The position numbers and the translations under genes are program-made. DNA of 61,388 nt, the filler included, from Porpidia crustulata (taxonomy: Eukaryota): assembly GCA_964255105.1 (NCBI GenBank). It is 14 parts of 14 records of this genome, joined end to end, with 100 filler letters (N's around TTAATTAATTAA, not from the genome) between each part and the next. Parts side by side here need not be neighbours in the genome. Positions count along the whole stretch, not along the records: positions 8,851 to 13,159 come from CAXUWE010002100.1; 13 more parts are not named here. One strand, 5' to 3'. The notes beneath the pieces were generated by a model. It was not told where the DNA came from, did not search any database, and saw nothing but the letters and a program-made list of their open reading frames with translations. Positions 1-61,388 of this stretch are shown in pieces (the stretch's first letter is position 1; each line of letters starts with the position of its first letter).

Positions 1-336
1 TGGGGTAGCTGCTACTGAAGCGGAAGCGGAGGCGATAGGTAGCGTCGAGGTAGAGGGGGTTGGAGTCGAGGACGCGAATGTCCATTTCCCATTCTTTGAG
101 GTCGTCGGCGGAAACGAGACTGATGCCTGGGGGGAGGGTTTGTTGGATCTGGCCGTAATATTAAAAGATTGGACTGGTTCGCAGGGAAGACAGCATGGGT
201 GTTTCTCGAGAGACGGAAGTTAAAGATACCTTCGTGAGCTCCTAGAAAGGGCGGTTAGTTGCGATGTTACCTTGTGATTTCTGGATGTGTACTACAGACT
301 CACCTTTCNNNNNNNNNNGCGCTTGGTCGCAAACAT
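1..336 (-). CDS. Ubiquitin-conjugating enzyme E2 (UBE2W-like), 5' part, truncated at the window start
   Basis: Manual splicing: ATG at 336, MFATKR-[N gap]-K / 12-nt exon 230-241 ELTK / IQQTLPPGISLVSADDLKEWEMDIRVLDSNPLYLDATYRLRFRFSSSYP. This matches an E2 N-terminus. Not in the ORF track. Confidence 0.85.
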
Positions 337-689
337 GGTGGTTGGTCGAGTTAGGGTTCAATGGGCTGGAGTTGGGTAGATGGAGGAGTTTCGATCGTTT
401 GTTGGAAGAGAAGAAAGTTATTGGGAGAGTTTCCGGGGTTCGAGCATTGCTGTGATGGGCGCAAGTACAGTCACTTGCGTTACAAGGCATGAGCAAGATG
501 GTTTGCTGATGGTCCGTGCACTTTACCCGCAAACAATCAACAGCCGCCTTTTGCCGCGGAGTAGATATCTAATTCGGTCATGCGGAGGCACTAAAAAAAG
601 CACTTCCTTCATGGAGCAGTCCTGGTGGAATACGAGTTATACAACAATAGCTTTCATTGGAGAGCGTTTGTATAATATGTACTCCCCTC

Positions 690-2993
690 TCAAGCCTTCC
701 CAAAATCCCCCTTTTCTATCGCTGCATTCATCATCTGATTCCCATTCACCAAACCAGTTGTACAGATCAGAATCCTCCTTTTCCCCTCCTCCAGCTTTGC
801 CAAGAACCTCAAGGCCGCAATCTCGGTGAACGTGATACCGCCAAGGAACATGACTATGACCGTCTTCATCGCTCCAGTACCCGCAAGCATATGCCGTGCT
901 TTGGCAGCCTGCTCGTCTCCTTTCTGTATCTTATTGAAGGTCTCGCCTTTGACGCTCTTGAGCGCGTCTTCGAAGCCTTGCCATCCATGGCCGGCAGTGC
1001 CCACGCCATTGGTTGCTGCGGCACCTTTGGTGATGGAGAGAAGGTATTGCTTTTGGAGAACGCACTGTACTAAGCGGACGCTGAGGGGGGCGTATCCACT
1101 GTAGACATATGAAATATCATTCGGGTCTTGTTCGTCGACTTCTTCCACGATGAGTCGAAGTAATTTGCGTAGATAAGCATAGTTGGTCCTTCCGCCATCA
1201 ACAGCAGCGCCAAGAGGGTTGGGAATATACAGGACGTTCGCGGAAGCACGTGTTTGCAGAAGCTGCATCTTTTCCAGGGCATCGAGCGTGAGAAGGTGCT
1301 GGTAACCATACGCGTGAAGGATTTGACGCTTGAAGTTGTCGAGGTCTTTCGGTCGGAGGCCTCCGGCGAGACAAGATTCGAGGCAAAGGAGGCGGAGCAT
1401 GAGCCTTAGTGGAGTGTCTTGCGCAATTAGCTCTTCGATTGTATCATGCTCAGAAGATGGATCGGAGCCAGAATTGAGGTTCTGCTGGACGTCGAGAGTC
1501 CGTCTAAACGTGGTAGATCCAGTATATTTCATAATATCCTCGGCTAGGCCAGTATGGATCTTCAGGCTTTGCTGCTCCGACTGATACCCGGGCAGCTTAT
1601 TCACGAACTCACGGAGCTCCGTTGTGCTTTTCGCGCCGTGTCGGCTTTCATATTCAGTTTGCAAGCGTCTGGCGAACTTATTGAGCATACCGCCCACGAT
1701 CCCAAAATTTTCATTCCGAATTTGATCATACAGTTTGTCGGAAGAATCGAGTTGAATTTTACGCTTAAGGCCTTGCTGTATTGGGGCCTTCCCAGATTGT
1801 GGGGCGACAGGCGCAGTTCCAACGATGGAGGATTCAAGTTCGGCCTGGTTATCGCTGATGCCATATAATTCGTCTATCAGCCCCTCGTACGTGAGTTGTG
1901 TGAGAAGTGGGGTGGCAAAGTCGACTTCTCGATCGATAATGATAAGGCTCTCGATAGATGCACTCGGCATCATTCCAAATCTAGATGAGGTGGCATTTTC
2001 CTCTGCGGAAGCTTCTGACCGCATTCGGAAAAGAAGCTCCATGAGGTGCTTAGCATTATCACCTTTGCCTATGATTCGAGGAAAGAGGCCATATTTTTGT
2101 TGCAAGGGCCAAAGGGCCTGTGCAGCAAGGAATATAGCCGTAGGGTCTTTCCGCTACAGAACGTTAACAGTGTCATTCTTATATGTATCGGTGGATACAC
2201 TGACAAGGTACAGATCGCCAAAAGAATCATCAAGCGCTAAAGAGAGTACGTCCTGTTCGAGTGGTATGAAATGTAGCGGGAACTCCTCGACGCTAATATC
2301 TCCGAGGACTCCAGCTTCCTCCAGTATCTTATTGCAGACCAAGGTACGCCTTGGTACCCAGATCACAGAAAACTCATGCTCGATGGAACTATTTTTCTGT
2401 AGCCGCTTGATCTGTTCTGTTCGTGGATATGTTAGCATGTAATGATGGCGACATGCCTATGGTACGCAAGGAGTACACTATAGATCATGCTAGATTGAAA
2501 GTAATCTAGGGATCAAGACTGATCAAGTAGAGTAGGAATTGATCTACGTAATCTACTTTTTGTCCCGCTGCCAAGTAATGAGCAGATTTGGGATAGGAAT
2601 TGAAAAGCATGCACCGAGAGTAAAAGCGATTTTAGAACCCCAGTTACATACACATACTTACCAGCGATAGCTATACACTGGCTTGCCTTCTCCCCACGAG
2701 CAAGAAAGATTACGCTCTTTTGAGACGCATCGACATTGTCATTTTCCAAGAAGAAGACTTTGTCAACTCCATAATCTTGAAGTGTTGAAAATTTGACAAA
2801 TACTCCTATCGGACCTGCAAGTGCTTTCTCAATGACTAAATTCTTCCTTCCACGGACCTGAGGGAGTTTAGCGTCTGAAACCTTGTGCTTGGTTGTGTTG
2901 ATGAGCCTTACATACGCCTTCTAGCAAGTTCAGTAAATCCTTGCGGGCCTTATCCCGGATGGCGTCTGTGTCGACTCCTGGATGGGGCGCCAT
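690..2993 (-). CDS. VPS33: Vacuolar protein sorting 33 (Sec1/Munc18 family, HOPS/CORVET subunit), multi-exon
   Basis: DKARKDLLNLLEG N-terminus, IWVPRRTLVC, IIIDREVDFATPLLTQLTYEGLIDE, YSGYAPLSVRLVQ and FLGGITFTEIAALRF motifs; GT-AG introns between the ORF pieces. Confidence 0.96.
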
Positions 2994-3168
2994 TTCAGCG
3001 CAATGTACATTGGACTTGATGGTTGGTCGAACTGATGTCGATAGGGCTGTCACCTACAAAGTCTGGGGGCGGGAGCGCTAGACGGCAGCCTTACGGAGAG
3101 CCGCAGTGACGCAGCGCGCTGGCAATATTGAATGACTCAAGAAATCCGCCAATTTATTAATTTTTTGT

Positions 3169-4333
3169 ATGAGGTGCCAGCACAGCACGATTGTACGGCT
3201 TACGCCTTTGATATCTACGAAAACCAGACGACCAATCTATCCCCATCTGTGGAGCACACTCTGCCGCTCCATTGCTACCCAAGCGCATGATATCCTAGAA
3301 GACGCAGACATGGGGAAAGAAAAAATCCAATTTCAGCTCAAGACTCCCAAGGGGACGAAAGATTGTACCTCTTACAGCCAATATCTTATAGTAAAGGCGC
3401 GTGGCTGATGTCTCTAAGGGGAGGGGAAGGATATGGTTGTACGAGACCGTATTTTCAACACCATAACCACTGTCTTTAAACGTCATGGCGCAGTCACCAT
3501 AGACACGCACGTCTCTGTCTTCGTTCGTGTTCCTATTAATAGCTGATGGTAATACTTAGTCCTGTGTTCGAGCTGAAGGAAATCCTCTCTGGCAAATATG
3601 GCGAAGATAGCAAACTCATCTACGATCTTTCCGATCAGGGCGGTGAGCTCTGCTCCTTGCGCTACGACCTCACTGTACCCTTTGCTCGATGGCTCGCTAT
3701 GAACCCCTCAATACAGAACATAAAGCGCTACCACATTGCAAAAGTATACCGAAGAGATCAGCCGGCAATGACGAAAGGGAGGATGAGGGAGTTTTACCAA
3801 TGCGACTTTGATATTGCAGGGAATTACGACACTATGCTTCCGGACGCTGAGATCTTAAGAATTATATGTGAGGTTTTTGGTGGACTGGATTGGGATGGTA
3901 GATTTCTGATAGAGATAAATCATAGAGGAGTGCTAGATGGAATATTCGAAGTTTGCGGTGTCCCAAAAGAGAAAATAAGAACAATCAGTAGCGCAGTCGA
4001 CAAATTAGATAAATTGCCCTGGGAAGAAGTACGAAAAGAGATGACTGAAGAAAAAGGTCTTGACGGTGAGATCGCGGATCGAATATGGACCTTTGTGCAA
4101 AAAAAGGGAGGCAGGGACGTCCTCGACGCCTTGCGAAAAGAAGAAACCGTCACCGCCAACCCATCAATGACCAAAGCCATGGACGAAATGGACCTCCTCT
4201 TCATCTACCTCGAAGCCTTCAACATTCTCGATAAAGTCGAACTCAACCTCTCCCTCGCCCGCGGCCTCGATTACTACACCGGTGTCATCTTCGAAGTCGT
4301 CACCGACGGCTCCGCTCCCCCCTCATCCACGTC
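3169..4333 (+). CDS. HTS1: Histidyl-tRNA synthetase, 5' part (3'-truncated); in-frame ATGs at 3169 and 3310
   Basis: [60 protein letters not shown] and [10 protein letters not shown] class II motifs; two introns. Confidence 0.97.
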
Positions 4334-4433
4334 NNNNNNNNNNNNNNNNNNNNNNNNNNNNNNNNNNNNNNNNNNNNTTAATTAATTAANNNNNNNNNNN
4401 NNNNNNNNNNNNNNNNNNNNNNNNNNNNNNNNN
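4334..4433. other. Artificial contig-joining linker (N44-TTAATTAATTAA-N44, stops in all six frames); first of 13
   Basis: Identical 100-nt linker at 4334, 8751, 13160, 17568, 21973, 26372, 30759, 35142, 39522, 43901, 48275, 52648 and 57021. Contig lengths decrease or tie throughout: 4333, 4317, 4309, 4308, 4305, 4299, 4287, 4283, 4280, 4279, 4274, 4273, 4273, 4268. Confidence 0.99.
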
Positions 4434-4859
4434 GAGTGTCGGCGATTATGGCGGTGTGGGGGGGGTGGCGAGAGGCGATTGCGGTTAGGTTTTCGGAGCT
4501 GGATGGCTCGTGTGTCAGCGTGATCTTGAAGTCTAGGAGGAGGTAATTTGGATTGAACGAAGAGGTACTGACCGGTCCGAGGCCACGATGAAAACTTTGG
4601 GGTTCACAGCTAGGTATTTGCCATTGCCGCAGCCGACATCGAGGCCGACTGAGCCATCGGGTATGTCTTTTAGGAAGCGCTCAACGATTGGCCATGGCTG
4701 CCTCGAGTATTAATGTCCGTTTGTGCATAGTAGTCGTAAAGTGCAAGAATACACCTTGTATCGAGTTGAAGAGAAATGCGCTGCTATTTGATCGTACACT
4801 TGATGCACGTGGGTATCTTCGTATAGCTCGCTGTCATTCTGCGATTTGGCTGGGTCCAT
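4434..4859 (-). CDS. TRM9: tRNA (carboxymethyluridine-34) methyltransferase, 5' part
   Basis: Spliced translation MDPAKSQNDSELYEDTHVHQVYDQIAAHFSSTRYK/PWPIVERFLKDIPDGSVGLDVGCGNGKYL, with SAM motif I and the Trm9/ALKBH8 signature HFSSTRYKPWP. Not in the ORF track. Confidence 0.93.
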
Positions 4860-5579
4860 GTAATGGTGCGAGGGTTGAGTATCTATGCACTATCTTCAGC
4901 GGCACCTTTGCAGTGGAGTTCGCAGAGTCATGGTGCGAAGAGTAGCGAAGATAAAGACACTGAGACCACTCATGAAGAGGAGGAGATGTTTTGTTACTCG
5001 ATGTTCATGTTCTTAAGTTGTTGGTTGATGGAAAGAAATCCTTAGCGTCCCTTGGCGACGGCAGATCGCATCTGGACATCTTTAGATCCGAGCTCGCTGT
5101 TTTTTCCTCCTTCCATACTTCAAAGCCCATATATCTGTCATTCTGTCAAACGCCTGACTTGCGCGCTATCCCGCAGTTTCAAACATTGTCTATTCTGTTG
5201 GCACTTCATCGCAGTCATCTCCCCACCTTCAAAGAATCCCGCTGTGAATCTCGATTGTATTAGGAGTAATGTCTACAGCACTCGAATCTCAACAGAATTT
5301 CAATCCCTCTCTGCAGAGGTTTCTATACATGTTACTCTACAGCACAGATTCCTTTTCATGTGCCTATGATCACTCATCATGATTGCCTGACGGCATTAAT
5401 GTACATTACTGTGTTGGTGTAGAAAGTTGTTATCGTATACACCTTTCTTCTCTGCTATAAGCTATTTTGGGATTTGTCATTGTGCTGGTGCAAGACAACG
5501 AGGCTCTATCGGGGCATTGGTTCAACAAAGAGCTCCAAATTATCGGTGCCACCTAAATCTATTCCCTTATCTTGAAACA

Positions 5580-7154
5580 ATGGCTGCGAAGCCTAGACGT
5601 CCTTCGAGGATGGGATTTGAGAGCCAAGGAAAATGGTCTCAGGATTATACTCCTATGATAGCTTCCCCTGCCGAAACACTTCTGCAAGAAGTCCTCACAA
5701 ATCCAATTGCGTTTGTTCCTGCTACGATTCTTACATTTGAAGACGAAGCAAACATGGCTCCGGTGCTGAGACCTAGGAAGCATTTGAATGAGACTGAAGC
5801 GCAGCAAAGAAATCGAATGAATGTAAGACGACCCCATATTCAAAACGCGTCACGATAGTAACACCATTCTCCAGGTCCGGAACATTTCATCACGCTGGGG
5901 AAGCCAGCAACACGGTCCACACCCATCTCGAGGTTTTGTCAATACAGAGGGCGATCAATGCTACCTCAACAGTATTCTAGTGGCTATGCTTCACGTCCCC
6001 CGATTTGTAAACTGGGTGGATGGACATCAGAATTGTAAAGTTAAGAATTGTGTTGCCTGCGCTCTCCGAATATTGTCCCAGCTGTACTGGAATGCAGCAA
6101 GTATGACTTCTTTGATCAACAAAGCGGTTGCACGAGTACTGCTTATGATAAGACGAAGTGAGATTTTCTCTATCGAATCTTATGTGCCATAAAAGCTTGG
6201 GCTGATAACTTACTGTAGCGGGATGGCATCGTTGGGGACAGCAAGACGCCACAGAAGTTTACGAGCATGTCATAAATGATATGAGTCGGCAACTTCCTAA
6301 GTCAGTGAACGTTCCTTCGTTTTTCTGTTCGTGCTTCTGACATGAACTTTAGTGACCGCGCCATTCTCGAGGCTCTCTTCAAAACGACGATATCAGAAAC
6401 CTTGATCTGCCCAAAGTGTGGCGATCGCTCTACAAGGAACGATATCAAGTACAGAATCCAAATCCCTATCACAGGACCTGACTCTCTGCTCAATTTGATT
6501 CAAGGCGAAGGAGTTTTCGGCACCGCCACTATTCATCAGAGGCGCTGTGATACTTGCAACACTGAAGCACAACGTACAGAGCAATCTAGACAGATACTGA
6601 CAGCGCCAGAGATTATGGTCTTGCAGATATTTCGCTTCGGTGCTGAGAGAGTTGGCAAGCATGGATACAGGGACTTTATTCGTAGAGACGACATAGCTTT
6701 TACCGAGCACCTTGAACTTACACAACTAGTCGAAGGACGAGTCACCTTGAAGTATCGTGTCCTAGCTGTAGTACAGAACAAAGGCGCGACGATACACACC
6801 GGCCATTATATAACAGTAGTCCGGGGACCCAGAGGGGATTGGACAGAAATCGACAACCAGCATGCTATAACAAAAGTAAACCCGAGGCTTGGCAGCGAAC
6901 TTATCTCCTTCAGACACGCTTCACGAGAGGGAGACAAGTCGAGGCCGCAAGATAAGTTCTTGCCATACCTGATCTTTTACCAAAGAGTAGGAGGCGAGGT
7001 AGCCGACGCCCCCATCAGAACAAATGACGAAGGATTCTGGGATGACCGAGAGAAAGACCTTGCAGCAACAAGAAGGAAGAGGGTGCGAATTTCCACTGCT
7101 AGGGTTTCTAAGAAACTCGCCCCGGTCCGTTATGCTCGCAAAGATCGACACTAG
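5580..7154 (+). CDS. Divergent ubiquitin-specific protease (peptidase C19), 4 exons
   Basis: Cys box GFVNTEGDQCYLNSILVAML, QQDATE motif, CPKC...CDTC Zn ribbon, APEIMVLQIFRF, His box GATIHTGHYITVV...WTEIDN and PYLIFYQR. Three GT-AG introns start near 5823, 6158 and 6301. Confidence 0.85.
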
Positions 7155-8704
7155 GGTTGTCCAGAAGTTTGATTCTTTTTGTACAGGGAGGCTAATCGCC
7201 AGGCCCATGGCTTTGGTCTTGACGTTTATATGTAATAAGGCTACACTGTCGAAGAGTCACCAGTCTTTATGTTCAATTACACTGCACCAAAGTCGATTCT
7301 TCGTTCTTTTATAATGTTTGAAATCATGAGCTTCGGTATAGAACTCAGAGACTCATAGTTACAGTGCAGTCTAATTACTCATATTCATGACCGGCAAACC
7401 CGGATGATTCTATAATTGACACGAGTCAGATTTGTAACACCAGCTCTTATAATCTCTATACAATTTCTTACTACTCTAGAGCCCATGCTTCGGAGCGAGC
7501 CAGGTTACTTTGTAGACGAAACAGGAAAGTCGTTGTGCCAACGCAGATTCGTGTGTTGCAGCATGAACAACGTTATTAATGAAAAGATTATCCTCCATCC
7601 GCTTCTATAATGTACTAATCTACTTGTGAGAGATGAAGGTGCCAGTATACAATAGTCATCACTGTTCTCGACTCTCACTACGTTCTATGTTGGCAAACAC
7701 ATCTACACGGAAGTTTTTTCCCATGGAAATTTTCGAACCCTGAGGCTAATCATCGGGCAGATCACAGAGCAGCCCAAGTTCTCTGAACATTGTTGTCTCT
7801 GGAAACGATACTGGATCAAAAATTCACGGGATCTTTTGATCCAGGATTTGTGCGAGATGTATGGGTGGGAGTGTACGAAACGCGGAACTTATTGAAAAAG
7901 CTAGACAAGAGGATTATGGAGTCGCGAAACCAAAAGTGGTCGTTGTAATGGGTTGCAACGATGAGTACGGTTGCAGATGGCGTTATTTGACGGTATTGTC
8001 TGGCTACTCGTTTCGTCTCGACTTTGGATCCCTCTAAGCTCTTCATAGACTACATTAGATATACAGCGAAGTCAAAATTAAAGACTTCGACAAAAAGAAG
8101 TATCAAACGTTATGATACTCTTGGCTGTAGACGTCAGAATGAGTCTTCTTTACGCGCGGTGAAATGTGAAGTTAAATCGGGTTTATTTATTCCTTCATTT
8201 TGTGGCGTAGTCGTCTGCGATCTGCGCTTCACAACTTTCTACTTCAAAGTAATCATCAATCAATTCTGCACGATCGACTGAATTATGATGAGACTTGAGA
8301 AATAATTTCAGTCTCTTCAATCATCTACATTACCACAACACCACTGTAACATGGCACAACACCTCCAGCTCCATCCCGAATAAGGCAACCCTTGCGATTC
8401 CACAGCCAGCCAAAGAGGAAATTCTCCAGGAGCCAGTTTACCAAGGATATCGGGCTTTGACATTCATGTCAGCATGTCGCGACCTAGGCAAGTTCACGCT
8501 GGCTTTGTCGCTCTGTCTAGGAAAGCCGTTTTTAAACCTCCATGCCGTATCACAAAACCAGGCTACAGAAGTCATTGATATTAGTCGAGCAAGTGCAGCA
8601 TTTCATTGTGAGGAATTCATGGCAGCTGCAGGGGCTAGAATTGGAGATATGGGAAGCACAAGGTAATTGACAACAAAAGGCCTTTTCAGTTCGTTGGTAT
8701 CTAA

Positions 8705-8740
8705 TCGTGGGCACCTACTACTGGAGGTAGGTGCCCACGA
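8705..8740. repeat. Perfect 14-bp inverted repeat with an 8-nt loop
   Basis: TCGTGGGCACCTAC-tactggag-GTAGGTGCCCACGA, 10 nt from the contig end. Confidence 0.9.
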
Positions 8741-8850
8741 ATATTCTGCGNNNNNNNNNNNNNNNNNNNNNNNNNNNNNNNNNNNNNNNNNNNNTTAATT
8801 AATTAANNNNNNNNNNNNNNNNNNNNNNNNNNNNNNNNNNNNNNNNNNNN

Positions 8851-8924
8851 ATTAGATAGCACCGTGCTTCATAGCCCTAGGCTGCATAAGCACGTAAAAA
8901 TGAAGTAATAAAAATAAAAAAAAA
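8851..8924 (+). mobile_element. Possible 3' end of a non-LTR retroelement (stem-loop plus A-rich tail)
   Basis: CGTGCTT(8863-69)...AGCC-cta-GGCT...AAGCACG(8888-94) followed by TAAAAATGAAGTAATAAAAATAAAAAAAAA, at a contig start. Confidence 0.3.
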
Positions 8925-9244
8925 TTAGAGCTCGGTTTAGTGCCACTGACATCTCCGACTGCCACCATCAGCATCTTGGCCCATAGCTCTCTGAGGTAGC
9001 AACTGAGGTGGAGGCTTTTGTGGTAGTGCATTCGAAAATTGCAATAGTACCTATTTCCTTATCCCAAAATTGGTTGTATTTCTTCCGGGCATCTCAGGAA
9101 TTGGAAACCTTGGTGTCTAGGTCCTTGTCCCATCTGGTGCTGGATAGTTGGCCCCTGACCCACGAGGATATTGGGAAAGAGAAGCTGATTGTGTAGTACT
9201 GAATAATGTTTTTTGACGGAATGTTGTCATTACTTTCACTAGAT

Positions 9245-11855
9245 CTAATCCGGACGGGCACTATTGGAATTTGTATACGAGTAGTCAAGCAACTGAGAGC
9301 TCGAGGAGCACCCTTGCTCCATGTTCAGATTCGTCGTAAGAGAGCTATGCCACGGATTATCTGTCGTATACATGATTTCATCAGAGGGAACAGAAGGCGA
9401 GTGATCAAGCAACTGAGGAATCCGAGATTCCGCTTGCATCAGATCCGTCGTAAGAGAGCCGTGCCCCTGATTATCTGTCGAAGATATGATTTCATCCGAA
9501 TGAGCATTAAAGAGAACAAAATCCGGATGGTCAATCAATTCAGAATCCGAGGACCATACTTGCTCCATGTTGAAATCCGTCATAAGAGAGCCGTGTCCCT
9601 GCTTGTCTGTCGTCGATATGATTTCATCCGAAAAAGCATCAAAGAGAACCAAAGGCAGATCAGTAAGCAATTGAGATTCGGAGGACCACACTTGCTCCAC
9701 GCTCAGATTCGTCGTAAGAGAGCCGTGCTCCTGATAATCCGTCGTAAATACGTATCGACGCCGCTGGATTTCTTTAACCTTTTGCAAGAAAGCGTGGACA
9801 AGTATCTCATGCTGGACTGACAGACTCTGGTGCTGAGAGGATTTAAACACATTATCCGCCGACGTCCTCGGGCTTGTTGGGTTTTGCATTAAATACTGTT
9901 CCCTAAACCATCCTGATGTCTCCCATTCGACTGATTCATTTATAGGCCAGAAAAGTCTTATTACAAATCGTGCGTCTACCTTCACGGTAGATTTGTCAAC
10001 TCCTTCGAAACCCAATATGTAATATCCAGATTGCAGTGGACTGCGAACCGTTGCGTGGTAGAAGGATCTTGTCTCGGGATACCGTGCAAAAACTCGCATT
10101 CCAACGGCATATTGGACCATCTCTTCCCCCACTTCCGGAATAGGGTCCAAATCTTCAGCAGCTTTTGTATAGATTAGTCCAGCCACTCCATTAGAAGGCT
10201 CAAGATCTTGAACTTGATATCTAGACGCCATATTAGCCACGTGAGCATTGATAAAGGATGCTTCGAAATCCATACTGCGTCGGCCTTGCATCACGATTCA
10301 CGCTGATGATAACGCCTTGAATCCATCCTTGATCACTTTCAGAACAATTAAACGCAACTTCCCTACCCGGTACTAGAGACCAATCAACATTGTATATCGA
10401 TAAGTCTTTGACCTGGTTAATAACACGGATGCGGCGATAAAGACGCATCTCGTCATTGGCTTCGTGTTCACGTTTACGTTTCAGTACGCCTGGTCCTAGC
10501 TCCGGTGGGCGAGGTGAAGCTTGTGCAGCTTGGTGTTTCGAGACGGACAGATTGTTGACCGAAGGACTAGACACGGACGGCTCAAATTGATTCTGCTGTA
10601 GAACGTGATGAGAAAAAGCCATTCCACATTGTTGACAGTCGACAATTTCATTTAATGCCACCCTACTGATGGTCGTTGAACATCCTGGACAGGCGCTTTC
10701 ATTGGCCAATTTCGTATGAAACACCATACTCATGTCCACCCTCTGTCCAGGCTGGAAAACCGTGTCCCAGTCTCTGTATAAGTCGATCTGCCGCCTAGAG
10801 CTAGCATCTTGAATCACAAATTCTCCTCTATCAATTTTTTGGGCGCCAGATCCTACTTTGCCAAAATTAATCTTTAACACCGATATGAAAGCCTGTACGT
10901 ATTTCTATCAGCAGGACGGACAAGGAGATGTGGGACCGCGGGATTTTACTTCGGTAGACCTTACGAATTCAAGATGGAAAGGTGCTGTCCTACCCAAAGC
11001 GTCCAACAGGTACACTGGCTGCTGCCGTTGCACCTGACCCGGGACCTGGGTGATTATCTTTTGAATATTGCACACTATCTGGAAAACCTCGAGGTTGATG
11101 CGCCTTGGCCTTGTCAAACCCGATCTCGATGGACAGAATAATAAGTGTCTTACATAATTCTCGCTGTGAATTTTAACAATTCCTTTCCCTGTTGAACACC
11201 GCTGACGGATCGATCAGTATCACATGTTCTAGCAGACTTGTGAGTGATACAGTACCCTGCAACAGCGTCTGCGATTCTGGCGAATTTGCCCATGCATTGA
11301 ATAGATGCGTCTTGAATCATACTTGCCAAGGTCTTCTGAGCTTGATTGTTTTCACGAGAATGAAAAGTTGTAGCGTTCCTATCAGAGTTCATAAGTAAAG
11401 TTGTCAAGTCCAGGTTTGAGATCATACATTTGAACCGTCAACAGCAGAACTTCGATAGCACCGGTATGACCTCGCAAATCGGCTTTGAACCTAGCCAAGT
11501 CCTCTTTTTTACAAAGCGCCCATTTGACTTTCATCCATCCACTTTTGATCCGAAAACCAGATAGATCTTGACCAAGATGTGGTTGGTAGTTCCTGATCTT
11601 CTTCCAAAAATCGTCAATTGTTTTGTAGCACTGCGAGGCCGCTTGCTGCAGAGCAATCTGTTCGTTAATTTGCGATTCGTCAAGCTCTATCCGTTTGACT
11701 CGGAAAAGGGCCTGTTCAAGGGTGTAGAGCTCGCGAACGAGCTCGCGGTACTCAAGACTGGCATCTCCAGATTCACGCAGAGTATCAATCACTGTGCTGA
11801 CGAGCTTGAGAGCCGCAATGAAGTCACCAGCAGAGAACCCGAAGCCGACCGACAT
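9245..11855 (-). CDS. About 781-aa multidomain protein: fungal STAND/NLR-type N-terminal helical domain + ubiquitin-like domain + CxxC Zn motif + SGF29-like tandem Tudor + C-terminal repeats
   Basis: Five GT-AG introns (11379-11427, 11202-11255, 11104-11153, 10893-10949, 10221-10275) give one 2346-nt frame. Motifs: MSVGFGFSAGDFIAAL...WMKVKWALCKKEDL; QQPVYLLDALGRTAPFHLEF...WDTVFQPGQRVDMSMVF; CPGC..CQQC; GREVAF..WIQG..YQVQDLEP..VFARYPETRSFYHA..LGFEG..VDARFVI. Confidence 0.75.
9278..9745 (-). repeat. Coding tandem repeat, 4 diverged units of about 132 nt (44 aa)
   Basis: Units start at 9745, 9613, 9481 and 9367. Consensus TTDxQxHGSLTTxLxxEQVWSSxSQLLDxxxxVLFxAxSDEIIS. Unit 3 is shortened to 38 aa and unit 4 is partial. 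Confidence 0.92.
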
Positions 11856-12546
11856 GACACTGTTGACCTCCTGATATTATACCGCGAGGAAATAAGACCG
11901 CAGGCTACAATTAATATGAGATAACATTAGATGAAAGATTTGCAGAATTCCGACGATGTTTGAATGAGAAATGGATCAATGGATCAGCGAAACCTCCAGA
12001 TTCGCCATTTCGATTGACAAGAATCGAGAGATAGGCATGCAATGAGCGTGATAGCATGCTGCATGCTCAGCCTCGGTGGCGACACATATTTGAGGCTTCG
12101 AACTGGGCTTAGTGGTAGAGTAGAGTATACCGTAGGGCTGATAAATATATCTGAAATCGCCGACCATTTACCTCTTTCCAGTTGTTGGTACAAGGTAGGC
12201 AGTAACTCGCTCGAGCCACAAGTCTACATTTCAACAAAAGATTCTTGGTTAAAAGGGAAAATCGATATGTAGTTCTTCGCGCAGTCTGTTGATGATCTAG
12301 AGCATGCGAGGGAGCATTCCGTCCTCTCTTCGCCCAGCGGAGTTTATATTGGAAAAGTCCGCTTAAATCCGTTATGCTGGACAACCTCATCCATGCTCCA
12401 TCTGACTCATGAGACAAGCTGGGTCCTCAGACATGACCACTGGTACCTACATAAGACAGCGAGGTTTCCGCTGTCTTCAAGAAATATTCCAGTGATCGCA
12501 AAATTTTCGAGATACAGGTTTGGATTCAAATCATCCCATAGTCATC

Positions 12547-13159
12547 ATGGAGTACACCCGGTGCGTTGAGCTTATTCCTTAGGTCTTTCGGAGTCTAATG
12601 ATCAATAGCCTGGGCAAGTCTGGCCTCAAGGTCTCCAAGGTCATTCTTGGGGCAATGAGTTATGGAAGTCCTGAATGGCAAGGCTGGGTCCTAGACGAAG
12701 AAAAGTCTCTACCGCTCCTAGAGCACGCCTACAAAGTGGGTATAAATACCTGGGATACCGCCGATGTATACAGTAACGGTGTCTCCGAAGAAATCATAGG
12801 CAAAGCCCTCAAGAAGTTTAACATTCCCCGCTCCAAGATCGTCCTTCTCAGCAAGTGCTTCTTCGGCGTTGAATATGGCTCCCAGCCACCTCTTAGCAAA
12901 GTTGCTGTCAACGATGGGGAATTTGTCAATCGCGCAGGACTTTCAAGAAAACACATTTTCGAAGCTGTAGATGCGAGTGTGGAGAGATTGGGGACATATA
13001 TCGACGTGTTGCAAATCCATCGCTTGGACCGTGAAACCCCCAGGGAAGAGATCATGAAGGCATTGAACGATGTAGTGAATAGTGGAAAAGTCCGATACAT
13101 CGGCGCAAGCTCGGTACCACCCCCCCGCCAAACCCGCGCAGCAGAAAACCGAACCTAAC
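12547..13159 (+). CDS. Aldo-keto reductase (aryl-alcohol dehydrogenase-like), 5' part
   Basis: MEYTR/LGKSGLKVSKVILGAMSYG, WDTADVYSNGVSEEIIGKAL, LSRKHIFEAVDASVERLGTYIDVLQIHRLD and GKVRYIGASS. Confidence 0.95.
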
Positions 13160-13500
13160 NNNNNNNNNNNNNNNNNNNNNNNNNNNNNNNNNNNNNNNNN
13201 NNNTTAATTAATTAANNNNNNNNNNNNNNNNNNNNNNNNNNNNNNNNNNNNNNNNNNNNGTGTGGAAATGGATGTTGCTACTGTGCTTGCTACCTCTAAA
13301 TTATGTAGTATAGTGCCCCAACGCCATTAAATATTTATCTCCAGCGTGCATCACCCCTAGTCAATGAATGAAGCCACCGGTGAACCCTGACCAAGCACCC
13401 CACAGTTGATGGATGTTGAGTGGAAGTCCATCAGCCGAGACATTGTCCGAAGATTCGAGGACGATAGCGTAATGACGGAGGAGCAGTTCCGGGAGCCGAT

Positions 13501-13829
13501 CTCAACTATCGAGGCATCGAGAAGCTGGGCGAGGCAGCGAAGGATCGTGCTTCTGACTCTCATTGACGTGAAAAGGACTGATGCTCAGTTGTAGAGCGAC
13601 AGACTCCTCAGGCTACTATGCTATGATTTCCTAATGTTAGACATCGAAATACAGAACCTGGACAAAAGTAGTGGCAACATACAAGAGCCACAAAAGCCCC
13701 ATCCCATTCGTTGGTGTGAAACGCTGAGTCTCCGTAGGATCTCCTTGTTGGACTCGGTGGAGGAGGGCCTGGTGACGGCCGTGGTGATGGATAGTCCGAC
13801 CTTGACATACTTTCGTTGTTGGGCGACAT
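13501..13829 (-). CDS. Possible small two-exon Pro/Ser-rich hypothetical protein
   Basis: ATG at 13829, MSPNNESMSRSDYPSPRPSPGPPPPSP...GAFVAL, then a GTATGT donor and a downstream exon PEESVALQLSISPF...CLDS*. No family recognised. Confidence 0.3.
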
Positions 13830-15210
13830 AGTGGCGATGGATCGAGAATTCGACTTTGGCGTCTAGAGGTTTCTATGTATGATGAGGTTATGTAAAGAGC
13901 AAGGGGGCCAAGGGATGGACATATCCCTTATATGCTAGAGCATATTGGAGATTCTTTCGCCAACTAGATAGGAAACCTTTTCCGGCTCGGAAATATTGAG
14001 AAATATTTGTTCGGCAGGAAATTAGTCCATATTCCAACGTGATGGCAGTGTAACGGAAATGTTTGAGATCTCATGCACCCCAGAGTAGCGAAGATGGTAT
14101 TTCTCGATCTGCAACACGTGTGTTGCGAGTATATGCAAGGGCCGCTCCCATTGCCACGGATGCCGGGACGTCGGATATCGAGGTCAAGTGCAGTACAGCA
14201 TGCTATATTTCTAAATCAGTATGTACCCGAAATTAGGCGGATGTGATCTGAGAATTGAGGAGATGTATGGATAAGTTACTAATAATACTATGTTTCGGAA
14301 GGGAACTGTAGGTATCCGGCGATCGAATTGTAGAAAACGGGGATGAACATGAAAATTAAGGAACACAATGAGATGGTGAGCTATGATTGAGGTATAACAA
14401 GGGATTTATACTCGGGTGTAACGTATTACAGGTGGAAACGACCATCCAAGGTAATAATGGACGCACAAGTGAGCAGAGAGCAGAGCTTAGCGTGATGTCG
14501 CTCGGAGTCTGGATCTTTGAAACCAAATGATTGGAAGAGAATAATGAGACTGGGCCAGACCAGTAGGGCACATCAACGCAGACGTGGCATTTCTCCCAGA
14601 GTGCCAAATAGCCGTGGGACCACAATATACCACAAGCGTGCGGCACTATTCTACTCAGAAGCTGAGAACAACGCCGAGAGCATTGAAGTCGCTATCGAGA
14701 TCGGATTGCCGGAAAAAGCTGCTGATAATGTGTGGCCGTATAACGATTTAATAATTGAGGGTTGGTCCAAAGTCCTAACAGAGGTGCACAAGGTGCACAG
14801 CTCGCGCCAAACGCGGCTACAAAAGTTTACCGCCTTGCACAGGACGACGGTAAATTTGTTAAAGGATTGATTGTGACGAACAGCACAATTGTGATACTAA
14901 ACAATTCAGTCTTTTCGGAGTTACTCCAGTTCGTTGGTCTTGATACTGGCGATATGAGATGAGGCATCACACTTGATATACCAGACCTGACACAAATTTG
15001 ATTTTGAGAGGGGATCTTCTGACAGTGCCTAGCTGGATCAGAGTTGCTTCTGCGGCCAGACCCCTTTCTTTCGATCCCAGATGATCACATTTTTTATTAT
15101 GCCGTAGCTCAAGCTAAAGCCACCTCTGTACACCTATTCAGTTTTTCCTCTAATTTCATTTCACATTCAGGAAGATCCTTGTCTATATCTTCGCCAGCTC
15201 AGCATCCACT

Positions 15211-16614
15211 ATGTCGGTCTGGAATCCCGACAATATTAGAGACGTTGCTGAATCTGTTGGAATTTCATCACTTAGTGATGAGGTCCTCGCTGGCCTGTCA
15301 TCAGATATAGAATACCGATTGGCGCAAGTTCTGGAAGAGGCTCTCAAATTTATGCGACATGGCAAGCGGACTACTTTATGGACGCAAGATGTTGCACAAG
15401 CCCTGAGGACTCTTGACGTAGAGCCGTTATATGGATATGAGTCAACACGACCTTTACGATTTGGTGAAGCATCAATAGGGCCAGGACAACCGTTATTCTA
15501 TGTTGAGGACGAGGAAGTGGATTTTGAGAAGCTTATAAATGCACCATTACCGAAAGTCCCACGAGAGATGTCACTTACTGGTATGCCCATGATTTGAATA
15601 TTAAGACTATTTATTAAGCTGTATGTAGCACATTGGCTCGCTGTAGAGGGTGTACAACCCTCGATACCCCAAAATCCCACCACAGCCGACTCCCGAAACC
15701 AAGAATTGACTCCCAAAGGCCCCGGTGCAAACCCCAACATTGCTGCTATCAGCGGCAACGACAACGTCACCGTGAAGCCTCTGGTCAAACATATCCTCTC
15801 TAAAGAGTTGCAGCTCTACTTTGAAAAAATTTGCAGTGCCCTGCTCGATGAAACAAATGATGAGTTTCGAATCTCCGCCCTCGCCAGCGTTCGAAGCGAC
15901 CCTGGTCTCCATCAACTGGTCCCCTACTTTGTGCAATTCATCGCCGAAAAAGTCACCCATAATCTTAAGAACCTCTTCGTGCTTACCCAGATGATGCAAC
16001 TTACCTCCGCCATGCTCGACAATGAGAGCCTATACGTCGACCCTTACATCGCCTCCCTCATCCCTCCAATTCTCACCTGCCTCCTCGGTCACCACCTAGG
16101 CCCACCGCCTTATCCGGATCTTCAAGCGACCTTACCCCTCCGCCAACTCGCCGCCTCCCTCACCGGCCTCGTCGCAAAAAAATACGCCAAATCTAGCCAT
16201 ACGCTCCGCCCACGCCTCGCCCGCACCTGTCTCCAACACTTCCTCACTCCCACCAAACCCTTCGGCTCCAACTACGGCGGCATCATCGGCTTGCAAGCCG
16301 TCGGCGACGGCGAGGCCGTCCGAGCGCTGATCCTACCGAACCTGAAGGACTACGGAGAACTGCTGCGGGACGCCCTGGAAGGTACCGACGAGGTCAAAAG
16401 CCGAGACGCGGAGACGGTGCTGCGTGAGCTCGTGAAAGCGGCCAGCTGGTTGGAGGGCGACAGTCTGGGGGCCACGAACGGCTTTTCCACCGGGGACGCG
16501 GAGGCGATGAACGAGAAGCTGAGGGAGAAGGTCGGGGGGTTGATCGCGGAGAGAATTATCGAGTTGAGGAGGCCGAAGCTGGTCAAGGCGATTGTGGGGG
16601 AACAGTTTACGTGA
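15211..16614 (+). CDS. TAF6: TFIID/SAGA subunit TAF6
   Basis: [18 protein letters not shown] histone fold, [36 protein letters not shown] and [11 protein letters not shown]; one intron near 15580-15628. Confidence 0.97.
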
Positions 16615-17093
16615 GAGATGAGAGATGATTCATCGATAGTTGGACCAGGCGCGGTTACCGGGCAGGATTAGATGTTAGAATACCAACGGCGTTTCTCCGC
16701 CTTGCATTCCTTTCCCCAGTATGCCATAGCAAAACTTTCATGATGCAACCACGAGCAGGACACAACCGCAAGTAAATGGCATCTCACAGCCTCGAATCAT
16801 CCACTTTCCCTCTTCTATTCCCCCACCAAAAGCATCTAAATCGAATAGTAGAACGTTCGACGAATCCTAGCGTGTATCACTCCGCAGACCCTGTCGTTTG
16901 TTGCCCCGGGTCGACTGGAGCTAGATAGGCTGAAAGTCACCAGCTGCGACACAAATCCCATTCGCGCAATTTTGACTTGCAAATGCAATTTCTCGTCGAG
17001 GCGTGAAGACCCTGATTTAGATTTCCCGGAGAACACCCATGCGATGCGTACACGTTGGTATGAAAATGCACCACACACATACGACCAGGTATC

Positions 17094-17567
17094 TTAAACG
17101 GTTCCATTTGCATTACCCGGCCTCTCCACAATCGCCACCAACTCCTTTGTAATATCTTCGAAAACGCCGCAGAGCGAGCAACTTCTATACTTGTCTACCA
17201 GCAAGGCCGTTTGGTCCTCCTTCGGTACTTCCTCCTGCTCCACACCCTCCGCACCCTCCTCGCCGTCAACTTCGCCTTCTTCGTCCCTCACGCCGACAGT
17301 CCCGTATCGAGGTCTGCGCCCGTCCTCGATCAGCGTGCCCCATTTCGGATCAACAGGTACCCGGCCCAGGAACTTGACGCCGAATTCCTCCGCCATGACC
17401 TCGCCCCCACCCTTGCCGAACAAGTTCGTTCCCACGCCACAGCACTCGCACACGTACCCGCTCATGTTCTCCACCACGCCCAATACCCGTATCCCCACCT
17501 TTGCGCAGAAATTGACTTCTTTGCGCACATCCGAGATCGCCACGGCCTGGGGCGTTGTGACAACGAC
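17094..17567 (-). CDS. CFD1: Cytosolic Fe-S cluster assembly P-loop NTPase Cfd1, 3' part
   Basis: [46 protein letters not shown] and the [12 protein letters not shown]-terminus. Confidence 0.9.
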
Positions 17568-17667
17568 NNNNNNNNNNNNNNNNNNNNNNNNNNNNNNNNN
17601 NNNNNNNNNNNTTAATTAATTAANNNNNNNNNNNNNNNNNNNNNNNNNNNNNNNNNNNNNNNNNNNN

Positions 17668-20568
17668 GGCGTAGGGAGATGTGTGAGGAGGATGGGGAGA
17701 CTGTTGTTGATAGGGCGTAGGGGAAAGGCTGGGGGGTGTTGGTTGGGGATTGGCGTTTGACTGTGTCAGAGGGGCAGGTTGTGCCACATAATTTGTAGGA
17801 TGGCCGTTTGAGCCATTTTGCTGCTGTGGTGGATTTGACTGCGGAAATGACGATTGCGGAGTTGGAGATGGAGGTGGTTTTACAGCCGGAGCCGATTGAT
17901 AAGGCGATTGATATGTTGAGGACGTATCGGCTTGTGCGTTTATCAGTGGTGGAGGAATGCCTTTCGGTCCCATAGATGGCGGTAGGTGATGCATAGGAGG
18001 ATACATGTGAGCAACTGGCATGCCGGGATACATACCATAAGGAGGCTGACCTGGTTGATTGTGAGGATACCCACCGGGAGGAGGCATGCCCGTGTAATAA
18101 TTTTGAGGCTGCATCATTTGAGCATTAGAAGGATAATAATGTTGCGATGGCATTGGAGGTGGTGTTTGTCTTCTTTTCTTTTCTTTCTCAATCGATACCT
18201 CAGGCACGAGGCCCCACATCCAGCCTTTACCGTCCCGCTCAATCTTCTGGAAAGCAGGGTGCTGGGAGAGATTGTGACGGACACTACTCTGCCAGCCCGT
18301 AGTTTGAACCCGAAGTTTATAGAATGGGTATTTCCTCTCGATGGCACGATATATTTGTGGAAGTGACATGGCACCGGTCTTCGAATTGGTAAGCGCTTCA
18401 TGGATTAAGATAACGTAAGATGAATTAGGTTTTGCAAGCTGCTCCGGCGTCATAGTGGACTCGTCGTATACGGGTGATGGAGATCTTGGAGGTTTAGGAG
18501 GCTTCTTCTCCTTTGGCGGCTTTGACACTACGCCAGCAGCAAGTAATTGCTCCGGAGGGATAGACTCGGTATGCTCAGTGCTATCACGTACGCGTTGCTC
18601 CTCCCCCACTTGCACGTCAGCCTTACTTTTGCGTTTCTTGTATTTTCTCTTTCCATTAGGCTGGAGCGATCCCTCTTCCTGCTTGAGATCATGATCAGGG
18701 TTGCCGCTCTTCACGCTGCTACCTGCGGGTTGCTCTCCAGAGGCTTCTAGGGCTGCCGCTTTAGCTGCCTCTCGAGCTTGTCTTGCTAACAGTGCTTGCT
18801 CTCTTTTCGAGATGATCCCGTTCTTGGGAGGCCTACCCGGACCTTTGCGCTTCGGTTTTGGAGGTTCCGGCTCCAGTTCCGGCTCCAGTTCCGGCTCTGG
18901 TTCCGGCTCTGGTTCGGGCGTTGGCGCTGGCCTTGCATTCTTCTTTGCTGGCTTTCTTGCCGGCATTTTTGCTCGCTTCTTCGTCACCTGTTTCGCCGTC
19001 TTTCTCGATGCCTTTGTTGTTGATTTCCTCACTGGCTTTTTGACTACTCTTTGCTCCTCTTCCACCTCTTCATCCTCGGATTCTTCATCTGCATCTTCGC
19101 TTGGTTCTTGTATCAGGACCTTTTCTCGTTGTACTTGCGCTCCATCTTCATCAGCTTCATCTTCACTGCTGTTCTCATTGCCATCCTCTTCATCGTCGTT
19201 AATATCCGAGCTCTCGGCGTCTACCTCACCACTCCCGGCTTCGCTACTATCTGCCATATTATGACGTTCCCCTCTTCCGTCCTCAAAGTCGAAGCTCATT
19301 TTGCCACCAGTGGCTGGATCTGCGTCGAAAGTTGACTCGGCACCGGTCTCGCCTAGTGCGACGTCAGGAAGTAAGAATCTGATACCAACGCCGCCAATCT
19401 GCAGGAAGCTTCCACTCTTCAGTGGTTGAGTATCACCTTCGGGATACCACTCTTCATCAACAAAGGCGCCATTTCTACCAGTTATTGTAACCTCGAACAA
19501 ATGCTTCTCGAAATTGAAACTAATCTTGACATGTTTCCGTGATATACCCTTGTGGCCAGTCGGGCCACCTTCAGTTATTGCGGGCGGATGTATGGGTACC
19601 AATGGACATGCGTCGGGATGTGGCATTGAGCTGCGAGGATCCACGTACAGCTCTCCGAGCGATGCCATAGCCAACGCCTGATAATCCGTCCTCTGGTTTG
19701 GTAAGACAAGTGAACTTTTGCATGATACGTACTGCGATGAGGAAGTAGTCGATTTTGATTTTCGACGTTTGTCGCCCTGTCTGTCAAAGTCTACACCAAT
19801 TATTCCTCCACTCTCGCTGACAACGCTGCTCGCATAAGGCCGTCCATTGTCGTGTTTGGCTCTCTTTGGTGTACGGGGCGCATCCCCGGTGCTTGCGCTC
19901 CGCTTTCTTGGTCGTGATTCAAGACTTTGCGCTGCGTCTTGCTCTATTTCAGCTGCAAGCCTAGCCGCTTCTATATCTCGACCAATGTCTACCGAGTATG
20001 TGTTCATGTAGAATTCGCCGTCGTCAAACTCCAGCTTTGCAAAGGCTTGTATTCGCGGTGCTTCGCTTTCAAGGAAAGATGGTGCTGTCTCGAGATAGGG
20101 AGCGTCGGTCATGATATCTTCATCTTGGGTCGCCATAGAAGCCACTCCAGTATCTTGGGTCAGAGTGGGCTCTTCAAAGTTCATGAAGTCTTGGAAAGGT
20201 ATTGGGTCTTCGCTAGACAGATTCGCTACTACTTCGTTGGGCCCAAGTATGGCCTGGCCAGCATTGTAATGATGGGGATCACCGCCGTTCATGGATATGA
20301 TCATTCCTTGGTCACTTGCATACTGGTCACCATTGACCGGGACCCGTGGATACCCATTTTCGAGTCCTGATACTGCGTTCCTGAGATCCACTGCTGGGCC
20401 TGCAGCTATTGCGATCGCTTGCGCGATATCTTGTGATACTTCTTGACTTGCGGCTTCTGGCATTTCTTCTTTGCTCTCCATGATAGGACTTGGTAGACGG
20501 TCTTGTCTTCCTATTTGTCTGCAATCCGATACACTTGCGCCATGTGCTAGAACTTCCTCCGTGCTCAT
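17668..20568 (-). CDS. FHA + forkhead transcription factor (Fhl1-like) with AT-hook, 3'-truncated
   Basis: IQAFAKLEFDDGEFYMNTY...ISRKHVKI...GRNGAFVD (FHA); KPNSSYVILIHEAL...GWQSSVRHNLSQHPAF (forkhead); PGRPPK AT-hook; (PE)n tract. Confidence 0.93.
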
Positions 20569-20944
20569 TGTCGTTTGCGCATGGTGTTGGATATTAGCAG
20601 ACGGTTTTAAATTCGGAGGGCTTCAGAGAGCTTATGAGGGGCACTTGTAATCTGCTACAGCAGAATCTCATCCGCCATTTGGCGCAAACAGCTTTCGTCC
20701 TGATTGTCAATTGCGATGGTATTGGACGAATGGCGACTTCTGCAAACCGGTGCCCGCAATGTTGCGAGAAAAGATGAAGAGAAGACGAAGATGAAGATGA
20801 AGATCAAGGTGCGGAATTAACAGCGTGTGGTCCAAGCGCCTGGAACTTTTTGACAGGGATCAATTATTACAGCTATGAATAATACGATACCAATATCTAT
20901 ACATTTCAAACTTTGGTATAGCGAATCGCATCGAGTTATCGACG

Positions 20945-21422
20945 ATGCCAGCAAAGTCTTCTCGTCGAGGCAACACGTCTTCAAAACCAAAAGGCACTCG
21001 TACGCCCGAGCCACTACCCAAGTGGCCTGCGCTGAAACCCCTAATCCCCACCTCGGATCTTACTCTGGAGAATATCCTCGAAGACCAAATAGTCGTGATC
21101 CGTAATCTATTCACCCCGACCCTTTGTAGAAATTATGTCTCCTTCCTTTCGACTCTACCGCTCACAACCACTCCCGGACAGCCCAAGAAGGGCGACGCCG
21201 TCAGGGTGAATGATCGCATCCAATTCGATGATTATGCATTCGCCGAGCAGCTCTGGGCTTCGACAGGCCTTCGAGATCTTGTGACGGGTGTCGTCTCGCA
21301 CGGAGAGGGTTCTGATATGTCGCCTGAACAATTAAGAGCGCTCTGGGGCGGTAGAGTTTGTGGTTTGAACCCTCGTATCAGGATATATCGATACGGAAAG
21401 GGGCAATTCTTCGATCAACACT
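20945..21422 (+). CDS. 2OG-Fe(II) dioxygenase (prolyl-hydroxylase-like), exon 1
   Basis: VRVNDRIQFDD..AEQLW..GLNPRIRIYRYGKGQFFDQH followed by a GTAAGT donor at 21423. The HxD motif is split by the intron and no next exon was found on this contig. Confidence 0.85.
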
Positions 21423-22072
21423 GTAAGTAAATGGCTTTTATCAACACAGCAGCCCTGTGCTGTCTTCCTGCTTTTCTTGCCATCTGTATCCAGCATTGTG
21501 AAGTTTTCAAATCCAAAAATCAGATATCACACAATCTTGGCCATCCTCTACCGCTGCAAAAGCGATCTGCTGCATTTAGCCCACAAGTCCATCTCAGCAG
21601 CGGTATGTGCAATAGCATACTCATTAGCAGCCTTGCAAATATTATTGTGGTTACTTCATGGATTCCTCTTTGATATCTCCCAAATCATTGCAGCACAGCC
21701 TCCAATGTTCGCTCTTTCCCTTTATTACACACTTGACGACTGGTTCATGCCGGTACCCAACCACCAAAAGTGTTCTTCACAGCCGATGAATTGTGCTAGT
21801 GAAGGCACTTCTTCGACTTGGGAAGTAGCTCGCACACTGCTCTTCGTCTGGGCCATTCCTCACAGCATCGCAATCACTTTCGAAAATTCTCCTAGCTCTC
21901 AAATAGCTCTTAATGATCAACCTCCACCGTACGTCAACACCACCCTACCAAGCCCCCTCTATTTCCTCCAACNNNNNNNNNNNNNNNNNNNNNNNNNNNN
22001 NNNNNNNNNNNNNNNNTTAATTAATTAANNNNNNNNNNNNNNNNNNNNNNNNNNNNNNNNNNNNNNNNNNNN

Positions 22073-23046
22073 GTGGTCGTGATGATGGTTGGAGGAGGGA
22101 GTCCACCAGACATGCAATGCTTCGAGTCTTCGTCTTGGCGTTCCGATGCCGGCCTCTTTTCTGATACAAATACGTCGTCTTCATCTTCTAGCCGCTTCCG
22201 CTTGACCCCGCTGCTGTCCACGCCTGTCTGTTCAGACATCGCCACAGTAGGGCTATCTTGATTGCCGAATTGCAGCACCCTTTCAGCGATTTCTCTCTCT
22301 TCTGCCGGGACGTCTTCGGTAGGCCATTTGTAACTATGGTTGCTTGGTGGCAGCCACGCAATAATTCTTAGCTCCTTAACCTCCACTGGTCTGTCCTGAA
22401 TTTCTACCGGAACTTCCGTTCCTTCTCTTGCGTACTCATACAACCTTTTTCCCTGAACCCTTAATGCTGAATACAATGGTGGTCTTTGCATTATTTTTCC
22501 GCTGAACTTTTCGAGCGCCTTTTCCACGTACTCTCTGGTGATATGAGAATATGGTGCTTTACTCAGCACCTTCCCTACTGCGTCATAGGTATCCGTCGCT
22601 ACGCCGAACAGCACTATTGCCTCGTAGCTCTTAGTACATTCTATGAACTGCTGTAACTGCTTCGTTCCCTTGCCTACACCGATGATAAGTACTCCAGTAG
22701 CCATAGGATCGAGTGTGCCTCCATGGCCAATTTTGACTTGGAGGCGCTTATCTTTTCGGCGTCTACGTTGAGCATCACTGAGCGAGTTACGGTAAGATTT
22801 CTCGGCGGATATCCAGGGACTGAAAAGAGCGGAGGGGTTAAAGGCGGTTTGGAGGTCACGGATGACTTGATAGGAGGTGATCAAAGGCGGCTTGTTGATG
22901 GCTTTGGAAAGGCGGCTAAGACGTTAGATGTCGACCAAGTCCTCTGACATTCATCTTACTTGCTAAGAATCTCGTCTTGTTGTAACAGCTTTGCGTACTG
23001 CCGGGAATAATGACTAACCAAAGACACCTTCTAAGATTTTGGGCAT
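22073..23046 (-). CDS. PUS4: tRNA pseudouridine-55 synthase (TruB family), 5' part
   Basis: MPKILEGVF/AINKPPLITSYQVI, KIGHGGTLDPMATGVL, TDTYDAVGK and QRPPLYSALRVQGKRLYEYAREG. Confidence 0.95.
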
Positions 23047-23473
23047 AATCGACTGAAAGTGGAAGGAAGGTGACATATAGCGTGAAGTAAGGTCTCGGAT
23101 GAAAAGCGAGTGAAGTATAGTAGCTATCTTTCTGTGCGGGCACTAATCCATTACCTAAATTATTGAAAATTGAAGTTCATCATCAGTTCATTGAAACCGA
23201 ATCCTCAATACTCGACCGCAAGCTAACAGCAATCTGAGTTATACCGAACGTGAGGAGCGACAGCATCCCCTGTCGATCATGTCGTCACTCACGGATAGCA
23301 ATCGTTATCGCTTTAGCTCTAGAACTCATACTGACAGGACAGTCACACCATTGAGCTTAAGAAGCTGGAGTCGCCCTCTCAACTTGATGCGTTCAATCCA
23401 ACCCGTCAATGCTTTCTCCACTTTTATTGATCTGAGCACTCCAGAACCCCAATTAATAAGCGATTTATCTAGA

Positions 23474-25131
23474 ATGGTAATGTTGGAAGAAGACATCCTG
23501 GAGGCAAAAGATCCAAGCATTAAAGATATAGATGAATGGCCGACATTTGCGTTGCGTAAGGTGAGCGTCATCTCAACGAGGAATGGGAAGCAAACAAGCT
23601 TGCTCGAAGCGCATCAGGACAATCCTGTCAAGGTGTCGGGGCAGCTAGAACCGATTGCCAAGGACCAGATACACTTGGGTACAAACGAACCTAGCCCTAC
23701 CGCGGTCATCCAGCTAATCAGTTGTTCAGTCAAAGATGATAGGTATAGAACAAAGACCATCGAGCTCAGCAATGTTGTCAGTTATGCATTTGCGGAGTAC
23801 GACGACGGAACATTTGGATTTTGGGCAGCAGGAAAGGCCGGATGGTTTGAGATTAGGAGTGCCTCCGGGCCATATCAGCAGACTTTCGCGAACATGAATG
23901 AGGCTTCTGCAATGTTCTATATTATGGTTGACAAGACGAAGAGGGGCCGTAAAGATCCTTCGAAAATGAGTATCAAAGACCTGAATAGATACGGAAATGG
24001 CTTAGCTAAGGACGTGTGTTGCCTCATTGTAGCTCTGTCTCCACGATTTGGCACGTATTAATTCTACACAGTACATCGCTAGTGGACACAACCATGTTGA
24101 TCGTACCGGGACGAATGATGTATTGGATGGTTATGATGACCATCGACACTTCCTGATTACGTCAATGTTGGAAGGCCAAGAACTTGGAAATGACTGGGCA
24201 AAGGCACCGATGCTCTATTACTATAAGCAAAACTTTCCGGTAGAGATTTCACCTTAAAGCTCAACGTAATCTGACAATATCTAGGACGACTTCACAGAAA
24301 TCAAGACAAGGGTAGCGTGCTTTGGAGCAGGCGGTGCTCAACTAATGGACATTCAGGCCGTCAAAGCTGTATCACAAAATCTTCAAAGCGGAAAGCAAGC
24401 AGATCCACGCACACCAGCCAAGTCGCGTGTTGAGACGACAGATAGCTCAGACGATGAGGATGATAACGGAAATGAAGATGATGAGCTTATTCGACCAAAC
24501 CCAAGAGGCCGCAAACGTAAATCCATACTTCAACCCAGGGGCAGCAAATTTTCGAAGAAGGCTGCGTATCATCGCAGTAGTCTTCGCATTGCCGAGACTC
24601 ATGATGACGACAACGAGGATCAAGACGAAATTATAGAAAATGTCTCTCCTCTCGCCACAGCCGCGTCCAACCGCAACAAGCGCCAAGCACCTCCAGATCA
24701 GGACCCTTCGGTAGAAGGCTATCACGAATACCTCCCTCAACCATACATCGAAGTCAAACTCGTTCACCAGGAACTTCCAACTACTTTTCCTCAAGGACCC
24801 AATGATGACTGGTCACGTTATCATGGAAGCTCAAAAGAAAGGAAGGAAGAATTCAAGCAACCTTTTCAAGAGCATGCGGCAACTGCGAAGGAGAAGATTG
24901 ATCTGGTGATGAATGAAAGAAGACCCTATCTACCGGTCAAGTAAGTAACCGAACCTTCTTTGAACGGGCTCAATAATAATCATTGTGTTGTCAAGCAATC
25001 TTGTGCGCCGCCTCCAGGCGATGTCTCATGACCCGGAATTGAACAAATCACCTCGGACGATGTCCGAGAAAGCAGTAGCTGCGAATCCGGCGAAGAAGTT
25101 CCCTGCGCCTATCAAGCGGTACCTTCGTTGA
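23474..25131 (+). CDS. DNMT1 replication-foci (RFTS)-domain protein, Raf2/DIM-7-like, multi-exon
   Basis: EEDILEAKDPS..DEWPTFAL..SLLEAHQDNPVKVSGQL..YAFAEYDDG..FWAAGKAGWFEI, typical of fungal RFTS-domain proteins; C-terminal EKIDLV..RPYLPV/NLVRRLQ. Confidence 0.7.
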
Positions 25132-25635
25132 TCGAAAGACTTCGGGAAGACTGATCTTGCCAACGAATCTCGAAACGTCCACTGAAGCAGGATATTTCAT
25201 CAACACTAATGAGGAGATTCTCGGTATTCGACACTGTCTATGTCTGAATTACAGCTGACAGATTAATACAAGTTCGTCGCAACAGATTCATATCCTCATA
25301 TATTTGAGGCTCATCTGGCCTCCAATCAGAGAAAAGGATTGAGGCTTGAACGTCGCGCTTAGTCCCCTTCTTGCTATTGTCGGACTATAGTAAATTGAAC
25401 GATTGGAGACCTGTATGCGGACGTGACGGCTGAATTCCGTCAAAATCTTTTGTTGCACCAAAGGATTTGTCTATGGTAGATGACAAGACTAGAAGATATG
25501 TTGAAGGCGAAATACTAAGGGTTGCGCCCTAGAAGGAGTAAAAGGGCGATTGAGAAGGCTTGGCAGCAAAAGTAATCAGGATATTTCGGCTTCCGACCAA
25601 ATGGGTATCTCTTGCCTTCAGTTTCAATTTAACAA

Positions 25636-26371
25636 TCACTTATTCCTTCTACTCTTCCCCAAACGTTTCGCCCCTGGCTTCGCGGCCCCGGTTCCCTTCA
25701 TCGCCTTCGCCGAAAGCCCTTTCAGATCACCACTGGACAAGGCGTCTCCACTCTTCGAAAAGCGTTTCTTTCCACCGAACCCGAATTTCTCGTCTTTCTT
25801 CCGGCGCTTGGTCGGCCTGTCACCTGCTGACCCATGGCCGTTTCTGGAAGGTTTGGATGTTTTGTCGGCTTTAGTCGCGTCTTCAAGGGCAACGTCGAAA
25901 AGGTCTTCTTCGTTGGTGGGCCCGGGGGTGTCTGCGTTTTTGCGCTCTAAGGGCAAAGAGTATTAGTTTAACCAAGGTCTCGTTGAGGAGAACACTGGAC
26001 AGTAAATATAGGAATTTTGTATTGCATCTCTCGGAGAAGCTATGCTTTCAGCTTTCAGCAGACAGGGTGACATACTTCGTTTCAAAATATCAATCTTCCC
26101 TAACATGTCTCGCTTCGCCTTATCTCTCTCCTGTAGCTTTGCAATCTGCACCTGCTTGCCGAACCTTTTCAAATCTCTCTGTTTCCTCGCTTCAGCAGAC
26201 GCCTTCTTGTTTGCAGCCTCCTCTGTCATTTTGTGCTTGATCTTCACCATGTGTTCATCACTCTTCACCATCTCCGCGAAGTAGTCGTTGGTTTTTTTTA
26301 TTTTAAGGCGATCATTGTTTTGTAGTTTTATGGCTTCGTCGGCAGCGTCAAGACATTGTTTGTAGAAAGCG
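25636..26371 (-). CDS. EBP2: rRNA-processing protein Ebp2, 3' part
   Basis: AFYKQ..DYFAEMVKSDEHM, KRFGKQVQ, KDEKFGFGGKKRFSKSGDA and KRLGKSRR. Confidence 0.95.
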
Positions 26372-26471
26372 NNNNNNNNNNNNNNNNNNNNNNNNNNNNN
26401 NNNNNNNNNNNNNNNTTAATTAATTAANNNNNNNNNNNNNNNNNNNNNNNNNNNNNNNNNNNNNNNNNNNN

Positions 26472-28155
26472 GAAGGGGGGAGGAGGTGGAAGGGTGGCAT
26501 GAGTGGTAGAGGGGGTATTTTACGGCGGATAGAAGAGCGAGAAGATATTCCTCGAATTGAAGGCGGATGAACTCTTCCGAGCCCATGTAGCCGAGGGTTT
26601 TGGGGCGTGAGGGGTTATTTTCGTCCCAAGTGTCGGTGATGGTTTGGGTGAGGAAGTCGATCCAGCGGCGATCGGCAGGCGANNNNNNNNNNNNNNNNNN
26701 NGTAATATTAATGGTGGTTTCGTCAAGCTAAGATGTCCATTCAGCTTACATGACTACACAGGATTAAAATCTTAGTACACACATTAATTAGAATGTCACT
26801 ATAGCGATCCTTTTGCTGTAGAAGAAGGGAGTTTGTGGATCCAATGATATATGATTTCGTTCCGTAATCAGCAAGAACATCCAGCTGCTGTAATGGTGTA
26901 TAAGGTCCAAAAAGGCTGCCCTGTAAGACTTCAGCGGCGAGTCTTGATCAAGTCTACAGCAGTGAATGTACCTTGCCGAATCTATCATATGATCAGCTCT
27001 GGATCTTTTATCGATAGGAACAACCTACAGTTGGAGTGGTAAACCCATATACGAGAGCACTAAACGCGATCAGCCATAGCTTGTCAATAGAACTGGAGAC
27101 ATACGGGATCCTCTTTCACTCGTTTTCAACGACGTAGGCATGCCCAAATTCTTTTCATAACTGTCAAATTCTGGATCCGTGCAGTCTTCTAACCTCCGTA
27201 ACAGACCGGGTATCAAAGATATCAAGGAAAATTGCATCATGCATAATCTTTCACAACGAGAGCCGAAAAACAGCATCTAACGAAATCAGTAGCTAGTCAA
27301 GAAACCTGTATCTAGGATAAATACCTTTGGCTGTAGCAAACAGCATTTGAAAAGCACCAAAGCTTGATGTCTATACTCATGAATAAATTCCCGTAATGAA
27401 AGCCCTGGAAAGATGAGCACTAGAACCATGTGAACAAATGCCAGAGTACATACCCAGATATTGATCTCGATCATCCTCGGAATCACGCATAGTCGACACG
27501 AGGCTCTCTTGAAATTTCTATACTTGATTCAGCCGCAGTTCATCAAAGAAGCCAAGAAACACTCACCAACCTTTAATATATCCACATCCGTAAAGTCCCT
27601 AAACTTTCATAAGCCCATTTTTCAGTTTGCACGCAAGCTCACCCCACCTCTGAGTGAACCAGGCTCCAGTGACCATTGAAAGCTTTTCTCTAAGATGTCC
27701 AAAGAATTGCGGGCTGTCTGCAATGGCTACGACTGCCTTTTGAACCGTACTCCTTGTGACTTCGGGCGGTCGATTCAAGAGCTGACTTGCGTCCATCTGC
27801 CTCGTACATGATATCCCGAAAAGAGACGTTGCGGCGCACGTAGATGTGGATTTGCGGCGAAGGGTAAAATACGAAAAATCCTCCGTCGATCTGGCTCTCA
27901 GTCAGCCCAAAGAAAGTCCAGCTGGAGACGAAATGTACGTGTGGGCGCCATCTGAGAGGGCCATGAACGGCAGAAAAGACCAATCATTTTCGATGGCTGG
28001 ATCGGTGCCTTCTTCCACGCCAAACCAGCCCTCAATCTCAGGCCCTCTAATTGAAAGTCAGCTGTCGTTCGCAGTTTGATAAAACGGGCGATTGACCTTG
28101 CGTGGTGAAAGCCCACGACGCAGACTACAGGCGCAAAATTTGTAGAGGAAGCCAT
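26472..28155 (-). CDS. AVL9: Late secretory pathway protein Avl9 (DENN-like), 5' part, 10 introns
   Basis: Spliced: VCVVGFHHAR/GPEIE..LPFMALSDGAH/STEDFSYFTL..LFGISCTRQ..VTRSTVQKAVV..GLPLQ/LFGK/GSLFGPYTPLQQLD..DRRWIDFL..GSEEFIRLQFEEY. Confidence 0.93.
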
Positions 28156-28689
28156 GCAGTAGCATTGGAGCAAACATTGACGTCCAGCAAAGCAATTGGG
28201 ACACTGTTGAGTCAAAGAGACGGTGAATAGCAAGTTGATCCAATCTCGAGTTACGTTGGTCAGGCCCGCCAATCGACCAATGCCAAGCATCACAGCCCTA
28301 CAATATCTACATGACGTGCAGAGGTCGAGTCCATGCGTCAAAATCCAATACCCCTCCTGTAAATGCTACTGTTGTACTGTATGGTAAGAGATCTATGTAA
28401 GGTATCTTATTTTCTGAAACACGTAAATAACACGCTATTACCCAGCTAGATACATCAAGTCTTTATAGTTGTTTAGGGTGCTGTCGAGTCTTTCTACTTG
28501 TGTGCTGCTGTGTCACGCACTTCGCCCACATCAAACACCAATTCCTGATCCCCGGTACTACAAGGTAAGCAACGGTATTTTGTTGCTGAAACCCAAGATA
28601 CTTACGGAAAAGCTAGCTGGTGAAAGGAAATACTCCGTAACCAATTGTAGCCAAAGGGAGATACAGTCGTAGAGAATCATGAAAACGCC

Positions 28690-30191
<1,502 letters not shown>

Positions 30192-30858
30192 GTTGACTGA
30201 ATCGACCTCGTCGACACGATCCGCAGATAGGAGGGTGAAGGGTAACGGGCAAGACGCTGAAGCGGATACTTTAGGTATGCTTTGATTTTTCGTAGGTGGG
30301 ATTGATATCACGGAGAGACGCAGGTGGTTTGGGAAAGCGGGATCTGCAAATCACACTAGGGTAAAGAAGACTACGGCGCATGTTTCCCTGCTGATCTCCC
30401 GGAAAAACTGGGATTCAGGGTGCTTCCATCACTTCCATGGCTTCCAACCCTCTGCGAATCCTCAACGCTTCCACCCGGAGCATCTGCAGCTCCGCAGCTC
30501 AGAAATCTGCTAAATCAAACCGAATAAACGCTCAATGATCTCAAAGGAAAGACAGGTCGTATGCTCATAAAGCAACCACAAGGCTACCGGCTGACCTAAG
30601 TCGTCTGTATAAATACATACGTCACTCGGCAAATGGCGTTGCCCTGAGTATAGTGATTTGTACCTACCAATCATAGTTAGTATGGAGTCTCGGAGCTTTT
30701 TTTTTTGTTATGTCAGGTTTATTGTCCTTAACTATGCAAGCTAGGCTTATGAAAGACANNNNNNNNNNNNNNNNNNNNNNNNNNNNNNNNNNNNNNNNNN
30801 NNTTAATTAATTAANNNNNNNNNNNNNNNNNNNNNNNNNNNNNNNNNNNNNNNNNNNN

Positions 30859-31182
30859 ACTTTCACCCTCATCGAAAGCGAAAGACGGTATTGGCTTTTC
30901 ATCTGTAGTTTGAGCATATGTTTTTGGAGTTGCGTCTGGAGAAACACTGCAGATAGCATTGTTTGAAGGTGTGACGCTGGATGCAGGTACCGCAACATAC
31001 TGATCTATCGCGGGTTCTTCTGCATGGTCTGCATCTTGTGGCTTTTCAGGCCCCACTGACTGATCTCGGGCGGACTCTTGTGTCGAGCCATCATTTCCAA
31101 CTAGATGTCTAAGAAATACGTGTCGCTTATATATGAGGAGAGGCAGCGAGGCAGCGATGACACCAACTCCTAGATATCCCAT
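30859..31182 (-). CDS. N-terminus of a membrane-anchored protein (3'-truncated; possibly cytochrome b5-like family)
   Basis: MGYLGVGVIAASLPLLIYKR hydrophobic anchor followed by a low-complexity linker that runs into the contig edge. The family guess is weak. Confidence 0.45.
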
Positions 31183-31842
31183 AAGGAAATGCAAATTATA
31201 TGGTTTGGGAAAATGTAAGAGTGACTTAATCACAGCAGATTAAGCTCGTCTTACCGAAACGCTAGGATCTTCTCTAGCCAAATTTTGCAAAGTCGTACTT
31301 CCAGATCGAGTAAGCGCTTTCCTGGCATGAGCCGCTTAAAGTTAGCGTTGCCGAGGTTCGCCCGATTGAGATTATTCGATCCCTGTGTGACAAGCGCCAT
31401 TTGAAATAGATATCTGATGATCCTTCAATGCTACTCCCATCGACGAGTGCAAAAATGGCATGTGTGGTAGAATTGATCAAGAGCTGCACTCATACACTCA
31501 AGTCTTTAGAATCTTCGAGGACGATTGGGTTGCTTGTATGAATAACGAAGTAAAGAGTTATAATATATCTTTCCTTGATACCGAGATATTATACAAAAGA
31601 CCATTGGAGTGGCCGCGCCGCCTTCCTGTAACATCTCATTCAAAAGCGATCATTCTCACCTCTAGACAATGGTATGATGTCAGTATTACTATTGGTAGCG
31701 TTGTGGTTCTCATTGATTGGCCTGTAAAAAGTCAAAAACCGCTGTGGCTTGTTGGCTGAAGTGTTTTGAGCTTTGCAGACTTTGGCATTTATCAAAGACG
31801 TCGTCCGTGTATTTCAAGGTTCACTTTTGGATCAATGATAGC

Positions 31843-32888
31843 ATGATCGAAAAGTACCTTCTCATTTGTTACATACTTCTCCCTTGGTAGTCGCCGACTT
31901 CAAGATTGCTTCCGCTACGATGGATCTTCCTCAAACGATTTCCCGTGCGATCCTGATGCGAATGTTTGTATTCCACATCCCATCGCATCCTCACTTAGAA
32001 GGATTCCAACTGAATGACAGATTTAGACCAGCTCATGTTGCGCAAGCGGGTGGATATGCTCCAAGAATCTCTTTTGTACCTCTGGGCTAGACAGAAGCGC
32101 AGTGGTGGTAGGAACTTGTACGGACAAGACTTTCCAAGACTCTGCATATCCTTATGCCCTAAGTCAGCCTCTCTTGCCTTTTCTCCAATTGACAGGCTGC
32201 GAGTACAGAGATTGACATGCATCCTCAAGACTCAGGACACACCACCCCAGGTTTCGACCTCGTCAGTGACGCAAACTTCACTTTCTGCAATTCACCAAAA
32301 GCCGTCGTTTGTCCATCTCCGAACAATCAAAGTTGCTGTGACCAAGGACAGGGAAGGTCCGAAATCCTTTTCCTTGGCCGCGATCCACTTCCATTTGGAA
32401 AGCCTCAGATGAGCTCTTACTATACGTCTGCCGGATACACCATTCCAACCTCAATTACCAAATCAGACTCGACAGCTCAAACTCCTCTAACCGATGGGTC
32501 TAATAAAACCATGCCGTCCACTATTAGTGGAACGTCAAATCCACATACCGTTACCGTCTCAGCATCTACAACTTCCCAGGGGACCTTGGCCACAAGTATG
32601 CCGGCCGCCAACGCCTCAGCTGGATCGTCTGGCATGACTTCTGGCGGCAAGATCGGTCTGGGTGTAGGCGTAGGCGTAGGCGTAGGAACTGCAATCATTC
32701 TGTCCGCAGTATTCTTCTACCGACGTCGCAGAAAGCACGCCAAAGAGCCGGATATAAGACAGATCGAGGGCAACATGCCCAGGCCGGTAGCTGCGTACCT
32801 TGGAAGAGGAGAACTGCATAACGCATCCATCAAGCCGGAGCTGGACGCCAGGCATCCCAATCATGGAGATCATGAGCTACCAGGCTAG
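31843..32888 (+). CDS. Mid2-like single-pass cell-surface protein (Cys-rich head, Ser/Thr stalk, TM); 5' end appears frameshifted
   Basis: CFRYDG..PCDPDA/SSCCASGWICSKNLFC..GTCTDKTFQDS; Ser/Thr-rich stalk; GGKIGLGVGVGVGVGTAIILSAVFFYRRRRK TM; ELH/ELD/ELP tail motifs. Confidence 0.65.
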
Positions 32889-34303
32889 CCGACGCATGGC
32901 GACGCTTTACGTGGAGCAGGGAATACTTTGCGAATGTTGATATGGGGTTACAATGGATTTGAAATGGCATAAGCGGCACATATATATATGATCCTGGTTT
33001 AATTTTCATTCACGATGAAAATCGGAGAGCTTAGATACCGAGCGGCCTAGTACTCAACATGGGCATATTGTACAAGTCGTCCTCGATGGGAGGGTTTTCC
33101 ATAAATTTATTCACCTAATTTATATATTAACAACAACGTCGTAAGCACCAGTTGGTCAACTTCCTCTAGTGTGAGCATTGATCTCGGTATGAGCATAGGC
33201 GCTGACGTCGTCTTCATGATAAGATTTCAATCACACTCTTTGTCTAGAGGCACTGTGAAGAGTGGTCCAAGATGTGCGTCTTGTGAAAAGGCGCCATGAG
33301 ACATTGACTGAAATTGTCGATTACATATCTTAGAAATGCCTGTCTGCCGACACTCAACGTAAGTAGTAGCAATGAGGAAACCCTAGAATCTTTTGTAATC
33401 CGAGTCGTCCCAAGATTCGAAACGTCGACGACTAGAAATTGCAGCCGATCAGCTGCGATGATGGCTATGTACGAAGTCCAAGCTACTGACGATAATTGAC
33501 GCTGACACGATCTTGATTTGAATGGTGTGCAGATTCTCTAAATAGTACTCGGGTAGCCTCAAGAAAAGTACTGAGCCCTAACCCTAGGTTCATTGACCAG
33601 CTGAGGGGCTGACCGATTGAGGGGTGGATAGGTGTAAGCCCAGTATATCTCGGCACTGATCCATTCAAGAAGATCCAAGGACGACGACAGGTCTTATTGT
33701 AATAGGATTGGTAGCTTCTACCTACCTCCAAATGCTGCAGCAACCACAGGGTCTTGGCAAATTCTACGAATTCCAGCCTGCTATTGTCACGAGTGAAATC
33801 CTGGTGAGTGCAGTCTCGTATTTTCTCTAGGCTGGAATTTCAGCCCTGGATAGGTAATTTTGCTAAGACACGCGATCCATCTAGCCGCATAGCCAATAAA
33901 GCCACTAAAGCCGGCGGCCCAATCACATGCTACTCATGCCGAAACCCTCATCTCACATTCTTCAACATTCAGGGTGCCAGACGAGAAAGCGGGAGACTCT
34001 CTATGGCCTATGCCCAGCCTTGTGCGACCGGTCAGATGTCGCTATTCGCTGATTGGTGATGTGCCCGTTGGACCCCATTGAGGGCGTCGGAGCTTGAGCC
34101 GTTACGGCCAGACGTGCTCGAGGCTGCTTGTCTAGAATTGCTCGAACGTCAATTCCAAGCGCGTTGGCGTCGAGCTGAATGGCAGCCTCGTTGAGTCAAT
34201 GCGACTTGTCGCGTACAAGAAGAGCCTGGTTCCCGTGTACTCGCCAATTGCACGTCAACTGTTGCTCTATCTCCAATTATAATTTCTTCCTTCCACCGCA
34301 GCG

Positions 34304-35141
34304 ATGGCATTGCAGATATACACAACCGACAAGACATCCCCTCGTGGCTTCTCATGGATATGGTTCATCCGTCTGTTTCAATTTGGTCTCACCTTCGTTG
34401 TCCTCGGAATCACAGCGGCAGGCGTGACAAGTTTCCACGACATCGGCTGCAGCGCTCCCTCCAAACTTGACTTCAATCTGGCCGTGGTATGAATCCCAAA
34501 AGACATGTCGCCCATTACTGTAGCTCACTATCTCTAGTCTATCCTTGCCCTGATCGGTGTTGTATATTTCCTCTTCGCCACCGGCCCCCGGAATGTCTTC
34601 AAGCTCCTCCCGTGGTTCATCTGGGGCCAAATCTTCCTCGACGGGCTGCTCCTCGTGTTCTGGCTTGCCGCGGCCGCCACTTCGCGGTACAATTGCTCTG
34701 ACCTGTGCAACGCGTGCAACTTTGCCTACGAAGAACTTGAGTTCGACAATCTTTTGTGTTTTTGCAATGTTCTGGTGAAGCGAGATACCTCTCCTGCGCC
34801 CAACGGGCTCGCTCGCACGCTAGAATCCAGAGCGACCTCGAGACACTATGGAGGTTCCTCGGCGGGTGCAAAGGTTGGCTTGGATGCTGTCATGACGTAC
34901 GTACAATAGCACTTGTTCTACCACTTGTTCAACTACCAGCATCTGCAATACACCTATTTCTACCAGAATTTTTATCAAGCCGTCTGACTGTCACCTTACC
35001 GCCCCTTTCCCCTACCCTGCCTCAAACCATCATTCACCCAACCTCCACCCACTAACACTCCTCCCACAGCGTCCTCTTCGCCATCACCCTCGCCTCCACA
35101 ATCTTCTGGTTCATCTCCACCCGCCGCCACTCCTCCACCAC
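34304..35141 (+). CDS. MARVEL-like multi-pass membrane protein, 3'-truncated
   Basis: WIWFIRLFQFGLTFVVLGITA, LDGLLLVFWLAAAAT, a Cys-rich loop and AKVGLDAVMT/VLFAITL; two introns. Confidence 0.7.
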
Positions 35142-35885
35142 NNNNNNNNNNNNNNNNNNNNNNNNNNNNNNNNNNNNNNNNNNNNTTAATTAATTAANNN
35201 NNNNNNNNNNNNNNNNNNNNNNNNNNNNNNNNNNNNNNNNNCCTGCGCAAAAATCAGGAGTGTCTTTATCCGCAAAGAATTACTGGTGCTTTGAGATTCG
35301 CTAGCTCCGAATTCCCTGTATTCTAATATCGTGAAATCGTTGAATGACCGTCGAGACGAGGATTCATCCCATTATCAAGCCCCATTCTGTGTTCACGGAG
35401 ATACCACTGCACTCATTGAAAGCTTCCGCTTAGACGACCGTTGAGTCTGTTATGTTCTCATGAGAAGATTGCGTTCGGAAAGAACCTCCAGCTGGAGATT
35501 CGTGGTGTGAATCGTTAGCCAAATGTCGTTCACCTAGGACTCGATGAAATGGAAATGTTTCCTTTTGAAAAGCGAGCATACCATTTGGAATAAGCGAGGA
35601 AGGGGCAAAGACCTGAGCATCTTCAGGATAAAGGGAGTCTTTGGAGAAGCTAAAGAGCAGTTGTTTCTGAGATCGTCCAACGTCTCTCTGCTCCTCTGAA
35701 GATGTGTCAGATGCTGTTCCGAGGGGCAAATCCAATGGGATGTATGTTGTCGATTTATAGATGAGTCTTGTCTGACATTCGCCATGAGACTGCAGGCTCC
35801 GGGTTGAGAATAAATGCAACGGAAAAGGCACCGAAAATTAGGGGAGAAGCTCATAAAGGCATGGGATACCTGCAAATCGGTTCCT

Positions 35886-36655
35886 CTAGCTATATTTGCA
35901 ATGGTACTTTCCGATATCGAGCTTTATGTCATGTTTACGGTTGTCCTTTGTTTTGGTGAGAGCGAGTACTAGTTCGATCAAAAAGTCCTTGGGAAGCGCG
36001 GTTCGTTGCTTTTCGGTCTTGAATGCTTTCTCTATGAAAGTCTTGCGAACACAAATGTCTACAAGCAGACGATGAAGTCCTGAATCCTGCGAAGTATTTT
36101 CCCACGCAAGTGCGATGGTATCTTGAGCTAGTACAGTCCTCGGCTTTCTAAAGAATATTATTATGGCGTCAGTGACCGCATTTTGCAGAGCGGCTATTCC
36201 TCTTTTCTCCGCAAATATGTAAAGACGTATAAACATTCTGTATTGGCAAATGAGGTTTGAGTCTTCCTCGGAGTCCAAGTCCTCCTCGGAATAGCAGTCC
36301 TCATCGGAGTCCAAGTCTTTCTCGGGGCCTATCAGAGCGCGGGTGTAAAGCCATTCATTGAAGCGCTTGAAGACATCAACGTCTTCGTCGCGGAGTACAA
36401 CTATGCCCTCAGAGGCTTCTTTAAACTCTCCAGTCAATGCTGCTTTAAAGTAAAACGAGTAGTGGCATAGTAGGCCTTTATGGATCCCGAAATTAACTGA
36501 ATCAGGTCCGACCTTGATGAGCACGATAGTATCATAGAGACTCCTTAATCTTCGTTAGGATCTGCACCTTGCAAACCTCCAGGAATTATCACATACCCAT
36601 CACTAAGGCCGGATGTTTTGGATTTCTTGGTTTCGAGCTTCTGAGCTTTTGACAT
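35886..36655 (-). CDS. BTB/POZ-domain protein
   Basis: LYDTIVLIKVGPDSVNFGIHKGLLCHYSFYFKAALTGEFKEA..VFKRFNEWLYT..LYIFAEKRGIAALQN; one intron after MSKAQK..SD. Confidence 0.9.
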
Positions 36656-38089
36656 CTTGATATATTACTTAGCTGAGACAATCTGATGAGAAGCTTTTAG
36701 CAAATATATCTGCTGCGGAGTTTTCAATCATTCGAAGTTGTGAAGAAGTGGCTAGCACGAAGGTTTTGGAATTTGGAAAAGAAATTGTGATGGGCGATCA
36801 AGGTGTTGAAGCTAGTGACATGAACGAGTCACTCCTATCTCGTGCGAGTCGGAAATGAATCGAAATCAGAGACAGTAATCACATCTGAAGACTGAGTGGA
36901 AGCTGATCAAACGAAAGAAGTTCTGAGTGTAAGGATTGCGGGAACACCTATACTAATGTGTAAGAGCTCGGATGTGAACAAGCACCTAGTATGCGTAACA
37001 GGACCTCGAGTCGAGCTTCGGCAGATGATACGAAGAAGTGGAATCTTGATACCTAGAGTTGTGGTGAATATACGGCGAGAGTTGAGTCGAAGAAAGCTTC
37101 TTCTGAAAGTTTTTTATGGAGTGGTGAACAACAAGGTTGTATCTTTTAGAAGTCCGGTGAGGCCATCTTGGTTAAATTAAGAAACATGAGTGAAAGTGTT
37201 GAATTGAGGGATTTCTATATCTAGAATTTCAGCTCACATTAGACGGTTGACCGATGGCGTGTCTTCTCATCTCACTATGTTTGGTGAACTTGTTGTGCTA
37301 TAGATACTCATCGTCTAGCAGCTTGGACCTCGAATCTTGGTCTTGGATATAAGTCGTCAGCGACTTGAATTTCACGTTACCATCAATGCAGAATTTCGTG
37401 CAATTATCCTTTCAGAGTCAGCCAGTCCATCACTCCGTCACGACCCTACCATATCATCTTCACATCCGTTTTACTCCTCACCGTCCGCTTCCCTAGTTCC
37501 GATACGTCCTTACTACACATCAATTTGATGCTATGTTGATCCAGCTATCATATGGAACAGCAATTGCACATGTGTGGCCAAGTATTTCGAATCGTTTGAC
37601 GCGGTCTAGTTTGGGAGATGACGGATAATTTAGGATATAAAGCATCTGACAGACGAAAAATGATTACATTAGGAGATCCCCATCTACAACAGCTAAGATA
37701 GATCAATGCAATGCAGGGAGAAGTTGTATGCTGACGTATGATTTCGTTGTAAGGTTGAGCGCTGGGTCGATCCTTCCGCATTGAAATTATCGTACTGATG
37801 CGTGGCGGATTAGTACATAGAATATGTCATATATTGTCTTAAAGATCCACGGACCCCATACTTGCCACGCAAAGTTTTGAAATACTACATTGAGAATCTC
37901 TCAAAATACCTGGTCTTAGATGATTCAATTTTGGCGCTTGGTCAGAATGGATCTGTCTCCGCCACTGACAAGAAGTATTTTATCTCACAACCGGCCAGAT
38001 CTATTTCGATTCAAGAGTACCCTGCCTGATACTTTGATGAAAATAGAAGCATGGCGGTGGGCCTGGTACGAGGCGGTAGGGAGGGATAA

Positions 38090-38730
38090 TCAATCGGTGC
38101 TGACCCTGGTGTCGCTCTTGATGCTGCTCTCAGCTTTGCTATCACTCTTACTCTCAATATCGCCCTCGGTGCTGCTCTCGCCATCACTTGAGATTTCGAC
38201 GTCACTATGGCCGTGGGGAACTTCAGTGATGAATTTCGCCACAAATATCTCTTCGCGATTACATACGTACTCATAGTTCTCGTCCCCCAAACATTCGCTA
38301 TACGCTTGGCCCAGTCCGGTGCGAAATTCGTCAGGATACTTGAGAAACTTGGAATCGCCAAGTAAGCCATCGTTTTGAGAGCGATTAAGAACTTCGATGG
38401 CAAGCAATGCTCCGAAATGCGCTGTGATGCGGGCGTTTTACGTCCGGAGCGGAGAGTCCTCGCAGGCGTGCTCGTATAGGTAGAAGATGTCCTTGCAAGG
38501 AACGCGCTTGGTATTAAGTATAATATCGTGGAGGAATCTCATGCCGGCGTTCTTGGCTTTGACGATACCACGGGCCTCCGCGAAAGAGTAATTTTCATAA
38601 CAACTTCATTATCTCACTCATTTGATCCTAATAAAACCAAGGCAGGAGCCAGAGATTTCGATGTATGGTCGTTCGTTTGGTCTGTGTCAGCTGTGAGACC
38701 AATGTTTCCCATATACCTAAGGCAATGGTA
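38090..38730 (-). pseudogene. Degenerate BTB-protein paralog
   Basis: YSFAEARGIVKAKN..IFYLYEHACEDSPLRT*NARI resembles the neighbour's YIFAEKRGIAALQN..AWENTSQDSGLHRLL. In-frame TAA at 38438-38440; upstream frame also interrupted. Confidence 0.6.
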
Positions 38731-39621
38731 GTCATGGCCAAGCTTTGTTCCTTCATTTTCTGGTATCGCTGTCTGTCATTTTATGCTGTTGGTCATTATC
38801 TTATCTTCTGGCGACTCTTCTTCGACACAGCTTTCTCTCATATTCTCAACAAGCTATCTCGTCAAGCCTTCATATGGGCATTTTTGACAGAACATCAAAT
38901 TAGTAAATCAAGAGTCTTTCTTTATTCAAGCATCCAAAGGTGAACAAACTATGTCGTAACACTGTGATAGGACTATCAGCAATTACTTTGATTTGAGAGA
39001 ATAATTGATAAAGCTGTGTATAGTCGAGGCCCTCAACCAAAATCGGCGTATGCCCTTTTCTAACTTGACAGATAGGAGAAATCACAAGCTGTAGAGAAGC
39101 GTACAGTGCAAGATTATTCTCAAAGAGGTAGTGGGTTGAATGTAAGCATATTGACGAACAAACGACGTGGAGGTAGAGTACACAATTAGGTAGATAAATT
39201 TAGACTTACAATTGCGAGACGAATACCTGCCGACGTGAACATCCCGTCCATCCACTTCAACCCCGAGTCTGACCCCTTCAAAATTTGTTCCTCGAACAGT
39301 CCGGATTGTTTTCAGATGCTCGTGCCTACTCTATCAATTATGTTGAGTCCCGCTGGTCCTATACTTTTTAGCTGCCAGTGTCACATCTCATAGCTGCTTG
39401 ATGACACGGCAAGAGACGTCCTAGAGGCAACAATCTCTTCTTTTGGCCGCTCAGCTCCCCACAGATACATCTCCCGTTTCATTTGTCGCCAAACTCTCGC
39501 TCCCACTCCAAACGTCCCTGCNNNNNNNNNNNNNNNNNNNNNNNNNNNNNNNNNNNNNNNNNNNNTTAATTAATTAANNNNNNNNNNNNNNNNNNNNNNN
39601 NNNNNNNNNNNNNNNNNNNNN

Positions 39622-42600
39622 GAGGCGGGAGATGCGGTTGCCGGCGAGATGGACCTTTCGAAGTCTCATGATTCCCAGTAGTGGTCTTAGATCTCTTAGG
39701 GCGTTGTAATTCAAGTTTAAGCTTCTGAGGTTGGGGGCCTGCATGCCGAACTTGTGGGGAAGTTCTCGGAGTCCCACGGATGCGAGTTCGAGGGTTTGGA
39801 GGTTGAGGAAGGGTGTTTGTAAAGGAAAGGTAGGAAGGTGGTTGGAGGAGAGGTAGAGGTGGGTGACGTTGTGGCAGTCGGCGTATTGAATGATGGATGC
39901 CGGGGGAAGTGATTGTTCACGCCAGGATAGACTTCTAAGGCTGGTATGGGTAGACAAACCGTCGATGAATGGGATAGAGTTGCGGTCAATGGCTAGAGTA
40001 TGGAGTATGGGGATGGAGGAAATGGAGATGGCGGAAAGGTCATTGCTAGTCAAGTTGAGAGTCTCGAGGGTGGGGAGGCTATTGGATGAGGGTTCAAAGG
40101 TTGTGAGCTCGTTGTCGCCTAAGAAAATCAGCTGCATATTGACAATTAAGGACTGTAGTCTTACTGAGATCGAGGTGCTTAATGGCTGGCAGCTGATCAA
40201 CATCGGACGTACTCGAAATCTTATTACCGCGAAGATCAACGTTCGTCAATCGCTTCCTACTTCACATTAACGATGAGTCTACTTGCGGGCTCAAATGCTT
40301 ACAGATTAGACCCGTCAAAGTCGACAATCTCGATGCGATTCCTTCTCAACCTTAAGCTTATCAATCCATCAAGCTCGAGAATCCCATCAAGGGTTTCAAT
40401 CTCGTTGTCATCCGCCTTCAGCTCTCGAAGATGTGCAAGACTGTGAAACCCCTTGAGACTTTGAATCTGGTTGCCTGAAACATCAAGGTACTGTAAATTG
40501 TGCAAATGACCCCAAGCGGTCAGATTTGACAGGCAATTCTGCCGAATCCTTAAGCTCCGAAGACCTGCTGGAGCGCCATTCAACTGTCCTATTTCGTTAT
40601 TTGAAACGTCAAGGTCCTCTATTCGCCCACAGTACTCATAAAGTCCGTGCAATGTTTGTAAACCCCTACTTTGAAGATTCATATAGCGTATATAATCCCA
40701 GTATGGTTCGTAAGGTTCAATGTCAGTAAGTTTCTTGACCAATTCTTGGGTGGCCTGCGAGAAGGTGCCCTCAGCCTGATGTTGACAGCATAGCTCGCGT
40801 CGCTTGGCTACATCGACGTCAAGACTTATCGATCTGTCGATCTGGTGGAGGGTAAAATCAGGTAGAGGACTAAGATGAAAGCCAATGGATGAATTTTGAC
40901 CTGTGGCAGGAGCCTGCATAGCCATGGAACGCGGTAAGGGTGTCGACACAATCACACTCATATTTCGAGCATCGTCAGAGCCCCGGAGGAAGGAAATCTC
41001 GTCTTGTTCATCAAGGCGCGACATCGGGCGAGCAATGTAGGACTGGCTTCCAATGGACACTCGACGCGATGCACTACGATGAGTCGACCTTCTCCCGAAC
41101 CCGGATGATCGCTTTTTCGAGAATAGCTCTGGTTGGGGTTCGAAGTGAATCGGCGAATCATCTAGGTTGAGTCCTTCCTCCAAATAATCTGTTCTGCCGT
41201 TGCTTGGCTCGATCTGATCTATCAAAGGTGAGGAGAAAGCTACAGTAATTACACGGGCCTGACGTTGCTTGCCAGGATGCTTTGGACTTCGAGATACACG
41301 ACCTTCAAGGATGCTTATCTCGTGCTCTACCTCCTCTGCTTGCTCAGCTGGTGATACTGCGGCTGGCTCCTTCGTTGCTGCAATTGTCTCTTCTTGCTTG
41401 TGGAGACCGTCATCACCCCAGGATGTTGCCCTAGTCTCTACGACAGCCATGCTGGATGTGAATCGAGTGTAGTTTGACGGAGCGGAGCTGGGTTCTCCCT
41501 GGCCCAATTTTTGACCTAGTTGATCTCGAAGCCCATTCGATACTTCCACACGTGACTCGGTCACCACGGCGTAATCTCGTTGTGATATATGACTGAAGCC
41601 TGACTGCAACGATCTTGCTGCAGACACTACTTGCTTGGTCTGCTCAAGTTCTTCGAGTTCATCGACACTCAGGTCGGGAACATCTCCGAATGGGTCATCC
41701 TCTGTAATCTCGCTGGGTGCACGATGATGCGTCCGACTACCATCTTCCTTAGACGTCTTGCGCTTGACCCAGAGCTGCTTCGCGTGATCAAATGTCATGC
41801 CAGCAACATGATCCGATAGAAGATGGGAGACTGTCTCGGGCGCAATTACAGCTCGTTTGCCAGAACCACGGGAAGAGCCCGTAGGTATAGATCGTCCTGT
41901 CGACGGATTCGATGCTGATTGAGAACCATAAGATGGCACCTTGATTTCAATACCGAGAGCCAGATCTTCTACGAAAGAAGCTGCATGCTCGTGCTTCTGC
42001 CCATTGGTTTGGTTATCAAGAATGCGGATGTTAGGCGGATCACTCTCGAAATCGCTGCTACGGTCCTGCGCGTCGTCTTGGGGAGCGGGAGCGTCAGAGT
42101 TGTTCTTGGACTGCCCAACCTGTAACGTTTTTAAAGACGAGGAAAGTACAATCCCAACGTCATCTCTCTCCTCGAATTTTCGAAGATGGCTTATAACCCT
42201 AGCATCTAGCTGTAGCGGCTCCCTTAACCTACGATGACTACCTCCTTCACGGCTAGGTGGTCTTGAGAATTCATCTTTCGTAGATTCTTGAAGGCTAATA
42301 CCTTCCTGAAAGCTATTTCGCTCTTGATTGAAACCGATTTCCGGTGCTCCATTCTGGCTTTGCGAACGCCCTTGCGCTCGGAGGATTTGCATTATCATCT
42401 TTGCCTCCTCAACAAAGTTTGCCGTCGTCACTGAAGCCTTCCGTGCACCAGTCGTCGTATCTTGAAGGAGGTCTAAAGAAAAGGACGCGATCTCGTTGAC
42501 AAGTGCTTCGGGAGGAGCAATCCAGTCTGCTTGTTGATCTCGACCAACCATTGGCTGGTCGGTGTCTTTCTGTATGTGCACTCCGACTTCATAGCTGTAC

Positions 42601-43900
42601 TTGGGGTTTTCAACACTGGATTTACCTTGAGATCCAATTTGGCCAGGTATCGATGTTCTGGGATGAAGTATTTGACGCATTGCTAGTATTTTGGGATCGG
42701 CAGCTTGACTACTACTGTCGTACAGAGCATCTTTTCTTTTACGGCTGAGTGTAGATTCGGGAAGCGATCTTTTGGCTCGAGTAGATTGATCGGTGAGTGG
42801 TGACCCCTTGTCTATTTCCTCCTTTAGTAATGTTCTGCGGCGCTTAGGCAGTGGGTCCTTAGCCGGTGAATATGGTAATCGCTTCCCCTGAGCATTGTGA
42901 TCTACTTCTTGTGGACCTTGCGCCTCTTTGGTGTTGTAAATGGGCCTATTAGGTGGAGGTTGGGTATCTCGTTTAAGTGTAGAATTGGTCCCTGAGGTCG
43001 AACGTTTTGGTGTTCCTCGCTCGTTGGAATGGGAGCGGTCTTTGACAGCTTCACGTCCATGTAATGACATAAGGTTGTTTATTCTGTCAAATTTGAATGG
43101 ACTGTGCGTCGCTGGTGGCCGCGGACGATTCTCTTTCATCGCATTCAGCCTTGGTTGTTCATTTGAAGTTCCCTTCGGAGGGGTGGGAAAATGATGACCA
43201 TCCAATTCGCCTTGGCCAAAGCTGCTGATCCGGCGCTTTGAATGCAACATTTGGTTTTCTGGGCCCTGACGTTGACGGTGGCGTGATAATCTTGCCCCTT
43301 TTGATCCGGGCCGGGGAGAAAGAACTTCGTTATCGCTTTGTGCAATGGATGCCTCAGTCGGGCTTCGTTGCAGCGCTTCTTCAAATTTGCTCATTCGTCG
43401 TACTAATCGGTCATTGGTAAATGTATCGTACTTGTCGAATAGCTTTAGTGGGCTGCCAGATGATCTTGGAGGCTCAGAACTGCTTCCATTACCGATATCG
43501 CGTCTCTGAGGCGTCCTTGGTTCTCGATGACGCTCTTCTGTTGACGGTTGTCTTATGTTTTCTGGCATTGTCTCTCCTTGACCCTGGCTTGTTTCTAGAG
43601 TGCTCGGGGACTTTAATTTGGAATCATCAAAATCTGGTAATGATGACGGACTGAGCGGTCGTCTCTGAAAAGAACCTTCGTTTGAATACCCTCCCCTGTG
43701 AAGATTGACAAAGCCACCATTTGCAGCAAATACGCCCGTGCCAGTGGAAATATCGTCGGGGAGCGATGTACTTGTCAAGTCGCTCTTTTGCCGATCATGA
43801 AGAAACGAATCTTCTTGAATACTAGTTTCTACGTAGCTGATTCCATCATCGCTCGAGCGGGAACCGGGAAAATTCTGCTGCTGCAGGCGCAGCTTATCCA
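39622..43900 (-). CDS. NUD1: Septation-initiation/mitotic-exit network scaffold with leucine-rich repeats (Nud1/Cdc11), internal part
   Basis: GSPLKLFDKYDTFTN, AGMTFDHAKQLWVK, EDDPFGDVPDLSVDE and LVKKLTDIEPYEPYWD followed by many LxxLxLxxNxL repeats; the frame is open to both contig ends. Confidence 0.88.
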
Positions 43901-44211
43901 NNNNNNNNNNNNNNNNNNNNNNNNNNNNNNNNNNNNNNNNNNNNTTAATTAATTAANNNNNNNNNNNNNNNNNNNNNNNNNNNNNNNNNNNNNNNNNNNN
44001 GTGTGGAAGTTTGGGGTGGTGGGTTTTCTTTTCACTGTCTGGAGGAGTCGGCGGCATTCATTAGAGGAGTCGGGTTCGTGCTCGCGAAAACAACGATTTG
44101 GTGGGACAGTATATCGACGCCGAGAGTCGCTGCTGCGCTAGACTCTCAAGTTTGCACGTCTTGCCATGGCGCCCCGGCAGAGAGCCAGAGGACCGGTGCT
44201 TGCCGCGACTC

Positions 44212-45946
44212 TCAGCTCTTCTTGTTCACCACCACCTCCACCACGATTCCCTCCTCGCCGTCCGGCCGCCCGCTGATCCTATACCTCCCACCCAGCAGAT
44301 CTTTCGCCACAATCTCTCTCGTCCTGCCCAAACTCTCAATGGCCGAGATCCGCTCCAGCGTGCCGTCCAGATGGGCCTCGAACCCATCCGCGCCGCAGAT
44401 CTGCCGGAATGCGTTCATCATGGGCACCGAGTCCGCGCGGACCATGGCCTGGGAATCGATGGTGAAGATGTTGATGTGGTCGTAGCTCTGGACGAAGTCG
44501 GCGCGCGTCATGATCTCGCGGGCCTCGTGCAGCGGGATCTGCGGCAGGCGGTGGCCGTGCTCAGGGTCGTAGCCGCTGTCGGCGGACTCGTGTTCTTTGG
44601 CGACGAGGGCTTTGGCGAGGACCATGGCTGCGGAGGCGTATTTCTGCTGGTCCATGACGTCGTCATCCATGTTTTCGCCGAGGATCCAGCACTTGTTGAG
44701 GAACCATGTCATTTCGGCTTGGCAGATCTCGTCGCATGTGCGCAGCATGTCGTTTGATTTGGCCACGCGGTGAAGGAAGGAGAGGCGCCCGCCTACTTTG
44801 TTGTATACTTGAGCTAGGACTTCGGATTGGGGTTCTTCTTGATAGTACCGTTTGCGAGACTGCTTCAGGGCCGCAATAGCTTGTTCTTTGGCGAGGTCGA
44901 GCACGGGGAAAACTTCCATTCGTGTAGAATATTGTTTCAGGCGCTCATAGACCCAATAGTCGTCGCTGTTTAGGACTAGGGTTATGAGATTGCTGGCGGC
45001 CCATTGCTCGGCGCGCTGCTGGATAAGTTCGAGGAGATCGCGCCCATCATCATCGTCACGGAGGAGGTGCATGCTATTTATGATGAGGACAAGCGGCCGG
45101 CCAACATCTCTACGACGTTGCAGAGCTACCTTCTCCAATTTATTTAAAGCTCTCTCAATGTCTAGAAGAGCGGTGGTCTCGCGAGGGCCTTTGATGCTGA
45201 AAAGACTGCCTATGTAATCTTCGCTATATTCAAAATCTAGCGCTTTCCCCAGTCGGATGCGGAAGATCTCGAGATCGGCGTGGGCTTCAAACATGGAAAT
45301 GCCTTCGCCGTTCACTTTTTGCATAGCATTCAGTAGCATTGATGATTTTCCCGTGCCTTTCTCACCAATCAGGAGGTGGTAATGCCCTTTGTCAGTACCA
45401 CCAACAATGGCATCAATTCTTTCCTGGTCTACCACTCGCATCCAGCGATCATCGCCTTCGGGAATTGTCGTTGTGGCTTCACTCCCCGAAGCTGCTAATT
45501 CGAGTACGGGATCACCAGGGTCGAACGCTTTCTTCATTTTTTTGAGTATCAAATATTTGTAATATCGATGATATCCATACCCGGCCATTCTATAAGTCAT
45601 CAATGTTAACGTTTCTGGGACTGTGTCGCGGAGTCTATATGACTTACCCAAGGACTAGAAGGGACACAGCAGTTGTAGCAGCACTTTCAAACATCTTGAA
45701 TAAAGTTGGAGACCAATTTGAGGCTTTGTTAGAATTGTCTCGCTCAATGTTGTCCTCATTATCCGCATTTTGTGGCCCAATTTGGCCTGGGGGCGATGGA
45801 CCGCCATACCCGCCAGCATGTCGAGTCGTCGCAAGTAACGGTGACCGTTGATAACTTGGGCATGTCGGCCTTTGGAAGAATGGATGGGAACCTCGGTATC
45901 TAATTGTCGCTCTGGAGACAACGGCTGATCGCACCCACATAAACAT
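44212..45946 (-). CDS. Conserved fungal P-loop (AAA-like) ATPase, probably mitochondrial and membrane-anchored
   Basis: Arg-rich N-terminus, KMFESAATTAVSLLVLG/MAGYGYHRYY TM and Walker A LLIGEKGTGKSS; one intron near 45588-45647. Confidence 0.85.
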
Positions 45947-46453
45947 TATGAACAACTCTGTGGGAGTCGCTCATGTGATTGCTCTTTTGCGATACAGCTC
46001 GTACAGACTGGGATAGATTAATGTCTGTCAAAACCCCTGAGATCGTGAAATTTGACGCGTGGGGGCAGAAATTCGAGGAAAGCGACGAGTGTTGAAAGTC
46101 CCATCGCGCATCTAGAACTGGTTCAGGGATCTCCTTTTTATATCTTTGACTTCGTGTTTCTAGCTCTAGACATGTCCGACTTCTGATGTCCATAGTTAAA
46201 CAATATGCTCTACCTACGCAAGAGACGTGCGCCAATTTTGAGCCGGACCGTGGCTGAAAAGTGGTAGCCCAGACCCGAAAAGGGCAAAAGAGGCTTTGAG
46301 TTTGGACATATCCGCTTAGTCATGCAGATTCCAAACGAAATGCAGCTCACGTCATAGGCAAAACAAACTTGCACGCGTATTGCTCCCTCATACGGAGACA
46401 CAACCACATTACACCAACTGAGATCGCAGTCCAGGACCAAGGAATTGATCGTC

Positions 46454-47525
46454 ATGGTGAGAACGAGGCAATCAACGCGATCGAGTGCTCCTCCGGCACA
46501 GATGTCTAAATCCACTCCCTCGTCTACTTTCACCTCCAGCGTTCCAGCTTCTCTTCGCTTCCCTCTTCTTGTGCTCATAAGTTTGACATCGTCCGCTGCT
46601 CTGTACTCTCTCAACTCTTTACTCACGGCAGGTGATCTCTCGAGTGTGAGCAATCGGCTCGATAGCTGGTGGGAGATCACTGGAATACTTGGGTGGAAAG
46701 CCGCGCAGCTTGCGGTGGGCTGGTGGGGAAATTACGATGGTTAGAGCAGAGTGCTGTATTGCGATATAGAAGATGTCTAATTGAAGTGTTCCAGGTGTCG
46801 ACCTTGCTTGTCTAACGCTATTAACCCATACGCCTCACTTATACCTTTTGACCACTTTCTATGGAATCCGGCCAACAACCATGATCAGCTGTCTGTTGAT
46901 AGACGTGATGACCACCTATCTTCCTTTTCGCCTGCTTCGGGAGGTATCGCCGGCTCATGACAATCATGCGCCGAAAGGCCTGGTCTCGAATCGATCAGTT
47001 ATCAACGATGTTGCTGTCCGCGCGTATACCACCTTTCTGGGTGCCGGTATATACGGTGTGGTAGTGTTTGGTAGCTTTGGCACCTGGTTACCCGTCTACC
47101 TCGTCATCCACTTCGATGGACTGAAAGATATCTCCGCAGCTCACAGCGCAGCGTTCCCCTTTCTCGTCTTTTCGTTCTTGCCAATTGGTTATGCAGCAAG
47201 GGAATTCATGTTCACCGCAGCGACTAGTGCGAAGCCTGATGCTTATGATAAGGAATTGGCGCGATTCAACCCGTCAACGGCGACATTCCGCGAGACTCTT
47301 ATGTACAATTTCTTCGGATACTCGAAGCGAACAAGGACTTTCATTCAGAGAACTGCAACTGTAGCTCTCGTTGGAGGGCTGCACACTTGGCTCCAACTCT
47401 ATGTTGCAATAGAAGGCGCAGAGAGTCTCGGAGCTGCAGGATGGTCAATGCTTTGGTCTTGTGCTGCTCTACTGACGGGCACAGCTTACTGGTGGGTTGG
47501 AGATGTCGAGGAAATGTCCAATTGA
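46454..47525 (+). CDS. Conserved fungal multi-pass membrane protein, unknown function
   Basis: Two exons (intron near 46740-46794) with several hydrophobic segments: LRFPLLVLISL, THTPHLYLL and GAAGWSMLW. Confidence 0.75.
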
Positions 47526-47788
47526 GATGGCTTTGGATGCCCGGATTATTGATACCGTTCTATCCAATTATTTCTGAGGCGCAGTGGGAGTTCTAGAGCT
47601 TCGTATTTAACTGGCTTGCTCTTAATGTCTGAATCTATGAATAATATCTCGAGATGTTTCTGTCCCGGTTTGAAAAGCCTTAGGCTCAGGACAGTCTAGG
47701 AAACCAAAACGTCAGTAAAAATGAATGGTGAATGGCTAATCGTCGAATCATGCTGGTGGTGAAGACATGGCAGAACAGCCAAGATGTA

Positions 47789-48274
47789 TCAGTTCTGTCG
47801 TGGCTTTACTATGCCATCGTGCATTATGTAGTACACCACAGTGCTATCGTCTCCAACAACTGCTAACAGCATTCTCTTCCCTCCCCTACGCGTCTTGTCG
47901 TCCTCTACAGCAGTCTTTTCTTCTTCGCCTTCCTCGGGCGGAATTTTCGTCACAGCGTCGAAAACTTCCACGAACTTCTTCAAACTCCATTTCTCTCTCA
48001 GATGTGTGGGCAACAACCAGTCTCTTTCTAGGACCACATCCTCTTCTTTTTTGCCTGCCTTCAGCAACTCCACCTGCTCATCTGGATGGACATAAATTCG
48101 TTTTGGGGCGACTCCAGATATCACCGGTCGTGGAAGAGGAGACTGCGAAAGCGGAGAGTGAGTGTGGATTTGGAGGAGAGTCCAATCATGCTGGTAACGG
48201 AGATTGTGCTGGATTGATAGAGCAAGATTGGTGTAGTGGGGGTTGTGTGTGGGGAAGGGTTCATTGGGCTGAAT
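47789..48274 (-). CDS. SEN15: tRNA-splicing endonuclease subunit Sen15 (5'-truncated)
   Basis: ISGVAPKRIYVHPDEQ..WLLPTHLREKWSL..KRMLLAVVGDDSTVVYYIMHDGIVKPRQN. Confidence 0.92.
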   Translation of the reverse strand: MQPNEPFPTHNPHYTNLALSIQHNLRYQHDWTLLQIHTHSPLSQSPLPRPVISGVAPKRIYVHPDEQVELLKAGKKEEDVVLERDWLLPTHLREKWSLKKFVEVFDAVTKIPPEEGEEEKTAVEDDKTRRGGKRMLLAVVGDDSTVVYYIMHDGIVKPRQN

Positions 48275-48904
48275 NNNNNNNNNNNNNNNNNNNNNNNNNN
48301 NNNNNNNNNNNNNNNNNNTTAATTAATTAANNNNNNNNNNNNNNNNNNNNNNNNNNNNNNNNNNNNNNNNNNNNGTTGGCGGGTGGGGGTGGATGGTCGT
48401 TCGTGACTAGTGGTTTGGTGGGATTGAATGCGAGATCGAGAGAGAAAAGGGGAAGAAAAAAGATGTTGACTTGTTTAATATGGAGTATCGAGCTCCCTGG
48501 GTTAGTACTTGTATAGGGACTAAACAATGGGCTTGTATCGTTGCGAGTGACAGCTCAGCGATAGCCTTCGCACGGAAGGGAACTGTATAGCAAAAGTTGG
48601 GCATTGTCCACTGCAGTGTGTAGAATGATTGGCAAGACAATACCATTGTCTTTGTCATCGTCTCGTTTTCTCAAAGGAGCATTCTCCATATATTGATGAC
48701 AATGCCATCTCCGTCATTGTTACTGTCTCCAAGTCATTGTCTTCTTGCGCTAGTTTTCGAGTATATGAACAACAAAACATTCTTGATCGCCAACGAACGT
48801 CACTAGCTTCTTCCTCCAGAAATCTCCGTCGAAGAGACCAGCAATAGCCATACAGGCCAGGACCTTCAGAAGTCCTCAACGGCTAGCCATACCAACAATC
48901 AAGC

Positions 48905-49120
48905 ATGGGCTGTGGCCTTTCGCGTCCGCAACTTGAGAGGGAAGAACGCCCGCACCAATCGTCTTCAGGCAGAAAGAAGCACAAAAGCAAGGGAAGAAAA
49001 GGGCACAAACGACATGGTAGGAGTAAGAGAACCGAGGACCCCAAAGAAAAGAGAAGACGCGAATGGGAGGAGTATGGCCGTCATATGCACTATGTGGACC
49101 CAGGCTTTAACAGACCCTAG
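48905..49120 (+). CDS. Small basic protein with N-terminal MGC acylation motif
   Basis: 71-aa intronless ORF in AAGCATGG start context; MGCGLS followed by a Lys/Arg/His-rich tract. Confidence 0.5.
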   Translation: MGCGLSRPQLEREERPHQSSSGRKKHKSKGRKGHKRHGRSKRTEDPKEKRRREWEEYGRHMHYVDPGFNRP

Positions 49121-49998
49121 CTCGTTAACGTTTGCCCTGCCCTACCAGAAATGCTGCCGAGCTCCCTGACTTGATTATAGTACCAGAAGCGATATATAGG
49201 GATAGCTCATTGGACACATCTTTCTGGTATTAGTCGCTTCGCTGAGAATCAGAACACGGTCTGGCTTTCGCTCTTAACTCTTTGATACATGTTTGCAGTA
49301 GCCTGAAGAACTATTCGTGATAGCATCTTGTTTCAGCAATGTTTTCCTGTCATTGTCGAATTGATGTTGATGTATGACTGATAAGCTAGAATATGGAACA
49401 TTAATTAGACATCAGGGGAGTCAATCGACAAGCACATTCTGCAATTCTTCCAGCCAGAGGTTACTTGGCCAGAATTTTATGAAAAGCTTCTAGCAGACGT
49501 CGACATTCGCCCAGCATTCCAATCACAGAAGAAACATTAGCTTAGGCATCTTAACCAATTATACCTGATGATAGCTTATGATTCCACGTGAAGAAGCTAC
49601 AAATGAATCTTCCCACTAAAACTTCATGATAGAAAAAATCAGCATCTTGTGTTCTTCCAGGTGGAACAGAAGCTTCTCTGGTAACTTCGAGCTCACTCAT
49701 CCAAAAGGCGTGTGCCCGATGAGGCCATCCCCACGACACGTGAGACTAAGAGAAACGGTGGGCTAGTGGAGTATTTGATTACCACGCTAATACATAGTGT
49801 ATCACGGTCCGGTATTCATGCACATTGACTAAGCATAGCGTCATACCCAACCGATCTTAGCTTGCTGCTGGAGCTTCGTTCGGCATGTTACCTCGCCTTA
49901 CTTCGAGGCCAAATAAGTACTGCCTCCTCTTTTAAGTTACTGAGACACATAGCTCAGTCCGCAGAATCTCCATTAATTGGAGAAAAACGCTATCAACA

Positions 49999-52248
49999 AT
50001 GCCGAAGAAGGGGCAAGCTCTCTATCCTCGAATTTCCAAAAGTCCCCCCTTCACTGTTGATGCGTCAGGCTACGAACCTTGCGAAGGCGAGACAATACCC
50101 CGAAGACATCCTCTAGCTAAGGACAGACTCGTTACTACACCCTCAGAAGATGTCCGAACGATCTTCGACATTCTAAAGCGTAGCGCAGACAAATATGGCA
50201 ACGCTAAGGCCCTGGGTACCCGAAGAATAGTGACCACGCACGTAGAGAACAAGAAGGTCAAGAAGACAGTAGATGGCGAAACGACAGAAGTCGACAAGAA
50301 ATGGACATATTTCGAATTAAGCGATTACAACTATGTCAGCTTTGTGGAGTACGAGAAGATATGTCTGGAGATTGGGGCAGGGCTTAGAAAGCTTGGGATG
50401 GTCAAGGGCGACAGGTTGCACTTATTCGCGGCGACTAGGTATGAACCTGGCGAGCAAATATTTCCTGAGCTTACACTGCCTTTTTCAGTGCTCATTGGCT
50501 TGCAATGTCTCACGGTGCGGTCTCCCAGTCGATACCCATAGCTACTGCCTACGACACCTTGGGCGAAGAGGGCCTCAGGCACTCTCTTGTTCAGACGGAG
50601 GCGAAAGCTATCTATTGCGACCCTCATCTACTGCCAACCCTCGTCAATCCGCTGAGCCATGCGAAGGAAATAAAGTATATCATATACAACAGCGATACCG
50701 ATGTTAAGCAGACGGATATCGATAGACTCAAGTCCCAACCAGACAACTTAACAATATTAAGCTTCGAGGAATTAAGAAGCCTGGGCGAAAGCAATCCCGT
50801 GGACGCTGTTCCACCTAAGCCAGATGATCTGTGTTGCATAATGTACACCTCAGGCTCGACCGGAACCCCCAAGGGAGTACCGGTGAAACACAAGGCTGTT
50901 GTCGCCGCTATTGCTGGAGTCAACACCATCATTGGTCCATACCTTGGGCCTGGCGACGCACTCCTGACCTACCTTCCGCTCGCCCACATCCTAGAATTTG
51001 TCTTCGAGAATGCATGCCTCTACTGGGGTGGTACTATGGGTTACGGAAACCCTAAGACCTTGTCCGATGCTTCCGTACGAAATTGCAAGGGCGATATTCG
51101 TGAGTTCAAGCCAACCGTTCTTGTTGGAGTACCAGCGGTATGGGAATCGGTGAAAAAGGGCATAATCGCCAAAGTCAACCAAGGTAACTTTATTGTGAGG
51201 AATTTATTCTGGGGTGCGCTTGCTGCCAAGGGCTTCCTCATGTCTACTGGGCTACCTGGTACAGCCATCCTGGATGCTGTAGTCTTTAAGAAAATCAAGG
51301 ATGCTACTGGTGGGCGCCTTCGATTATGCATGAATGGAGGTGGACCGATCGCTAAGGATACGCAACGGTTCATTTCTCTGGCTATCACACCCATGATAGG
51401 TGGATATGGACTTACTGAAACTACGGCTATGGGAGCTCTCACCGATCCCTCACACTGGACTGATGATGCCCTTGGTGACATACCGTCATCGATTGAGATT
51501 AAGCTCGTCGATTTTCCTGATGCTGGTTACTACGCAACCAATAAGAGGCCCCAGGGTGAAATCTGGATCAGAGGCAATAGCGTTTTCAAAGGATACTATG
51601 AAAACGAAAAAGAGACTCAGGAGTCTTTGACAGAAGATGGGTGGTTCAAAACAGGCGACATTGGCGAATGGGATTCAAACGGACACCTTAAGATCATTGA
51701 TCGGAAGAAGAATCTCGTTAAGACGCTCAATGGAGAATACATTGCTTTAGAAAAGGTTTGTTAACTTGATATCTAGGTTTGGTGATTGCACTAATCAATT
51801 GTGGAATTTTACAGCTAGAGTCAATCTACCGCTCTGCCACAGTGGTTGCCAATATCTGTGTCCACGCTGCGACTGATCGTGCGAGACCATTGGCCATCAT
51901 TGTACCGGCCGAACCTGCTTTGAAGAAACTTGCCAACGACAATGGCATTCAAGGCAACAGTCTAGAGGAACTCGTCCATAGTGCAAAGTTGAATAGCATT
52001 GTACTGAAAGCACTGTGCGCAGCGGGGAAATCGGGAGGGCTCGCAGGCATTGAGATTATCGACGGCGTTGTCATGGCTGATGAGGAATGGACAGCAGCAA
52101 ACGTGAGTACGGCCTGAAGTAGATAATAAGAACATTGTACTCATGGTGTCTATAGGGTTTGACCACCGCAGCGCAGAAAATAAACAGGAAGGCCATCCTG
52201 CAGAAATATCAAAAAGAAGTTGACAAGACTTATAAAGCTTGCCAATGA
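49999..52248 (+). CDS. Long-chain fatty acid-CoA ligase (Faa1/Faa4-like)
   Basis: IMYTSGSTGTPKGV, YLPLAHILE, GYGLTET and GWFKTGDIG..IIDRKKNLVKTLNGEYIALEK; three introns. Confidence 0.97.
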
Positions 52249-52966
52249 AACCGCACTCGTTTAGGTATCTAGCTCGCACAGCAGGCGTCTATTCCACTTC
52301 ACCAGTACGGAGTTTGGCACTAGATGCGTTTGGCAGCATTGGGTCATGCATGGGACTTTGTAAACTTTTCCAGTTTTCCAAAGCAATCATGAGAAATGAC
52401 AGGGCTTGTATTATTATTATTATAGGTACTCATGACAAGGACGAGAAGCATCTCGCCTGCTTAGATGTTACTTTGCTCAGATCGCAAATCTTTCACTGTA
52501 GCGTAATCTATAAAGATGGCATCTCGAATCCCGTCGGGGTATCCGTTTACAAGCCTCACTCATTGAACTCTCAAAACCTATCCACCTAGACATTTAGAAA
52601 TCCCACAAACCCCACACCCTCCATTCCCATTCCCATTCCCCAATAACNNNNNNNNNNNNNNNNNNNNNNNNNNNNNNNNNNNNNNNNNNNNTTAATTAAT
52701 TAANNNNNNNNNNNNNNNNNNNNNNNNNNNNNNNNNNNNNNNNNNNNTCACAACTCCCCCTCTCCCCCCTCTCCCACACCGCCTCTCCATCCCTCATTGA
52801 CCATCCCCTCCGCATCACCTACCTGCCTCCTGACACTAATCTCCCTCTCCCTATCCCTTCCTTTCAACCGCGAGCGCATCATCGCCATCATTGTCGATCC
52901 CTGGGGTCGCGACCACGGCGATGGCTCAGTCCGCGACGGCTCGCCGCTCCGTACGGCGGTTAGTTG

Positions 52967-54421
52967 CTATTGCAGGGGTTCGGAGGAGGAGGAGAGGCGG
53001 TTGAGGTGGAGGTAGACGTCGGTGCCGTAGCTGGTGCGCGCGGTTCCGGGTTAGCTTTGGGTTGTTCTGGTGATATGGTTGACGTGGAGGACGGAAGGGA
53101 CTCACCCTTCCATGCTGATTAGTTTCAAGTCGCCGCCAAAGTAGCGGGCGTACAATCTACTGATTGGAAGACCGTATCCGAACCCGGCCATGGGCGCTTT
53201 GAAATCGCTCTTGTTGAAGTCTGGATCGAGGTTTGGAGTTGTTTCGACGGTCGTGTACATATAAGTCCATACCAACGGGATCGTACTCCTCGGTATGCCA
53301 CCTCCCTCGTCGCTTATTTTGATGGTGATGTCCTCTTTACCCTCGGCGATGATCACTTTTGTCACAGGAAACTCTTGTTTGTCTTGCCCGTGCGTTTCAA
53401 CGACGGCGCGTAACGAATTTTTGAGGGTTTCGAACAGCATATGCGAGAGATGCCCGGGAACGTACATGAAATGCAAGTCGGGTTTGCAGACGAGTTGGAC
53501 TTTGGGGGCGTCGAAGAGACCGTAGTGATCTTCGCAGACGAAGCGGGCGTTCTCAATGGCTTCTTGCGCGAGTTCGCGGACGTTGGTTGAGGTACAAATG
53601 ATCCCTACATAATTCGGTTCCGTCGTTTGCTTCTGGTCTGTGAGGGCAATGTGCTGTCCTATGAGCATACGAATACCTATACGGGACATGTAGAAGCGGT
53701 CGAGAAAAGCTTGGATGTTGGAGTCGATTTGCATGCGTTGTTTTTTTCGTTTATATTCAAGTATTCCTTGTGCTACTGTAGTAACAACGCTGTCGTGCCG
53801 TCTTTTGATACCTTCCAAGGTCTTGGCAAAGCGTTTATTGTAGTCGTTCAGTTCAGGGGGCCAGTCACCGCCGTCGTCTGCGGCGGCGAAGTAACGTCTT
53901 GAAGAGGCTTTGACGCCGTTACCGTTTCCGTTCTCTTTGCCGCTAGCTTTTGGGATGGATCGGTATTGTCCTTGTTTGACGCTGGGGTTTGTCGTTGTCT
54001 CACTCAAGATTTTGGATTCCCGAGAGCTAGGTCTCGACGGTCTCAAGAGCCGATCTCGTACATCTTTGGGTAACGTGGGCCGTGGGAGTTGTGTTATATC
54101 CTCAAACGACTGTGCGTACCAGTCCTGGACTTTCTGGATTGACGGCATCTCATTCAAGCCATCAGGGAGATCTCCAAGCTCTTGTACTCGGTGTGCTAAC
54201 CGTATGGGAAGTTCTTCCGAGAGAAATTGGGACGCGCGGAATAGTGTACCTGTAGGACTGCTTGTCAACATCTGGCCTTGTCAAAAGACGGAGGAGTCAA
54301 TCTGACCTATCGAGGGTTTCTCCCCAAATTGGACCATCTGCCTCAGACTTACGCCCGTTGCTGGAAAGTGGGAGTAGTGCTTGATGGTGTCCATCAAGGT
54401 CTCGGACTTCTTCCATGACAT
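52967..54421 (-). CDS. Mitochondrial pyruvate dehydrogenase kinase (Pkp1-like)
   Basis: FPATGVSLRQMVQFG, ELPIRLAHRV, FYMSRIGIRMLIGQH, ISDEGGGIP, MAGFGYGLPISRLYARYFGG and YGTDVYLHL. Confidence 0.96.
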
Positions 54422-55451
54422 GATGATCTTTGCAGACCTTGCGGCCTGTGCACGCAAATTGCTCGATTTCGATCCAACTCTGCCGGGGCGTCCAAGGCGA
54501 GCGAGGCCAAGCAACAGATGTGCCCCTCTATGGGCTTCAATGGATATTTATACAAGCGTAGTGATTACAGGCCTCAACAATGGGTAGAAAGCAATCAAAC
54601 ATTCGAGTACTACTGGTAATGCCCAGGCCGAATAAGATAGTGGAAGTGTATGTTGTTAGGACATGGTTGAGTCACGGCTCTGGTTGAGCTACACAAGCCT
54701 CTGGTCCGGGAAACTACATTTCGCTTCCCCACACTGTCCGTTACTCTAGTCCTATGAAGATCCCTGCTAGCCTGTCGAATGTCACATGTCAGTGTCTTTT
54801 TCAACTTGTTTCCCCCTTTACCTATCTTCAGAGACTTAGATTTTCCACACCAACCCACCGTCGTCGCTTGGTGACATATGAACCTTGAAGGAATCAATAT
54901 ATATTGGTACCATCTTCTTCGTAAATGGACGATGATGATGAGTGGATTGTTGTCTCCGCAACTCCGCAAACTGCACTCCAAGCTCAAAATGCCCGAAACT
55001 CCGCCTGTCCGACCTGTTTCCTGAATTCTCCGAATACACCCTATGGACTGTCCTATTCTTCCCGAAACGTCAGTAGACGTCTGGCTTAGGTCTTGGTATG
55101 ACTGACGTCTGTATTGATATTGCCCTAGCCGGGTGATTATATATAAGAAGAAACCTATCCTCTGTGCCATGGAATTCAAAGTCCACAATTCGAGTTGCAG
55201 ACGTGTCTACTTGATCCCTATCTGATTGCGTAGAGTGCCTTTCCTTCTTATCATCGAGTATTCGAATTCTACTTTCATTGCTGTAGACGAATAGATGCTA
55301 TGGCTCCACTAAATTCCAATCACTTTGAGCGTCGCAGAAAAATGAATGATTTCCTTTTTGCACCTTCCCAATCTCGTCAGCAGAAAGACTGTGATCAAAC
55401 AAACCACAAATCCACCGACATTTCCTTCCATGACCGCTCACCATTAGCATC

Positions 55452-56799
55452 ATGGCCTACCCTTTTCCACGGTTTGCGAATTCGCCTCAGACTCCCCAAC
55501 ACATCCAGGGAATGGAGAGCCCCCGAGACGTGATGCCTCGCAACAGTAAATCGATGGGGGGCCATAAGAAGATTGGAGCAGTTCTTGTAATAGTAGCAAT
55601 AACGCTGCTCTGGATGACGAGCCCCTTTCGCTCGTCTCCCAAACAAATGGATAGAATCCCGTTCGCCCACGATGCTATCGAGGAGTAAGTACATCAATAT
55701 TTCGAACCTATGGTGATACTGAATCAGTCACAGCTATTTCGGCCATTTTGAAGGACACCAAGAATGTGGCCTTACGTCTGGGGAATTGTACAATCCACCA
55801 GTTGCTGCCGATGCAAATATCAAGAAGCACTCGCTCTATTGCCACAACCGAGCAAGTCTTCTGACTGCCATGAGTGGAGGAGGTCGTCATGGCTTTGACG
55901 CCCCATTCTTCCCAGCTGGATGTCATTATCGCTGGTATTCTACTCCGGAGATCTGCATGATCCTTGAACGCTTCGATGCCATTGTCTTTGTCGGTGACGA
56001 CCTACTTAAACACGTGTATGCCGCCTTGAATATGCTGCTACGGGAGAATATTGCAATGGGCAGCCTCAGGCAATGGGATATGAAAGAAAGCGAAAGAGAT
56101 ACTTGTAGATGTGATAACCAATATATCAATGCCGCCTGTTCCAAATTTGCTGTCACGTCTAGCCAGGAGGTAATTGACAACGATGGAGGAAGCGGGCATA
56201 GATGTCCCTACTATTGTGACCGTAAGTAGGCGCTCCACCTCATGGTTGAATCGAAGTTTGACAATTACAGGCACACCGCACTTCTTCCTTCCCATCGCAG
56301 GCTCCCCGGCCCCCCAAGAGCACCACAACGTCCTCGCTTCAATCCTCTCCAAAGACCCAGACTCCTACAAACCCATCCCGATCATCCACTCCCTCTCCCT
56401 CAGCACCGCTCTCTCCTGGCCTCTCGCTACCGCCTCCATGGACGAATGGATCACCCTCGCCGACACCTCCAACCGCAATTTACCGTTCCTTTGGGTCGGT
56501 CCCACCGCCGCTGGGCATCTCAAACCTCCGGGGCAGATCCTCAGTCAGGGAAATAATGCGCTATGGCATTATACGGTGGAGATGGCCAAGGAAGCGAAGG
56601 AGAGGGAGTTGGAGAGTTTGGGGATGTATAATTTGACGTTGCAAGCGAAGAGCTGGGACGGGAGTAGTTATGGGACGAGGGTGGGGTTGGTGCAGGCTAT
56701 GATGGTGAGTTCGATCTGTCTCTTTCGTGATTTTGTGTGCAAGCTGACTGGTGTGTTGGGTAGATTATCAATTGGCTGTCGAGACTAGAATCGACATGA
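55452..56799 (+). CDS. Type II membrane protein with SGNH/PC-esterase-like domain
   Basis: N-terminal TM (KKIGAVLVIVAITLLW), GGGRHGFDAPF..GCHYRWY, IVFVGDDLLKHVY and WDGSSYG..QAMM/IINWLS; three introns. Confidence 0.7.
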
Positions 56800-57132
56800 G
56801 CGATTGAGGAGGATATGAGCCGCATTTTCGTTGAGGTTTAGAAACCTAACGGTATCTATATTTGTGACTTCTGTAGAATCGCGCAAAACGTCGCTAAGAT
56901 TTATGCGCTCAGAATCGTATCGTGATATCTCAACTTACGCGTTTGATCAACCAACATTTTCCATCAACGCATAGCAAAATAAGCATCGAATTCGTTCAAA
57001 CCACTCCCACCCAATTTACCNNNNNNNNNNNNNNNNNNNNNNNNNNNNNNNNNNNNNNNNNNNNTTAATTAATTAANNNNNNNNNNNNNNNNNNNNNNNN
57101 NNNNNNNNNNNNNNNNNNNNTGCTTAGGGTTT

Positions 57133-57163
57133 TCGAACTAGGGGTGTAATCGAACTAGGGGTG
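57133..57163 (+). repeat. Direct repeat TCGAACTAGGGGTG x2
   Basis: Two 14-nt copies separated by TAA, near a contig start. Confidence 0.75.
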
Positions 57164-57501
57164 AATACGAGTAGTCGCTTCATCAACCTAGAAGAGGGAG
57201 AGACAGAGAATGCTTCAAGTGGTGAACATCAACGTGCCGTATCACTTCGCATTTCTGATGATTCGGTGATTAGGGGACAGCAGTGGGCTTGGTCAAAAGA
57301 GGTTACTTTCGACTGATTAGTCCTGTATCAAGTAGGAAATAATACCGCCGAACTCACAGTAAACTGATCATCCGTTGACCAGCAATTTGCGTGAGAATCC
57401 ATAATCCTTTCAGAACAACTAGCGCCGGAGATAGGCCGGAACTTGTAGAGAGGCACAAGTGGCATTCTTCTCCCAAATGTCTGGTTTGGCAGTCATTGGC
57501 A

Positions 57502-60500
57502 ATGCTGTCGGCTTTCACAGCTCGACCAATTGTCGAGCTCAAGCAGAGGGACAAATCGAAAATTGAGAGTATTTTGGCCTATGGCGAGTTCAACGTGCAT
57601 ATGTGAAGTCCTTGGCTAACCACAAACTTCATAGGGGACCGATTACTGGTCGGCCTAAATACAGGGAGCCTTCGTATCTACAGAGTGAACGAATTCATCG
57701 AAGAGCCGCTGGGAGAAGATGGTCAGCCACCTGAAAATGGTACGCCGCAGTCGAAATCCAGTCCCGTGGACCTGATGCGGGAGCAAGAGAAATTCTCCAA
57801 GTACAAAGTTGAACAACTGGCCATTGTCAAGGAAGCCAATATCCTGGTCTCGCTTTCCAATAATCATGTCTCCACACACGACCTTCAAACATTTGAGCTG
57901 CAGGAGACGCTCAGCAAGACTAAAGGAGCGAGCGATTTTGCCGTCACATCGAACATTGTCAAGGATCCCGATACTGGGGTGCCATCGATTGTTTCGAGGC
58001 TGGCTGTCGCAGTCAAGAGGCGACTGTTACTATGGTCATGGCATGATATGGAGCTAGATTCCGAAACCTCGGAATTGACTTTGGTAACCGGCATAAAGAC
58101 GCTTACTTGGGCCACTGGGACGCGGCTCATAGTTGGCCTCAGCTCTAGCTATGTTCTCGTAGACGTTGTCTCTTCGGCCGTCACAGATATCATCGGTCCA
58201 GGAAGTATAGGTGGTGCACCTGGACAAGATGGAGGACGGTTTGGGGGCGTCGGAGTTGCAAGCATAGGGTACATGGGCATGGGAGGCATGATACCCAAAC
58301 CTCTGGCAACAAGACTTGGCGAAGGGGAGTTTATATTAGCAAAAGATATCAATACTTTATTCATTGATATTGATGGTAACTCCCTTGGGCGGAGGCAGAT
58401 CCCTTGGTCCGTTGCGCCAGAGGCAATTGGTTACTCTTACCCATACCTACTCGCTCTCCAGGCAACCAAGGGAACTCTTGAACTCAGAAATCCAGAAAGT
58501 CTAAGCCTACTACAAACCATTTCTCTACCAGGTGCCAATCAAATCCATGTGCCCCAGCCAAACGTTAGTTTGGCACATGCTGGTAAAGGCTTCCTCGTCA
58601 TGAGTGAGCGCTGTATTTGGCGAATGAGAGCTTTAGACTACGATTCCCAGATCGATGCACTGGTTGAGGGTGGTAAACTGAACGAAGCCATAAGTCTCCT
58701 TGGTATGTTGGAGGACGCCTTATTGAAGGACAAAGAGGGTCGTCTCCGCGAAATTGAGATGCTGAAAGCTCAAAGCCTCTTTGAGCAACGAAAATTCAGA
58801 CAGTCTCTTGACTTATTCACCAAAGTTGTTGCTCCTCCAGAAAGAGTTATTCGTCTTGATCCTCTGCTGATCGAACGGGTTATCCGTTTGTATCCTCCCG
58901 TGATTGCCGGAGAGGCATCAACTTTGGCTAGCGAGCATCATTCCGAGAATGGTCGGTCAACAAGTGCAAGTAGCAAAGAGAAGAAAGTAAAATCTGATGG
59001 AGATGTGAACGAGAAGAAAGAAGATTCACTTTCAACAAAGCCATCGACAAGCCAAGTAGATGGTAGTGATGCTGGTAGCATGAGGGGGGTAGATGTAGCA
59101 CTCTCGTCTACTGGTATAAGCCTAGGTCAGTCACCACCAGCTAGCTGGTCACGAAGTCATAATCAGCTAACAAGCCTTCAGAAAGCAAGGATCTAAAACT
59201 TGCAACCGAAGAGCTGCGTCCTTTCCTGGTATCAGCAAGAACCAAGCTCCAGCGACTCCTAAATCCTGATGGTACTCTTAAAGACAATGACTCGAACGAG
59301 GCTCTTGAGCGTAACGTGGAGCCAGCAGTAGCAGAACAATCTTCAGATGAAGCCAAAGAGAACTTATTACGTGACACCGCCAGGCTTGTCGATACAACGC
59401 TCTTTCGTGCTTACATGTTCTCCAGTCCCTCGTTAGCCGGGCCTCTTTTCCGCATAGACAATTTCTGTGATCCCGACGTTGTCAAAGAAAAACTTGTAGA
59501 GACAGGTAGGTATAACGATCTAGTTGATTTCTTTCACGGCAAACATCTACATCGTCAAGCCCTCGAGTTACTCCAGAAGTTGGGGCAGGCCGAGGGAGAT
59601 AATGAATCTGCTCCACAGCTGAGTGGACCCCAAAGAACCGTGGCATACCTACAAAATCTGAATGCGCAGATGATTGATTTGATCTTGGAATTTGCAGAGT
59701 GGCCGTTGAAGACCAACCCAGCACTGGGCATGGAGGTCTTTCTGGCAGATTCCGAGAACGCCGAAACCTTACCCCGTGTCAGAGTCCTGAATTACTTGGA
59801 AGGAATTGACAAGAAACTTGCAGTCAAATATACTGAACACATAATACATGAACTTAATGATATAACGCCTGATCTTCACCAATGGTTGGTTGAAAGCTAC
59901 GTTGAAGGCCTCAAAGCCAACGAGTTTGAAAGCGATGAGGAGCGAGATGCATGGAGAGTAAAATCACTTGACTTCCTAAGAACCAGCAACAATTACCAGG
60001 CATATAAGGCTCTCGGTCAACTATCAATGGATGGTATATTAGTCTCCTCGGCTTTCCAGAATATAGCGGATAATTGCTGATGCACCATCCACAGATTCAA
60101 ATCTCTACGAAGCGCGAGCTATTGTTCTCAGTAATATGGGTCAGCACAGGCAGGCCTTGGACATTTATGTTTTCAAACTCAAAGACCCTGAGAAAGCAGA
60201 GGAGTAAGTATCCACGTACATCTGCCCTTAAATTGCTAATAGCATGGTCAGGTACTGCAACCAAATTTACCTGACGGAGATATCTTCACCGCCTTCATCA
60301 CCAATTAACTCGCGGCGAGCGTCAACGATCAGCAGCGAGATTACCACGCCTTCGATCTACCATAACCTTTTGTCCTTATACCTAGCTCCGCCAGCTCCGT
60401 ATGAGCCTCAGTGGGGACCCGCTCTTGAACTCCTTGCCAAGCACGGCGCTCGTATGCCGGCATCTTCTGCGTTAGACCTCATCCCGGAGGTGTTACCCAT

Positions 60501-60831
60501 CAAAGACCTCGAGTCCTACTTCCGTGGAAGGATACGCTCGGCAAACACTATCGTGAACGAAGGTAGAGTGGTGGCCGCGTTGAGAAACAGCCTAGCCTTC
60601 ACCGAGGAAGCCAAGTTGCGTTTGGGAGATGGTCTCCCAGGCGGAAATGGCGGTCGAAATCGTAGGGTGGTCATCACCGAGGATCGAGTGTGTGGAGTAT
60701 GCTACAAGAGGTTTGGGGGCAGTGCGATCAAGGTGCTCCCCAAGTGAGTTTCTCTGGTACACATCTTATTCATTGCTGATGGCTGGTCATGCAGTAACTC
60801 CGTAGTCCACTATGGATGCTCGGCTCGGTAA
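57502..60831 (+). CDS. VPS39: Vacuolar morphogenesis protein Vam6/Vps39 (CNH domain, HOPS subunit)
   Basis: MLSAFTARPIVELKQRDKSKIESILAYG, CNH domain, VDTTLFRAYM..LFRIDNFCDPDVV and C-terminal CGVCYKRFGGS..VVHYGC. Confidence 0.96.
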
Positions 60832-61037
60832 AGGCAAGAGTGACGGAGGTACTCAGGTGTACGATTGGGCATGCTTGGTGTTCCGGAGGTTTGGGGGTGA
60901 TCCTGCGCACCAGCACCCCATGTTGCTTAGATACCCCATATTCCGATATATAGCAATCTTCATAATCTTCATAGAAGCCCCAATAGATATTGTGCTTCAT
61001 CCTTGCCCCTATCCCAACTTCCAAGCGGCGAACCCTC

Positions 61038-61340
61038 CTACGCATCCTCCTCCGCGTCCTGCTCCCCATACCTTTCCTCCTCTTGCTTATCATCCACTTT
61101 TGACGCGACTCTAGACGCCAAAGCCTTATCCTCCTCCATCTCGGTTGTTAAGAACGTATTTAGTTCCTCCTGCAATTGAGTGACCGATTGCTGCAGTGCT
61201 GTGAGGTACTGCGTCTTCTCCGCTGTAGAATTGGTTGATGAAGAAGGGAGAGCGTGGGAAAAGATTTTGGAGGACTTGGGTGATGCGTATTGAGCTATCA
61301 GGGTCGAGTTTGATGGGCTACTGTTGGCTTCTGGAGGCAT
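61038..61340 (-). CDS. GON7: EKC/KEOPS complex subunit Gon7
   Basis: LIAQYASP..EKTQYLTALQQSVTQLQEELNTFLTTEMEEDK..EEERYGE. Confidence 0.85.
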   Translation of the reverse strand: MPPEANSSPSNSTLIAQYASPKSSKIFSHALPSSSTNSTAEKTQYLTALQQSVTQLQEELNTFLTTEMEEDKALASRVASKVDDKQEEERYGEQDAEEDA

Positions 61341-61388
61341 CTTGGGTGTTTGTAGATGTCGTGCTGGGCGCTGGGATTGGAAGAGGGC

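Follow-up and report, generated by a model that had tools for sequence, protein, structure and literature searches.

We found that a gene of Porpidia crustulata, lying in the window analysed here (the whole 61,388-nucleotide stretch, made of 14 joined parts with filler), encodes a predicted protein in which a tandem Tudor pair derived from SGF29 follows a HeLo-like/ubiquitin-like (ULD) scaffold. SGF29 is the H3K4me2/3 reader of SAGA and ATAC and carries tandem Tudors, with structures from yeast (3MP1) and human (3ME9). The best explanation, to which we give a probability of roughly 0.55, is that an SGF29 Tudor was captured on this scaffold and couples the reading of a methyl mark to it. In the window lineage, the family scaffold carries a Tudor pair copied from SGF29 as its C-terminal module, and this pair would bind di- or trimethyl-lysine, whether that of the H3 N-terminus or of some other methylated protein. 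Once bound, it would bring the HeLo-like/ULD module to the methyl mark or switch that module on, and the output would be either membrane attack with cell death or a nuclear function.

Read on the minus strand, the gene runs from an ATG at 11855 to a TAG stop at 9247-9245 (Table 1). The initial annotation had joined five open-reading-frame pieces through five canonical introns of 49-57 nt into one 781-aa frame. Joining exons by coordinate reproduced the introns and the frame exactly, giving 781 codons with zero internal stops, but the number of pieces had to be revised, as there are six exons around the five GT..AG introns. The 18 residues that the 54-nt intron 2 would encode are missing in 16 of 16 aligned family members, and the same 16 members are continuous across each of the other three N-terminal junctions; at intron 4, P0001 and other homologues read HLEF[VI]RS..AF[IL]SVLK without interruption. 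Splicing of intron 5, in phase 2 (CA/../A, slashes marking the junction), yields ..RPTQ/YQVQDLEP within the Tudor pair, the junction (10221-10275) on which the earlier model had turned. There, a canonical SGF29 profile that we built locally from 32 canonical SGF29 C-termini aligns gap-free across the spliced sequence and scores 104.1 bits against the spliced protein versus 83.1 bits against the unspliced ORF, and reading through the intron leads to a stop at 10235-10233. As judged from its coding sequence, the locus is a real gene, of six exons, from a filamentous ascomycete.

Table 1. Coordinates of the Tudor-fusion gene and its parts in the window (L001 and L002 are metagenome loci described in the text)
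Feature	Position	Strand	Basis
Source record of the gene, CAXUWE010002100.1 (Porpidia crustulata, assembly GCA_964255105.1)	8851-13159		
Whole coding region	9245..11855	-	Model rebuilt from coordinates; L002 exon structure identical
Exon 1, N-terminal HeLo-like/PigL_N domain	11428..11855	-	PF17111 match and conserved N-terminal motif
Intron 1, 49 nt, GTATGA..TGATAG	11379..11427	-	Homologues read uninterrupted LLLTVQM; L002 intron at equivalent site
Exon 2, helical region C-terminal to the HeLo-like domain	11256..11378	-	Model and family alignment
Intron 2, 54 nt, in frame, GTACTG..CCGTCAG	11202..11255	-	Encoded residues missing in homologues; 55-nt L002 counterpart
Exon 3 (..GVQQGKELLKFTARIM)	11154..11201	-	Model and family alignment
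Intron 3, 50 nt, GTAAGA..GCCAAG	11104..11153	-	Model, family alignment, L002
Exon 4, start of ubiquitin-like domain ULD_2	10950..11103	-	PF22893 profile positions 2-22, 15.5 bits
Intron 4, 57 nt, GTAAAA..GTACAG, within the ubiquitin-like domain	10893..10949	-	Homologues unbroken; 58-nt L002 counterpart
Exon 5, remainder of ULD_2, zinc ribbon, linker, basic patch, family motif, Tudor 1	10276..10892	-	Pfam and alignment
Intron 5, 55 nt, phase 2, GTATGG..GCTAAT..CTAG, separating the two Tudors	10221..10275	-	L001 and L002 junctions
Exon 6, part one, Tudor 2 with aromatic cage	9956..10220	-	PF07039; yeast Sgf29 3MP1; cage columns
Exon 6, part two, lineage-specific C-terminal tail, ~233 aa	9248..9955	-	Absent from L002; without Pfam match

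The Tudor pair occupies approximately residues 412-548, with Tudor 1 at 10376-10299. Tudor 2 matches PF07039 (SGF29_Tudor) at 47.9 bits (cut-off 23.8), the yeast Sgf29 structure 3MP1 matches the Tudor exon with an E value of 3.7e-4, and the best Tudor matches come from Pezizomycotina, where they bear the name 'SAGA HAT/Core module component'. The predicted cage consists of the Y in FARYPE (10090-10073), the Y in RSFYHA (10069-10052) and the F in LGFEGV (10015-9998); all three (Y47, Y54 and F71 in Tudor-2 exon numbering) are invariant across 16 sequences, and the cage columns line up with the human motifs ALYPQTTCFY and VLFED. Human SGF29 is described as holding K4me2/3 in an aromatic cage of Y238, Y245 and F264 (PMC4589357). 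The position of human D266 is a G in the window protein, as it is in canonical fungal SGF29. With the cage intact, the Tudor pair has most likely retained its predicted binding of di-/trimethyl-lysine.

The window protein shares with canonical SGF29 the PF07039 tandem Tudor, the cage residues and a phase-2 intron between the Tudors (as in L001), but carries ~410 aa of HeLo-like/ULD/zinc-ribbon sequence in place of the SGF29 N-terminal part. A BLASTP search with these N-terminal 410 aa (E up to 1) matched none of 78 SGF29-type proteins. Because the SGF29-type N-terminal region is missing and is replaced by PigL_N, ULD_2 and a zinc ribbon, the protein is not an SGF29 orthologue; by sequence, its Tudor pair is an SGF29 derivative. 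When three canonical SGF29 proteins were searched against the 61-kb window by tblastn, the sole match was the Tudor exon of this gene.

The initial annotation did not know the architecture from any description. That assessment stands for predicted proteins, since a PigL_N/ULD_2 + SGF29_Tudor fusion occurs in 0 of 86 N-terminal matches and 0 of 78 other Tudor matches, but it does not extend to HET-Vb, a published protein of related design (PMC9262711), or to the two metagenome loci below. Among the 78 Tudor matches, 21 are ORF fragments whose homology begins at the intron 5 position, and a word-index search for long proteins carrying the Tudor exon had no match at or below E 1e-3.

A metagenome scan with a single Tudor sequence produced 112 pattern matches, none of them confirmed, whereas a scan with a six-sequence alignment yielded a canonical SGF29 gene (L001) and two fusion loci, the intact L002 and L003, a decayed copy with frameshifts and in-frame stops. 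The initial annotation had proposed looking for the architecture in other fungi, and it recurs in at least one further fungal contig. In tblastn, the spliced model is colinear on both fusion loci. L002 has introns of 52, 55, 49, 58 and 53 nt at the identical five positions and reads cleanly through 566 aa, and its exons match PigL_N (32.9 bits), ULD_2 (32.2 bits) and SGF29_Tudor (74.8 bits) in Pfam; the ten splice sites are canonical in the window gene and likewise in L002.

The position and phase of intron 5 (phase 2) are those of the intron in L001, which reads AAA CG/GTATGT..TTTCAG/G TAC; the corresponding Tudor introns read CA/GTATGG..TCTAG/A TAT in the window and CA/GTAAGG..CCCAG/A TAC in L002. 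Together with the best matches to SAGA module proteins, this agreement upholds the proposed capture from SGF29. Because the phase-2 Tudor intron was kept, we infer that the capture was probably a duplication, at the DNA level, of the 3' portion of SGF29 and not a retroposition, which would make this a clean case of exon-level capture with the intron retained. As to a single origin of the fused Tudors, a quick tree grouped the seven fused-Tudor rows (SH-aLRT 96), and a careful tree grouped six of the seven with support of 51/80, placing the L003 fragment elsewhere. Holding all seven together was not rejected by the AU test (p 0.375), and they were grouped in 68% of 200 bootstrap trees.

The window Tudor has diverged from its canonical counterparts. 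The spliced pair scores 104 bits, versus 168-228 bits for canonical full-length domains, and its terminal branch in the tree measures 1.3 changes per column; its identity to canonical fungal Tudors is 37-42%, against a median of 55% among canonical pairs. Among the signature changes, VDRRFV has become VDAR[FY]V, and a Q replaces the R ahead of YxVQD. Between the window protein and L002, the Tudor is 38% identical and the scaffold 78%, and the two Tudor pairs have 47/120 residues in common. Beyond the Tudor, the tail includes roughly four copies of an acidic/Ser/Thr-rich repeat of 44 aa (132-nt period in the DNA, placed by TRF at 9439-9750) that match no Pfam family; the L002 protein ends 10 aa past its Tudor, without a repeat tail. 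Repeats 1 and 2 show 11/7/11 differences by codon position, with 5 synonymous versus 17 non-synonymous codons, and this comparison gave no third-position excess and no sign of constraint. The 233-aa repeat tail has the look of a young, weakly constrained extension gained by stop loss. On the + strand, a 205-aa open frame runs antisense to the repeats (9203-9820) and was taken as their by-product.

These features raise the prospect that the gene is an evolutionary by-product, a lineage-restricted chimera drifting to loss whose Tudor pair has no specific function. Since L003 has decayed, the gene is dispensable in some lineages, and the frameshifts and in-frame stops of that copy, the long branch of the window Tudor and the neutral-like pattern in its tail would all fit such a history. 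We nevertheless consider it very improbable, as complete frames of 781 and 566 codons persist in two independent contigs with all splice sites canonical, and the cage and core Tudor residues have been kept.

The first ~410 residues are those of a typical member of a widespread Pezizomycotina PigL_N + ULD_2 family, whose members combine a helical domain of HeLo-like/PigL_N type and a ubiquitin-like beta-grasp domain with a four-Cys zinc ribbon, a basic KRKR patch and the LFRRVRI motif. PF17111 (PigL_N/HeLo-like) matches residues 14-140 (11816-11436) at 33.5 bits (E 3.5e-8, cut-off 27.2), spanning profile positions 16-135 of 209. Positions 11855-11808 encode MSVGFGFSAGDF, a near-invariant motif at the N-terminus, and columns M1, F5, G6, F7, S8, G10, D11 and F12 are near-invariant across 72 family members. 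PF22893 (ULD_2) matches at 34.6 bits (cut-off 24.5) over profile positions 26-84 in exon 5, ending at ~10719, so that the HeLo-like N-terminus, ubiquitin-like domain and SGF29 Tudor that the initial annotation had read from the sequence alone all exceed their Pfam cut-offs. The four-Cys zinc ribbon CPGC..CQQCG follows at 10691-10623 (a weak Zn_ribbon_LysW match, 16.8 bits), and past a linker come a basic patch, KRKRE (10484-10467), and MRLYRRIRV (10448-10422), a motif of the family.

In the AlphaFold model of the family member P0082, residues 9-219 are helical and the ubiquitin-like residues 230-309 have block pLDDT of 89-97. Foldseek matched this latter domain to ubiquitin and ISG15 (E 0.019-0.1, probability at least 0.99, TM (target) 0.56-0.67), and VIA-align matched it to a UBX domain with Z 7.5; as modelled, the ubiquitin-like domain is a beta-grasp fold. 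Foldseek returned no match for the N-terminal domain of the same model. VIA-align paired the N-terminal bundle with Rx-CC (Z 9.0, rmsd 3.3, 106 aligned), the MLKL N-terminal domain 6ux8 (Z 7.7, rmsd 3.8, 117 aligned) and AtMLKL3 (Z 7.3), scores that fall within helical-bundle noise, where unrelated bundles reach Z 10.2 and values below ~13 are uninformative.

Members of the family include P0001 (Xylographa bjoerkii MMC18_001646) and P0081-P0164. Over the N-terminal 142 aa, 85 of the 86 nearest homologues are 45-71% identical to the window protein, P0165 being the weakest match at 39%. PF22893 is found in 76 of the 86, PF22972 in five and NB-ARC in one (P0165). The window protein has the ULD, zinc ribbon, KRKR patch and LFRRVRI motif in common with this family and differs from it in carrying PF07039, which none of the 86 relatives has. 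What stands at the C-terminus varies among members: there may be no module, an unassigned one, or one of EVH1_PP4R3, Myb or bZIP-like type. Scanning 24 long members, we found EVH1_PP4R3 in two and Myb in one above the cut-off, and bZIP in two below it. The tail of P0001, the closest annotated relative (a 434-aa gene model), gave no SGF29 match with Pfam (E up to 10) or with the local SGF29 profile. A literature search found no paper on the PigL_N + ULD_2 family, and the gene points to a large family of Pezizomycotina, as yet unstudied, in which C-terminal modules are exchanged between lineages.

A rival reading gives the protein another role, that of a chromatin-tethered nuclear regulator with no part in cell death, whose Tudor would target the scaffold to H3K4me2/3 chromatin in the manner of the relatives' modules. 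The KRKR patch and LFRRVRI motif are kept across the family, the relatives' C-terminal modules come from nuclear protein families, and the N-terminal domain is 65-84% identical across classes, unlike fast-evolving immune genes; the intact cage also fits. However, the N-terminus scores above the Pfam threshold of a HeLo-like family and begins with a near-invariant hydrophobic, glycine-rich stretch of the kind expected of a membrane-targeting domain, and nuclear localisation is read from the basic patch only. We regard such a regulator as possible but rather unlikely.

The N-terminus had also been described as NLR-type, which holds at the level of the superfamily only: PF17111, formerly Helo_like_N, is placed among fungal NLR N-terminal domains and HeLo-like partners of NLRs in PMC9815663, but among near relatives ULD_2 (76 of 86) and not NB-ARC (1 of 86) is the usual companion. 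With HET-S/HELLP executioners and NLR N-terminal domains, as described there, the window protein shares PF17111 and a hydrophobic N-terminal segment; no C-terminal amyloid motif was seen in it. It also differs from fungal NLR/STAND proteins, as we found no Pfam match (E up to 1) to NACHT, NB-ARC, WD40, ANK or TPR in any exon, in agreement with the initial annotation on the first two.

The contig that carries the gene (8851-13159) has, besides it, just an aldo-keto reductase fragment, and no SET gene. Within 8 kb of the L002 gene, a Pfam scan of 40 of the 50 ORFs of at least 75 aa detected neither a SET methyltransferase nor an NLR, the remaining 10 overlapping a polymerase gamma gene; the larger ORFs likewise had no SET match. 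Matches to Sec1, HisRS, UCH, TAF6, Forkhead and TruB were rejected as gene context because they lie on other contigs, the window being a chain of ~4.3-kb contigs.

These observations bear on whether the protein might be an integrated decoy or sensor, a role raised in the initial annotation, in which an SGF29-mimicking Tudor detects a SAGA-directed factor from a pathogen or mycovirus and the HeLo-like module kills the cell without a NOD. A conserved scaffold with interchangeable modules, each like part of a conserved nuclear regulator, would suit such a device, as would a Tudor evolving faster than its scaffold (38% versus 78% identity to L002) and a patchy distribution with one decayed copy. 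Yet relaxed constraint explains the fast Tudor evolution equally well, the protein has no NACHT or NB-ARC oligomerisation domain, no NLR lies near the L002 gene, and no SGF29-targeting effector came to light; we think a decoy very unlikely.

The closest published parallel is HET-Vb (Pa_5_12710) of the Podospora anserina het-v allorecognition locus, described as a 771-aa protein with a HeLo/MLKL N-terminus and a Tudor, domains that rest on low-level HHpred matches, and as working with a linked SET methyltransferase, HET-Va (PMC9262711). In the mechanism proposed there, the Tudor reads a methyl mark and the MLKL/HeLo domain executes. Compared by published description, the two proteins are alike in length (771 versus 781 aa), in having an N-terminal MLKL/HeLo-related domain and a downstream Tudor without a NOD, and in being confined to a limited set of filamentous fungi. 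They differ in the position of the Tudor (~535-675 in HET-Vb, 412-548 here), nothing about a ubiquitin-like domain or a Tudor of SGF29 type appears in the available text on HET-Vb, and the linked SET gene has no counterpart found beside L002 or on the contig of the window gene.

The window protein therefore resembles the HeLo-type + Tudor design already published for HET-Vb, here with an SGF29 Tudor, and may work in parallel fashion, the Tudor reading the mark and the HeLo-like domain executing. By this analogy, it would be a second, independently recognisable example of a design so far known only from het-v of Podospora, a locus that is genetically defined and mechanistically puzzling. Because this Tudor has a clear SGF29 pedigree and a predictable ligand class (H3K4me2/3-like), coupling between a methyl mark and a HeLo-like domain becomes directly testable. 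Counting against membrane attack as the output, the KRKR patch and the Myb, bZIP and PP4R3-type modules of relatives point to the nucleus.

More speculatively, the PigL_N/HeLo-like + ubiquitin-like scaffold might be a NOD-independent executioner or signalling platform of filamentous ascomycetes, with swappable C-terminal sensors captured from conserved nuclear regulators. The Tudor version and HET-Vb would then form a 'methyl-mark-gated' class of cell-death/allorecognition proteins, in which lysine-methyl reading, or its failure, controls a HeLo-type domain; we hold this broader idea to be unlikely. In the window protein, the sensor on such a platform would be the SGF29 Tudor; other members would carry PP4R3 EVH1, Myb or bZIP in its place.

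Joining the exons by coordinate yielded a spliced frame of 781 codons with no internal stops, exactly reproducing the gene model of the initial annotation. The predicted splicing is backed by three lines of comparison. In an alignment of 16 family members, the 18 residues of the in-frame 54-nt intron are absent from all 16, and each member runs uninterrupted across the other three N-terminal junctions; the placement of the 57-nt intron follows from the Xylographa bjoerkii protein P0001 (HLEFIRSHDAFISVLK). A Tudor profile made from 32 canonical SGF29 proteins, using the final 150 residues of each, aligns with residues 423 to 545 of the spliced protein, gap-free at the junction, and scores 104.1 bits on the spliced protein versus 83.1 bits on the unspliced ORF. 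Finally, in a second copy of the gene, found in a metagenome locus (L002), five introns (52, 55, 49, 58 and 53 nt) occupy matching positions and the frame of 566 codons is clean.

Features of the window gene, the window and the L002 locus.
Feature	Position	Strand	Remark
Start codon ATG	window 11855	-	exons joined by coordinate
Intron, 49 nt	window 11427-11379	-	exons joined by coordinate
Intron, 54 nt	window 11255-11202	-	in-frame; exons joined by coordinate
Intron, 50 nt	window 11153-11104	-	exons joined by coordinate
Intron, 57 nt	window 10949-10893	-	exons joined by coordinate
Intron, 55 nt	window 10275-10221	-	exons joined by coordinate
Stop codon	window 9247-9245	-	exons joined by coordinate
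Linkers	window 4334-4433, 8751-8850, 13160-13259, then every ~4.4 kb
Mitochondrial DNA polymerase gamma gene (DNApol_Exo + DNA_pol_A)	L002 2544-5810	+	upstream of L002 copy; Pfam
523-aa open frame, no Pfam match	L002 9683-11254	-	downstream of L002 copy

The gene lies on the minus strand of its own contig (window 8851-13159), whose only other content is the start of an aldo-keto reductase (12583-13158). Because the window is a chain of ~14 near-equal contigs (~4.3 kb each) joined by N44-TTAATTAATTAA-N44 linkers, gene order across the linkers is artificial. Matches to Sec1, HisRS, UCH, TAF6, Forkhead and TruB sit on other contigs of the window and were rejected as neighbours.

Running Pfam on the exons separately showed that the domains had been read correctly as HeLo-like, ubiquitin-like and SGF29-type Tudor. 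The exons match PigL_N (PF17111, formerly Helo_like_N; 33.5 bits, cut-off 27.2), ULD_2 (PF22893; 15.5 bits for its first part and 34.6 for its second) and SGF29_Tudor (PF07039; 47.9 bits, profile positions 35-130 of 132), with a weak zinc-ribbon match over CPGC..CQQCG. The sole solved structure matched by the Tudor sequence is yeast Sgf29 (3MP1, E 3.7e-4), and every neighbour of the Tudor exon in the ESM Atlas is an SGF29 cluster. The aromatic cage of human SGF29 is given as Y238, Y245 and F264 in PMC4589357. These three positions are invariant across the window protein, the library fragment P0003 and 14 canonical proteins, and a profile search of solved structures aligned the window positions with the human motifs; judged by alignment, the cage is intact. 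The position of human D266 is occupied by G, as it is in canonical fungal proteins.

Searching a representative library with the Tudor-2 exon returned 79 proteins, one of them the window's own unspliced ORF. The top annotated matches, from Aspergillus, Onygenales, Candelina and Pycnora, carry the name "SAGA HAT/Core module component". Neither PigL_N nor ULD_2 was found in the 22 matches scanned with Pfam, and the N-terminal 410 residues of the window protein had no BLASTP match at E up to 1 among the 78 other Tudor proteins. A metagenome scan queried with six aligned, divergent Tudor halves returned three loci, the first of which (L001) is a canonical SGF29 gene with 70% identity to the Candelina protein. 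Its junction, ..AAA CG/GTATGT..TTTCAG/G TAC GAA.. (slashes mark splice sites), is in phase 2, immediately ahead of Y in YEVQD. The junctions in the window gene (CA/GTATGG..TCTAG/A TAT) and in L002 (CA/GTAAGG..CCCAG/A TAC) have an identical position and phase, with the R of the canonical gene replaced by Q in both fused genes. Among the 78 Tudor matches are also 21 short ORF fragments whose homology starts at the intron point, as would be expected if this intron is common among SGF29 genes of fungi. The shared intron and these fragment starts argue for capture of the 3' part of an SGF29 gene as genomic DNA, and by its sequence the window Tudor is of SGF29 origin. Two other proteins have an SGF29-like Tudor half in a non-canonical setting, with a different domain after it: an apparent ING-type PHD finger at the C-terminus, judged by eye, in P0069 (430 aa) and KIX_2 in P0045 (311 aa).

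The L002 copy, on a 194,940-bp contig, is colinear with the entire spliced window protein as far as the Tudor end, and its exons match PigL_N (32.9 bits), ULD_2 (32.2 bits) and SGF29_Tudor (74.8 bits). By these matches, the fusion architecture is conserved on a second contig. The two proteins share 157/200 residues over the HeLo-like part and 76/100 over the ULD; identity falls to 48/110 for the zinc ribbon with linker and to 51/134 for the Tudor pair. In a colinear third copy (L003, 5872-8291), exon 1 and Tudor 1 are interrupted by frame changes and in-frame stops, and additional sequence separates zinc ribbon and basic patch; we read it as either a pseudogene or a poor-quality contig. In the library, the Tudor-2 exon of L002 appears as fragment P0020 and that of L003 as P0066. 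P0003, P0015, P0070 and P0079, known as fragments of the Tudor part alone, carry the VDAR[FY]V signature or related changes. On whether all fused Tudors descend from a single capture, the Tudor phylogeny proposed in the initial annotation gave a mixed answer: a quick tree placed seven rows together (SH-aLRT 96), whereas a careful tree joined six (support 51/80). Grouping all seven was not rejected by an AU test (p 0.375), and placement of the window Tudor is unsure because of its long branch.

The N-terminal 142 residues found 86 proteins, 85 of them from Pezizomycotina at 45-71% identity; the 86th and weakest match, P0165 (39% identity), is the only NB-ARC protein. ULD_2 is present in 76 of the 86, EVH1_PP4R3 in five, Myb domains in one and SGF29_Tudor in none. 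When 24 longer relatives were scanned with Pfam, EVH1_PP4R3 (PF22972) scored above cut-off in two, Myb above it in one and below it in another, and bZIP below it in two; none had a Tudor. The zinc ribbon, KRKR patch and LFRRVRI motif are common to the family, with LFRRVRI directly ahead of the variable C-terminus. The assorted C-terminal modules suggest that the HeLo-like + ULD_2 family is a scaffold with exchangeable nuclear-type modules; our literature search found no paper on it. Members with EVH1_PP4R3, Myb or sub-threshold bZIP C-termini are P0083, P0097, P0106, P0136, P0138, P0160, P0112, P0094 and P0120. Residues 384-434 of P0001 depart from the window and L002 proteins straight after LFRRVRI and stop ~50 residues on, and this public gene model may be truncated where its relatives run into the Tudor pair.

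An AlphaFold model of the family member P0082 (72-sequence alignment, mean pLDDT 78.3) is helical over residues 9 to 219, followed by a confident beta-grasp at 230-309 that matched ubiquitin and ISG15 in Foldseek (E ~0.02, probability 1.0). VIA-align rows for the helical part include coiled-coil domains of plant NLRs (Rx at Z 9.0) and the N-terminal domain of MLKL (Z 7.7), levels within the range of unrelated bundles, which score up to Z 10.2.

PF17111, the HeLo-like domain, is listed in PMC9815663 both with fungal NLR N-terminal domains and with NLR-linked executioner proteins. The broad design of a HeLo-type N-terminus plus Tudor is already in print, as HET-Vb of Podospora anserina. This 771-aa protein combines a Tudor domain with an MLKL/HeLo-like domain at its N-terminus and, together with the SET methyltransferase HET-Va, determines V/V1 incompatibility (PMC9262711). 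Compared by that description, the window protein shares this layout, but a scan of 40 of the 50 ORFs of at least 75 aa that lie up to 8 kb from the L002 copy revealed no SET or NLR gene; the remaining 10 overlap the polymerase gamma gene. New in the window protein are the descent of its Tudor from SGF29, a scaffold that includes ubiquitin-like and zinc-ribbon parts, and the tie to a large family in which other C-terminal modules occur. Its architecture is a variant of the kind exemplified by HET-Vb, within a family that is common yet unstudied.

For het-v, the authors propose that a methyl mark is deposited and read by the Tudor, activating the HeLo-type domain (PMC9262711). By analogy, the window Tudor pair would bind di- or trimethyl-lysine, and binding could localise or gate the HeLo-like/ULD module. 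The basic patch, like the nuclear-type modules seen in relatives, favours a site of action in the nucleus; HeLo-like membership and the near-invariant hydrophobic N-terminus favour a membrane output. An immune decoy, as also raised initially, is one of several possibilities.

The window protein extends ~233 residues past the Tudor, including roughly four repeats of 44 aa (a 132-nt period in the DNA), whereas L002 stops 10 residues past it, suggesting that a stop seen in L002 was lost from the window gene. Repeats 1 and 2 differ 11, 7 and 11 times at the three codon positions (5 synonymous and 17 non-synonymous codons), and the tail thus shows no sign of purifying selection, though it may be translated. 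The simplest explanation for a 205-aa open frame antisense to the repeats (window 9203-9820, plus strand) is that the 132-nt unit has no stops in several frames.
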